Shown: positions 1-64,000 of the stretch, piece by piece
How the letters are laid out: each line of letters opens with the position of its first letter
How positions within the stretch are numbered: position 1 is the first letter of the stretch
Origin: Epithemia pelagica
Lineage: Eukaryota; Protista; Bacillariophyta
Assembly: GCA_946965045.2 (NCBI GenBank)
Contig: OX337233.1
Span: forward strand, 930,001-994,000
Reading direction: 5' to 3'
DNA: 64,000 nucleotides
Notes under the pieces: generated by a model
Told to the model about the DNA's origin: nothing
What the model saw: the letters and a program-made list of their open reading frames with translations, nothing else
Database searches by the model: none
Program-made: the position numbers and the translations under genes

Positions 1-765
1 TTTGTTTGCTGAATCGGTTTTGATTCGACTGGAAGCTTGTTTAATGAGCTCTGGTTGGATCCTTGACACGATACATAACTTTTTCGTTGGCGGCATTGGA
101 GAGGAAGATGACGAGGATGATGTAAGATATAGAAACTAGTTGGGGAATGATCCTGTTGCTTCCCAATTCGTTGGTGGGAATCAATTTCAAAGTCCATGGA
201 GTGTTCTCGTGTGATCATCCTGTGGACAGATGATGGGTCTGTCTTCTTGTCTGCATGATGGTTGTCTCTTGTCACAACGAGCGACAAGGATGCTCTCGGT
301 TTATTCCTAGGAATCCATAGGATGCAAGTCATGAGAGGTTGCCTCTCTGCCAAGAAGAACCGCGATGCAAGGACGATCACTTGTCGAAGGATCCGGAATG
401 TTCTTGCTATTGACGTAGGCTGTGACCCTACTTGTACGGTCGGTATTGGTAGAGGCAGAGGTGATGGTGGTATGCTTCCTTTCAATCCACACACTCCGCC
501 AACATTGGAACAAGGAGGAAGCACACCACAAAATGAGAGATGTCGAACAACGTAATCGGTTGTCCCCCAAACTTCCGGACGAGCATGCGGGCTGGCGCGC
601 CATGCCTTTTGAACTATAATTGAAAGTGTACTGATCAGAACTCAAACGTCGGCCAACCACACGGCTCCCTCTCCGCATTCTAACTCTCTCCTCTATTGTA
701 TTAGTATTACCCCTCTATGTCTATGACGCATCGTCATACTCCTAACTCATAACCCCTTTTCGGGT

Positions 766-1953
766 TCATTTCTTGCCCTTCATCTCCTTTTCTCGTTTCT
801 TCAACCAAGCCTTTTTTCGATTCATGAAGTTGCCTTGTTTGTGAAATCCCTTTGGCAACTGGAACGCAATGGCGAGAAGAGGGAAGATATCATGTGACGT
901 GCAAACTTCCAAAGATCCGGCGGATGCTTTCTCTTCCAACATTGTTTGCATGGTTTGTTGAAGGGAGATCGTGTTGGGCATCATGAGCTTTCCCACAGTA
1001 TCGGCTTCATCCTTGGAAAAGTAATAAGGTGTCATGAAAGGCGTGACCCCATCTTCCCAGGGGATCGTGAGGCGCTCCTGGGCAGTTGCAAAGTCTAACA
1101 GATCCGAGGCCCAGAAAAGAATTTTCTCCCAAAGTGCGTTGTCTGCTTTCATGTCTTCTAGGCTCGCTTCCCGAAGAGTTGATGACAAGAGGTAGTCTCG
1201 AAATTGGGGTCGGAATTTTCCAGAATGCTGTAAAAACAATGCCGTCCAAACATGCTGTTTGAAAATAAAGCTGAGCTGTCGTCCACCTTTACATGTGACC
1301 CGCTTCAACTCCAGATTGAAAATATTTCTTCCTGCTTCCGTTTCGGTACGGACGAAATTTTCCAATGATTCCAAGCTCATGCAAAGAACATCACCTTCCC
1401 TGTGGCGCTTGGGGAAGAAAACCGCAATAGGATCTTCAATTTCCTGTACGTCTTGAAAGGTGAAAGGGTCCATGTCATTGATGCATGACTCGAAATCAAT
1501 TGTTGCCTCGCTTGTTCGAGAGATTGTGGAAAACGATTGGCTAAGACCGACATCTTGGTCCGTTCCGTTGCTGTCTTTTGAGGGAGAATTGTCCGGAGAA
1601 GTGTTTGGAGAAGACTGATCCGCCTTTCGGAATTCAACCTTGGTCACGCCGTAGCCTTCAAAGAGATCTTTCAAGCGATCGTAAAAGGTTGGGATAGTTA
1701 GGTGGACCTCGATCCAGGTTTCCGTGTCGGTGAAGAACAGCCAACAGCGCACACCTTCCATGGGAGGATGAGAACAAGCGGACATTTCCACCAAGCATTG
1801 GTACAGCTGCGCCGGGCTCTCTGCTTCAGTGGGCTCAAAGTGTTGGCCAAACAGCTTTCCCTCGAACGTCTTCATTTCTTTCCTTTTGTTGGGGGTCTTT
1901 TGTTGTGGTTGATGCTTTGTTTGTTTGCTTTTTTTGTTACTTGATGGTTTCAT
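766..1953 (-). CDS. Hypothetical protein (395 aa) with lysine-rich N- and C-termini
   Basis: Long uninterrupted ORF with protein-like composition and basic termini (KKSKQTKH..KRKEMK; KKAWLKKREKEMKGKK). No family recognised. Confidence 0.6.
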   Translation of the reverse strand: MKPSSNKKSKQTKHQPQQKTPNKRKEMKTFEGKLFGQHFEPTEAESPAQLYQCLVEMSACSHPPMEGVRCWLFFTDTETWIEVHLTIPTFYDRLKDLFEGYGVTKVEFRKADQSSPNTSPDNSPSKDSNGTDQDVGLSQSFSTISRTSEATIDFESCINDMDPFTFQDVQEIEDPIAVFFPKRHREGDVLCMSLESLENFVRTETEAGRNIFNLELKRVTCKGGRQLSFIFKQHVWTALFLQHSGKFRPQFRDYLLSSTLREASLEDMKADNALWEKILFWASDLLDFATAQERLTIPWEDGVTPFMTPYYFSKDEADTVGKLMMPNTISLQQTMQTMLEEKASAGSLEVCTSHDIFPLLAIAFQLPKGFHKQGNFMNRKKAWLKKREKEMKGKK

Positions 1954-2452
1954 GCACGGTGATGGTGTAAAAAACTCTTCTCCACGTTTCGATGGTGTAA
2001 AAAAAACTCATCTCCACGATACGAGCGAGGCATTACGATTCACAAGATGTGTCAATGGAGCGCGAGCCGTTATTATAAAATCAAGGAGCGGAGGATGGGG
2101 CAGACATATTATGCACCTCTGGGTAAAAATGGAAAATCCGAGGTGAGTCAACGGAACTCTGCGAAATCCCGTTTTGGAACAAAGGACGATGTCTCTGCGG
2201 GATGTGTCTGCCGTCGCTCTTTGGATTGGAGATTTGCTTTCGAGCTATACGTGATCAATATAGTTCTCTTGCGGTTTCCCTGATTGTGGCTTTTGGTAAG
2301 ACGTTTCGAATCTGCTCTCTCTATCCACTGTTTGACAGACAGAAAATGAGACAGAGAAATAGATCAAATACAGATCTATTCTAGAAACTTGGACACAACT
2401 AGTTATGGTCTCCTTGTCAAAACGTCCTAATAGAGAACTTGCATGTGTTGCC

Positions 2453-3523
2453 TTACAATTCAAACTCTTCTTGAACCGTTTCCATGAGGTGCAAAATCTC
2501 TTGATCCGAAATGGTGGGAGCACTGTCCCGACCGGCCATGAGCAAGGCATCGGCCCAGGCATCGGGCAACCAGGAAAAGAATTGAACAATCCCACTCATG
2601 CCTCCGACCGTGTATCGTGTTTGAGGAGTGGGGGACCGCATTGCATGCACCACGGCTTGCGAGGTGACTCGGGGTGACGGACACTCGTCGACGGCACCCT
2701 TGCCAAATTGACGCACCGATGCCACTTCGTGTGTGGCATAGACACCGACGCCTCGAAATGTAATGAGCTGTTTCAAGGTATGAAAAATCGGAGTTCGAAT
2801 GTAGCCCGGTTGCAAGACCGAGACGGACACACCAAAGTCCCAAACTTCACGACGCAAGGAATCCATCAAGGATTCCACCGCAAATTTGGAACTCGAGTAA
2901 GCACTCATAAAGGGCGAAGCAAATCGGCCCGACAGAGACGTGTTGCTGATAATGCGGCCCTTGCGACGGCGAATCAGGGGAAGAAAGGCTTTGGTGACTT
3001 GAAGCAAGCCAAAGTAGTTGACTTCAAACACGTGCCGAACCGTATTCATGGGGATATGCTCGATACTGCGACCTTCATCGTCATAAACCGTGTTTAGAAC
3101 ACCAGCATTGTTGAAGAGTCCATACAAGCCATGTTCGTCACCGACAATCGATCGAACTTCCTTTACTGCTGCCTCAACTTGTTCCGGCTTGGTCACATCC
3201 AACAAAAGGGGCTTGATTTTGGAAGCGTCAATCTCAAATTTGGTGGCAGATTGCAACAATTCCTCTCCATGTTCCATTTTTCGCACTCCACAAAACACTG
3301 TAAAGCCCTCCTTGGCCAATGTCAAGGCAGCATGCTTGCCAATACCCGTATGTGCTCCAGTGACCACAATGGCATCGCCTTGCTCAATGGGAACAAAGGA
3401 AGAAGCGCGAAGATACCAAGTGGCCTGATACGTGACAATGGCGACCACGAGACTTATGAATATTGTTCGAATAGAAAGCATGGTGAAATGACTCTTGTTC
3501 AGGCAGGATGGTTGTGGTTCCAA
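2453..3523 (-). CDS. Short-chain dehydrogenase/reductase (retinol/17-beta-HSD-like) with N-terminal hydrophobic anchor
   Basis: TGAHTGIG (TGxxxGxG), NNAG and catalytic YSSSK motifs; N-terminal hydrophobic helix. The start may be the second Met at 3481. Confidence 0.92.
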   Translation of the reverse strand: MEPQPSCLNKSHFTMLSIRTIFISLVVAIVTYQATWYLRASSFVPIEQGDAIVVTGAHTGIGKHAALTLAKEGFTVFCGVRKMEHGEELLQSATKFEIDASKIKPLLLDVTKPEQVEAAVKEVRSIVGDEHGLYGLFNNAGVLNTVYDDEGRSIEHIPMNTVRHVFEVNYFGLLQVTKAFLPLIRRRKGRIISNTSLSGRFASPFMSAYSSSKFAVESLMDSLRREVWDFGVSVSVLQPGYIRTPIFHTLKQLITFRGVGVYATHEVASVRQFGKGAVDECPSPRVTSQAVVHAMRSPTPQTRYTVGGMSGIVQFFSWLPDAWADALLMAGRDSAPTISDQEILHLMETVQEEFEL

Positions 3524-3854
3524 TGAACACAGATGAAAGATTATAGATGATGAATGATGATGGGGAATGGGGATATGGGATGTTTACGTCAGACGTGGTG
3601 GTGGTGGACGCGCGAACATCCCGTTGCTTCCGTTTGGTTCCGCGAGCATGCCAGCTGCACGTATGAGTCACAGTGGAGTGGATGTGTGGCTGGAGTCTTG
3701 CTGGGGGTCTTTGTATCCAAGAAAGATTCGGGTGTGTCTTCTTCTGAACAATGCGAGACATGGGGAGATGGTATCAAGAATCAAGAAGGCTCCCTTGACT
3801 GATGCTAAATCTATGCCTTCAAACGAAATGGAATGAACCGGGAAGAGTGATACA

Positions 3855-5057
3855 ATGACGATTGTTCCAGATTCTAATGCGCTCGTCGCATCTTCTACTT
3901 CTTCTTCCTCCTCCGAACCTGCCCGTCCGGCTGCGACGGCAAAATATCATCGAAGCCCTACATTGATACGAGCGCAATCCAGTAAATTTTCGACTCCCCT
4001 GTCACCCTTTTGGAGGTTTGTCGGATGGACCCTGGCCTTGTGGACACCGGCCCTCTTTTACATTGGTCCTCTTCTCCTGGCGTTGCCTCCCATTTTGTAC
4101 ACGGTCGCCTCTCCCACCATTGCCTTGCTGGTATTGGCAATGGACCTTGTGTTGATGTTTTATCCCCATCGTCCATGGCCTTGGTTTCGACGTATCTATC
4201 AATTGTGGTATCCTCTCTTTGATTTGCATCACAATCTCTTGGTTCCACCCAACAATCCCAGTGCCCCCGTGCCCATTTCGGACGACTTGGCCAATCGCTT
4301 GTGTATCTGGACCATGCATCCGCATGGTGTCATTCCCATTCAAGCCTTTTTGTGGATGGCCTTTGCGGACCAATACGTGCCTAGTTTATATGGATTCGGT
4401 GCCACCACCGATGCGGCCCTGCGACTCCCCTTGTTGCGACAAGTCCTACTGTGGGCCTCGGTTCGGTCGGCCCAACGCCATGTCTTGCGTCATGGTTTGG
4501 AACACGATAAGCAAAGTCTCTTTTTGTTTCCGGGTGGTGTCGCCGAAATCTTTTTGGCCCAACCGGGGACCCATCGGATTCAGATTAGTCGTCGACGAGG
4601 ACTCATGAAATTGGCCCTGCAAACGGGGGCAGCACTCGTGCCCATTTATGTCTTTGGTGGCAATGACTTTTATCATCAACTCCAAGGCGGATTGGGATTT
4701 TTGGAACACATGTCGCGATCGGCCAAGGCTGGATTGACCCTCTTTTGGGGCCAGTATGGCTTGCCCATGCCCTTTCCAGTCCAATGTAGCATGGTCTTGG
4801 GCGATCCCATTTTTCCCGTGCTGGAAGATGCTTCTACTAGTATCAAGGAGGAGGAGAAGGACGACAAGATCCAGAATCCAGAGACACGACAAACAACAGA
4901 CGACACTTCCCCAAAAACAACATGTCCCAAAATAGAAAATCCAACTGACGAACAACTAGAAGAATTGATGCAACGCTACATGGATGCCATGCGTCGTCTC
5001 TTTGATCAATACAAGGATCAAGCTGGATATCCCAATGCTCAACTTGAAATTCGGTAA
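3855..5057 (+). CDS. DGAT2: Diacylglycerol acyltransferase type 2 / MOGAT-family acyltransferase
   Basis: HPHGV motif, FPGG, RRGLMKLALQTGAALVPIYVFG motif and N-terminal TM segments. Confidence 0.85.
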   Translation: MTIVPDSNALVASSTSSSSSEPARPAATAKYHRSPTLIRAQSSKFSTPLSPFWRFVGWTLALWTPALFYIGPLLLALPPILYTVASPTIALLVLAMDLVLMFYPHRPWPWFRRIYQLWYPLFDLHHNLLVPPNNPSAPVPISDDLANRLCIWTMHPHGVIPIQAFLWMAFADQYVPSLYGFGATTDAALRLPLLRQVLLWASVRSAQRHVLRHGLEHDKQSLFLFPGGVAEIFLAQPGTHRIQISRRRGLMKLALQTGAALVPIYVFGGNDFYHQLQGGLGFLEHMSRSAKAGLTLFWGQYGLPMPFPVQCSMVLGDPIFPVLEDASTSIKEEEKDDKIQNPETRQTTDDTSPKTTCPKIENPTDEQLEELMQRYMDAMRRLFDQYKDQAGYPNAQLEIR

Positions 5058-5531
5058 ACCTCGACAAACTCGACAGGTACACCATGTGCTCGTACTATAC
5101 TACAATTTGGTGGTTCCTCACACAAGGAATAGACCCACCAACGCGGTCCAGCACCCAAAATCAACCCAAGACTGACGAGTTGCGCTGTCATTACCTGATC
5201 AATTTCCGTAATTGGATCTGCTTCCCCTGTTCGAAAACACATCGAAGTTCAACCACTCCAGACAATCATACCACTGAATAAAGGAAGAATACCTACAGTG
5301 GGTCCAAGGCATTTGACCAGTAGATATTGTACATAAAGAAGCAAGATTTAAAACAGAAAGTGTAGTTATGGTTCTCACTACGAACTCTTCAACAGTTCTT
5401 GTCGTCTAACATTTGATCCGACTCTACTAAAGGGTAATCTAATTCACAAGAGCTAAACCATCCGGAATGGCACACAAGCCAATCAAAACATAATGTTCTG
5501 CAGTGACCAATCAGTCTCCATCCTCGTCAAA

Positions 5532-6464
5532 TCAAAGCTGTTGAGCGGAAGGATATTGAGGTGGTGCCGAGTAGATGGGAGTGGCATGAGCCGAGGGATA
5601 GTTGTTATTGCTGCTGCTGTAAGTGGGAGAGGGGACATCGAGTGCCGATGCAAAATTGTTGTCATTCTGCGCCTCGTTGACGACGGCAATTTCCGTTTCG
5701 GCCACTTTTTCCGCCACAGGAGCCGAGGAAAACTCGACAGTAAAGACATCGCCGGGTCCAAAGCCATCGGGTACTATAACTTCATTTAATCGGCCATCGG
5801 GAGCTTGTACATGAATCGCTTGTCCAGCCTTGACACCCTCAGGGATTGTCACTACAATAATATCAAAAGAAGCCGATTGGAATTCAGTAGAAAAGAGTCG
5901 TATATTTTGGTAGCAACGAGGTGAGTCCAAAGAGAAACAAGGGTAAAAAAAACCGATATGTGATGGAGTATTGCCACCTACCTTCAATATATTCGGCCGC
6001 GGGGCCTCCTGATTCTGGATGGGATGTTCCATCCTTGCGCACCAAGGTCAAGGCATTGCCTCCCCCATAAGTCACAAAGTGCGCCGTAGCTTTGCCGTTG
6101 GAATCAAAATCCTGTGCGGGTGGTGTATACGGGGCATGTTGAGGCCGACGATTGCCAGGGTAATCTCCTCCCAATTTTCTCTTTTTGGTTTCTTGACCTG
6201 TCACTGGATCCACCACATACTGTGCAGAAAAGAAAATGGCAAATGGAATCAACCAGAGTGAGTAACGATTTTCACTGAAAATTGCCTGGGTTCCAGAAAG
6301 CCTAAGAAGAAAGCAATAGAGAAGGAAAAGTCAAACAACCAGGGCGATAGAGAACTCTCAGTCTTCCGGTGGCATGCAAGAGGGCTTGCCCTATGGAACA
6401 GCGAATAGAGAGACGCTGAATGGAACTGCCATGAACTTACCTCGGTCGATGACGTACAACCCAT
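5532..6464 (-). CDS. Three-exon, putatively N-myristoylated/palmitoylated protein (exons 6464-6441, 6219-5982, 5851-5532)
   Basis: MGCTSS start fits MGxxxS with Cys3. GTAAGT and GTAGGT donors with CAG/TAG acceptors join in frame (phase 0, then phase 1). Carries a VTIPEGVKAGQAIHVQAPDG..VIVPDGFGPGDVFTVE beta-rich module and a Pro/Tyr/Ser tail. Confidence 0.72.
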
Positions 6465-7149
6465 TCTACTAGATTCAAGTACTCAACGATTCAACACCAA
6501 GTCTGAATTTCAATGCAATATCTCTTTGTTCGGTTGGGCTTCCTCAATTGTTGTTATCCAAATCGTGTTGGGTTGTGTTGCGGAAGCACTTTCTGCATCC
6601 GCGACCAGCGACCAGGCTTCCAATCCCGCCCGCGCATTCGCGCTTTGTTACTGCTACCCCCTTCTCACTCCAACGGCTCTATATCGTTCCAAGGCCATCA
6701 TCCGTTTGTCATCTTTCTTCGTTCCTTGTTTCATGATTCCACTTCACTCGACTCTTCTACCTCATGGTCACGACACTACTGCTCCTAGATCTACACGAAC
6801 AAATTTTTCGTTTGTTCGAGACTCTACCGTGAATAGGATACATGTCCGTTGCAAAGTTCCAGGCAACTCGACGCATTCAGAACAAGCTCAATGCTCAGAA
6901 AGTTTGTACTGTCTATAGACAAGGTCCATTCGAACTCAAGGGACTGTATAGATTTTACTTTTGTTGGTTTCTCTATCATTTATGGGGTTCGCCTGATGGC
7001 TAACTAAACTTGTTGACAGATCATTTGCAAAGTAGTATGTACATGGTGTTTGCGACACCGAGAAGTGTGTGCGAGTGAAAGTAGAGCGGTTCCTAAAGCG
7101 TTTGGACGGCGACCCCTTGCATTCCTTCCTTGTTTCGAATACACATCTC

Positions 7150-7542
7150 TTAGAGAAGTTGCATCATTCGATTCGCTGGAATGGCACCCGCCTCATTTCC
7201 TTCTTCTTCAAAAATAATTTGCAAATCGCGATGACTCAGTCGATCATTCAACCCAATGTTTCGTAGCACTTGTTGCAAGCCTTCCATACACACGGCATCT
7301 TCTGGTGCTGTCTTGTTCGAGGTGGATGTACATGCTGCCGTAACAATGTCTTTCTTGAAACGCCGGGGAATCTCTTGAGTGTAATGTACGAGGCGATATT
7401 CTTCCAACAGGTCATGAAGTCGACCTGCCGCATCGTGTCCTTGTTGGCTGGAAAGACCACGAACGGTCGTGTGCTGAACGGATGTACATGTGGCTCGACG
7501 AGCAAGCGCAAGTCGACGAGAGGCAATGGAAAGTGCATTCAT
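7150..7542 (-). CDS. Small protein with a mitochondrial-type presequence and a degenerate EF-hand-like C-terminus (paralog of 9025-9426)
   Basis: Arg/Ala/Ser-rich, acid-free N-terminus. Core LEEYR..Y.QE.P.RFKK.IV.A..EGL.QVL.NIG..DRLS..DLQIIF..EGNE.GAI is shared with the ORF at 9025. Confidence 0.78.
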   Translation of the reverse strand: MNALSIASRRLALARRATCTSVQHTTVRGLSSQQGHDAAGRLHDLLEEYRLVHYTQEIPRRFKKDIVTAACTSTSNKTAPEDAVCMEGLQQVLRNIGLNDRLSHRDLQIIFEEEGNEAGAIPANRMMQLL

Positions 7543-9024
7543 CTTGTATGTATGGCTGATGACCAAGTTTCAATTTTATGAAGCAATGTTGTTGATGTCG
7601 ATCGAGAAGGATGAATGATGACTGGGTATGGTCTGAAGCAACAAAATACGACAAGAGATGATGGTTTCGTGTCACAGAGTTTTGACTCTTTGCATCCACA
7701 ATTCTGGATGGTGTCTGTTTTGTGAGCGAAAGGAGAAGGGATGGTGGAGAGAAAGCGAACGAGTGGCTGAGCGGGTTTGCGAGCGGTTGTTCCTTTTGTC
7801 TCGTGTCGCTTCTTACGCACGTTGGGCTGGGTATTGTAGTCAGCGCGACCCATTGACTCATGCTACCTATCGTGGACCGGAAACCGGAACTACGAATACT
7901 CCATCTGTCTAATCGTACGGATAGATGGAGTATTCGTGATTCAACAAGCTAAGTCGCTTAAGCAATGGATGCAGACTAAGTCAGGATTTCTCACTTCTGC
8001 TAGCCTTACAAGCTCGAACGGGTTGTTGTTCCTGGAACAAACTAGGTACTCCTAGTAAACCGAAACAATCACAATCTATCCAATCTAATCATCCTCCATG
8101 GTTAATCATCATGGGACGAATCCGACCGACAAGTCGTTCTCTAATCCATCATGCTTCAACCTTCATCGCATCCGCTATCCGCCCACGTGTCTCATTAGCG
8201 GCCAACCGTCAACGTCAACCGTCCTGTGGCACTTTCCATTTTCCATGTCCGTGCGAAGTTCCGAAAGAATGCTCCAGTCAAAGCCGAACTTCACCGTGTG
8301 CGTCATTTTTTTGGACATTCAACCCAATCGGCATCATGAGATTCGTAGATTTTGATTGGACCAATCGATGCGCCAGAAGAAAGTCACCGCGGACTCGGAC
8401 ATTATTCCAGAAACAGGGAGCAAAAAAGTGTACAACAGAGGACACACGTTATGAACACATGTCTGTTGTCATGAATGCATGTCTGTTGTCTGGGCCACTG
8501 TATCGGAATTTGGAATCTCGCAATCAGCTGCAGTCATCTGCAACTAAGGACAAGTGGTATAAAGAGGACATCATCGATCGGGAGAAGGTACTCAAATATT
8601 GAATTATATGTAATATGAGACATCAGTAAGACTGTCAAATGACTCCATATCGTAGCTCTCGAGTCGCGCTGCGACATGTGTGAGTCAGGAAACCGGAACG
8701 GCCGACTCAAGTTTTCATGAGACATGGAACACACCGCGAGAATTCTGAGAAATGGTGTCCGGAAGTGTTCTGTTTTCTGTTCGCCTTGAGCCACCGCATG
8801 GATGTCAACACAAGTCATCCAAACTGCACCGACAACAGTTCCGTTTGCAGTTTTGAGAAACTTCATTTGTTCGCATAAAACCAACCTCGAGACAAACTGC
8901 ACACCCGTTTGCACAAGCGATCACAAAACCCATCATCAGATATCCGATCCGATCCAATCCGATTTGACACATAAACTCCAACACGTATCTTTGCTGATAA
9001 CAACATCAAGTCTACAAAAAAATC

Positions 9025-9426
9025 ATGATTGCGCTTCAAACTTCTCTTCGCCGACTGACAACGTCCTCCTCTCTCTATACCATGGCCGATATGGGTTCCT
9101 CCATCACACATCGCATCACGACATCGTGTTCCTACTCGACTGGCTTTGAGGCCGCCACTTCTCGACTTCACAACGCTTTGGAAGAGTATCGTCAAGAACA
9201 TTATATCCAAGAACTTCCCATGCGCTTCAAGAAGGAAATCGTGGCCGCTTCGTCACAGGCAGCACAAAAACAAGAAAAACAAGTCTACATCGAAGGCCTC
9301 CATCAAGTTCTCTGCAACATTGGCATGAGAGATCGATTGAGCTTGCATGATTTGCAAATTATCTTTGACAAGGAAGGAAACGAAAGCGGTGCCATCTCGA
9401 TGGATCGGCTGTATCAAATCATTTGA
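9025..9426 (+). CDS. Small protein with a mitochondrial-type presequence and a degenerate EF-hand-like C-terminus (paralog of 7150-7542)
   Basis: Same conserved core as 7150-7542, in divergent orientation. Confidence 0.78.
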   Translation: MIALQTSLRRLTTSSSLYTMADMGSSITHRITTSCSYSTGFEAATSRLHNALEEYRQEHYIQELPMRFKKEIVAASSQAAQKQEKQVYIEGLHQVLCNIGMRDRLSLHDLQIIFDKEGNESGAISMDRLYQII

Positions 9427-9961
9427 AGAGACCCCTGAAACTCGTCCTGAAATGCACATACTCCTATATAGTTTTGAACATACACTGAAAAAGGGGCTGG
9501 GACATGCGAGACACTCTCGTCATGTAGAAACAAACACAATGATATGTAGATAAGCCAAAAGTCTCATAAAATCCATTAATTTGCATAGTCAACAAGGCAA
9601 ACATTCTTTTACGGGTGCACAAAGACTGACTATGCCGGCCAAAATAGGAAGCATGCTAGACTCGACTTTCTCAAAAGAAGACTACCATCTATATACTAGG
9701 CAAGTACCATGCGGCCGAGGAAATTGGCTTCCACGTGTCCTGCAGACTCCATTGCGACCATTGTTTTTTATCCTTCACTGGTAGCACAATGAAAACAGAA
9801 CGTTAACCAGAACACAAGGTACGATAGATGGTCCCCTGTTGGCAGGTTGGAACGGTGCAATAATAGCGCGCTAACATTGTCAAGAAAGGTAGAGAGAGAG
9901 ATGATCCACCGAGGGGTGTGAGTTGTCACTTGTCGGTGCTGCACATTCCCATACCGCGTTT

Positions 9962-12900
9962 TCATTTGACACTAGTGCGGTGGTGAAAGCGAACCTTGTG
10001 TTCCAAGTGGTTGCATTCCGCAAAGAATTCGTCTGAGAGAGGGGATGGCAGTGCGCATCTTTGAATGGTTGTCCGAATATTGGTCAACAGATGGTTCCAT
10101 CGTGGACCTTTCTCTGTCCAGAAAGAAATGTCTTTGCTATGCAGCTCTTGGAACAACTCGCGAATGTATCGGATTATCTCCGGATCCACAGAAACTGCAT
10201 GCAGTTGATGGCCGTTCGGCAATGGAGAGGTCGACGCATACATGAGCGCCACAATACCCCGTCCGTAAGTGATGAAATTCGCATCCAAACGAAGAGTGCC
10301 AGGTATACGGCGGTCTTGAGCGGCCAATTGCTTCAGTTCTTTCAACAAACGCAAGGCATTGAATCCAGCCGACCGGGCAAATGGCGGCGAGCGAGCGGCC
10401 ACATCAGCATATGCCGTTATGACAGTTGTGTACGATATAACATCTGGATGGCATGCAAATCGATCCGACTGGGCATAGTTGAGCATTTGACGCAATCCAC
10501 GTTCCGCCATGGTCGCTTTGTTGGGATCCTTGGATCTCACCCAGGATTGAAGTACAACATTGAACTCAACGGTACTGGGAAAGGAATCCAATTCTCCTTG
10601 TTCTGTTTGAAAAATCCATTCTTGGAGTACTTGGGTCGTTCGTTGAGCGTTTCCAGCTTTCGACCAAGCGTTAAGTCTGGTGTTGAAAGCCTTGGCATGG
10701 GGCCTAAAGTCAACGTCGCCAGTTTGTTTCCAGGCTGTCACAAGTTCTTGAAACAGACGTTCGCATCGCTCAGGACACATGCGCTTGGACCACGCTGCCA
10801 TGAGTGTATTGTAAATGGGTACACTGGGAAGTTTTACGACATCTCCCATTTCTTTCATATTCGCAAGGTGCTGGTGAGCACTCTCCAATGCCATTGGATC
10901 CGACGATCTCGACAGGCCGTAACAAAGGGCATTCAACGTCATGGAGTTAGGTTGTGCGTGAGTATCCCCTTCTATTCTCCATTGATAGAGCATTTGTTGG
11001 TAAATGCGTTCCAATTGTGTCCCTAATTCCATTGCATCAGGTGAACGGGCCCAAGCCCACAAGAGGGATGTATAACAAACGGTGTTGGGCTTCATCCAAC
11101 CCAGAGGCCTCATGCAGTCGTCCAATACGGATGCGGCTTTTCTCCCTGCCTGAGGATGCCTTGATTTCGCCCATGCCTCGATCACAATGCTAAAATGCTT
11201 CTGATCGATCGAGGCCATGTCCATGTCACCACGTTTGACTTTGCTCAAAAAGTGTTCCAAAACTTCGTGACAACGTTCCGGATCACCAGCATTTTTCCAA
11301 GCCAGGAGTAGACCGATAAAGGTCTCGCCATCGGGTTGAAATCGCTGTTGAGTTTCCATCCATTGAAACAATTTCTCGGCCTTATGGGCGCCTTCCCTTG
11401 GAGAAGGTTCCTGAGCATAGCAAGCCAACAACGCGTTGTAGGATGAAGTGGTCACCAAACCTTCCCCGTTCTTGTCGGATCGCTTCACGCCTATTTCTTT
11501 CAGTCGATCAAGTAGCATGGAAATGCGATCTGCGGCTTGTGCATCACCGGATTGTGCCCAAGAGACCAAGACTCCATTCCAAGTTTGTGAGTTCAAATTT
11601 CCCTCAAGACTGTTTCCGCCTGAACCCTGTTCAATGTCCTCCATTAATTGCATCACAACTGCTTCTGCACCGGCAGTGTCCTTGGCTTGTGCGTAGGCCC
11701 AAATCAATGCAGAATGAACTACCAGGTCTGGCTTCAACGATACGTTCGTGACGGCCAATTGTTTCATGGAATCAAAGACATCTTGAGCTTCCTGAACCCG
11801 TCCAGCTCGTCCATATGCACTAATGACATCGGAAAAGCAATGAACCGTAGGTTGCAAGTAATGTTTCTCTTGCACATCGTGTTCTGCTTTTAGTGACTGC
11901 GAGACGAGTTCATCCAGTACCGCATGTGCGGCATCTGGAGCTTCTGGATGGCGACACAGAGCCAAGGCATGGCACACACGAGCATATACTTTGGTGTCCA
12001 ACTCGAACAAATGCCTTTGAGGGGTTTCCCCAGTTCCGATACGAGACTGGGTTCCACTGTCGCTGCCACTATTGGAGTCGGCCACATCAATATCCTTACT
12101 CATTTCTTTGAGTTCGGCAAAGAGTTCTTGAATCCGTTTCAATGCTGTTCCCGGAGGACTAGAATGGCTGTGTGCTTCCATGACAGCGCAATAAATGTTG
12201 GGAATGGGTTTCATCTCAATGGATTGGCGAGGATCACCTGGATACCAATCTTTGACCATTTGCAAGTACTGTTCGCATCGCAGCGCTGCATTGTTGTTCG
12301 TGTTGTGGTTTGTCCCCCTAGTACTTTGTGCCCAAAGTTCCACCACGCCATAGATTGTGGTCGCTGTAGGATGGCAAACCGATTGATTTCCTCGATGTAA
12401 CATGGATTGCAAAATTTCGTCTCCTAACAATGCCGCCTGGAGAGGGTTATCATTGACTTTGGAAAGAACATGCAAGATGACATTGTAAGGAGAGTCGCTG
12501 GAACGAAACAACCCCACATCCATGTACTGTTTCACACGGTTCAAAACCGATACTGGATTCAAGGGTCTATCAGAGCCTTGATCTTTTTTGGTGGGACCAG
12601 CGTTACTACTACGGCTGATAAGGTTTACCGTAGAAAAGAGAAAGTCTCTCCAACTCACAAGAACTGCCACCAAAATGCCTGAATCCAGAGGTAGCACCGC
12701 ATTCGTCACAATGCCCATATTGCGAGGATTCCTGGATGTCATGGTGGGTGATTGACTTATTTCTCGACCAAGGCGGTCCAATACCAGAAACATGGATTCG
12801 ATGCGTTGCTGGGGAGAAATATGGCCCTCCTTGACAAAGGCTGTATGATTGCGGAGGTTGGTGATCAACAACTCTGCTTCCATCCAGTGCTGCGATTTCA

Positions 12901-13291
12901 ATAAACCAATCGGTTGCTGGAGCAAAGCATCTCGTACTTGGAGCCAGCTCGCCACAAAGGCAGACGCTTGCTTCCCTTCTTCCCTCTTGTTCTTTTTGTT
13001 ATCTGCAACCGATTGATTAGCCTGCTCTGCAAGCCCTCGACTAGCATTTGAAACCATGCCCTTTTTACTGTCAAGCATGTGGTTGCTGAAAGGGGTCCAA
13101 GAACTGTGCAACTTCCTCTTGATCACGGTATGGAAGGACTTTGCTGGTGGTGGTGCTATTGCCGAGAAGCTTCCATTCCGCTCTACTCTTGGGTACTTTG
13201 ATCGTTTCACGGAGAGACAACGAGCTGACAGTGCCGTCTCTTGACAGCTAGCCAATAAATATCTCCTCGTCTCTCTCCACCGAGATATCAT
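9962..13291 (-). CDS. Pentatricopeptide repeat (PPR) protein, probably organelle-targeted
   Basis: Multiple ~35-aa PPR motifs, e.g. PTVHCFSDVISAYGRAGRVQEAQDVFDSMK, PDLVVHSALIWAYAQ, PDVISYTTVITAYA. Arg/Ser-rich N-terminus. Confidence 0.9.
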   Translation of the reverse strand: MISRWRETRRYLLASCQETALSARCLSVKRSKYPRVERNGSFSAIAPPPAKSFHTVIKRKLHSSWTPFSNHMLDSKKGMVSNASRGLAEQANQSVADNKKNKREEGKQASAFVASWLQVRDALLQQPIGLLKSQHWMEAELLITNLRNHTAFVKEGHISPQQRIESMFLVLDRLGREISQSPTMTSRNPRNMGIVTNAVLPLDSGILVAVLVSWRDFLFSTVNLISRSSNAGPTKKDQGSDRPLNPVSVLNRVKQYMDVGLFRSSDSPYNVILHVLSKVNDNPLQAALLGDEILQSMLHRGNQSVCHPTATTIYGVVELWAQSTRGTNHNTNNNAALRCEQYLQMVKDWYPGDPRQSIEMKPIPNIYCAVMEAHSHSSPPGTALKRIQELFAELKEMSKDIDVADSNSGSDSGTQSRIGTGETPQRHLFELDTKVYARVCHALALCRHPEAPDAAHAVLDELVSQSLKAEHDVQEKHYLQPTVHCFSDVISAYGRAGRVQEAQDVFDSMKQLAVTNVSLKPDLVVHSALIWAYAQAKDTAGAEAVVMQLMEDIEQGSGGNSLEGNLNSQTWNGVLVSWAQSGDAQAADRISMLLDRLKEIGVKRSDKNGEGLVTTSSYNALLACYAQEPSPREGAHKAEKLFQWMETQQRFQPDGETFIGLLLAWKNAGDPERCHEVLEHFLSKVKRGDMDMASIDQKHFSIVIEAWAKSRHPQAGRKAASVLDDCMRPLGWMKPNTVCYTSLLWAWARSPDAMELGTQLERIYQQMLYQWRIEGDTHAQPNSMTLNALCYGLSRSSDPMALESAHQHLANMKEMGDVVKLPSVPIYNTLMAAWSKRMCPERCERLFQELVTAWKQTGDVDFRPHAKAFNTRLNAWSKAGNAQRTTQVLQEWIFQTEQGELDSFPSTVEFNVVLQSWVRSKDPNKATMAERGLRQMLNYAQSDRFACHPDVISYTTVITAYADVAARSPPFARSAGFNALRLLKELKQLAAQDRRIPGTLRLDANFITYGRGIVALMYASTSPLPNGHQLHAVSVDPEIIRYIRELFQELHSKDISFWTEKGPRWNHLLTNIRTTIQRCALPSPLSDEFFAECNHLEHKVRFHHRTSVK

Positions 13292-14217
13292 CGTACTCAG
13301 GTTGTGGAAGAAAAGTGAGGAAGAAACTGGGCCGGATCTTCATACTCTTGAGTATGAGAATCCGACCATTAACATCCGAATCGCTCTTTCTCCGTTCCAA
13401 AATTTGACATGCTTTTGCGTTGCATTCCTCTCCTGCCTTTTGTGGTATTATGACGGCGTCGACAACTCAAACAACCACCCCATTGTGATCTCGTCGCAAA
13501 AGCCCTCTATGTGAACACAAAATATCCCCAGCGGGTACATTTCGAAGATGGATTAAAGCGTGGTATTGTAAACGCTACCCCGCTGGGGAGATTCCGAAGT
13601 GAATGCTCAGAGTTTGCATCCAGACGGAAACCGGACTCTGTGACATCACGTTGCTTTCTGTTGAGCCTTTAAATAAGGATCAGAAAGAACGCCTGTCGGT
13701 CTAAGAAAGAAAACAGTTTTCGGGCTTGGCACCGACTAGGTGTCCGCCTTTTAGTGGTCTGCCTGTCAACTCTTTCATGGTCTGTCCTGCTCACCAAAAA
13801 CTCCTTCCCCGCCAGAAAAAAATGATCACATCCGGCTGGAAAGGCTGGCGTGATTTGGCAGTTGGAAGATGGCTGGCGTTCTGCTCAACAAGACTCAAAA
13901 TATTCCTGTTCGTTCAGGAGAGTCATAAAATCAATGCCGCAACAAAATGAGACCAAACCAAACCCCAAAACGGCCTCATGCTTCGTTACTGAGCTCTGAG
14001 CATGTCATCTTTGTCCGCATGGTAAGTTCCCGACGGCCTAATCCCTGCAGTGTAATGGACCATGGTTTGGGTTACGTTCTCACTTCTTTGCCACACTTTC
14101 AAGTGTTTGTGCCGTACAACATCCATTTTTGGTCCATTCAATGGGCGGCAGCTAAAATCAAATGTAGGATTCTTCTAACATGTCATTCGTAGGAGTAGAA
14201 TTTTCAACCTCAGTAAG

Positions 14218-15000
14218 TGTTACAATTCTTTCTGAATCGTAGGGACATTGATGCTCGGTAGAGCAGACAATCAGGTAGGTCACCAACCGATACAAGCTTC
14301 TCAGGGTCAGAGAAGCAAGCAAGTCGAAGTCTATCAGAAGGATAGTCGGGACACAAAAGAAGATGTGATAAATGGTGATATTGTTAGATTGTGTGTTGAT
14401 TACTACGATAGGTCTACGTGAAATGTTCGGTCCTGCCAAGGGTCATGTGTCATAGGTTCTTGGCGGCAACAGGTTTGGAATAGTTGGAGTCGATTCATGT
14501 GATGTATATGACATGTATATGTGGGCGGATAACATATACAGGGTCAACAGCTCTTGCTTTGGGTTGGCATAGTTGTTTTCATGGCGCGCAGCTTGTTGAC
14601 AATTTGGAGATTGTGGGAATGGAAATATGGTCTCGCGTGATCGTGTGTCGTGCTTGGGATACTTAGACCGTTGGATCGGATAGATGCCGATAGCGCTCGG
14701 ATGTCGCTTGGGCGCGCTCGATGATTTCGGGCGCGTACGCTTAGGGCGTTAGTATAATGTCCGAGCAACGGCCAAATTTATGTCCGTTGTAATACCGCAC
14801 GACCCAGTTTAGTCTTGAGAGTGAGTTCGTCAATCTATTCTCACTTTTCATGATTTGCGAAGAAATATAGGTCGATATAGCGCGAAGCTAGGGAACATAG
14901 CTCGAAGCTAGATGGCATGATGCGATAGCACGAGGCTATGTGACATGGGGAATCGATGAGATGTAGAATCTAACCACCATAGACGGTGAGAATTCTAACA
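14218..15000 (-). repeat. 3' LTR of the copia element (783 bp)
   Basis: Identical by eye to 21819-22601; preceded on the element strand by the PPT TGTGGGGAG. Confidence 0.97.
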
Positions 15001-18000
15001 CTCCCCACAACTCGTCGTTTCAGCCTTGTCATCATTGGATTTGTTGAGGTCTTGAACTTCTCCTTTCCAAAACAACAATGGCTTGAGCATGGGCCAAATA
15101 GATACGAAATCCCAATGTTTGCTAAGGATATCGGCAGGGTTGGTCTTTCCATCTTTCCAGTAGAATGCAACATACTTTGCTGCGATGGCTTCACGAACTC
15201 GGTGGTATGACAGAAGATGGTGTCTCTTGGATAGTATGGAATGAGGAACGGTTGCATTGAGCACAACAGATCTGTTATCTCCGTACATGTAACTTCGCTC
15301 TCGGATAGGTACTCCAAGGTAGCGGAGAGAATGTCGTAATTCTGTAATCTGATCTATTGCTGTCCTTGCAGCCACAAACTTGGATCCATAGGTAGCAGTT
15401 TCCACCGTGCTCTGTCTCTTGCTGTACCAGTCAATAGGTGTTCCGTTCAACAAATGTAGAACAGCAGTGACGGATTTACCAGTGACTATGTCATGCATGA
15501 GATTGGCATCAACATAATGAGTTGTGGTAACAAAGCGGCCAAGAGGTGTTGGGCAGTCTTCAGGAATACGTTCACTTGCATTCGAATAGACAGTGCGAGT
15601 CCAATCAAATTCTTGGGTAGGAAGACTTGAATAATCAGGCTCTCCAATCCTAAATCTGATTGTGCCCTCTGGGAGATGTGCAAGGTATCCATAGATACGC
15701 TTGGCTCTATCAAGATGTCCTTTCCTCGGAGCAGCACGAAAGCGTGATAGCGTCATTGTAGCGGTGAAGACGTCGAAACGACCAATAGTGATCACCCATT
15801 GGAGTTGTCCAATCAGAGTTTGGAAATGGTTAGTACCTTCTTCATCAAGGAGCTCAGAATCATCCAATTCAGGATGGTCTCCACCAATAAGAGGTGTTTT
15901 GGCTTTCTTGGGTTTCTCCTTGAAGATTCGTTCGAAAGTGTCCATCATCTTACCAATGTAGCGTCTTGGATCTGCTACTAATGTTCCATCAGAATCCTTG
16001 GTGTAACAACATCCCAAGTGAAAATCAATAGGTCCATCTCCTTTGAGTTTGAAGTTGTATTTCTCCTTCAGGATCTTGCAGATATTCCCAGGATCAGTAG
16101 AAATAATGGCTAAGTCATCAACGTATACGGCAATGTATTCGTAACAGTCTTCTCCAGGTGCCTTCCTCATCCAGATATCCGGATCTGCTTTGCTTGGTGA
16201 AAATCCCATGTCTGTCAAAACATCGAATAAGACATCATGCCAGCGTGCGCCTGATGACTTCAATCCATAAAGTGCCTTGTATATAATCAGGATGTGACCT
16301 TCTAATTCCTTGAATTCAGGTCCTGCGACAATGAAAATTTTCTCCCCTGTCAAGGCTTCCAGATATGCATTTCCAATATCTGCTCCCCATATTTCCAAGT
16401 CATTCAAAGTACCCAGGAATAAGGCAATGCGGAGGTTGCGAATGGAAACAACACCTGAATAGATTGTCTCAACAGGTTCTTTCGTGAGATGTCCATCTGC
16501 GACAAGTCTTGCTTTATGTCGTCCATCATGTTTTACGTCAAAGACAAGATGTACACGTATCTTATGATATCCTTCAGGTGCATTGGATACTTTCCCTTTA
16601 ATGAAGATGGCTTTCCCAAAATCCTTGAATGTCTTGTAGGACTGGATCTGTGACAATTCTAATTCTGTTGCATCTTGCCACTTTGTGTTGCCATGTTGTT
16701 TATCAAGAGCGACAGCTTCCTCATAATTGCGTGGTACTTGGAATCCAAACTTATACTTGACGGAATGGTGAACTTGTTTAATCCTTGACTGTTTGGCTGC
16801 TCGAATGAGACGTTTGCTTGTTTTGACATAACGTTTCAAATGCTTCCATCCAGGTTCGTTGAGTAAATCATGTTTCTTTCCATAAATTGCTACAGTGATC
16901 GGATCATCATTGGCGATGAGTGATAAAGGTTCATAGGTAGTCTCCCCAGTTTCCCAATCAACAAGCAAATTATATTTGCTCCCCTTGTAATCTGGATCAG
17001 TTGTGTTCAGTGGGCCTTGATGGGCAATGACGTCCCTGAACCTGAAAAGATTATCTCCAGAGGTTTGAGCTTGGTTATCTCGTTCGATATACTCCATGAG
17101 TTGATTATAGGATATCATCTCATCAACATCAGAATTTGTCTTTCGGTAGATGTACTTGACACGTTCTTCCTGTTTCGTTGCTTTTTCATTAAGATCAATG
17201 ACTCGTTTGATGACACGTGCACGGTGTCGCTCCCCATTTTCATCTGTGTCGCATAGGAATGTGCGTCCTATCATGTCGTCAAAATCGATCGTGGGCATTG
17301 GTTTGGATGGATCTTCACTATCACTGCGAATGAAGACAGTGTCAGCTTGCTTATCATTGTCATCCTTCTCAGACAAATCCTCCCCTGAAGGTCGATCCAC
17401 ACGTAGGTTAAATGTAGTGGATTCAACACGGCGAACGGCAGAACGGTAGATTATCTGGTTATCCTGGGTGAGAATCTTCCAAGTAAAAGAATCACCAACG
17501 TTGTGAGCAAAACCAACCCAGTGGCCAAGTTTCTCATCAGAAGAAGATGGATATGAACCGGAAGTGGGTTCAGCGGGGTCGACACGGTAGTAAACCTCAT
17601 CCCAGAAAGGAAAGAACAAGAGATGAGTAATGTCGGGTGGGCGTCCGGAGAGAGCCTCAAGAGGAGTGCGACCGGAGTGGGTGGGTGATGACGTATGGTT
17701 CAATAAGTCACAGACATACTCAAGGCAAAGAAGCCAGGTGTTGGCAGGGCAACCAGTGGCATTCATGAGAGCGTTGGTCATACGTTTAACGGTCTGGTAA
17801 CGGTTTTCAGCCTTATTCTGGTGTTGATGATAAGGTTCGGATCGATACTCCCCAATAAGCAAAGTGCGAAGAATGTCTTTAACCTTTTGAGAGATGAGAG
17901 ATGAACCACCATCACTGATAAGAGTCTCCATGGCACCACGAAACCGGATGTTGTCCTGAAGAGTATTGACAAACTGTTTGGTTGACTTGATCCCATAGAT

Positions 18001-20682
18001 ATCAGTAACTAGAGTATCTCGACCAACAAAGATTTGTGCGACTTTACCGCCATGGTCAACAGCAGGGGTGTCGGAGAAAACCGAGTCAGTAGCAACGGGT
18101 TCATGGCGTCGAGGTATATTAAGGACCGGATTGCGAGCCTTGAAATGTTTCTTGAGGGTGTCGTGGTCAAAAGTAATGCTACCATTACGTGTAGTGTGCT
18201 TGAACGTATCGGCAATAACATCTTCAGATTGCCAACCAAAGAATGGACGGAACTTCTTCCAGTCATACGCTTCCTGGTAACGACGGTGGACAGAGGCATG
18301 AAGTGTAGGATCATTACCTTCTGCGTCAGCATAGATAGAAAAGAAGGGTGCGTCGTCAGGTCCATGATCGTATGGGAGATCCAAAAGGAGATTGAGGTTA
18401 CAAACAACACGATCAGTGTACTCCCCATAGTTGTCATATGGATGGTTCGACATACTACCATCAGTCTTGACGTGTTTCCAATCAGGATCATTGTCAGAGG
18501 GTGTGGGAGAATACGAATGGTCCAGAACACCAGGATCCCATGTGTCGGGTGACGTGAAGATGATCTGAGGTAAGGTATCCATGTCATCGTCGCTGGGGAT
18601 ACCCAAGGAGTGGATGTAGGCTAACCCATCCTTGATGTGAAGGGGTATGGCACGACCATCAAGTGTAGTGATGCGTTGTTTACCATCAACTTTAACAGAT
18701 CGTTCATCAACAGCAAGTCCGAAATGCTCGAATTGACCAGGAGCATGGATAGATAAGCCCTTCCCATAATAAGCATATTCATTGAAGATGCCGACAATAG
18801 GTCCATCATTGGTCTCAAACTTTGCAGCACATGTGACGACAGGAAGTCCAGTAAGTTCATGGTTATCAATACCCACAATAGTGATATGGCGGCCAGTCTT
18901 AGAAAGGATGCGCATGTCAGAACCAGCAAGTCCTCCATTAGCACCACGGTCAATCAATTGATTCCCTGGTAAAGTAGATTTCCTGGAAATCAGATAGCGT
19001 GGAACATGTCCTGCTTGTTTATACATGTTGGCTTTGAAAGTAACCTTCTTGCTCGTCTTGGACTTGGCGTTAGAAAGAACATTAGTCAGGTCAGTTGCCG
19101 GGTGATTGATATCAGTCGTCATGGCTTGGTTGATAAATTGTGTAACCGGATCTGAATCATCTGAATGCTCAGGGACTACGCCAGGTGAGTCGTCATCAGA
19201 TGCAACTTGGTTGGGATCAGGATCAGGTTCCGGATCAATGTCGAGGGCATGTGTTTGCACTGTCCTCGGTGTTGTTGATGAAGGTGCTTGAATCATCTTG
19301 TTATACTCAATGATCAACTTGCGATCTTCTTCAGAAAGTTTGAACCATAGGTCACGCGGTAGACTAACCTTGGACGAAGAGGATGGAGATTCAGATGTCG
19401 CTTTGGTGTTGTGGACATGATACTCCATATCATCTTGTGAGGTTATGTCAGCATCTGTATCTTGGCCATATAGTGATTCATGTTGTTTGACATGTCGACG
19501 GCGACTATGAACAGATGACTGGGTTGCTTGATCATGGTCATAAGCTGCGTCTAGAAGGAGACGGAAGTATGATTGATAGCAAAGGGATTTTGCACCGGAT
19601 TTGGTGTTCACCACATTATCCAAGATCTTGACTCGGCGGAGATCAGGTACCTTTTCTACAGCTTGCATGAGGAAGGTCATCCTGGTATGATCAGGGATGC
19701 AATCAGACAATGTCACTAAATTGTCTAGCAAACGTAGCTGCTCTTGAAAGTGTAGAAGAAATTGACGTGTTGTTCCGCGCCATGTGTCGTCAAGACGTAG
19801 ATTGGAAATGTAGTTGGTTAAGCGGAGGACTTCTCGCTTTGCTAGGTCGGATTCGGTATGCAAAGAGTGTAACTTCTGCAATACGGCACGCGCATCTTCA
19901 TCATGTTCATGTTCACGTACATAGGCTCGACCTTGGTCAGTCTGAATGATACGGACAAGAACGGAGTAAAGAAATACTTGTTGCTCTTGAAAAAGTTCTT
20001 CGGCATACTCATCATCATGGGGTGGTGTGTATTTGAAATTCAGAACGTTGGATAGGCCTTGAGCCTTAGCTGTAGTCTTGAATACACGCCAGAATGAATC
20101 GTAGTATCGTTCATCCTTGAATACCTCATATGCAGTTGCGTCGCGCTTCGTTCCCTTTCTGAATGCTGTAAGGTCTTGTTGAGATTGGGATGCGGCAGTA
20201 ACTGTGCTGACAGATTTCACAGATGACGGTGACTTCATTGGCGAGACTGGGACTTGGCTAGGTGGTCCCTTAGAGAAATCTGTGTTGATCCTCCAAGTGT
20301 TGAACTCTTTCCTCGTTAGGTTCATCCAGTCGCTATTGGATAGCTCGTCTTGAATTTCATTGGTCTTGTATGTGGCCCAATAAGCCAAGAGCTTGATCTG
20401 CTGTCTTGTGGGGCCTTGTAGATCATGTGTCTGTTTGTTGACCTTGTATTGTGTCAGTTCCTTCACGGATTCCTCGGTATTAGTTTGCATATACGAGATA
20501 ACATGGGTAATGTTCTCAAAACCATGGTATTTCATCCACTTCATTAAGTAGTCGGCCCTTTCTTTGGTGAAGAATTGGCAGACAGTAAATATGATGTGGT
20601 CGAATAGGTCTGTGTCCGAGACATTGTCTTGGTTATCTTCTCCCTTAGGAGTCGTAGGTGTCTTGGGTGATTGAGGATCCAT
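14995..20682 (-). CDS. Copia gag-pol polyprotein (1895 aa)
   Basis: Protease LIDRGANGGLAG; integrase D..D..E (ATDSVF, ISDGG, KAENR); RT (HKARLVADG, ADIGNAYL, LYGLKSSG, YVDD); RNase H (YVDANL, YGDN, NPADILSK). Confidence 0.97.
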   Translation of the reverse strand: MDPQSPKTPTTPKGEDNQDNVSDTDLFDHIIFTVCQFFTKERADYLMKWMKYHGFENITHVISYMQTNTEESVKELTQYKVNKQTHDLQGPTRQQIKLLAYWATYKTNEIQDELSNSDWMNLTRKEFNTWRINTDFSKGPPSQVPVSPMKSPSSVKSVSTVTAASQSQQDLTAFRKGTKRDATAYEVFKDERYYDSFWRVFKTTAKAQGLSNVLNFKYTPPHDDEYAEELFQEQQVFLYSVLVRIIQTDQGRAYVREHEHDEDARAVLQKLHSLHTESDLAKREVLRLTNYISNLRLDDTWRGTTRQFLLHFQEQLRLLDNLVTLSDCIPDHTRMTFLMQAVEKVPDLRRVKILDNVVNTKSGAKSLCYQSYFRLLLDAAYDHDQATQSSVHSRRRHVKQHESLYGQDTDADITSQDDMEYHVHNTKATSESPSSSSKVSLPRDLWFKLSEEDRKLIIEYNKMIQAPSSTTPRTVQTHALDIDPEPDPDPNQVASDDDSPGVVPEHSDDSDPVTQFINQAMTTDINHPATDLTNVLSNAKSKTSKKVTFKANMYKQAGHVPRYLISRKSTLPGNQLIDRGANGGLAGSDMRILSKTGRHITIVGIDNHELTGLPVVTCAAKFETNDGPIVGIFNEYAYYGKGLSIHAPGQFEHFGLAVDERSVKVDGKQRITTLDGRAIPLHIKDGLAYIHSLGIPSDDDMDTLPQIIFTSPDTWDPGVLDHSYSPTPSDNDPDWKHVKTDGSMSNHPYDNYGEYTDRVVCNLNLLLDLPYDHGPDDAPFFSIYADAEGNDPTLHASVHRRYQEAYDWKKFRPFFGWQSEDVIADTFKHTTRNGSITFDHDTLKKHFKARNPVLNIPRRHEPVATDSVFSDTPAVDHGGKVAQIFVGRDTLVTDIYGIKSTKQFVNTLQDNIRFRGAMETLISDGGSSLISQKVKDILRTLLIGEYRSEPYHQHQNKAENRYQTVKRMTNALMNATGCPANTWLLCLEYVCDLLNHTSSPTHSGRTPLEALSGRPPDITHLLFFPFWDEVYYRVDPAEPTSGSYPSSSDEKLGHWVGFAHNVGDSFTWKILTQDNQIIYRSAVRRVESTTFNLRVDRPSGEDLSEKDDNDKQADTVFIRSDSEDPSKPMPTIDFDDMIGRTFLCDTDENGERHRARVIKRVIDLNEKATKQEERVKYIYRKTNSDVDEMISYNQLMEYIERDNQAQTSGDNLFRFRDVIAHQGPLNTTDPDYKGSKYNLLVDWETGETTYEPLSLIANDDPITVAIYGKKHDLLNEPGWKHLKRYVKTSKRLIRAAKQSRIKQVHHSVKYKFGFQVPRNYEEAVALDKQHGNTKWQDATELELSQIQSYKTFKDFGKAIFIKGKVSNAPEGYHKIRVHLVFDVKHDGRHKARLVADGHLTKEPVETIYSGVVSIRNLRIALFLGTLNDLEIWGADIGNAYLEALTGEKIFIVAGPEFKELEGHILIIYKALYGLKSSGARWHDVLFDVLTDMGFSPSKADPDIWMRKAPGEDCYEYIAVYVDDLAIISTDPGNICKILKEKYNFKLKGDGPIDFHLGCCYTKDSDGTLVADPRRYIGKMMDTFERIFKEKPKKAKTPLIGGDHPELDDSELLDEEGTNHFQTLIGQLQWVITIGRFDVFTATMTLSRFRAAPRKGHLDRAKRIYGYLAHLPEGTIRFRIGEPDYSSLPTQEFDWTRTVYSNASERIPEDCPTPLGRFVTTTHYVDANLMHDIVTGKSVTAVLHLLNGTPIDWYSKRQSTVETATYGSKFVAARTAIDQITELRHSLRYLGVPIRERSYMYGDNRSVVLNATVPHSILSKRHHLLSYHRVREAIAAKYVAFYWKDGKTNPADILSKHWDFVSIWPMLKPLLFWKGEVQDLNKSNDDKAETTSCGEC
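15001..15009 (-). other. Polypurine tract of the copia element
   Basis: TGTGGGGAG immediately before the 3' LTR on the element strand. Confidence 0.75.
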
Positions 20683-21002
20683 GGTGTTATTTGGTTGGTT
20701 CGATGTTTATTTAATGTGCGGTGTGATGTGGTTTATTTAATGTGTGATGTGATGTGAACCCGGATGTACCACGTGTGCCACGTATGTACCACGTATGTGA
20801 TACCCGGATGTGTGTTGTGATGTGCGACTCCTGGAAATTTCCGTTGATTTCGACAAATTTTCGCCGAGTTTCAACAAATTTTCGCCGAATTTTCGCGATT
20901 TGACGGGAATGTGTGGCGTGTTGTGCGACCAAGGGTACCCGGATGTGCGTTGAGTTTAAGTCTTGGAAAGGTTTTGAGAGGACGGGAGTTAACTATGAGT
21001 AA

Positions 21003-21782
21003 TTAAGCTTCGGTCTCCGAATCCTCACCCTCTTCCGAATGATCAGAGTCGCTTCCAGGCTCAGATGGGGCAGCACAAGCAACAGAAGAAGGGGTATCAC
21101 CTTCAGCCAGGTGGTTCTCGACCTCGGTACGCAAAGGGTAGATAGTTGCACGATGGTCCTCGATGGTATGGACCTCGTGGATGTAGGCAACGTAGTTATC
21201 TAGGCGTACAACGTTAGGAGGCAGAGGGCAAGTCGTCGCGTTCACGACGTGGATGGTATTGTAGTATCCAGTTGGGCGCTCGAAGGTTAGGAAGCGGAGG
21301 TGGACAGTACGGATGGGGTTGCCCGAGAGGGCGGCAAAGATGAGGCGACGCCTCGGAGAACGGTGAAGTTGGTCGTTCAGACGGTCAATGTCTTCTTGGT
21401 CGACGATGTGGGTCACCGATTGGAACTGGCGTTCGATCTGGGTCTCCCCACGGATGATCTCGGGATCGAAGGTCGAACAAGTTGGTTGACGGAAGTACTT
21501 GATATGATCAGCAATCAACCGGGTGGTACGACGGGATCGAGAAGGGACGAGCCGACGAGGCGGACTCGGGGGCCGAAGCAACGGCGCAGGGATTGGAGCG
21601 TGAGGCTGGGTTGGAGTCTCGAATGGGTTGCTGTTGGAACTGTCGACGGAGATGTTGACCGATGTGTTGGCTGCCTTCGGCGTCGGCACCAGTTCCTGCT
21701 GCACCAGGGTATCGGGCTGCCCGGGATGCAGGTTGGCTCGATAGATCTGTCGTACAGGAGTGATAATCTCGTTAGTATCCAT
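21003..21782 (-). CDS. Additional 259-aa ORF in the copia 5' leader, function unknown
   Basis: ATG 37 nt inside the 5' LTR boundary, same strand as gag-pol, uninterrupted. Pro/Arg-rich N-half, mixed core, acidic tail. Confidence 0.6.
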   Translation of the reverse strand: MDTNEIITPVRQIYRANLHPGQPDTLVQQELVPTPKAANTSVNISVDSSNSNPFETPTQPHAPIPAPLLRPPSPPRRLVPSRSRRTTRLIADHIKYFRQPTCSTFDPEIIRGETQIERQFQSVTHIVDQEDIDRLNDQLHRSPRRRLIFAALSGNPIRTVHLRFLTFERPTGYYNTIHVVNATTCPLPPNVVRLDNYVAYIHEVHTIEDHRATIYPLRTEVENHLAEGDTPSSVACAAPSEPGSDSDHSEEGEDSETEA

Positions 21783-21804
21783 GAAACCACAAGGAAATAA
21801 GCTT

Positions 21805-21818
21805 TGAGACTGTTAATC
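21805..21818 (-). other. Putative primer-binding site complementary to a tRNA-Asn(GUU) anticodon arm
   Basis: Element-strand GATTAACAGTCTCA directly follows the 5' LTR. Its complement TGAGA-CTGTTAA-TC has the form of an anticodon stem plus a C-U-GUU-A-A loop. There is no TGG (CCA-end) PBS. Confidence 0.6.
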
Positions 21819-22601
21819 TGTTACAATTCTTTCTGAATCGTAGGGACATTGATGCTCGGTAGAGCAGACAATCAGGTAGGTCACCAACCGATACAAGCTT
21901 CTCAGGGTCAGAGAAGCAAGCAAGTCGAAGTCTATCAGAAGGATAGTCGGGACACAAAAGAAGATGTGATAAATGGTGATATTGTTAGATTGTGTGTTGA
22001 TTACTACGATAGGTCTACGTGAAATGTTCGGTCCTGCCAAGGGTCATGTGTCATAGGTTCTTGGCGGCAACAGGTTTGGAATAGTTGGAGTCGATTCATG
22101 TGATGTATATGACATGTATATGTGGGCGGATAACATATACAGGGTCAACAGCTCTTGCTTTGGGTTGGCATAGTTGTTTTCATGGCGCGCAGCTTGTTGA
22201 CAATTTGGAGATTGTGGGAATGGAAATATGGTCTCGCGTGATCGTGTGTCGTGCTTGGGATACTTAGACCGTTGGATCGGATAGATGCCGATAGCGCTCG
22301 GATGTCGCTTGGGCGCGCTCGATGATTTCGGGCGCGTACGCTTAGGGCGTTAGTATAATGTCCGAGCAACGGCCAAATTTATGTCCGTTGTAATACCGCA
22401 CGACCCAGTTTAGTCTTGAGAGTGAGTTCGTCAATCTATTCTCACTTTTCATGATTTGCGAAGAAATATAGGTCGATATAGCGCGAAGCTAGGGAACATA
22501 GCTCGAAGCTAGATGGCATGATGCGATAGCACGAGGCTATGTGACATGGGGAATCGATGAGATGTAGAATCTAACCACCATAGACGGTGAGAATTCTAAC
22601 A
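21819..22601 (-). repeat. 5' LTR of the copia element (783 bp)
   Basis: Identical by eye to 14218-15000. Confidence 0.97.
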
Positions 22602-23387
22602 GTAAGATAGGATTAGTCGAACCATTCCTTTCTCACCTGTTGCTCAGTTTGAGTCTTTAGTGTCTTGTGTTGTCGACTTGCGCCTCTTGGTCGTTTTTTT
22701 TACCAGGAGTATCTCATGTGTTTCTCAGCAGCATGTGGGACTCTGCATACTCCATGACACAAGCAGGAAGAGATTCATTCTAAAAGAGGTGGTAGTAGGT
22801 CAAGCTTATTTGCTTGCAAAGAGACAAGCCTACGGCATAGACAAACAAGGTGTGCGGATGTGGATGAAGGTGTGCTTTTAAACCGAGAACTACACGAGAA
22901 CAAAGAACACTAGAAAAAGGAGGGAAGGGGGCACAGCCAAACACTATCTATGGTCTTTGCATGTCGAATGTCAGTGATACGCAAATGATGCAGAATGCAT
23001 GTTCATGGTGCATGTCCATGACAAACACCTAGGAGTAAAAGAGAAAAGACGAAGTGACAAAATTTGTGAGGAGTGTTGGAATGAAAGGGAAAAGGACCAA
23101 CGGTCAAAGCGCGCACGGCTTCTCACAAGAATTCGAAAGGATGATCCAGAAGGCCGGCGTGATCATTTTCATTTTGACCAGAAATTTTCTTCATTAACGA
23201 AAAAAAGCGAAAATAAAAATGATTGGTCGCGGAGAGCGGCCGGACGGCTAAGAAGCGGACACCTAGTCGGAGGGTTCTCTCCGCTCTCCGCCCTCCGCCC
23301 TCCATCTCTCATCGATTCCCACAATGGAAGACCATCAACCTGGCCAGAGAGGGGGAAGGAACTGCAAACAAACCTACAAACATCACC

Positions 23388-24610
23388 ATGTCGCCGCCCG
23401 AATTTTCCAGTGATATCTTGGACTACAGCGACGATGGATCGGATGAATGGCAGTGGGTTGTTGTGCAAGAGGTGGACGGAGACGATGCAAACAAAGAGAA
23501 CAACAACGACATGACAGGAGTAAGCTTGTTGATCCAATCTAGTACCAACGAGACCAAAGCATTAAGCACCCGAAAACGCCGTGACGCACAACGGTGGAAA
23601 GTCATGCCAAGCCTTGCAAAATATCCTCTTTTGCAAAAACTTGACCTTTACAACAGTCGATACATTACCCATTTGCATGATTCAGTGGGAGACCTACGCG
23701 ACCTGCAAAAACTAGTTCTTACCCGATGTTGGGCATTGGAACGATTGCCGAGTTCCCTTGGAAATCTGGAAAAGCTTCAAGAGGTGAGAGAGACCTTGTC
23801 CGACCAAAATCCTGTACTGCGAGGCCCTCATGATGTATTTTTCCACTGTGTTCTCTGCTTTCAGCTTATACTGACAGACTCTATGCGCATCAATGCTCTT
23901 CCAGACTCAATTGGCAAGCTCAAACAGTAAGTTTGTGAATCAACCAGCATGCGAAACCAACAATGATTGGCACATGTCTGACGCAATTCCACCGTACCTC
24001 ATCCATCCTCCAAAGTTTGAGGCGGTTGATTTTCAATGGAACATCTGGTCACCACAACAAAGTGCTTCGTTCCCTTCCGCAATCAATCGGTGAACTCGAC
24101 AGCCTCGAGGAGCTTGTCTTGGACAAATGCAAAACACTTAAGGAACTACCAGAATCCATTGGTAATCTTTCGAATCTCTGTCGATTATCCATGAAAGAAT
24201 GCAAATCAATTACCCATCTCCCAGAATCGATTGGGCGACTCGGTGCTCTTTGCGAATTGGATTGCTCAAAATGCGTTAATCTCAAAACTCTTCCCTTGTC
24301 CATTGGGGACTTGCATCACTTGGAGGATCTAATTCTCGCAAAATGCTTGGCTTTGGAGAGCATTCCTGCCACGATCCAAAGTTGCTCTTTGCTGGCCGTC
24401 GTCGTTTTATCAAAATGTATCAATCTACAGGAGCTTCCTGATGGCATTGCTACAATCTCGGCACTGAGATTCATCCACTGCGACGGGTGCTCCTCACTAA
24501 ACAGTCTTCCATCGGGTTTGTTACCCAAAGTTTGCGATTTCCAGCCGTCGGAGGCTTCAAAATCAAAACGAGCGTGGAATGAGCTGGCTGCTTCAGAATC
24601 CGATGACTAG
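23388..24610 (+). CDS. Three-exon leucine-rich-repeat protein (exons 23388-23783, 23865-23926, 24016-24610)
   Basis: Repeated LxxLxLxxCxxLxxLPxSIGxL units. GTGAG/GTAAG donors and CAG/AAG acceptors restore one frame across the two ORFs. Confidence 0.88.
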
Positions 24611-26563
24611 GGCGAGGTTATCTTGTCAATCGTTTTCAAATTTTCTCTTGTACGCGTACTGTGCCTTTGTCGTTCCCCCCTGTCTTATCATTGTATCGGC
24701 GTTCTTCGAGCTACACAAAATAGATGAATCCTAGACGTTTTGTTATAATTAAGTCTGTCGCTGCACATGGCGAACCGTCGACATGCAATGAAAGAGAAGA
24801 TTTGCCTTGTGCTGCATGGACCATATTCTTGCGTTCTAAACTTATTAGAGGCGACTTCATACTCCAAGCCACGTGATCTCTTTTCATGTCAGCTGACAGT
24901 ATGGCGTCTCTAGCTTACCATTTACCATGTACTCCGCCCCCGTCGAGACTCGAGATGATGTGTTTCATGCACCTGAACCTCAAAAGTGAAGACTATCAGT
25001 CAGATTCAACTACTCCTACACCGCAACACTTGGTTCTAGGCCCAGAGGCGGAGGCTGGAAAGTATCTAAGGTTACTAGGAGTAGGACTTTCGATGTGAAC
25101 CCATAACCCATACGCATTACATTTCGCACGTTCGAAATCATCCTACCTCCTTGTAGGATCTTGTTACTAAAACAAGTTATGCCTCTATATTCTATATTGT
25201 ATTCCCCCGCTGGGGATAGACGAATGATACGGACAGCTAGCCATCATCCCTTCCTCATCTCGGAAACAGCGAATAGTTCTCTGGATGCGTATATTGGAAG
25301 ACAGCGAACGGACATCTAGTGCGACTTTACGTACTGATTAATCAGACACTCCATTCGTCATGTATTTCATTTCATAATCTCTCGACCTTGGTATCGGATC
25401 AGCTCTATGCTTGACCCCTCAAGCGCTAAAGAGTCGATGGATATCACGCCTGACCATCAAGTCAAGCGGTCTCGCTTCCCTGAGAAAAAAAAGAATCCAT
25501 CGTACATCGTACGTCTCAGTTCTCAGTCTCATACTCCTACTCCTACTCCTAACTCATAAAGCCACTCTATAGTATCGCGCTAACCATGACGGACTTTCCA
25601 TCAGAAAATCTCGCTATCATGCGCTGAAGGGACATAGCGCTGAATAATCCATACCGCCTACCGCCTACCGCGTAACAAAGCTCGCGCTGAAACAGCCCAG
25701 TCATTCGTAGGAGTAGAAGGGTAGGAATAGGAGTAGGTAGTAGCATGAATGCGGCGCTTCGCCTAGAGTTTCATAAAGGTTCGGAACGCTGAGTAGTAAA
25801 AAGTGGTCCTTTTTCTGTCTAAAATTCTTCCGCCAACTGCCATCAACCATCAGAAATCAACCAACGACCAACGAGATAGGATCAATCATTCGGTGGCCGC
25901 CTTTAATTGTACTAGGCAGACTCTAAACACACCTATTTCATGTATTCCGACGGCTTCAATCTAAAGTGTTTTTTCTCGAGCTACTAGTACCCTGTAGTAG
26001 AACTCAGCGCAAAACCCTGACGCTATATGATCCGAATGCCAAGGTAGCACAGGTAACATGTAACAATGATCTAGCGGTCTCGACATCCATTGAGGCTACT
26101 TACAATTACAACAAGAAGACAACAACCATAGTTGTCATTTCCATCGGACACACATTTCCCACTGATCAGAGTGAAAACCAAACAGTTTGAAGTTGATCCC
26201 ACACCGATAGCTACCTATAGGGTTGTCGCTCAAAAGCATCATGAAGGAATAGCCAGATCAAAAGCTCATCACAAGCATTAATCCAAATTTGCTCTTGGAC
26301 TTTGGACGCCCCACTCCTATTGAAATGTTTGTCTTTGCAATGCTGATGACGAAGGCGGAAGACACAAGGATTACCGAGTATCGAGTGCACATTTCACAAC
26401 TACTAGCTAGCTAGGAGTCTGTCTTCTTGTCTTAAAACGAGGCATGATTTTAACCTTTTAGCCTGTGACCTCACTACTCTAAAACTTATATTTGATGTTT
26501 TAGTAATCTAATTCTCTTAAGAGTTCTATTGTAAGCGAAAATTCTCAGAGGCTCTACACTCTA

Positions 26564-27641
26564 CAAGCTGAGTTCAAGCCGAACGTCAACGACGTAGCGC
26601 TTACAAGCTGAGCTCAGGGAGTGTGTTCCTGTCGTAGACTCCTGTATAATTTGTACCAGAGGAGTAATCCTGGAAAGCGTTCTGCGTTATCAGTGTCCGA
26701 CTAGCGACTTCCTAGTGGATGAAATAAATATTTTATTAACTTTAGTGTAATGTGTGATTTCTTGCGAGCGCTAGGATTTCGTCAAAAATTACGAAAAAAC
26801 AGTCGAGTGTGTTGACCATGGTGGAGGGCCGTCCCGACCTGTTGAACTGTTGCCGAGCTGCATCCAGCTCCCTTAGGGTGTTGTTGGACCATCACCAATG
26901 GGGCAACAGTTCAACGCATCAGCATCATCCACAATAACATGATCATCGGACGCACCCCACGCACGATAGTCTCGTACAAAACGAAGTTTTTCTGGGGGAA
27001 CGCGAGATTGTCGAGTTTCGGAAGCACTTTGCACAACAGAGGCATAATTATAAGGGCTATATTACCAAAGATGGCTGGCGCGTATTACGTAGATTTCCTA
27101 CTGGAGCGCTACGACAGGAACATTCTGTCTGAACTCAGCTTGTAGTAGGAAATCTACGTATATCACGCCAGTCATCTAATTACTATAGCCCTTATAATTA
27201 TGCCTCTCATGTGAAAAGTGCTTCCTAAACTCGACAATCTCGCGTTCCCCCAGAAAAACTTCGTTTTGCACGAGACTATCGTGCGTTGGGTGCATCCGAT
27301 GATCATGTTGTTGTGGATGATGCCAACCGTTTGAGCTGTTGCCCCATTGGTGGTGGTCGAATAACACCCTAAGGCACCTGGATGCAGCTCGGCAACATCT
27401 CGAACGGATGGGGTGGCCCTCCACCATGGTCAATACAGTCGACTGTTTTTTCGTAATTTTTGATGAAAATCTAGCGTTCGGAAGAAATCACACATTACAC
27501 TAAAGCTAATAAAATATTTCTTGCAACCACTAGGACGTCGCGTGTCGGACATTAGAAACGCGAAACGCTATCGAGGATTACTCCTCTGGTACAAATTCTA
27601 CAGGGGCCTACGTCGTTGATGTAAACTCTGAACTCAGCTTG
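26564..27641. mobile_element. Tc1/mariner-type MITE (~537 bp own length) carrying a nested sibling copy
   Basis: TIR CAAGCTGAGTTCA..., TA TSD at 26562-63 and 27642-43. Confidence 0.85.
26604..27142. mobile_element. Inner MITE (539 bp) of the same family, opposite orientation
   Basis: TIRs CAAGCTGAGCTCAG / CTGAACTCAGCTTG, TA TSD at 26602-03 and 27143-44. The body is the reverse complement of 27145-27604 with scattered mismatches. Confidence 0.87.
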
Positions 27642-27766
27642 TACGCGGCCACCCTGACGTACAAGAAGTACAATCAATCCCTACCTACTACCTATCTGTC
27701 ATCAGCTAGTGATGGTCGACACTCGTCGCATTTTGTCCCTCCAATCCGCTGCAAACGAAAATTGGA

Positions 27767-27820
27767 GCACGTGTCTTTTTAGGTGAGGAGAGCACGCATG
27801 CTTTTAGGTTGGCACATGCG
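27767..27820 (+). promoter_or_regulatory. Candidate iron-responsive motif cluster upstream of the iron permease
   Basis: CACGTGTC at 27768-27775 with related GCACGCATG and GCACATG motifs nearby, ~250-300 bp upstream of the ATG. Confidence 0.4.
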
Positions 27821-28062
27821 CAAATACGGTAGAGGACAGCAGCGTGGAACATTCGTTATTCCTTGCCTCATCCTCATATTGGATATTGGATGGCCTTTGT
27901 GCGCCTCTCACACTCACACTGACTGAGAGCTGAGACGGCCCATGGACCCAGGACTATCGCAATAAGAACACTCAAACGGTGATGCACATGCACCGCGTAC
28001 ATGTCAAGCGAGAGACAAAACGATATTTGTTCCAGTTTTCATCTGTGTTATAGAATATAACC

Positions 28063-29211
28063 ATGACCTTGTTCGATTTCGCTGTAACAACCATTTTTGC
28101 GCGTGAGTTTCTGGAGGGAGCCATTATCATCGGTGAATATCGAACTATTGTCCTTCGCAGTGAGTCCGAGGGCAAAGATGAAGCACTCCGTGCGATATGG
28201 CTTGCTGCCTTGGTGGCAACAGCGTTTGCTCTTCTCGTGATCGCTGCTATTGCGATTCCCTTGATTATCCTCTCGTCAACGTTTGACGAATCCACCTCCA
28301 AAATCATTGAAGGAATTTCGAAAATCGTGGCTGGAGTTTGCCTGTTGCAGTTATCCCTCAAGATTCCCAAGTTTTTAGGCATTTACGGAAGCTGCAAAAA
28401 GCCTAAGGAGAGTCCCACACAGGGCGGCGCAGCTGAAGGAGACCTGGAAGAGGCTATTGCGGATAACGCTGCTGAAGGGGACCAGGAAGAGGCCATTGCG
28501 GGTAATGATGAGGAGAGTCCAAGAGAAGAAGAAAATCAAATCAAGGAAGCAATTCCTGGCCTGTCCATGCGCTCCATGCGATTCAATGTCGCCTGGAATA
28601 TCTGGCGAGAAGTTGCCGAATGTGGAGTCTTTCTGATTCCGTTCTTCCTCAGTGGAGAAAATCTTACAAGCATCCCCGTTTCGGCTGCCATTGGTTCGGT
28701 TGTAGGGCTAGCGTTGGGCGTAGGGATTTATTGGGCCAACCATCGATTCAAGAACCGGCTTGGGTTGGCGATCTTTGCTGTTCTCCTATTGGTGTTTCTG
28801 TCGGCTGGCTTAACGACCGGTGGATTCCACAATTTGGAAAATGAATGGGGGAGCAGCAAAACTGTTTGGGAGTTGGATGGAGAGTTCTGGGATATTGACA
28901 GACTGCCCATGACTGTCTTGAAGCCGTTTGGTTACGACCATAGTCGAACAGTACTCCAGATCTGTGTATTTTGGGGGTGGCTGCTGCTAAGTGCTTTGTT
29001 GCACTTCCGAAAATACCGCAGGGCACCCAAAATTTTCACCGAATCCCCTACGGAGCATAGTAACGAGGAACGGTCGACCGAAGAAAAGGATGAAAAGCCC
29101 TTGGACGAAGACTCTCCCGTAACAAATGAAGCGTTGGCTGAGGGAGACTATCAAAATGATCGTCGTACGGAAGAGAGTTCGTTGGAATCCGTTCCCGAGG
29201 CTTACAGATGA
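28063..29211 (+). CDS. FTR1: FTR1-family high-affinity iron permease
   Basis: Two RExxE motifs (FAREFLEGA, WREVAECG), about 7 hydrophobic helices, acidic loop and acidic C-tail. Confidence 0.9.
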   Translation: MTLFDFAVTTIFAREFLEGAIIIGEYRTIVLRSESEGKDEALRAIWLAALVATAFALLVIAAIAIPLIILSSTFDESTSKIIEGISKIVAGVCLLQLSLKIPKFLGIYGSCKKPKESPTQGGAAEGDLEEAIADNAAEGDQEEAIAGNDEESPREEENQIKEAIPGLSMRSMRFNVAWNIWREVAECGVFLIPFFLSGENLTSIPVSAAIGSVVGLALGVGIYWANHRFKNRLGLAIFAVLLLVFLSAGLTTGGFHNLENEWGSSKTVWELDGEFWDIDRLPMTVLKPFGYDHSRTVLQICVFWGWLLLSALLHFRKYRRAPKIFTESPTEHSNEERSTEEKDEKPLDEDSPVTNEALAEGDYQNDRRTEESSLESVPEAYR

Positions 29212-29563
29212 TGTGCATGATTTGTGGCAGTGAACTATGGCTGCCGGTAGCTTGGAAAGAGACGCGATCATGATCATGGGTTCAGCAATACATCATCATG
29301 TCGGATGAGGTCAACCTTTTTAGTTGTGTGTATCTTACAGTACTCCTACATGTTAATTGTTGATAGACATAGGAGGAGGATAGGAGATAGGAACTCAGAA
29401 CTCAAGCAATCGACATTCGACCTCTATCTTATAAAATGTAATATGGTCAATAGCGTGGCACTTTCTTCCTTTTTCTTCTAAGCAAATGAGCTGTAAATAT
29501 TGGAGTTTCTCGTTGTTTCTTTCTTTCCTCTCGCCCGTCTCCTGTGCTATGTGCCCGAAGTAA

Positions 29564-30361
29564 GGCTATCTCCACCCGGGCCCGCTAAAGGCCCCAAAAC
29601 CGCTATCGAACTCCACCATCTCCTCTAACCGCTAAACAGCTCCGCTATCCGCTATTTTTGCCGCTATTTGGGGCCCCGAATAGCGGGGAAAATAGGGGAT
29701 AGCGGAGCAAAATATAACCGTCGGCATAAAGAAATTAACGTCTGCTGCCATCAGTGAAACTTTGAATCTCTCGTGTCGAAAACATGGCAAGGGCACGTAT
29801 TGATTGTGACGATCGCTTACCATCTCTTTTTCCCATTGTTGTGTTCCCTACTTCCTATAATGGGACAAGAACCATGCACAGCAAGATGATTAGAGGATCA
29901 CGGATCGGAAGGAATGCAACAATCAAACAAATGCATCATTCAAACTATTGATGAGTTCGATTATCAATTATCAGACAATCAGTCGGAAATCGGACAGGGA
30001 ATAGGAAGATTGGACTGCAACCTACAACCTACATCTACATTGGCCATGAACAACAACATGATTCACCATGACAGTCAACAATGAAGAGGGAGAACAACGA
30101 GTCCTCCATCTTTGGTTTATGCTTTGTGCTCTCGTTGATTGTCTTGTTTGAATTCCGCAACTTCCGCGGTCGCACCCCTTTTTAACCGAAACAAGAGAGG
30201 GCATATGCGCAATGCGTACGCGCAACGCGAGATAGCGGCGTTCTTTTAACGGAGATCGTGGAGTTTATTTCCCTTTGGCTCCGCTAATCCGCTATCCGGA
30301 TAGCGAGGCCAATCAGAAAGCCCCAATACGTCAGCATAGCGGCGCTCGGGTGGAGATAGCC
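29564..30361. mobile_element. PIF/Harbinger (Tourist-like) MITE, 798 bp
   Basis: 15-bp TIR GGCTATCTCCACCCG, 3-bp TSD TAA (29561-63 and 30362-64), and many subterminal CCGCTA(T)/ATAGCGG motifs at both ends. Confidence 0.9.
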
Positions 30362-30810
30362 TAAGAATCCTTCTCCTACCAAAGCTACCTATACCTGGGT
30401 AGACCCAGGCTAAAGAAGCTAGAGTAAAACTGAGCGTTGGGTCTTGACTTTCTTTGTTGCCCTGTCCTTCGTGCTTGTCCTGCATCCCATTGAGATGGCC
30501 CTGCTTCCTGCTTCCTTGACGGTTACTGGGTTTCAGTTTCAGGCCAAACGAGGGGTCATCCAAGTTGTCAACACGTGCAGTCAATGGCATCAAGCGAGGA
30601 ATTTGTTCAAGTGCGTCAATAGAGACCTCACTTCCACATGCTGCGACTAGGTGGATAAGACTACCTAGGTAGATAACACTGCGCATGGATTTTAACATGT
30701 TATTACGTAGAACGTTCAAAAGCCAATGTAAACGCAGGTATGCAGCAAGATGAAAAAGGTCATAAATCGATGCAAAATAGAAAGCTTGTCGCAAGAAGAA
30801 GTTACATGAG

Positions 30811-32007
30811 TCAATGGTGCTGGTGCCCCTCCCGTGACTGCCTGAACTGGCTCATGAAGGCCTCCGCTTCCGAGGAAGCTAGGGAATAAACTTTCCACGA
30901 AAGCTTATGCTTCTTCAAGGACCCGTTGGCATCCGGTACGAAAATTTCAGAACCAGACGGTGGCAAACCTTCAGGAACAGAGAATCCTTCGGGGATATCC
31001 ACAACCTCCCTCGCTCTAGGAAATGGATTTTGGGCTCCTGCGGCTGCCAGATTAACCATCCCATGAAACGAGGCCCTTGCTTCTCCATTTGAAGAGAGAG
31101 AAAAGGCAGAAGCATTGTATGAGGCACTCGTTAAGCCGAAGGACGGAACTGGGTTGTTGGTGTTTACATTGCTTCCCATATTCAGACTGAACACTTCAGG
31201 ACGAAAGGCGAATCCATCACGTGATCCCATGCTTGATGAAGCTGCAGCACTCGGTTCCACCATTCTAGGTGCTTCCTCGGGTTCCGGAGGTCTCCCAAAC
31301 CTACGCTTCTTCTTAGTGTCTTCCTTGTACATGCGAAGCTCTGCTCGATAGCGAGCACTCTCGTGTTCCGCTTTCTTCTCCCATTCCTCCCTTTCTTTGC
31401 TACTAAGCGATTTCCATTTCTTTCCAACTTCTTTTCCCATGGTGACGAATGCAACGGAACCTCCCGTTTCGCGAATCAAACAGCGGCGATAATCACGGAA
31501 AAACAAATTGTAAGCACTCAGAGGGCGCGAAGGCCCTGCTTTCGGCTTTGGTTTTTTCCTTCTCCTGTTGGAGGGCGAGCGTCCTGCATCCTCTTCGACT
31601 GCCTCCAAGACGGGGCGCGAAGGTGCGGAGGGTCCCTGTGGTTCCACCACTCGCGCTTGTTCCGTGTTGTACAAGGTTTGAGGCCAGTCCGAAGCTACTT
31701 CCGGTTCGTTCGTAACACCTACAGGATTACAATTTTGATCCATCTCAGCAACGATTTCATCGATAATGGATGACTTGGAGGCAGTATCATCTTCATTCGT
31801 ATCCAACGTGTGAACGGGAGGATTCGCAAACAAGGCCAAATTAGGGTCCACGTCGGTTGGATCGGGTGTTTTCATTCCTCGAATCTCCGTGTCCCATGCG
31901 TTTAAATAATCATCCCCTCCAAACAATTCCATTTCTGACAAATTCCTTTTGAGACCTTTTCTCTTTCCCCGGCTGCGGTGGCCATTGTACGGGGTGCTAG
32001 GTTCCAT
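30811..32007 (-). CDS. HMG-box DNA-binding protein
   Basis: PSRPLSAYNLFFRDYRR...KEVGKKWKSLSSKEREEWEKKAEHESARYRAEL HMG box, preceded by a basic RRKKPKPK stretch. Confidence 0.9.
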   Translation of the reverse strand: MEPSTPYNGHRSRGKRKGLKRNLSEMELFGGDDYLNAWDTEIRGMKTPDPTDVDPNLALFANPPVHTLDTNEDDTASKSSIIDEIVAEMDQNCNPVGVTNEPEVASDWPQTLYNTEQARVVEPQGPSAPSRPVLEAVEEDAGRSPSNRRRKKPKPKAGPSRPLSAYNLFFRDYRRCLIRETGGSVAFVTMGKEVGKKWKSLSSKEREEWEKKAEHESARYRAELRMYKEDTKKKRRFGRPPEPEEAPRMVEPSAAASSSMGSRDGFAFRPEVFSLNMGSNVNTNNPVPSFGLTSASYNASAFSLSSNGEARASFHGMVNLAAAGAQNPFPRAREVVDIPEGFSVPEGLPPSGSEIFVPDANGSLKKHKLSWKVYSLASSEAEAFMSQFRQSREGHQHH

Positions 32008-32122
32008 GGTTGGTGGTGGTTTTGGATGCGAGTAATTGAAAACTGCACCGCGGCGAACCCATTTCCAACTTTTAATTTTGAAAGGAGTGTACTCTCCGCA
32101 CGTTGGGCCGTGGTACTTTCCA

Positions 32123-32765
32123 GGTACTTGATCCTCACTTTTCCTCTCATCGCAATCCTCGTCGTTCCTGAGTCACTTTCTCATTGATAAACATTATAAT
32201 TAAGTACTTAACCAACACTGGGGGGGTATAGGCCCCCCACCCATTAGGGAGGGATCCGGAATCGCGCCGCGCTGCCAGAACTCCAGATTCTGAACAGTAC
32301 GCGTCTGCTGTGGGCGAGCGTGTGTCCAAGAAGTGAGCCATCCTCCTTTTACTCACAAGTGAGTCTGTACTCTCGAAATCTCTTCGCAGTAATACAGTAG
32401 TCAGTTGCTGTGGAGTGCCACCCCCAAGCAACCAACTCGGAGAACAACCCCCTCATGTTCCACAGTCAAGCTGACAAACAATAAGCGACCTGGACATGCA
32501 CCACTAGGTAGTACAGTCGAGTCTTCACCGGGCGGGCGGGTGGGCGAAAGAAGAATGTAAAGAACCGAAGGGTGATCAAATCCAACGATGACCTTCTCAA
32601 ATCTTCTTTCCAACAATAATTTATGATTGCTGAAACTTTGTTGGGACAGTCTTACAAAGACCGTCCCAACACACTCTCTTCTTCCAGGAACTCCTTTGGG
32701 TGCGATGACTCGATCAGCGCTCGTCCGTCGGTCCCTTCTTGACCGGGGCGGTACGATGCGGCTAC
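32123..32765 (-). mobile_element. Solo A-linker-B repeat (relic) of a related tyrosine-recombinase retrotransposon
   Basis: The reverse strand aligns end to end with 62814-63483. Shared blocks: gcatcgtaccgcccc..ggtcaagaagggaccgacggacga, cttctttcgcccacccgcccgcccgg.gaagactcg, gcgcgattccggatccc, gggtggggggccta.acccccccagtgttggttaagta. Ends in GTACC. Confidence 0.88.
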
Positions 32766-32926
32766 TGAGCCTATTGAAATTCGCAGAGAACACAACCCCG
32801 CTTTCGTATCAAAACAAAAATTAAATATTGAATAAGAGACGAAATATATAAAACCGATGAGGTGTAGAGAGGTTTCTGACATTCCTTATGTTCGGCTTTC
32901 CACGCAATAGAATGGTGGACGATCCA

Positions 32927-34094
32927 AACCCTCCGACTAGGTGTCCGCTTCTTAGCCCCCCAGCCGCTCTCCGCGACCAACCATTTTAATTTTGTTTTTT
33001 TTGCGTTTTTAAAGAAAATTTCGGGTCAAAATGAAAATGATCACGCCGGCCTTCTGGATCACCGTTTTGAAATTTTGTGAGCAGGCGTGCGCACTTTGAC
33101 CGTTGGTCTTCCCCCTTCTTGATTGTCGTCCCAAGTTGCGACCCACATTATTTTCACTACGCACCTTTTGACATGGACAATGGACATGCACCATCACAAT
33201 GCATTCTCCATCATCTGCACACCATGGACATTTGACATATAGACCATAGATAGTGTTTTGCTCTACCCCCATCCTTTCTTTGTTTTTTCTAGGAGAAGTG
33301 TGGTTGTTTCTAGTGTTTGTGTCCGTTTAAAAGTGGACCCTCCTCCACAACACCGTGCCGTTGCCGTAGGCTTGTCTCTTTGCAACCACTTACAGTCCTA
33401 TTTTAGAATACGTCTCTTTCTACCTAGTTGCGTTATGGAGCATATAGAGTGTAGAGTCCCCTGCACTGCTGGGAAAGACAAGTCATGCTCATGGCAACAA
33501 AAAAAGAACAACAGGAGCAGGTCGACATCACAATCCACTAAAGACCCAAACTGAGCGACAGATGAAAAATGGATGGCTTCCTCCACTTATCCTACCTACT
33601 CCTAATTGAGGTCTATAGCTCTATTTTGTCCTATAAGAATCCTACAAATGATGCCAGCAGCCCCACATGGCATCGACCAAAATGGATGTTACTTGGCACA
33701 AACAAATGACACACTATGGCAACTGGCAACGTAGTGAGAGCCTACAACTAAACATTGTCCATTCCAATGCAAGTATTAGCCATTCCAGAACTTACCATGA
33801 TGGATGTGCAGTGACAAAGATGAGATGTGATGGCCAGGGACGAAGCATGCCGTTTTTGGTGTTGGTTTGGTCATTGCCTCGTTTTGTTGCCTGCCTCGAT
33901 TTTGTGGCCTGTGAACTCACTGAGAACACTATTTTGAGTCTTGTTGAGCAGAACGCCTGTCATCTTCCAACTGTCACATCACGCCAGCCTTTCCACCGAT
34001 GGATGTGAAATTTCCATTCATTTTTTTGTCTGTGGGATTGGGTTTGTCTTGCCCGAACAGACGAGCTAAGAAGCGGACATCTAGTCGGAGGGTT
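32927..34094. mobile_element. Non-autonomous TIR DNA element, copy B (1168 bp, uninterrupted), superfamily unassigned
   Basis: 30-bp TIRs aaccctccgactaggtgtccgcttcttagc with 29/30 match; no long ORF; no clear TSD. Confidence 0.88.
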
Positions 34095-34107
34095 CTTAGC
34101 TTTTTTC

Positions 34108-34677
34108 TCTAGAGGTGGCTCACTCGGTAAGCGGACGCGCAGCTCCAGCAGAGATTTTCTGTTGCTGGAAAGGTAAGCAGGTAAGCGCTACATTGGTCTC
34201 TGACTGTTGCATGTCATTCATTTGCTCCGCACTGGTCATGACTGACCCTATGTCATTCATTTGCTCCACACTGCCTTCCACAATGTCTGATTGCAATGAT
34301 AATGATGACTCATCAAAGGTGGAAGAGCATGATGTGGAAGATGAAAGTAAGTCAAGATCCCAACATTTGGTGCCTAGTAAGAAAATATCTTGCATTGCCT
34401 GCGACTCCTTCTTCTTCCGAAAGGTCGCTCAGTATTGCAGGACTGATCACATCTGCAAAACAAGCATCACTGGACCCTTCCACCGTTACAGATTTAAATT
34501 TTTTACATGAGAATTGGGAACAGTTGTTCTCACCATAAGATAGATTCACTAGCCTCTAGCTAAGTTTTTTCATCCTGGTAGCACAGGTAGTCTTTTCTCC
34601 AGCGGACGCGCATACCTAGCTCCAGCAGAGACGTCTCCAGCGCTTACCTAGCTCCAGCAGAGAGGAGCCACCTCTGA
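34108..34677 (+). mobile_element. Non-autonomous hAT derivative (570 bp)
   Basis: TIR (TC)AGAGGTGGCTC, 8-bp TSD CTTTTTTC (34100-07 and 34678-85), subterminal GCTCCAGCAGAGA repeats and a transposase C-terminal remnant. Confidence 0.88.
34356..34538 (+). pseudogene. Remnant of a hAT transposase C-terminal dimerisation domain
   Basis: PNIWCLVRKYLALPATPSSSERSLSIAG...SLDPSTVTDLNFL resembles the P.L..LA..YL.IPA.S..SER.FS.AG....L....V..L.FL consensus. Confidence 0.8.
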
Positions 34678-34898
34678 CTTTTTTCAGTGTCGGCGGTCGG
34701 CGGTCGGCGTGTCGTGTGTCGTGTGTCGTGTGTCCCTCATTCCAATTTAAGACACCCCCTAGCGGGCGGCGGGCGTGGTACGGTGCTCGTGTTCTGCTGT
34801 TCTGCAAGTTTCACACGATTCACTTGCTGAGTTGATGATTTGAATTTTGGAATTTGCGAACATTACACGTGGAATAAGAGGACGGTTGATCCATCACC

Positions 34899-37802
34899 AT
34901 GAGGACCAAAGGAACGCCACGAGCGAGAGCTCTTACGGCACACCAAGCGTTTATTCCTCTCGAGGGCAACCCGTCTTCTGAATCAGCATCAGCATCGGTG
35001 ATGAAACAACCGTCGTCATGGGGGTCGGAACGATTTCATAATGGACTTGCAATCTCGACGACGGTCCTCGGCCCTGATATTCCATCCGACAGACACCGAC
35101 CGACACTTTCTTCTTCCACCCATGTTTCAAGAAGTGTTTGGTACTGGACTGTCAGCTTGTTGTTGGTATGTCTTCCAACAAGAGGGTATGTTTCCGTCCC
35201 TTTGATGAGTTCAGCTCGTTGTGGTCGAATGTCTTGGAGGCCATCCAAGGAGGAGGATGGCCGGTCCGTATCCAGAACCTCTCAAAGACAAGGAACGACC
35301 GCCATTCCTAGAGTTCAACCACTCAAGGCTTGGCCATTTCCAAATGATGCCGAGGATCGGCGTTCACAACCACAAGAGTCGTCGAACCGAGAACCCATGC
35401 TGCAGCCACCACCATTTTCCCGGCGACAGGGAGAAGGGCGATTGGAAGGACGACAACAGGAGTACAGCTGGTACAATTCGGAAAGTGAAGATGGCAATGA
35501 TGATGACAATGATTCCGAGGCAACCTCGTGGACCAATCCAGTTGAGAAAGTTCCTCGACCTCGTCGTCGTCGTGATCGATCCTTCCAAACTCAAGACACT
35601 CGTAGAGGTGCTTCTCGGAATTCAAAGAACAAGGAGGAGAAGTCTATACTGTTCGAAGAAGACGACAACGAGGTTTCCGTAAAGGATACAAGTATCGGTG
35701 CACGTCAACGACGTGTTGGTTCGAAACCACTGCGACAATCGTCCACCTATAATGACAATGAATATGATGATGATATTGATAGATACGAATCCTTGCCCTG
35801 GGATGAGTACAATAACGATCTTGAACCAGAATGGGACGAAGAAGAAGGCGATGATAATGCCATGGATTCGTTTGCAGGTGGAAACTTCTGGTATAATGCT
35901 AGAGCTGCTCCTCGAGATCCCAACCAACAAGACAGCACTCCTCGAGGCAATAAGAGCAGCCAACGAAACACAAAGTTTTTACGATCCAATTCACGGCGAG
36001 ATTCGGAAACCAGTGCACTCGTTCCCTATGGGTCCACTTCTCCGCGTCCTCGTCGACGACGTTCTTCTTCGGCCAGCACCTTTCGATCGGGGACGCCTCC
36101 TCCTCCCGAACCTGTATTGGACTTTTACGATCGACTCTTTTGGTATGGCATGAAGGATAATGAAGAAGACGATGATGATGATGACTATTATATGGTCAAT
36201 GAAAACAAACGAAATGTCTTTGGTGCTTCCCCGGGGAAATTCAATGCCCTTGTCTTTCTGGATAACCAAGGGAGCAAGGATCAAGATTGGATTCCCCGAC
36301 GACTGCCGCGTGGTGCAACCCGTCGACGAGCGCAGGAAAATGAGGGTTCCTTTTTATTGCCGTTTGATGGGGAGGATGACAACGACGAAGCAGTAAATTA
36401 CCGTGACTATTACCATAAGGATGATGACGACGACGAATGGACCGATACAGACTGGTTCTACAATGAAGCAGTTCCAAGTACCCCTCCCTACGATCCTCCC
36501 CGGTATGAACCCTTTGACGAAAGCACCACTATCTTTCCCAAACCCTCAATTCGACAGCGACGACGAGAACGTGGTGACAGAAATTGGCAGTCCATGGACA
36601 ACGATGATGGGCCACAGGGTCGTCGTCGTCGAAGACGGCGAGATGAGAGACTTTTGAACAGTGACCCGACATCTGTGTGGTTTCAACAAGACGAAGACGG
36701 CAATGAGTTTGAAAGTTTAGATAGGAAAAGGCAGAAACGACAACGTGGATCTCGCACTCGTGGATACATTGAGGAAGAAGACGGTGATGGTCTGGATTGG
36801 ACAGCTCCCTTGAGCAGTATGGTCGATTCCTTTTTTGGTGTAAATCGCAAAGAATTGGATCGTCGAGCAAACGTGTACAATCAACAAATGGGGATTCGCC
36901 GCACTCGAGTCGAGGACAATGAGGATGACAATTATAGCTACAAGAACAACAATGATCCCTATCGCAATCGTCAACTTCGCCGTCGCAAAATGCAACGTCG
37001 CCAGGGTCATGCCTACCCCTACCTTCCCGATGATGAGGAGGAGGAAGAGGACTCCCCTCCAGTGGCAGATTACGAACTCGTTACGGAGTTGGATGATAGT
37101 GACATTGGAAGCAGCAACTCCCAGAAAGGCAATCATCATGATATGGATGGCTCATCGCACCAATCCAACCATGAAAGTAGTCCTCAGGAAGTGAACCGTA
37201 ACCGCCGAGAAGAATCGGATCCAAGGCCTCGAGAACTTTCGTGGGAAGAGCGTGCCATGGCTATGGAACGTGTCCCTCCGGCCAATGTACGAGCTTGGGG
37301 TCCGAGTGGAGAATTGGCCGTGGATGCTCGAACGCAAGCAATCTCGGATGCCTTGCAAGATGTCATGGAAGGGAAACGCCTTGTAGAATCCAAGGAACAA
37401 GCGGTTGCACAAGCCAAGGAACAATTATCCATTCTTCGCGTGGACCAGGAATTGGAACGTCAACAAATCCTCTCCCGTCGGCGTCATCGCAAGAGCCGAA
37501 CGACGGATCGTCAAAGAACGCAACGACAAGAGGAAGAACAACAATCACGAGATGACTATCGCTTTCGAGAAATGGAACAAGACTTTGGACGGGCCTCGCG
37601 AGAGTACCGCTTGGCCGTGAAATTGTGCAATATGGTCAAGCAAGACTTGGAGGATCTGGAACGACGGCATTGGGCCGTTCTGCAATGCTACAATCCGACT
37701 CAGGCACAAGAACTCGTGGATGAAACCTTGGAAGAATGGGACCGAGACAACCCCTCTGCGGACCAAGCCACTCCCGTGTCCTCATCCGAATCAGAGCAGT
37801 AG
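34899..37802 (+). CDS. Long acidic, Arg-rich low-complexity protein with a C-terminal coiled coil; function unknown
   Basis: 967-aa ORF with D/E and R tracts, an N-terminal hydrophobic segment and a heptad-rich C-terminal ~170 aa. True start uncertain. Confidence 0.75.
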   Translation: MRTKGTPRARALTAHQAFIPLEGNPSSESASASVMKQPSSWGSERFHNGLAISTTVLGPDIPSDRHRPTLSSSTHVSRSVWYWTVSLLLVCLPTRGYVSVPLMSSARCGRMSWRPSKEEDGRSVSRTSQRQGTTAIPRVQPLKAWPFPNDAEDRRSQPQESSNREPMLQPPPFSRRQGEGRLEGRQQEYSWYNSESEDGNDDDNDSEATSWTNPVEKVPRPRRRRDRSFQTQDTRRGASRNSKNKEEKSILFEEDDNEVSVKDTSIGARQRRVGSKPLRQSSTYNDNEYDDDIDRYESLPWDEYNNDLEPEWDEEEGDDNAMDSFAGGNFWYNARAAPRDPNQQDSTPRGNKSSQRNTKFLRSNSRRDSETSALVPYGSTSPRPRRRRSSSASTFRSGTPPPPEPVLDFYDRLFWYGMKDNEEDDDDDDYYMVNENKRNVFGASPGKFNALVFLDNQGSKDQDWIPRRLPRGATRRRAQENEGSFLLPFDGEDDNDEAVNYRDYYHKDDDDDEWTDTDWFYNEAVPSTPPYDPPRYEPFDESTTIFPKPSIRQRRRERGDRNWQSMDNDDGPQGRRRRRRRDERLLNSDPTSVWFQQDEDGNEFESLDRKRQKRQRGSRTRGYIEEEDGDGLDWTAPLSSMVDSFFGVNRKELDRRANVYNQQMGIRRTRVEDNEDDNYSYKNNNDPYRNRQLRRRKMQRRQGHAYPYLPDDEEEEEDSPPVADYELVTELDDSDIGSSNSQKGNHHDMDGSSHQSNHESSPQEVNRNRREESDPRPRELSWEERAMAMERVPPANVRAWGPSGELAVDARTQAISDALQDVMEGKRLVESKEQAVAQAKEQLSILRVDQELERQQILSRRRHRKSRTTDRQRTQRQEEEQQSRDDYRFREMEQDFGRASREYRLAVKLCNMVKQDLEDLERRHWAVLQCYNPTQAQELVDETLEEWDRDNPSADQATPVSSSESEQ

Positions 37803-38914
37803 CAGTCCAAGCATATAGTCTCTCCTCATCGCTTCTCGGCATGGATCACCAGTGACAGACGGAACAAAACAGGCGCAGGAATTCTTGGATTGAAGTAGCA
37901 TACGTGTTGTGAGTGTGGATTATTGTCGCAGATAAATGAAGAAGGGGATCATTGCCACAGATAAATGAAGAAGGCTGGTCTGTTCGATTTGCTTTTTGAC
38001 ATGCCTTGCCGTATCGTTTCTCTCTTGTGGTTACGTAACTGCGTCGAGAAATCCGGCTTCGATTATATGAAGAGCACACCAAGAGGTGTAGATGCCGACC
38101 CATTTAAAAAGGTAGAACTCTACCCACTATGCCAGCATCAAGAAGAGTTAAACCTTCTTTACAGTGTAATAGTTCACCATTGGCATTTGGCACATCATCT
38201 TTCTTCGGGTAAGAGTACATTTACCTATATGGTCATAGCCAAAGCGGTTAACTCGTAGAGAAAGTGAACGAACAGATCTCGCGAGCAAACCATTTCTGCA
38301 ATCAAGTTCTACCTTCGGAATGGATGTTGATACGGCACTACCGTCTCCATTCTACTCCTCTAGGAGTAAAATGGATGTTGGCAGTTGGGTTGGACTACTA
38401 CCAGTAGCAGCTATGGCTTCCTTTTATGGAAGATGCATAGAGGAGTCGCAATTCTCGTAACCATCACGGAACGCGCATAAATCTCAAGTCGCGTTCTGTC
38501 TGTCTGCACGGCATCCAATAGGATTACAGTTCCCTAATAGATTTGTACTCTAAACACCTATAGTCGACGTAAGTTTGCGTGGAGGTCTCGAGAACCACTG
38601 AACACTGACGCACGAAGAAATGATTGGTGACAGACCCTTCCCATTCGTTTTGCAGTTTGTCGGCAACAACTACGGAGCCAGTTGCACAGAGACATCAAAA
38701 GATACACCAAGACATCAAAACGAGCAGAAGGCATCGCGACACAAAGAACTCTTTTGAAACCATCCATGGGCAGGTCTCTCTGATACATCGAATCCTTTCA
38801 ATTTGTTGTATCGTTGTGTCTCAAAACGTCCAAAATCAAAACACGCTCAAGTCGAACTTATTGTTGATAACATCTTTGTGACATTCCCAAAGGAGAAGAA
38901 GATTCCGAACAAAC

Positions 38915-39859
38915 ATGTCGAGAACCATCCGTATGAACGCACTCCTTGTTTTGGGTATGCTGGCCTCCCCAGCCACCGCCTTTGTCGTTCATACGTCTAA
39001 TAATCAACGGCGAACACGAACAACCTTCCTGAATGCGGGAGGCAACGCGAACGACATGCCATTTGCCGATCGCGCCACGTCTGTCGGCAACGAAAAGGCC
39101 GTCTCCAGCGTTAGTAGCAGTGCCGCCGAAGAAGATTTGGCACCTCCCTTGGAGGCCGATATGCAGGTAGCGCTCAACATTGACTCACCCGAACCAGTCA
39201 AGGTACAAGGAGGAGCCTTGCGTACCTGGACGACGCAATCGCCGGAAGTAGACCGTATGTTGCTTTCCATGAACACGGACGGTCCTCCCGAAGGAACGCC
39301 TCTCTTGGGGCTTGTCGAATTGCATCAAGGTCCCGAAAACACACCCATGAAAATGCAGGTCAAGAGTGGAAAGGGAAGTCTTCGTCCTATCCGATGTCTC
39401 ATTGAGACTCCTGGATCGGGTCATTCTCTCTTTATCCGAAACTTGGAGGCTTTGGAGTTTCCCATTTGGGCCAAGGTCAAGGATTGTACGTCGGAGGCTG
39501 TCGACAAGGCTGTGCATGAAATGGGGTCCCCCAAGCTATTGCAGGGTGGTGGCACTGTCACATCCTATCCATTGGATCCGAACGTGTCCGTCGTCAAGGT
39601 CTTGTTGCGCACCGATGGTCGTCCTCTCAACGCTGCCGTTGAATTGACCCAAGGTCCCAACGCTGTCAAGGTATTGATGGAAGTCTACACAGAAGATGGT
39701 ATTGAATGGCCTTTCTACTGCTTGATTGAAACTCCAGGATCGGAAAACACTATTCGTGTGTGGAGTACAGGAACTGTGGAATTCCCACTCACCGTGTGTG
39801 TAGAACCCTTTTTGGTCGAAGAAAAGGTCAAGAAGGATACCTACTTGCTAGTGGATTAA
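38915..39859 (+). CDS. Putative plastid-targeted protein of unknown function with two internal repeats (paralog 1)
   Basis: Signal peptide ending PATA|FVV (Phe at +1); two QGG..TDG.PL...VEL.QGP....IETPG......EFP repeats. The start may be the Met at 38933. Confidence 0.87.
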   Translation: MSRTIRMNALLVLGMLASPATAFVVHTSNNQRRTRTTFLNAGGNANDMPFADRATSVGNEKAVSSVSSSAAEEDLAPPLEADMQVALNIDSPEPVKVQGGALRTWTTQSPEVDRMLLSMNTDGPPEGTPLLGLVELHQGPENTPMKMQVKSGKGSLRPIRCLIETPGSGHSLFIRNLEALEFPIWAKVKDCTSEAVDKAVHEMGSPKLLQGGGTVTSYPLDPNVSVVKVLLRTDGRPLNAAVELTQGPNAVKVLMEVYTEDGIEWPFYCLIETPGSENTIRVWSTGTVEFPLTVCVEPFLVEEKVKKDTYLLVD

Positions 39860-41456
39860 GAAAGGCTAACATGGACATGGACAAAAAGATGGCTAACCAA
39901 GAAAAGAAAAAAAAGAAGAAACAAACCAAAAACGAAAAAACAGATGTAGCAACAGAGGGAACAAATCGAGTGATTTGTCTTCCATTCTCATCGATTGTGT
40001 GTCATATTCCCACTAGAAGAAATTGTGTTTGACTGTGACTCTATTGTCTTTTTAGCAAACAGTAGCGCAATGTCGGTCGTCGTATGTAGCTGGACACATT
40101 TTTGTTATATCGTACGTAGGGCCATGGTCGTACTGTCATGCGCTTCCACGGCTGGTCCCATTTGACTGTGGTCGTACTGGTCGACATGGATACAATTTGA
40201 TTGTACGGACAGCCATCACAACTCTACACGTTGAATGACCAGGTCAACTCCTGTATTCATGCAATTCAACGATAAACCAAACAATTATATCTTGAATACG
40301 TGAAGCAAATGAATTATCATATACTAGGGGTATAAATGAATGGTCCATTCCACCGTACCCTCTTTCAAAGGACGCTGTAGAAAGCCATGGATACCGAAAA
40401 CCTGTATCATGTTCCTTCGTAATCGTTTCAACAAGCGGCACAATTCTTTGCGAATCGACGGTCGTACTGTGGTGAGGGGAAAGAAGAATGTTTTTGCCGA
40501 CAGTTTGGTCTGTATCGCATATTGGACCAATGCCACCCATTCCAATTGCATGAACTTGGTTTGATCATGAATGCTTCTTGTCTCTGTCATCCTCGTCTTG
40601 TCCGGGACCTCACCAGAAATGGATGGTTCGGGTACAGGTACATCGCTTCGCAGGTTGATGGTTCCAGAACGCCTTGCACCAATGAAATCCTCCCTGGCCA
40701 AAACAGAAGTGGAGAGTCGTCGTAGTAGTCGCTTGAACTTGCTTGCTATAAAACTTGCCGATAACGCGTCCTGGAACGAAATGAATGAGAACCAAAAAGT
40801 GAGGACAAAACTAATGGGGGAAAGTTCGGTTGACTTGGCCACGCCAACCAATCCAGAATTGAGGTACGTACGAGCTACGAACGTGCCTGTACACTTTGGC
40901 CTACTCTCATTCTTTGAAAGGAGCTACTTAAACGCGACTACGAAGGATCGCTCGGTACACACACATAGAGTCAATAGTTGACGTAAGTTCGTGTCAGCCA
41001 ATATGCCGATTCCGATTGGCTGTGCCGGCGTGACACAATGACGCACGAAGAAAAATGAGGCCCGGACCGGATTGTCTGACACAAGCTTACGTACCACAAC
41101 GTGTGGCTCTTCGCGGGTCTTCTTTGAGTTCCATGTTGGGGTGAATGGTTCCCATTCAACGATCCCTTTGTGTGTGAGTGTCGGCCCACCACCTGGAAGA
41201 CGTAAACAGAGACATCAAAAGATTCACCAAGACATCAAACCATCGCAGCAACGGCAACTCCCCCTGTGATCGATTGGCATCCATCCATCATCAACTTTAG
41301 AATCGTTTTCGCCCATCAACCGTCTCTCTTTGGATAAGTATTTCTTCTTTTGTCGGAGCAAACCGTTTGATTGAGCCTTGTTATTCAAGACAAGAACACA
41401 AGCAGCACCTTTGACTGAAATTTGCATCGCACGACAACGACAGACAGACAAACAGT

Positions 41457-42371
41457 ATGATTCTGCGAGCGGGTATTCTCCTTGTCCTTTGCGGCAGTGT
41501 TGGCCAAGCCTTTGTGGTTCAAACGGTACAACAACGACCCGAAACCTTTCTCAACAACGCCAATAGCATTCCTTTTGGCGACCGTGCCACTTCCATCGGC
41601 CATGAACGGGCCGTATCAAGCACGACCATGAATTTTCTCGAGGAAGAGTTGGCTCCACCGCTCGAATCCGACATGCAAGTAGCTCTTAACATTGATACCG
41701 TCGAACCAGTCAAGGTACAAGGAGGAGCCTTGCGTACCTGGACGACACAAGCACCCGAAGTCGAGCGCATGCTCTTGTGTATGAATACCGACGGTCCTCC
41801 CGAAGGTACGCCCCTCTTGGCCCTCGTCGAATTGCATCAAGGTCCCGAAAATACGCCCATGAAAATGCAGGTCAAGAGTGGCAAGGGAAATCTACGTCCT
41901 GTCCGTGTAGTCTTGGAGACGCCTGGATCGGGCCATTCTCTCTTTGTTCGCAATTTGGAAGAATTGGAATTTCCCATTTGGGCCAAGGTCAAGGATTGTA
42001 CGGAAGAAGCGGTCGACAAGGCGGTGCATGAAATGGGATCCCCCAAGTTGTTGCAGGGTGGTGGAGCTGTTACATCCTATCCAGTCGACCCCAATGTTTC
42101 CTGCGTCAAGGTTTTGGTCCGTACCGATGGCCGTCCCCTCCATGCTGCTGTCGAATTGGTACAAGGTCCCAATGCGGCTAGGGTGTTGCTGGAAGTCTAC
42201 ACTGAAGATGGCATTGAATGGCCCTTTTATTGCATGATTGATACACCTGGAACGGAAAATACCATTCGAGTTTGGAGTACAGGAACGGTCGAATTTCCAC
42301 TCACTGTCTGCGTCGAACCCTTCTTGGTCGAAGAAAAGGTCAAGAAGGATTCCTACTTTTTGGTCGACTAA
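41457..42371 (+). CDS. Putative plastid-targeted protein of unknown function with two internal repeats (paralog 2)
   Basis: Signal peptide ending GQA|FVV; mature region highly similar to 38915-39859. Confidence 0.87.
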   Translation: MILRAGILLVLCGSVGQAFVVQTVQQRPETFLNNANSIPFGDRATSIGHERAVSSTTMNFLEEELAPPLESDMQVALNIDTVEPVKVQGGALRTWTTQAPEVERMLLCMNTDGPPEGTPLLALVELHQGPENTPMKMQVKSGKGNLRPVRVVLETPGSGHSLFVRNLEELEFPIWAKVKDCTEEAVDKAVHEMGSPKLLQGGGAVTSYPVDPNVSCVKVLVRTDGRPLHAAVELVQGPNAARVLLEVYTEDGIEWPFYCMIDTPGTENTIRVWSTGTVEFPLTVCVEPFLVEEKVKKDSYFLVD

Positions 42372-42781
42372 AAGGACCACTAAGAAGAATGGCTATACAA
42401 CAGTGACAGCAAGCAGAAAATGACCAAGATTTACCCAAACTTGTGACAAACCAATGCAAAGCAAGAGAGGGTGTGGGACGGGGGGAAAAGAGAATAGCGT
42501 GTTTGTATTCTCGGTCCACACTCTCGGTTCATCTATAATAATAAAATTGGTAGTATCGTGTACAAGAAACAACAAAAGAACAACCAAGTCAGCAGCAGTG
42601 TTTCTAAAATAATCATTGTGGTAGTTAGGATAACTCAACGCACAAGTAGCAACCAATCTACACCATTCTTTTGGTTGGTCTCTTGTTCTGCACTGTGACC
42701 AGTTTATGGTCCACGACAAGTTCTTTCACGACTCTATGGTGTGCTCAAAAACAGTTTCTTCCATTCGTGGGTGATCTGGTC

Positions 42782-45430
42782 CTAGTTGTTGGAAGGTATC
42801 GAGTCGGAACCTTGAGACGACACTAACGGTTGGCTCGTTGGTCGTGAGACCAATTCAAATTGTGCTCCAATGGCCAAATGATCACTAGGATACCTCAAGC
42901 CAGGTAATTTTGTAGCCTCCAATTCACTGCCCTTGGGGATGGACAAGGTGGCCTGGCATACAAGTTGGTGGTGGTTCCCCACCGGAGACGACGACGACAT
43001 GGAAGGGCATTCAGTGGTACTCGACGAAACCTCCTCTTTCTTGACAGACGGTGTATTGTTTGATGGACTGCCAGAATGATAGAAAATGTAGTCAATGGCT
43101 CGTTGAGTGGTACTGGAACCTCGCATTTTCCATGTCGTGTAGAAACGGTCATCATTCTTTTGGTGTTGCTGGTCCGAAAAGATTTCCGTGTAGGCAGAGT
43201 CAAAGGTTCCAGACGAATGGGTACCGTCCGTGTCATTGGTGTGTCGTCCATGTCGAAGAAGATATCCAATGGCCGATTCATCGTCGTTACCGTCGCCATT
43301 CATGGTGTTGTCGTTTGTGCGAAATACGGGAGGATCGGCGTTGAAATCTCCTGCCAACACGACCGGTAATAACCAAGGAACCTTGCCTCCCTGCAATGGC
43401 TGTCCTCCTTCTGGTGGTGGTGCTTGTTGTTGTTGAGTGGAATAGTAGTAGTCGGTTTGGACCCGTTCAATTTCCTGAATCAACTGTTGTACTTGCGTCA
43501 ACCGAATTGGTTCATGAGCGGAACTGGTTCGGGATGTGGAAGTAGAAGGATTGGGCTCATTCTTCTTGTCATTGTTCCGACATGACGGATGAGGTCGTGC
43601 CGCTTTTAAATGCGTGACAGCCACCAAAATTGGTTGACGAGTCACGAGATGCTGCAAGGTCACCAACAAGCACACTTGAGTCGTACCACGGCCTTGGTAG
43701 GGGATGCGTTGAGGACGACCCAGTAATTCAAAGGTACCCGTATGCCACAAGAGGGCACATCCATCGGAATACCAACCCAAACGGACACCGGGCGATTGAA
43801 CCTTGGGACAAAAAACGCCTTGATAGCCAAACTGTTGGACCAGGAGTGGACCCAAAAAGCCACCGTATCGATCCACTTCTTCCAAGGCCAAAATGTCATA
43901 GGCTGGACGGTAGTCAGTACTGGATGGGTCGAATGGCTGCTGCTGTGGCTGCAAGCCTCCTCCCAGCAAGACTTCCAGCAACCGCCATCGTCGTACATCA
44001 AAGTCCAAGGTCACTTGTGGATAGGGAAGGGACGAAAAGCCACCATAAAAATACGACGATGACGCGTTGGTGGTGGTCGTCATACTTGTGCCATTATTGT
44101 TGATTATCCACGTGGACGAAGGAAAGGGTACCTTGGCATCCGGACCTGCCGACAAGCCTTCAGCCAATGTATTGAATTGCAAGACCGAAAAAGTCGTATT
44201 CGTATTGGCTGTAGGCCCAGTGGGGGAGTTTGAAGAAGAAGGAATGGTTTGGATATTCGCTGTATTTGTCTGTGCTGCTGGTGGTGGTGATTCCGACAAG
44301 GAGGATGGTATGGTTCGGGGCTTCCAATAGCGCGGATACAAGTTTGTATTGATGCTGGCTGGCTTGGTTTGGTGGATACCTTCCTTCTCCATGAGTTGAT
44401 CGTATTGCCATTGTCGAACCTGGCGAATTTTATCCCAGACTTGGGACGATGACTGTATGGATTGGACAGTGGCGTCAATTTGATTTTCCAAACGAATCCA
44501 ACGAGGACGTGATGATGATGCCGTTTGGGATGATACAGACGTTGACATTGTCCACGTGTCATTGGTGTGGAACTGATGGGACGCCGTTTCGGACGATTGG
44601 GACACAGACGGCCAAGATGCGACCGTACCATTGGAGGGGTTGTTGTCTTTATCGTCTTGGTCATTGCGTTCCATGCATTCATACGCCAAGGCCCCCAAAT
44701 CGTCCACGACTGAGCAATAGACATCGTCTTCCAACAAATCTTCATCCAAATAGGCATGTTGTGTTTCAGGAACGGGTAACAAGTCCGGCGTCGAGACTGT
44801 AAATAATGAGGATGACGATAAATTGGTCGAGGCTTGCACCGGTGGGGACGTTTGTGTCTCATAATTTGTATTCATCGTCATGGCCCCGTCATCCAGTGTG
44901 TAGGGGTTGTTGTTGTTGGTTGCGTGGATGCCTTGGTTGGTTTGCGGATTGTTGTTGGAGATTGGTGCAACTGGGGTGCTACAAATGGGTGGCCACGATT
45001 GTGAGGATGGTGGAGTTGATGGAGAGGAGGATACCATGGGTGGTGGAAGAGAGGAGGTGCGATTGGCTCCATCTTGAAACATGGACAAGGAGGAACCATA
45101 CAACCGTGGTTCTGGTGCATGTTGTTGTTGTTGTTGCTGTTCTCGGAAATGAATCTTGGCTCGTCTGCGTCGTTGGGAAAAGGGCTCATGGATCCCTGGG
45201 ATCCACCCAGTGGCATGTTGACGGCCAACACGTGAGTGGCAACTCCCATGTATTCTCCTGCTGGTCCATCCCTTGGGGAATTGCGTCCCCCACGAAACGG
45301 ATGGATTCGTAGTACTTGCTTCGACGCGACTCGAAGGGGTGGTTGCCACCATGGACCAATACAGCAACGAGGCAACCCACCTGCTACCACCCGTCGATGT
45401 GGCACGGTTCGAAGAAGAATCTGGAGTCAT
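42782..45430 (-). CDS. Nocturnin/CCR4-like exonuclease-endonuclease-phosphatase with a long low-complexity N-terminal extension
   Basis: EEP motifs QFNTLAEGL, DILALEEVD, SDGCAL, VAVTHLKA, LAGDFNA, DYIFY and YPSDH. The ORF opens at 45565; the likely ATG is 45430. Confidence 0.87.
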   Translation of the reverse strand: MTPDSSSNRATSTGGSRWVASLLYWSMVATTPSSRVEASTTNPSVSWGTQFPKGWTSRRIHGSCHSRVGRQHATGWIPGIHEPFSQRRRRAKIHFREQQQQQQHAPEPRLYGSSLSMFQDGANRTSSLPPPMVSSSPSTPPSSQSWPPICSTPVAPISNNNPQTNQGIHATNNNNPYTLDDGAMTMNTNYETQTSPPVQASTNLSSSSLFTVSTPDLLPVPETQHAYLDEDLLEDDVYCSVVDDLGALAYECMERNDQDDKDNNPSNGTVASWPSVSQSSETASHQFHTNDTWTMSTSVSSQTASSSRPRWIRLENQIDATVQSIQSSSQVWDKIRQVRQWQYDQLMEKEGIHQTKPASINTNLYPRYWKPRTIPSSLSESPPPAAQTNTANIQTIPSSSNSPTGPTANTNTTFSVLQFNTLAEGLSAGPDAKVPFPSSTWIINNNGTSMTTTTNASSSYFYGGFSSLPYPQVTLDFDVRRWRLLEVLLGGGLQPQQQPFDPSSTDYRPAYDILALEEVDRYGGFLGPLLVQQFGYQGVFCPKVQSPGVRLGWYSDGCALLWHTGTFELLGRPQRIPYQGRGTTQVCLLVTLQHLVTRQPILVAVTHLKAARPHPSCRNNDKKNEPNPSTSTSRTSSAHEPIRLTQVQQLIQEIERVQTDYYYSTQQQQAPPPEGGQPLQGGKVPWLLPVVLAGDFNADPPVFRTNDNTMNGDGNDDESAIGYLLRHGRHTNDTDGTHSSGTFDSAYTEIFSDQQHQKNDDRFYTTWKMRGSSTTQRAIDYIFYHSGSPSNNTPSVKKEEVSSSTTECPSMSSSSPVGNHHQLVCQATLSIPKGSELEATKLPGLRYPSDHLAIGAQFELVSRPTSQPLVSSQGSDSIPSNN

Positions 45431-46222
45431 GGTCCGTGTTACAGTTTCGTCGGTTTTGTTTGAATTGCCAATCGAGGCAAAGTGTGGCCGATTCTCTTCT
45501 CCGAGTACCAGAGAGAAAGATTGACAAAGGAAGCAAGTCTCGTTCCAACGTCTTGTCCAGATCACAGCAACAGACCCAGATTAAAGACAGGGTCTCGCCG
45601 TTCAAGCCTCTCCACTTGTGTCGTGCACAATTCTCACGTTGGTGGTGAAACGATGCGGCTCGTTCCAGCTGCTGTCGTAAATGGATCAGTCGAAGAACGA
45701 CGAGCTCTTGGGAATTGTAAGTTCCTCTCCTCGTCTGGTATATGCTGGTGTTGTTGTTGTTGTCGTATCGTCGTCGTGGTTGTTGTTGTCGCCCATGGAA
45801 CGCGAACACCCCCCCAAAAAGAGAATCCTTTTCCGTGTTGAATCATCGCCCCCCAAATCACCACAAAAGGGGGTCCTGCGCGCGACTGCAGAGAGGGTCA
45901 CGACCCACGCGCGAACAGTCACGAAGGCTCAGAAATGGAGTATTCCCCATCGGTAAATGAAAAAGAAAGCAGTAGTACGGGACTGATAATTGTTTTCATT
46001 TCTACTACCTTTTTAGTCACGACTTTATACTACCGCTAGGAGTAGGAGCACCGTGCGTACCCCAAAATTGGCGTGACCGCGCCCTGGTTTCTCACTCCAA
46101 CAACAAACGAAAAGAAATGGTGCATTGACCGATGAGAGGCGATCCATGTACTCTATAGCAGCATCCCAGGATTAATACCAACCGAACGATTGTAGTCGAG
46201 AACACGACAAGAACCGCGAATC

Positions 46223-49200
46223 ATGGACACTCCGAAAGAGACAACTTCTTCCTCCACACCCTCTGGTTCCTCCTCCTTCCCACCAGAGGAAGAAGAGCAG
46301 GAAGCACTGGTCGCATCGACGCAGACCCCCGCCGAACAAACCGATTCCAAGAAGGACGACAAGGACGAAGACCTGCACTATAGGGATTCGACACAAGGCC
46401 GACGACGACGACGAATCGATTCCAGTGGATATCACCACACGCCCTTGTCACTCGAGGAAGAACCGATTCGGAACGACCCGGAACTGGATGAATTGGAACA
46501 TGTTCTACTGACCCAATCCACACCGTCGCAAGAGGGACAAGAAGGAACCACGACTTGTAACAACAGCGACCAACATCCGTTCGAGACGACTCCTCCATCG
46601 GATTCTACCACGACCACCACAACGACGACTCCAAGAGGATGGAGCTTGTGGTGGAGTCAAGGAATCGCGGTAGGCACAGCCATTGCCCTTCGCAAAGTTC
46701 GAACGCCCCTTTCGACTTGCATGGAAATTTGGACTCCAATTCTGGTCATGGTCGGATTGGTCGCCTCCTTTCAATTGTCGGACAAGTTTGACATGGATGC
46801 CCAACTCTACGATGCTATAGAGTTGGATCTCACGCATTCCCTGGTCAATGCGTCCAGCGGAGCAGGACACTGGGTGTCTCTGGCCAATCATGTCATTCAA
46901 CAACAAAAAAGGCATCCTTCCCTAGCTGGACCCGAAACGTCGTCGTCGTCGTCTTTGGGTTCACAGTCCAACCATTCCAAAAGGCAATTGTGGACGGGGT
47001 TATTAGAAGACGAACTAGAGGAGAAAACAAAAGACGTAGAGGCCAAACAGGAACTAGGATCGTGGTGGTGGCAGTCGATGTTGTTTCAGGGACTGGAGGA
47101 GGAACAAGAGCGATGGGACTCCAAGTCCCAATTCCAGGAAGCACTTTACCAAAAGGACCAGTGGTTGGATTGTCTCCAATTCCTGGACTGTGGAGGATTG
47201 TTGCGAGAACATTTGCTTCACCACTACCATCCCAGTCGCTTCCTGGCAGGTTCTAGTACAACAAGCAAACAACACTCGTCACGACTCTTGCAACATCAGC
47301 CAGGTTCGCATGCATCCCAGGATCCAACAGAGGAGGACATCAACAACAAGGACCATGATCCCAACGACACACAGCAGGACGATCCTTATCGCATGTTGCA
47401 ACAATTGTACCATGAACTACAATCTCTCTTGACCCATCCTTTACCGGCTGCACCGACCTTGCAAGATTACGTCCAACTCAGTCGCAGCTTATCCACCTTG
47501 TTGCAAGTCAAAACGAGCTTGCCCAGAGTCTTTACCGACAGTCGCTTGGGACGACAATGGGGCAATTTGTTAACTTTGGGAACCATTCATGTCGTGGGAG
47601 ACCAAAAACCAAACCATCAAGCATCTCCCTCAACCTTTCCTTCGCCCGTCGTCCAGGCCTTGCTGGATTATTTGTGGACGTACTCCAATGTACCCCTGGA
47701 GATTGTGTACCACAACGACAAGGACGATTCCCACAACAGCACCTCTGCTCCCAGTCCAAGGCCCCTCTCCAACTCCTCTTCGTCGTGGCATTTGCTAGTA
47801 CGCGTCCACCCGACACAGGCCCAAGCCCTACGTTTTATTGATCGAACCCAAGGCACGGAACGCACATGGGCCTTGTTGGATGTCTCGCATATCATGGCAC
47901 CACCACAAACACAAATCTCGGACAGTCCAAAGCAATTGGAATGGAAGTATACCATTCGCATGAATACGACAACCTTGCCCAATACGGCACGCATTACCAA
48001 CTTTGTCAGCATTGGTTTGAATACACGGTATCAACGCTATTTCTTGTCCGGTTATCTCACATGGCAGCGGACCTTGAATGAATTTGCTATGCACTATTAT
48101 CATCAACAATCATCAAATGAAACGACTGCAATCTCCAATGCCATGTGCAGCGCCGACACTGCCAATGGTATTTGGTCCATGCCCATGCCCACCGCGGCCT
48201 ATCATCAAAATGCCTTTTTCTTGGCGGTTGGCTTCTTGTTGGGATTGACCATGGTCATGGCCTATTTGTACCCCATGAGTCGATTGGTCAAGTCCATGGT
48301 GGAAGAAAAGGAACTACGGCTGCGGGAAACCATGCTCATCATGGGACTCTCACCGGCCGTGTATTGGGTGGCCTGGCTCTTGTCTGCCACAATCTTGTTT
48401 GGTCTCATTGGATGGGGCATTGCCACCACTCTTACCACCAACGTCTTGTTTATGTTTTTTGGACAGGACTCCAAAGCCGTCTTGTCCCATTCGTCTCCCG
48501 CTCTGATATTGATATGGGTCTTGTCCTTTTCTACTGCCACGATTGGACTTTGCTTTTGTTTGGCCGCCCTCTTTTCCAAGGCAAAATTGGCAGCCACGGT
48601 GGCACCCATGGCACTCTTCGCCACCCTGCTGCGTAAGTGACAATGAAATGACCCTCCTACATGATTTGGGAGTGACTGACTGGGAGTGTTTGTTGTGTTG
48701 TTCCATTGACTCACTTGTGTTTCTTGGCTCAACCCTTGCTGTGCTCGCCTTTCGCATGACTCGTGTTTGCGACGTTCCCTCTCTTGTTGTTTTGAACTCT
48801 TCTCTCCTCCTCTTCAATGGGCACCACAGCTCGGTACATGTTTTTTGGGTACAACCAATACGAAGCCACCACGGCCAAAAAGGTGGCATCCTTGTTGCCC
48901 GCGACTGCCTTTGCCTTTGGAGCCGACATTGTGGCCGATTACGAATATGCCGAACTGGGTGTGCACGAATGGAATTCCAAGCAAGGGGAGTATTCGTTTC
49001 ACAATTGTATTCAGTTTTTGCTCCTGGATACGGTCCTGTACCTGGCCTTGGCCTGGTATCTGGATCAAGTTGTACCGCGTGATTATGGAGCACCGCAACC
49101 GGTCTGGTTCCTGTGTTTACCCAAATTTTGGAAACAGCAGTGGTCGTCCCTGTGGTCTTGGACCGCTACTATGGATCGGCAAGGACAAGGTCTACAGCGC

Positions 49201-52200
49201 AGTCGTTCGTTGCGGAGATCCAGGAGGCAAGTATCGGAAGAACACGAGGCGTTGGTAGCACCGTCGTCATCACCACCATCGACAAGAGAAACTTCCTCTT
49301 CGTCATCTTCCTCAACTGTCGGAGAGGACGAGGCTGATCACGAACCTGTCTTGGATCGTCAATTGATTCCTGGTATAGTGGCTCGTGATTTGTACAAGGT
49401 TTACGCCGGTAGCCACAAACGTTCCTCGTCATCCAACACTGTAACAGCCGCCGTCAATCATTTGGACTTGACCTTGTATGAGAATCAGATTACGACACTG
49501 TTGGGACACAATGGTATGTGTTACACCAGTACTGTAGTGGGAGGATTATATCTCTTGCTTTTGTTGTTGGCAGGTTGAGTTGCACCGGGATGGACCATCC
49601 CTCTTCGTGACGTTGCACTGTCTCACGGTGTCGTTTTATTCTCTTTGACAGGAGCCGGTAAAACTACAACCATTTCTCTTTTAACAGGTCTCTATCAACC
49701 AACGAGTGGTGACGCTACGATATACGGCCATTCCATTACGGACAATGTGGCGGCGGCCCGACAATCCATTGGTATTTGTCCCCAACAAAATGTCTTGTTT
49801 GATTCCTTGACTGTGCAGGAACACATTTTCTTTTTCCAAAGACTCAAAGGCCTTGTACCCAGCGCCGAGGGAGCCCGTCGTATGGCTCAAGATATTGGAT
49901 TGCAAGACTTTTTGCATGTGGCATCGAGCGCTTTGTCGGGAGGGAACAAGAGGAAACTTTGCGTTTTGGCAGCGCTTAGTGGGAACCCCAAATTCGTGGT
50001 GCTGGATGAGCCGACCAGTGGAATGGTAAGTCGTTGCTCCTTAAGCTTTTCCCACAGTGTTTGTTCCGACTATGGGACTGGACATGAGTCTCACCAGCTG
50101 CGTTCCTCGTTTGGTCGGTCTACCATTGCGCCTTTTTCACTCTTGTCTGTTTTTTGTTTCGCTTGGTTACTGCTCTCCTCGTTAGGACCCTGGTGCGCGC
50201 CGCAAAACCTGGGAAGTCCTTCGAAAACGCCGCCTTGGGCGATCGATCTTGTTGTGCACTCACTTTATGGATGAAGCAGAAATATTATCGGATCGCATTG
50301 CAATTCTTAAAGCGGGACAACTTCGGTGTTCTGGTTCGCCATTGTTTTTGAAGAAGCGATTTGGAGTTGGTTATAATTTGACAGCACTAATGGAACTCGG
50401 GAAACCTCAATCCCCTGTGTTAGATGGCCGTATTCTCGAGGAGGCAAAGGAGGACATTGAAGCTCAGGTAGTGCAAACTCCAAGTCCAGTGATCACGGGA
50501 CAATTGTCAATGGGACAGGCAGCCGAACAGCTACTTTCACTGGCACAGATACATGTACCGCGAGCGGAAATTGAAAGAATAGGCGGAAAGGAGATAACAA
50601 TTCGACTTCCTTCTGACAACGAAGCATCATTTCCGCAACTATTTGACGATCTGCAGACGCAAAGAAGTAATCTGTCTATTGGAGCATTGGGTGTTGAGAA
50701 TGCGTCTTTGGAGGAAGTATTCATTCAACTTGCCGATGAAGAAGCCAACGATACATCCGACAGTACCAACGATGAAGAAGAATGTCACGAAGTTGATCTC
50801 GCACACGCAATAGATTCGGATGAGAGGATCCAGACTTTGGCGACATCCCCAACAACATCTGCAGGCTTTGTAACGCAAATTGGGCTACTTTATTGGAAGC
50901 GTGTAGTCTGTCAGCGCCGCGATCTAAAGGGTCTTTTCTTTGCTGTGGTTGTGCCCGTTTTGTTGGTGGCCCTGGCACTCATCATCTTGACGATTACACC
51001 GCCCGTTGTGGGACCGCCGATTGAGCTGTCTCCGAATTTGTATTCATCGTCAAACGTGGGGAAATCAACCATGACGGATGTTATTGTAGGAGGAGGCATT
51101 TCAGCAAAGCGTCCCACTGACACTGAATCTACGTATAAAGATCTTCATGATTGGTCACTGGATACTTATGACCATCTCAACTTCGATCGACGACAGGAAG
51201 ATATTTCGTCTCATATGGTGTCACTGACACTTCTGGACAGCATCAATGCGCATGATCATTACGAGCGTTATGGAGCGTTGGCCTTGAAAGATAGGTTGAA
51301 CATCAGTATTACTGTTGACTGGTCCATTGTTTATGAAGAAATGAAATATCTTTTCCAGATTTGGAATGGTACCAGCACTAACAGCACTGACCCTGAACCT
51401 GTCGATATCACAGACTCAGTGAAGACATACTTGGCACCAACATTGCACAACATAGACAGTACGGAAGATGGTTTGTTGTTTCATTTTCAGTCAACACCAC
51501 AAGATTTTGATGGATTATGGAAAGTTCTCAAGTTTTCCCAATTGGTGAAAGGGAACGGCGATCCCTCAGCTAATTCAACCACAATGCACGTCGAATCTAT
51601 TGTGTTGTATGAGTCTGAAGGTATCCTCACTGTGTCGAACATGACGGTAAAAAGCGGTTCTTTGGTACTTGCAGACCACAAGACAGTGAACTTGTCCCTT
51701 TTCTCGGACCGGTCAGTGCCATCTGAAAGCATGGCGTACCATTTTCACGTTAATACTCAGACAACTATTCTTCACAATGCTTCTTCTGCGCATGCAGTGG
51801 CTGCGTACTACCAACACTACATGGAATTTCTTTTCAAGAAATGTACTGCCCAATCCTCAAGTCGGTTGGTGGCTGAGAACTACCCACTGCCTCTTACTAC
51901 GCAACAAAGTTTGGAGGTGAAAACTGTGCTCAGTGTTCTAGCATCGATGTTCATTCTCATCCCCTATTGCCTGATACCGGGGTTTTTTGTGGTTTACCTG
52001 GTGAAAGAGAAATCTTCCAAGTCTAAGCACTTGCAGCTTGTCAGTGGCACGGACTTGACGGCCTACTGGATCTCTAGTTATCTGTTCGACGTGTCAAGAT
52101 TCAGCATCTTGACAGTTCTTGTTATGCCTGTGTTTCTACTTTATGGGCAAGATTCTGCCCAGGTTTTTGTCGGTTCTCCGGAGGCTTTCCTATGCACGGC

Positions 52201-54014
52201 GTTGCTGACATTTGGATATGGATTAAGTGTACTTCCCTTTTCATACCTTTTGGCCAGAGGATTCTCGAATCACAGTTCTGCACAAATCGCTGTGATTAGC
52301 TTTGTTTTTCTTACCGGATTTGTTGCGGTGAACGCAATCTATGTCATGAGTTCGGTCGAGACGACTGAAGATCTAGCAGAATTCTTGCGTCCAGTGTTTC
52401 ATTTGTGGCCTCCTTTCAATGTTGGGAGCGGACTCATTGCTATGAGCGCCTCATTTTGGTCTCGTGAGATTTTGTTTCAAGAGACGTATCCCTTAGATTG
52501 GGACGTGGCTGGCAAGCATCTCGCCTTTTTGTACGGTTTGATATTGCCCTACTTTCTTCTCCTTCTATTTGTCGAATTTGCCCACGACGGTGGTGCCGGT
52601 GGCGTAGTTGGCAAGATGCTTCGTCGGCTTAACGAGAACGTGGTAAAGATGATTTTTCGATGTCTCTTTGGAGTTGAATGGACGCAAACAGATGACGGTC
52701 GGTATGTTGGTGAGGATAGAAGAGATACAGACGTGCTTGAAGAAGAGGCATTTGTCCGCGAGAACGGAGCGAGCCTACGAGAATCTACTCCAATCCTCTT
52801 CCAGAATCTATGGAAAATTTACTTACCATCTGTTGGTGTGCTCAGCTCAGGTTTTGATGCCTGTCGACGAGCTTGTTCGAGGCCTGACGGAACGGATGCG
52901 AGACATCGGTCACAGCCAAAACTTGCTGTTAGAGGAATGAGCACCGCTGTTGGACGAGGAGAAATATATGCTTTACTTGGAGCGAATGGGGCCGGTAAGT
53001 GTTGTTGGCGTATGTGGCAAGGGCTGTCTTTTCCCACCCCATTGATGCACATACTCATTGATGGGACATTTTCCCACTTCAGGCAAAAGCACAACATTGG
53101 GAATGCTTACGGGTGATGTCTCCCCAACTCGCGGCAATATCTACGTGGCTGGATATGATGCAACAAGCCGCGAAGATCTCAATGGGGTTACGCAAGCTCG
53201 TCAACATGTTGGTTTTTGTCCACAAGTAGATCCCTTGCTTGATCTCATGTCAGTTCGAGAAACATTAACGCTCTTTGGCCGCTTGAGGGGAATTGGTCCA
53301 GCTGACATCGACAGAGTTGTGGATCAATTACTTCATCGACTCCTGTTGACCCCTCACGTCAATAAGACGTGCGAAAGTTTGTCTGGAGGAAACAAACGAA
53401 AGGTTAGCCTAGGGATAGCGCTCATAGGAGAGCCAGAGGTGCTTCTTATTGACGAGAGTTCCTCTGGACTTGATCCCTTGGCAAAGCGCCGAATGTGGAA
53501 CCTCATTTCGGCTGTCTCCAAGGACAAGACAGTGGTTTTGACAACCCATAGTATGGAAGAAGCGGTAAGTTCATGTCAACGATTGACGCCCCACCGAACA
53601 GTGCATATCTTATTGCTTGCGTAACTCTGATAACAGGAGGCATTATGTACACGAGCTGGAATCATGGCAAAGGGACAACTGCTGTGTCTTGGCTCTGTTC
53701 AGCACCTGAAGACGAAGTACCTGGATGGCTACACAATCGACGTTTTCTGTTCCGCCAACTCTTCCAGCAGTGATTTGGATAATGTGGTGAACGACATTGT
53801 CCGTTCCACACTTCCTGGATCGACCTTGGCCGAGCGCCATGGAAGATTTCTTCGGTTTGACTTTTCCAATATGTCTTGTATCGGGCTTGGGACAACGTTT
53901 CGAAATTTGGAGACACTGAAACAGCAACCGGATAGCATTGTGGAGAGCTATTCCATCGCGCAGTGCTCTTTGGAACAAGTTTTTGTTCAGTTGTCTGATC
54001 GTGTTAGCGGGTAG
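46223..54014 (+). CDS. Full-size ABCA-subfamily ABC transporter, 6 exons (46223-48632, 48830-49513, 49652-50025, 50186-52994, 53083-53564, 53637-54014)
   Basis: Two TMD+NBD halves. Spliced Walker A GHNGAGKTT and GANGAGKSTT, signature LSGGNKRK twice, Walker B VVLDEPTSGMDP and LLIDESSSGLDP. All five GT-AG introns restore the frame. Confidence 0.93.
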
Positions 54015-54611
54015 TACTGGTCGGATTGCAGTCCAACCATTCTGAGGCCTTGCGGTTATGAAATTGATAGCCTGAATTATGGTCGGCCAAGAGAAGAGGA
54101 ACGGAGGCACCACATCTCGAGTTTCAATCGTCTCGTTTCCAGAATACTGCAGACAGTGTTCTCATGCCCTCTTCAGCATTCCATCTCTTTAGGTTGACAT
54201 GTCGTTGATCTCATTTGATACTGACTTTCAGTGGTGGAGTCTCTACTCTCTAGGTTCGCTTTTTCTAATTCTCGTGCAGCATTGCTTCTTCACCATGATT
54301 GCTAGCTTTGGTCTTCATTCCACAGGAGTATTTTTCATTTGCCACTTCGTTCAGGCTTTCTTTATGGAAGCTATGCCGATGCGCGGTCCAAGTCCAAAAG
54401 GACAACAACATCATAATTCAGTCACATGCGAGGGATTCAGATACAGCTCATCATCTCACTCTCAATTTCGTGTCTTTCCGCGATCGACCACCTGCACCGC
54501 CGACAAAGGTGACGTGGGATTGTCAGATGTCGTGCTCTTCAATCCGCAATCCGACGCAAGCTTGAGTCGTATTTGGCCGGATTGTTGTCCGCTGCAGGAG
54601 ACACAAACCAG

Positions 54612-54846
54612 GTACCGCATCGTACCGCCCCCGGTCAAGAAGGGACCGACGGACGAACGAGGAACGGACATTGCACCCAAAGAAGATCCCAAGAGGTTTG
54701 CAAGGCTACGTCGACGTTTGTTGGGATAGTCAGAATGACTACTCCCAACAAACAAACTTGGACGATTCATAAATCGTCAGAAAGAAGGGTTGAACGGGTC
54801 ACCAAGGATCTGATCACCCATTGGTTCTATGATTCTCTTCTTTCGC
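54612..54846 (+). repeat. Repeat A1 (235 bp)
   Basis: Matches 62814-63048 except for one A/G substitution. Confidence 0.95.
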
Positions 54847-54894
54847 TTCGGTTATCGCCTTGTCGACCGTGCCATCCACCTCATTCGTTCCACC

Positions 54895-57136
54895 ATGACG
54901 TTTGCGTGGGGAGGAACTCCGGATTCTTCCCCTTCTGTGGGGTCGTCAGGTGAGTCTGTGTCTGGTGATAGTGTGACCGGGGGGGGGGGGGGAGCCTTCG
55001 TTCGGGTTCTCTCTACGGTGTCGTTTGTTTCGACCAGTCTGTTTTCGAGTCTGTTTGTCGTGGGCTTGTCGGCGAAGGGCAGCGCATGTGTGTTCGTTCG
55101 GATTGTCAAGTGGCTTCGCATTCCCTCAAGAAGAATTCGTGGAGTTCGCTTGTGGGCGATGACACCTCCGCCATCTTTATTCGTGGTTCAAGTGGGACAT
55201 CGTCTTCCGATGCTTTGGGAACTGTTTTTTGCACTCCTGTTCTACCGGGACAGTGCGTGAGCGGCGTCGATTGGAATGAGATGGAACTCAGCCCGCGCAC
55301 TCTGGAAAGTTGGCAAGCATTGTTCACAGCTTTGCGGAAGGCTTCTTCCGCGTCGGGTGAAGGTGTGGATCCAACTACCGCCGCACAATTTATGGAGACC
55401 ACCAAGACAGAAGTGGATTTCACCATGACTCCACGTCCCAAGAAAAGATCGGTTCAAGTTGAAACTGTGATGGATGACGATGACAAGCATGGCCTTGTGA
55501 CTCCCAAGCTTCGACGGCGTGAAATCCCCTGGAAGGATGTGCCTACGGACATCAGCTCCCAAACTCCAACTCCAGCGGTGAAGATTCTGCAAGGCGGAGC
55601 ATGGAGCAACTTGGTAGAGAATGTAACCACTCTGCGTGACGATTTGGCTCGGGAGGTGGTTGATTGGCGTGTGTCCGAGGAGAATCAGGACAAACAGTTC
55701 GACAAGATGGAGTTGAAATTATCAGTGCTCCATGAGTTATTGGGCAAACGTCCTTCTTTCAGGTCCTCGATAGCTGCGTGTCGAATATGGCGTCGGTTGA
55801 GCAGTTAGTTATTGAACGACTGAATCAGAAGGCGGCGCCATCTGCAAGAGACGATTCCGCAATCGAGGGGAAGTTGGCGGCCTTGGAAACTTGTGTTGGT
55901 TTATTGGCGGGTCAGTTCAAGGGACTTGTGCAAAAGGAATTGGAGTCTTTTCTCGCTGACACCACTACTGATTTCCGAGTTCAATTCGTCGATCCGACTT
56001 TGACGCTCCTGTCGCGCTCATCGAGATCTCCTTCAGATCCTGGAGGTAAATGGTCTGAAGCTTTGCACCAATTGCAACAGCGTTTGTTTAACTTGGAACA
56101 AGCACAAGCAGCATCAACAAGCAGCGGAGTCTCCATGGGCAACGGTTCGGTAGGAGGTGGAAACATCGGAGGAAACGTGGACCTGTCAAAGATGCAAGAG
56201 GAAATGAACAACATGCAGACGATGTTGAAGAACCTGAAGGAACAGGTGGACGCTGACTCGGTAACGATTGGATCCATCGTGTTTACGTCACGGGCCTTTT
56301 GTGTAACTTGGATGGAGTTGCCTCACGCTACTGCCGATCCTCATGTTTTCGTGGATGCTATCTCATTGCTTTCGTTGGCTACCTCTGATGCTAGCCCCGA
56401 CGAAGAACGAGCTGCCAATCAACGCGCGACAACAGCCAAGGTCAGGGACAAGACGCCGTATCACACGGCGTACATCGCGTCCTTCAATCTTGAAGTCCCT
56501 CCAATGTTGGGCAAAGGTTCAGACCAATCAACGACGACAAATTTACGAGCGCTTGGAGCAGTCCCAAGATTTGCGGACTTTCACCCACCCTCCGGACGCG
56601 AGGGCATCCACCAGCGTATTTTGGATTATGTGAAGGACGGGGTCAATACAATAGAACAAGCAGTGGGTGAGCTCTTTGCGTTTGGAACTGAGCCATCGAG
56701 TGTGGCTAAGGAACTCCTCTTGTGGAGCAAGACTTTTTGGGATGAACTTACCCATTGGATGGTAAGATATCATGCCCAAGTCCAAGCGGAAAGTGAGGCG
56801 AGTGAACAAGAGGTGTGGATATTGATATCCCACTGTGTGCGCGCGGTCTTTAAGAGCTTGAGGGAAGCTCGGGCATCTGGACGGGCATCCAACACCCCGG
56901 GTGGAATGCTCTGGGGAACATTGAAGGCGCATCGAGTCATGAAGGAGTACCGGGCAGCAGACTTTAGCGGCCATCCAAAGATTGCACTCATTCTCCATGA
57001 GCATCTTATTCGCTTTACGACGCCTCGGTCAAAGTTTGATACGCTCCAAATGAGTTTGAACGATCGATTGGACAAGATGCAACGTGCTGTGAATCAGGCA
57101 GTGTCCTCAGCAAACAAGACGACGAAGAAATCTTGA
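54895..57136 (+). pseudogene. gag-like ORF1 of the YR element, broken by two frameshifts (G14 run at 54979-54992; second shift within 55736-55805)
   Basis: MTFAWGG... start, then in the next frame a Cys/His motif (CRGLVGEGQRMCVRSDCQVASH), then in a third frame coiled-coil and conserved-looking C-terminal blocks up to TGA at 57136. Confidence 0.7.
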
Positions 57137-57139
57137 GAG

Positions 57140-60100
57140 ATGGAGAAAAGTGACCGCAACAGTCGTAAAACTACGAAAAGAAAGACAACTACAAGCGAAG
57201 CTTTGGAGACTCGAGAAAACAAAGCGCAAAGACTAGCGAGCCAAGACACTAAAGATTATTCTAGGATACATGCACCAGCTGCAAATTCAAACGATGGTGT
57301 CGCCGAACGGATGGTTTCGAAGTTGTCCGTAGGTAAAGGAAAATGGCGAGTCGGTTTGGTGAGCACGAGCACCCCTTTTTGGTTTTGGGCGGTGTCTTCG
57401 CTTGGAGATGTTGTTTGGATCGATGTGTTGGAGAAGGATTTGATACAGGAAGAAACAGGGGCGATGGATTGGAGAAGCAAGGCTCTGGATTTACAAGAGA
57501 GACAAACCAAGAATCGAGGACTCAAGCGTCGCAGAATCGCTTACGTGTCGCCAGCAGATTGGGAAACAAGGGAACCAGTGGACGTCATTTTCTTTGAGAA
57601 GGGAATAATACCAGGTCCTGGTCACGAGGTTTGGTTGCGGCACGATGTGAAACTTGTGTTTTGGATTGGAGGAAGGAAGAAGGGAGGACCATCTTCGACG
57701 GTCCAAGGAGTCTGGATACAAGGTATCATGAAATTGGATCACACTGCTTTGGGTGTTGTTACTGATCTGGAATCGTGGATACATGTAGCGGAGAGAAAGG
57801 GTTTGGATGAGAGGAGATTTGTAGATTGTTGGGCGGATCACCTGGAACAAGGACTCAAGCATACGACTTTTCGAGGTGTTATAGACCCGACAATTCAAGG
57901 CAAGGAATGTCCGTTGAGTATGTTTAGGGACGATACTGAAGACAGCTTGTCAAAACGTGGGGTCTCAATACTGGAAAGAAAGTTGGTTTGGAAGAAGGAT
58001 TTGGGAAGGTTGCATGTCTTGCCCAGCGTCTATGCGACGAGATCAGGATTTGTGGAGCGAAAAATTGCACCAAGCGAACTTGCGGTGGCGCTGGATTTCC
58101 CAGCGGCGTTGCACAAGAAAGGTTCGGATCAAGAGCTAGACCGATGGACTTCCGAGATCGGAGTCCCGTTCAAGAGCAGGGTGCAGGTTGCAAGGTCGAT
58201 TCTGGGCTGGACGAATGAGAAGGACGAGGTCTCTAGGGGGCAGCAGCGAATTGAAAATGAAGAAGTGGCCATGGGAGTCGCTCCAACACCGGTAACGCGA
58301 ATGACAGAGGATTGTAATTTGTTTACTGCTCTTGACAGCGAAGGTGGCGGATCGTTGAACATGGAGGAGAGAAGAGAGGATCGGAACCTCAAAGCGACTA
58401 AATCCGATGATGCAGAGATACCAACGTATCTTTGGGACGATCGCATTTGTTCTCACTTTGAGATGACAAGTGTTGCTGACCGATTCCGGTGCATTGAGGC
58501 GCTGAATGTAATCCGTCGACTAGCCTTGAGATATTGGAAGCGAAGAGTCTGCAGTGATTTTTGGAGTTGGTGGAGACAGCAACGATTTCGCGACGACAAC
58601 GATGAGAGAGAAAGAACCAAGAGAGCTGGTCTGAGTGCACTCAACCATGCGTTGCTGGCGTCATGGTGGGACTGGGACCACGGTTCTTCACCATTCTTTT
58701 GGCGAATGCCAAAGCTCGATTGGATGGTGGAAATGCGGGATGGTCTGGATCCGATGTGGATCGGTGAGCCACCAGCGTATAGAAGGAGACAACGGGCGAA
58801 TCCGGACCCAGAGGCTCGGTCGTTCGAAAAGAAGAAGCTGACAAAAGTTAGGCACCGAGGGTACATTGTGAAGACGGCTGATATAAAATCACTAACCAGT
58901 TTCTTCTCAGTGCCGAAAGGTGACTCAGACATTCGGATGGTATACGATGGTACAAAAAGTGGGCTAAACGACGCTTTGTTCGCTCCTTGGTTTGGACTCG
59001 GAAATGTCACTTCGATGTTGAGAACAGTGGAGCCAAAGACGTGGTCCGCTGACAATGACTTCGGAGAGATGTTCCTCAACTTTTGGATCCACCCGGATCT
59101 TCGGCAATACACGGGCATTGATATTACCGAGTTGTTTCCCGAGGAGTTGCAGGAGAAGTTTGGATCAACGAGGATTTGGGAGGCCTGGTGCCGATGCGCC
59201 ATGGGTCTGACGACTTCACCTTACCAAACTACCCAATGTGCACAGAGAGTGAAGCGAATCATATTTGGCGACAAGTCGGATCCGGACAACATTTTTGGTT
59301 GGACGGACGTACGAATCAATCTTCCAGGAGATGAGCATTATGATCCGTCACTTCCATGGATCAGTAAAGTGAGAGCAAATGGGGACATAGCAGCAGATGT
59401 GCATCCATACGTCGACGACTTACGTGAAACTGCACCATCTGAGGAGGAAGCATGGCTGGCGGCCAGCAGAATGGCCAAAGGTGCTTCCTATTTCGGATTG
59501 CAGGATGCCGCGAGAAAACGGCGTCCACCAAGCAAAGCACCTGGTGCATGGGCAGGAGCAGTTGTGGAATCGTCGAACGAGGGGAAGGTTTATAAGACCG
59601 TATCCCAAGAGAGATGGAATAAGACGCGAAAGTTGGTTGGGGTCTTGAAGGATTGGGCTGACGACGGTGGATTGGTGGATCGAAAGGAGTTGGAAAGGAT
59701 CCGAGGATTTCTGGTCTATGTTTCTTTCACATTTGACGTCATAGTCCCTTATTTGAAAGGGATCCACTTGACGTTGGAATCATGGAGAGACGACAGAGAC
59801 GTGGAAGGATGGCGTTTGAAGGAAAAGGACCGCAGGGCTGTGGTTCGGAAAAGAGAAAGGGAAATGCACGCACCAGGAAAAGTGAAACAGGCTCCTCGCT
59901 TTAAAGACGATGTATACACTTTGCATAGGCTGACAGATTCGGAACATCCGCCAAAAATTTTGGCAAGACCGACGTCGGGAGCGAGTGTCGCAATGATCTT
60001 TGCAGATGCATCAGGTGAGGGGTTTGGATCTTCCTTATGGCTCTATGGAGAGGCATCGGTAGAAACAGAGCATGGATTGTGGACGCGAGAATATGGTTCT

Positions 60101-60934
60101 CGCTCGTCCAATTTTCGTGAATTGTACAACCTGGTGTTGCGATTGGAGGGACTGGTAAAAGATAAGAAGTTGCCCATGGGAACTGAAGTGTTCATGTTCA
60201 CGGACAACTCGACGGCTGAGTCAGCTTTTTATAAAGGGACGTCGAGGTCGAGATTGCTATTCAAGCTGGTCTTGAGAACAAAACAACTGGAAATGAATGG
60301 ACACATATTTGTCAGGGTGATTTGGGTGGCCGGAACCAGAATGATAGAACAAGGCACCGACGGTCTTTCCCGAGGAGACCTCATGACAGGAGTCATGACA
60401 GGAGTGAACATGTTGCTGTATGTTCCCTTGAACAAGTCGGTTGTTGAACGGCAGGACAATGTCATTCCTTGGTTAGAGTCTGTGGGAAACACAGCATACA
60501 AGTGGAGGACCTTGACAACACACAAATGGTTTGATGAGGCGTTTGAAGAGGGGGAGTTTATATGGACACCACCACCAGCCATTGCTGATGTAGCTGTTGA
60601 CTTACTTTGTGATGCGCGCCACATCCGCACGAGAACTGCCCACATGTTCGTCTACCCTGCCCTCATGACAAATAGATGGAGAAAGAAACTAGGAAAGGTG
60701 GCGGATTTTGTTTTCACCATCCCCGTAGGAACTGAACTTTGGCCAAAATCTCATCACGAACCGTTGATTGTTGCTTTTGTTTGTCCGTTCCTTTACAGAA
60801 CTCCATGGCAAGTCAAGCGTGCCACAGGCTTATTGGACGAAGTGGAAGGGGAACTGTCAAGCATGTGGGCATCCGGTCCAACCGCTGTGCGGGATTTGCT
60901 GCGCAAACTTTGGGCATTCAAGGGGAACGAGTAA
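57140..60934 (+). CDS. YR-retrotransposon pol: N-terminal extension + reverse transcriptase + RNase H + methyltransferase-like tail
   Basis: RT motifs FFSVPKGDSDIRMVYD, DNDFGEMFLNF, MGLTTSPY, YVDD; RNase H FADASG, SSNFREL, FTDNS, DGLSRG. Confidence 0.92.
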   Translation: MEKSDRNSRKTTKRKTTTSEALETRENKAQRLASQDTKDYSRIHAPAANSNDGVAERMVSKLSVGKGKWRVGLVSTSTPFWFWAVSSLGDVVWIDVLEKDLIQEETGAMDWRSKALDLQERQTKNRGLKRRRIAYVSPADWETREPVDVIFFEKGIIPGPGHEVWLRHDVKLVFWIGGRKKGGPSSTVQGVWIQGIMKLDHTALGVVTDLESWIHVAERKGLDERRFVDCWADHLEQGLKHTTFRGVIDPTIQGKECPLSMFRDDTEDSLSKRGVSILERKLVWKKDLGRLHVLPSVYATRSGFVERKIAPSELAVALDFPAALHKKGSDQELDRWTSEIGVPFKSRVQVARSILGWTNEKDEVSRGQQRIENEEVAMGVAPTPVTRMTEDCNLFTALDSEGGGSLNMEERREDRNLKATKSDDAEIPTYLWDDRICSHFEMTSVADRFRCIEALNVIRRLALRYWKRRVCSDFWSWWRQQRFRDDNDERERTKRAGLSALNHALLASWWDWDHGSSPFFWRMPKLDWMVEMRDGLDPMWIGEPPAYRRRQRANPDPEARSFEKKKLTKVRHRGYIVKTADIKSLTSFFSVPKGDSDIRMVYDGTKSGLNDALFAPWFGLGNVTSMLRTVEPKTWSADNDFGEMFLNFWIHPDLRQYTGIDITELFPEELQEKFGSTRIWEAWCRCAMGLTTSPYQTTQCAQRVKRIIFGDKSDPDNIFGWTDVRINLPGDEHYDPSLPWISKVRANGDIAADVHPYVDDLRETAPSEEEAWLAASRMAKGASYFGLQDAARKRRPPSKAPGAWAGAVVESSNEGKVYKTVSQERWNKTRKLVGVLKDWADDGGLVDRKELERIRGFLVYVSFTFDVIVPYLKGIHLTLESWRDDRDVEGWRLKEKDRRAVVRKREREMHAPGKVKQAPRFKDDVYTLHRLTDSEHPPKILARPTSGASVAMIFADASGEGFGSSLWLYGEASVETEHGLWTREYGSRSSNFRELYNLVLRLEGLVKDKKLPMGTEVFMFTDNSTAESAFYKGTSRSRLLFKLVLRTKQLEMNGHIFVRVIWVAGTRMIEQGTDGLSRGDLMTGVMTGVNMLLYVPLNKSVVERQDNVIPWLESVGNTAYKWRTLTTHKWFDEAFEEGEFIWTPPPAIADVAVDLLCDARHIRTRTAHMFVYPALMTNRWRKKLGKVADFVFTIPVGTELWPKSHHEPLIVAFVCPFLYRTPWQVKRATGLLDEVEGELSSMWASGPTAVRDLLRKLWAFKGNE

Positions 60935-62321
60935 AACATGCATGGGTATTTGGCATGCCGGATGCTATCGACAGCATACTACAGACAAGTTCCCAGTACT
61001 GCAAGCTTCAGATTTGGATGATGCTTTGATCGATTTGGAAGGGCACGGGGAGCTTGATGATGATGCGAACCGTTTCAAGGAGGCACGACCAGGCGATGAT
61101 CTCATGGTCGCTTTTGAATGTGACGATTGTTGCTTTTACAACTTGCAAGGACGATATCCCACGACAAGAGAGGAAGACAAGCTATTGTTGTTGTGTATCC
61201 GCCGGGCCATCCTGGATTCTTTTTGGGCAAGAGAAAGGACAACGGTCGAGAAGAATCGTAGGGAAATCAAGAGTCTGGTGGAAACAAGCGCGACAATGGG
61301 ACTCGACGCGCCGTTGCCAAATCGAGGTCCATTCCAAGTAGGGGGAGACAATGGGTTGAAGGTAGCTTGCATGATGTTGATGAAAACAATGCGCGCTGGA
61401 CGAAACTCAACTCATATCCAATTTGAAACCGCCCGAAAAGTGAGATCTGCGGTCTCGAACTTCTTCCATACACTTCCTGGAGGAACCGGATTGGCGACTG
61501 TGGGACAAGGAGAAAGAGGTGGCCTGTTTTTCAGCGCGAGTACAACCAACTCCCATTGGTTTCGTCGCTTTATGACTGGGTGTCATCGCCGAATGGGGGA
61601 TGTTTGGATCCCAGATCAAGCCGTGACCGTAGATGAGGTCAAGGCGGCGTTGTCAATTCTGGAAGATGAATGGACGAATGGAGCAACGGGTCAGCGAAGA
61701 GTTGAACTTGCGTTGACTGGGGCAATGGTTGTTGTTGGATACGTTGCGGCGTTGAGGGGCGAGGAATTACCGCAGATTGACGTGGGCCTGATGCGCAAAT
61801 ATTGGGAAGAGGGCTTGAATTATTCACGCAAGCCACATGTGCCTCTTGCTTTGGCGGGCCGTTTTAAGCAGACCACGGGCACTTTCCGAATCTATATGCA
61901 CCCCTTGGCGGACAGAACTTCTTCTGGCATTGATGTTCGTCTTTGGACGGAAAGGGCGATCCGTTGCCTGCACCAACAGGGGATTACGAGCGGTCCGATG
62001 TTTCGCATAACAAGAAAGAAGGGACAAATTGCTCGTGCGACGGTCGGTGATCTGGATTCGCTCTTTCATCCGCTTTGGAAGCGGGTTCAGCATCGCTTCC
62101 CGGGGTTGATTGGCGACTACAGTGTTCGGCGATCTTTCAGGCGCGGCGCCACTACGGAAGCTCAAAACAGAAGAATTCCAAGAGAAGTCATTGAGATGAA
62201 CAACCGCTGGAGAAAACACATCAAGGGAAGAGGCGTCCTTCCATCCATGAGCATGTTGGAAAGATACTCGGACGCAAAAGCCTCAGTGGAGGCGTTGGTC
62301 AGGTTTTCCGAGCTTCTGTAA
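60768..62321 (+). CDS. Tyrosine recombinase of the retrotransposon (overlaps the pol 3' end)
   Basis: LRGEE (Arg), RSFRRGATT, RW and RYS (Tyr) catalytic-type motifs. Overlapping-frame layout typical of the DIRS order; exact start uncertain. Confidence 0.88.
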   Translation: MLLLFVRSFTELHGKSSVPQAYWTKWKGNCQACGHPVQPLCGICCANFGHSRGTSKTCMGIWHAGCYRQHTTDKFPVLQASDLDDALIDLEGHGELDDDANRFKEARPGDDLMVAFECDDCCFYNLQGRYPTTREEDKLLLLCIRRAILDSFWARERTTVEKNRREIKSLVETSATMGLDAPLPNRGPFQVGGDNGLKVACMMLMKTMRAGRNSTHIQFETARKVRSAVSNFFHTLPGGTGLATVGQGERGGLFFSASTTNSHWFRRFMTGCHRRMGDVWIPDQAVTVDEVKAALSILEDEWTNGATGQRRVELALTGAMVVVGYVAALRGEELPQIDVGLMRKYWEEGLNYSRKPHVPLALAGRFKQTTGTFRIYMHPLADRTSSGIDVRLWTERAIRCLHQQGITSGPMFRITRKKGQIARATVGDLDSLFHPLWKRVQHRFPGLIGDYSVRRSFRRGATTEAQNRRIPREVIEMNNRWRKHIKGRGVLPSMSMLERYSDAKASVEALVRFSELL

Positions 62322-62403
62322 CTTTGAGATCGACGATCAGGAAAAAGAATGAAAGAAGTATGAGTGGTAAAAGAGGAGGAACGAAGATGGAACGACCACA
62401 CGG

Positions 62404-62818
62404 GGAGAAGACTCGGCTATACCTCTTACGGGGACAGCCTAGGTCGCTTGTGTCTGTCAGCTTGTCTGTTTGATGGGATGGGGATTCCTCTCCTGGTTGG
62501 TATGTCGAGGTGTGGCAACCTTGACATGCTGACTATCCATTTCTTGCGATGATGATTTCGAAGATTTGGGCTCACTATGTGAGTAAATGGAGGGGGGTCT
62601 CTAACCTAGATACACACTCGCACGCAGTCAACACGGATAGCAGATTCTGGAGATCTGCGACCGTGGCGCGATTCCGGATCCCCCCCGAAAATGGGATATG
62701 GGTGGGGGGCCTAAACCCCCCCAGTGTTGGTTAAGTAATATCTTAATACTATATTATGTGAACAAGGACGAATGGGATTGATTGGTGCACGTGTCGTGAC
62801 GAATGAGGATGAAGTACC
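62404..62818 (+). repeat. Repeat B1 (415 bp)
   Basis: Matches 63063-63483 apart from a 5-bp duplication, one extra C and one substitution. Confidence 0.95.
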
Positions 62819-63048
62819 GCATCGTACCGCCCCCGGTCAAGAAGGGACCGACGGACGAACGAGGAACGGACATTGCACCCAAAGAAGATCCCAAGAGGTT
62901 TGCAAGGCTACGTCGACGTTTGTTGGGATAGTCAGAATGACTACTCCCAACAAACAAACTTGGACGATTCATAAATCGTCAGAAAGAAGGGTTGAACGGG
63001 TCACCAAGGATCTGATCACCCATTGGTTCTGTGATTCTCTTCTTTCGC
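62814..63048 (+). repeat. Repeat A2 (235 bp)
   Basis: Copy of A1; shares GTACC with the end of B1; followed by the 14-bp linker ccacccgcccgccc. Confidence 0.95.
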
Positions 63049-63062
63049 CCACCCGCCCGCCC

Positions 63063-63483
63063 GGAGAAGACTCGGCTATACCTCTTACGGGGACAGCCTA
63101 GGTCGCTTGTGTCTGTCAGCTTGTCTGTTTGATGGGATGGGGATTCCTCTCCTTGTTGGTATGTCGAGGTGTGGCAACCTTGACATGCTGACTATCCATT
63201 TCTTGCGATGATGATTTCGAAGATTTGGGCTCACTATGTTATGTGAGTAAATGGAGGGGGGTCTCTAACCTAGATACACACTCGCACGCAGTCAACACGG
63301 ATAGCAGATTCTGGAGATCTGCGACCGTGGCGCGATTCCGGATCCCCCCCGAAAATGGGATATGGGTGGGGGGCCTAAACCCCCCCCAGTGTTGGTTAAG
63401 TAATATCTTAATACTATATTATGTGAACAAGGACGAATGGGATTGATTGGTGCACGTGTCGTGACGAATGAGGATGAAGTACC
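63063..63483 (+). repeat. Repeat B2 (421 bp)
   Basis: Copy of B1, ending in GTACC at the element boundary. Confidence 0.95.
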
Positions 63484-64000
63484 CAAAGTCAACACCAGAC
63501 ATATGTATTGTTAAGTGAATTCGGGATGAATGCCTTGTCCTTTCTGTGTCACATTGCGATCTTTCTGGTTGTATATACTGCGAAAACAGGAACTTGCATC
63601 CGAGAAAGAGATGCCCGTCAGATCCATGACGTCACATTGCTTTCGTCATCTGCCAGATTCCGAACATGTACACAACTTTCTATAGTAAACCAGACCACAT
63701 CTTTCAGTCGCTCCACATCGTCCATGGCTGACGTCAACAACATCAAAAGTTGCCACCTTTTGCACCAAGATCCAATTACGAAACTCTGGCTCTCATTTTC
63801 TGATCTCACAATCGAAATTGACAACAAAGTTTGCAATCAGAAACCAAGTCGACACAAGGCCGACCCCTTCATTTTTTGATACTAAAGACACACAAGGTTC
63901 ATACTTCCGATTCGAATCATGTCGCCTCAAAACGTAACAGAACCCGAGCTCAGCAAGGAAGAAATCCAAGACGAAGATAGCAGCTATGGCAAGCAAACCG

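What the first reader, a model, noticed from the sequence alone, without database searches (positions are those of the whole stretch)
54612..63483. Near-intact diatom tyrosine-recombinase retrotransposon with split direct repeats and a GTACC crossover core
Seen: A1(235)-gag-pol-YR-B1(415)-A2(235)-14-bp linker-B2(421), with repeats differing at only a few positions, so the insertion is recent. GTACC occurs at the left end (cag|GTACC|gcatc), the internal B1/A2 junction (gaa|GTACC|gcatc) and the right end (gaa|GTACC|caaag). There is no classical TSD; the inferred empty site is ccagGTACCcaaag. Established: PAT/Ngaro elements have this layout and integrate circular cDNA via YR. Inference: a 5-bp-core, sequence-specific integrating retroelement from a lineage that, to my knowledge, is little described in diatoms. 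It is a candidate site-specific integration system.
Basis: partly seen in the sequence, partly recalled or inferred. Interest (0 to 1): 0.8.

Follow-up and report, generated by a model that had tools for sequence, protein, structure and literature searches.

The report
Diatom recombinase retrotransposon; GTACC core not general
This is a real, young 8.9-kb jumping gene that copies itself through RNA and inserts with a Cre-like recombinase. The proposed 5-letter GTACC target is peculiar to this copy: its relatives need only a C or CC, so it is an ordinary member of a known kind, not a site-specific integration system.

Summary
A1 (54612-54846), gag, pol, recombinase ORF, B1 (62404-62818), A2 (62814-63048), a 14-nt linker and B2 (63063-63483) are all there. 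The repeats differ by 2 substitutions and 2 indels. GTACC sits at the left end, at the B1/A2 junction and at the right end.

Pfam sees nothing, but predicted folds show a retroviral-type RT-RNase H and a two-domain Cre-like tyrosine recombinase. The element is therefore a split-direct-repeat retrotransposon of the DIRS order (PAT/Ngaro layout).

I read 22 independent left ends of the family in this genome:
- the base before GCATC is C in 22/22;
- CC occurs in 16/22;
- full GTACC occurs only in this copy, which chance alone allows (P about 0.23).

The shared core is C/CC, with weak extra preferences (C at -3, purine at -5).

This copy's gag changes frame twice. The scan has already reported this family on other DNA of this genome, with CC, ACC and 1-nt cores. 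A short junction/target identity is also a published inference for DIRS elements.

Verdict: new member of a known kind, modest interest.

The parts
54612..54846 (+). A1, left split direct repeat (235 nt). Its first 5 nt, GTACC, match the B end. In other copies only the last 1-2 of these (C/CC, here 54615-54616) are shared with the junction.
54895..57136 (+). gag-like gene, homologous to single 725-785 aa ORFs of relatives. Here it lies in three frames: a change inside a 14-G run (54979-54992) and another near 55745-55755. It ends with UGA at 57134-57136, in frame with pol.
57140..60934 (+). pol ORF (1264 aa, open). N-terminal ~540 aa are of unknown function. RT-RNase H is residues 540-1100 (58757-60439; YVDD, DASG/TDNS/DGLSR motifs). 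The C-terminal ~175 aa domain has only a weak Dam-methyltransferase-like lead.
60768..62321 (+). Tyrosine recombinase ORF (517 aa from TTG; 459 aa from the first Met). It has a Cys/His-rich N-terminus followed by a two-domain Cre-like fold. It overlaps the end of pol by 167 nt in another frame.
62404..62818 (+). B1 repeat (415 nt), ending ...GAGGATGAAGTACC
62814..63048 (+). A2 repeat (235 nt). B1|A2 is the internal copy of the joined ends (GTACC|GCATCGTACC...). The first ~45 nt of A are nearly invariant across subfamilies.
63049..63062 (+). C-rich 14-nt linker between A2 and B2. A similar C-rich linker occurs in a distant subfamily and in Epithemia elements.
63063..63483 (+). B2 repeat (421 nt), right end of the element, ending GTACC and followed directly by host DNA

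Best explanation
This is a young copy of a split-direct-repeat tyrosine-recombinase retrotransposon (DIRS order, PAT/Ngaro layout). It belongs to a large, sequence-diverged family of diatoms.

Shown:
- the repeat layout;
- a retroviral-type RT-RNase H fold and a Cre-like two-domain recombinase fold;
- about 25 related elements in this genome;
- ends that are exact to the base and carry no target duplication.

Inferred mechanism:
1. The RNA is reverse-transcribed.
2. The internal B1|A2 junction serves as the template that rejoins the ends into ...GTACC|GCATC...
3. The recombinase exchanges strands between that junction and the chromosome at a fixed point, at the CC just before GCATC.

The target needs a C (22/22), usually CC (16/22), with weak preferences for C at -3 and a purine at -5. 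GTA is the tail of B and stays at the right end.

In this copy the target happened to read GTACC, so the identity looks like 5 bp. As assembled, gag is broken, so this copy probably needs gag supplied in trans by sister copies.
For: - Layout and junctions.
- Recombinase: the model (pLDDT 73) matches Cre. Foldseek E 3e-5; VIA Z 14.6 over residues 56-426.
- Recombinase motifs LRGEE, GRFK, RRSxRRG, NRW and ERY are conserved in 25 homologues.
- RT-RNase H: the model (pLDDT 80.6) matches CaMV, foamy virus, MLV and HIV RT at E 1e-14 to 1e-12.
- Family size: the motif GCATCGTACCGCCCC occurs 48 times in the genome against 0-2 for the control.
- Every internal junction reads (G)(T/A)ACC|GCA.C. There are 22 left ends and 16 right ends, giving 11 left/right pairs without duplication.
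- Statistics: -1 C 22/22; -2 C 16/22 (p 2e-6); -3 C 11/22 (p 0.007); -5 purine 19/22 (p 4e-4).
- Derivatives expected of such elements are present: a solo A-B, A-int-B forms and a B-A-B-A-B tandem.
- Published model: a short identity shared by the circle junction and the target, inferred for DIRS elements (PMC7192593, citing Poulter and Goodwin).
Against: - No empty allele of this locus exists in the assembly or in metagenome contigs.
- No circle junction or recombinase activity has been observed.
- The size of the staggered cut is unknown. An identity of 1-2 nt is far less than the 6-8 bp overlap of classical tyrosine recombinases.
- Pfam and PDB sequence searches fail for every ORF, so the domain calls rest on predicted folds and motifs.
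- About 13 motif sites in the genome could not be read.
- One Epithemia left end has T, not C, at -1. That copy is old and the position is a CpG.
Confidence: 0.85

Rival explanations
1. One reading: integration is sequence-specific for a 5-bp GTACC core shared by circle junction and target.
For: This copy shows GTACC at all three places. G at -5 and CC at -2/-1 are enriched in targets.
Against: Only 1 of 22 left ends has GTACC. A at -3 (4/22) and T at -4 (5/22) are at chance. The probability of at least one GTACC among 16 CC sites by chance is 0.23. A second apparent GTACC left end (C3:3462503) is an internal junction split by a TA-flanked inverted-repeat transposon.
Confidence: 0.04
2. Homology-tolerant staggered cleavage, as in conjugative-transposon integrases (Tn916 or CTnDOT type; from my own knowledge). 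A 5-7 bp overlap needs identity only next to one cut, and the rest forms heteroduplex that replication or repair later resolves.
For: Identity is limited to 1-2 nt next to a fixed point. The recombinase has a classical two-domain fold, which normally makes staggered cuts.
Against: The reciprocal class that heteroduplex segregation predicts was not seen. All 16 readable right ends keep GTACC, and every left end keeps GCATC. Two further B ends without GTACC are masked by nested insertions, one proven and one inferred from its sequence. This rival predicts the same empty site as the main model, so it cannot be separated from it here.
Confidence: 0.15
3. Single-strand route: a single-stranded cDNA (as found for DIRS-1, PMC7192593) is recombined by one strand exchange at the C/CC and finished by replication, as integron integrases do (the integron comparison is from my own knowledge).
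For: One fixed crossover point with minimal identity. The first ~45 nt of A are nearly invariant across subfamilies whose repeats are otherwise about 70% alike. That pattern would fit a structured recognition site.
Against: There is no direct evidence. No inverted repeat or hairpin was found at the junction. The conserved block could equally serve priming, transcription or double-strand binding.
Confidence: 0.1
4. Insertion is not done by the recombinase. Linear cDNA is joined to a chromosome break by host end joining with microhomology.
For: Only 1-2 nt of identity are seen, as in microhomology joins.
Against: Both ends are exact to the base in 22/22 and 16/16 copies, with no truncation, filler or deletion. 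The shared base is always C at the same element position. The recombinase ORF is conserved across genera.
Confidence: 0.03

Closest known systems
Ngaro elements (DIRS order), e.g. those of the stramenopile Cafeteria burkhardae (PMC8547959)
   Same: A1-[gag, RT/RNase H, recombinase]-B1A2B2 layout. Solo A-B remnants occur. No DDE integrase and no target duplication.
   Different: Cafeteria Ngaros are 6-7 kb and their RT, RNase H and recombinase reach Pfam families. Here the element is 8.9 kb and no ORF reaches Pfam (RVT_1 E 0.05 at best). Pol has a ~540 aa N-terminal extension and a ~175 aa domain after RNase H, and the recombinase has a Cys/His-rich N-terminus. Phylogenetic placement was not tested.
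PAT-like elements (PAT, Kangaroo)
   Same: Split direct repeats, the same gene order, and a domain after RNase H in pol (a methyltransferase in PAT/DIRS; PMC6681497).
   Different: The methyltransferase nature of the C-terminal domain here is only a language-model lead: a Dam-family cluster at score 0.88, with no Pfam hit. No phylogeny was done.
DIRS-1 of Dictyostelium
   Same: A recombinase-bearing retroelement whose internal sequence restores the joined ends. A short junction/target identity (a trinucleotide) has been proposed for it (PMC7192593).
   Different: DIRS-1 has inverted terminal repeats and an internal complementary region. This element has direct split repeats and no inverted repeats.
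Crypton DNA transposons (CryptonS is known in oomycetes and Phaeodactylum; PMC3212892)
   Same: A eukaryotic tyrosine recombinase. Insertion occurs through a short identity (4-6 bp direct repeats at the termini).
   Different: Cryptons have no RT, no gag and no long split repeats.

Membership tests
DIRS order (tyrosine-recombinase retrotransposons) | Reverse transcriptase with RNase H of the LTR-retroelement type | tested here: met
   The model of pol 540-1100 matches CaMV, foamy virus, MLV and HIV RT(-RNase H) at E 1e-14 to 1e-12 over about 540-650 columns. YVDD, DASG, TDNS and DGLSR motifs are conserved. Pfam RVT_1 reaches only E 0.05.
DIRS order (tyrosine-recombinase retrotransposons) | A tyrosine recombinase in place of a DDE integrase | tested here: met
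   Cre is the top structural match (Z 14.6). R...K...RxxR-like...W...Y motifs are conserved. No integrase family was found in any ORF.
DIRS order (tyrosine-recombinase retrotransposons) | No target-site duplication | tested here: met
   11 left/right flank pairs share only the 1-5 nt that are also in the junction.
Ngaro / PAT-like (split-direct-repeat groups) | A1-internal-B1A2B2 repeats with gene order gag, RT/RNase H, recombinase | tested here: met
Ngaro | No methyltransferase domain; RT/RNase H falls in the Ngaro clade | tested here: inconclusive
   A conserved ~175 aa domain follows RNase H. It has a Dam-like lead only and no Pfam hit. No phylogeny was done, because no reference sequences were within reach.
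PAT-like | Methyltransferase domain after RNase H; RT/RNase H groups with PAT/DIRS | tested here: inconclusive
   Same evidence as for Ngaro.
DIRS1-like | Inverted terminal repeats plus an internal complementary region | tested here: not met
   No inverted repeats of 40 nt or more in 53500-64000.
VIPER-like | Recombinase gene upstream of RT/RNase H | tested here: not met
   The recombinase ORF lies downstream of pol.
   Right ends 16/16, but left ends only 1/22.

The most novel reading that the evidence does not exclude
The diatom family may be a separate, deep superfamily-level lineage of recombinase retrotransposons. Its RT and recombinase are invisible to Pfam. Pol carries a long N-terminal extension and a possible methyltransferase-like tail, and the recombinase carries a zinc-finger-like N-terminus. 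Its recombinase would work at one fixed phosphodiester with only a C/CC of identity, possibly by a single strand exchange on single-stranded cDNA.
Probability: 0.15. Interest if true: 0.6.

Novelty: new member of a known kind. Interest (0 to 1): 0.3.

Why it matters
The locus is a clean, young example of a poorly annotated but very abundant class of diatom mobile elements. Hundreds to thousands of relatives in diatom genomes and plankton metagenomes are all labelled 'hypothetical'. The family-wide tally corrects an attractive over-reading: the element does not offer a defined 5-bp landing site. Its recombinase appears to accept almost any site with a C or CC, so it is of little use as a programmable integration tool. 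It does bear on how eukaryotic tyrosine recombinases manage with so little identity.

Tried and rejected
- Pfam scans of all ORFs, sub-regions and 25 pol homologues found nothing above threshold.
- PDB sequence and profile searches for pol and the recombinase found nothing relevant.
- Search for an empty allele: both flanks are single-copy in the genome. The predicted empty site has 0 matches in metagenome contigs.
- The invariant 27-nt A motif has 0 matches in metagenome contigs.
About 13 motif sites stay unread.
- The Atlas structure library was not available.
- Does the right flank resemble the start of A (pseudo-site idea)? It matches 3.4 of 15 positions against 3.7 expected, so rejected.
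- Is identity beyond CC favoured? Not significant.
- The apparent second GTACC left end at C3:3462503 was rejected. It is a B1|A2 junction split by a ~2.2-kb element with inverted ends and a TA duplication.
- Metagenome contigs L097 and L098 have identical ends (120-132 nt). I read this as assembly collapse of the repeats, not as evidence of circles.
- No RT/recombinase phylogeny against DIRS, PAT, Ngaro and VIPER, because no reference sequences could be obtained with these tools.
- The host organism was not identified. 'Diatom' rests on the homologue sources: Epithemia clementina, Pseudo-nitzschia multiseries and MMETSP.

Full report
**Observation.**
The repeat finder gives two 235-nt A copies (54612-54846 and 62814-63048). 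It gives two B copies (62404-62818 and 63063-63483) in three collinear pieces, and no inverted repeats. A1 and A2 differ by one substitution. B1 and B2 differ by one substitution, a 5-nt indel and a 1-nt indel.

Reading the junctions:
- left: ...aaaccag|GTACC|gcatcg
- internal: ...gatgaa|GTACC|gcatcg, with B1 and A2 overlapping by these 5 nt
- right: ...gatgaa|GTACC|caaagt
- a 14-nt C-rich linker lies between A2 and B2.

**Coding content.**
Three + strand reading units fill the interior. None reaches a Pfam family. The best result is RVT_1 at E 0.05 around a YVDD motif. PDB sequence searches are empty.

Word searches found many homologues:
- 134 recombinase-ORF homologues;
- more than 1000 pol homologues;
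- all unannotated.

Their sources are Epithemia clementina, Pseudo-nitzschia multiseries, an MMETSP transcript and many metagenomes.

The recombinase ORF was folded with a 25-sequence alignment (pLDDT 73). Its best structural matches are Cre, Xer, Tn1549 and lambda integrases. Foldseek gives E 3e-5. VIA-align gives Z 14.6 over residues 56-426, covering both domains. Conserved LRGEE, GRFK, RRSxRRG, NRW and ERY motifs fit the Arg-Lys-(His)xxArg-Trp-Tyr pattern. Which residue stands in for the first His is not settled.

Pol residues 540-1100 (pLDDT 80.6) match CaMV, foamy virus, MLV and HIV RT-RNase H at E 1e-14 to 1e-12.

The last ~175 residues of pol have only a language-model lead to a Dam-methyltransferase cluster. 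I treat that as untested.

Gag is a single 725-785 aa ORF in relatives. Here it aligns in three frames. One change lies inside a 14-G run at 54979-54992, which could be an assembly error. The other lies near 55745-55755 and is not in a homopolymer. Gag ends with a UGA that is in frame with pol.

**Family and ends.**
The A repeat has at least 41 matches in the window's own 60.5-Mb genome. The motif that opens A occurs 48 times against 0-2 for the control, so there are about 25 elements in several subfamilies.

From the loci fetched I read every A start and B end.
- All internal B1|A2 junctions read GTACC|GCATC. A distant subfamily and Epithemia read GAACC|GCA.C.
- All 16 readable right ends keep GTACC, followed by unrelated DNA.
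- Among 22 independent left ends, the five bases before GCATC match GTACC by 1 nt (6 copies), 2 nt (13), 3 nt (1), 4 nt (1) and 5 nt (this copy alone).

A second apparent 5-nt case, at C3:3462503, is not a left end. It is an internal junction split by a ~2.2-kb element with inverted ends and a TA duplication.

Statistics:

| Position | Base | Count | p |
|---|---|---|---|
| -1 | C | 22/22 | - |
| -2 | C | 16/22 | 2e-6 |
| -3 | C | 11/22 | 0.007 |
| -3 | A | 4/22 | chance |
| -4 | T | 5/22 | chance |
| -5 | purine | 19/22 | 4e-4 |

The chance that at least one of 16 CC sites reads GTACC is 0.23. Right flanks show no resemblance to the start of A, with 3.4 of 15 matches against 3.7 expected. Eleven left/right pairs show no duplication.

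**Reading.**
The crossover sits at a fixed point, the C/CC just before GCATC. GTA is simply the end of B and therefore stays at the right end. In this copy the target happened to carry GTA before CC. The 5-bp 'core' is thus a property of this insertion, not of the family.

What remains supported is the general mechanism:
- the internal B1|A2 junction is a copy of the joined ends;
- insertion is exact and leaves no duplication;
- the element encodes a conserved Cre-like enzyme.

A short identity shared by the circle junction and the target has already been inferred for DIRS elements (PMC7192593, citing Poulter and Goodwin). The A1-[ORFs]-B1A2B2 layout with solo A-B remnants is described for Ngaro elements of the stramenopile Cafeteria (PMC8547959). 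DIRS-order elements are listed in TE tables of Phaeodactylum (PMC5859163) and of Fragilariopsis (bioRxiv 10.1101/2025.04.02.646770).

How a tyrosine recombinase works with 1-2 nt of identity is open. A staggered cut with tolerated heterology and a single-strand exchange on single-stranded cDNA are both possible. Both predict the same empty site as the simple model. The reciprocal junction class expected from heteroduplex segregation was not seen.

**Classification.**
The element meets the defining features of the DIRS order and of the split-direct-repeat groups.
- It fails DIRS1-like: no inverted repeats.
- It fails VIPER-like: the gene order differs.
- Ngaro against PAT-like is undecided. That turns on the unproven methyltransferase-like tail and on a phylogeny I could not run.

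**Limits.**
- There is no empty allele for this locus.
- The host is called a diatom only from the sources of the homologues.
- The ENA contigs reached through protein look-ups belong to the same organism, because the flank of L093 is identical to C3:3471631. Only the Epithemia loci are from another genus.

**Earlier scan notes.**
Earlier notes of this scan on other DNA of this genome describe the same family with CC, ACC and 1-nt cores. My tallies agree with them and were made independently on the sequences.

Noticed in passing
window 32123-32766 (- strand): A solo A-linker-B remnant of another subfamily of the same family, about 71% identical to A2-B2 of this element. It is flanked by TAGCC|GCATC on the left and GTACC|tggaaag on the right. 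It is the equivalent of a solo LTR.
   Followed up: partly
window 57134-57136: Gag ends with UGA, followed in the same frame by the pol ORF. This is a candidate stop-codon readthrough. The recombinase ORF has no in-frame ATG before its conserved Cys-rich N-terminus and overlaps pol by 167 nt in another frame, so how it is expressed is open.
   Followed up: no
window 54979-54992: A run of 14 G inside gag, exactly where the reading frame changes relative to intact relatives. It may be a homopolymer-length error of the assembly or a real slippage-prone site.
   Followed up: partly
window 62819-62863 and the same block in 12 other junctions (L002, L007, L009, L012, L096, L095 ...): The first ~45 nt of A (GCATCGTACCGCC..GGTCAAGAAGGGACCGACGGACGAACG) are almost invariant across subfamilies whose repeats are otherwise about 70% alike, and are partly kept in Epithemia. 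This is a strongly constrained cis element that begins exactly at the crossover point. GTACC occurs twice in it, 10 nt apart.
   Followed up: partly
window 63049-63062; L096:12057-12071; L095:12293-12312; L099 about 11900-11917: The linker between A2 and B2 is a C-rich tract (CCCACCCGCCC-like) in distant subfamilies and in another genus. Its function is unknown.
   Followed up: no
G000:C3:3462508-3464704 (L019, L040): A ~2.2-kb element with inverted ends (CCGTAATTTT...AAAATTACGG) and a TA duplication sits exactly in the B1|A2 junction of a family member. At C3:3461223 another B end is followed by GCATC plus a hairpin-like sequence instead of GTACC; this one is unexplained.
   Followed up: partly
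G000:C7:2682186-2690569, C7:3695087-3703074, C5:3633092-3634756: Structural variants of the family. Two copies have A-internal-B only, with no A2-B2. One copy has an extra A-B unit (B-A-B-A-B). Both fit recombination between the repeats.
   Followed up: no
window 50249-54014 (+): The host gene upstream is an ABCA-type transporter; its C-terminal R1_ABCA1 domain is at 53664-54011 (E 4.5e-8). The element lies about 600 bp past its stop, so no coding sequence is visibly interrupted.
   Followed up: partly
window 60768-61100 (recombinase ORF N-terminus): A conserved Cys/His-rich region (C..C....C.GAWH..C and FQCD.CHF.N) precedes the Cre-like domains in all homologues. It is a possible zinc-binding DNA- or chromatin-targeting module.
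   Followed up: no
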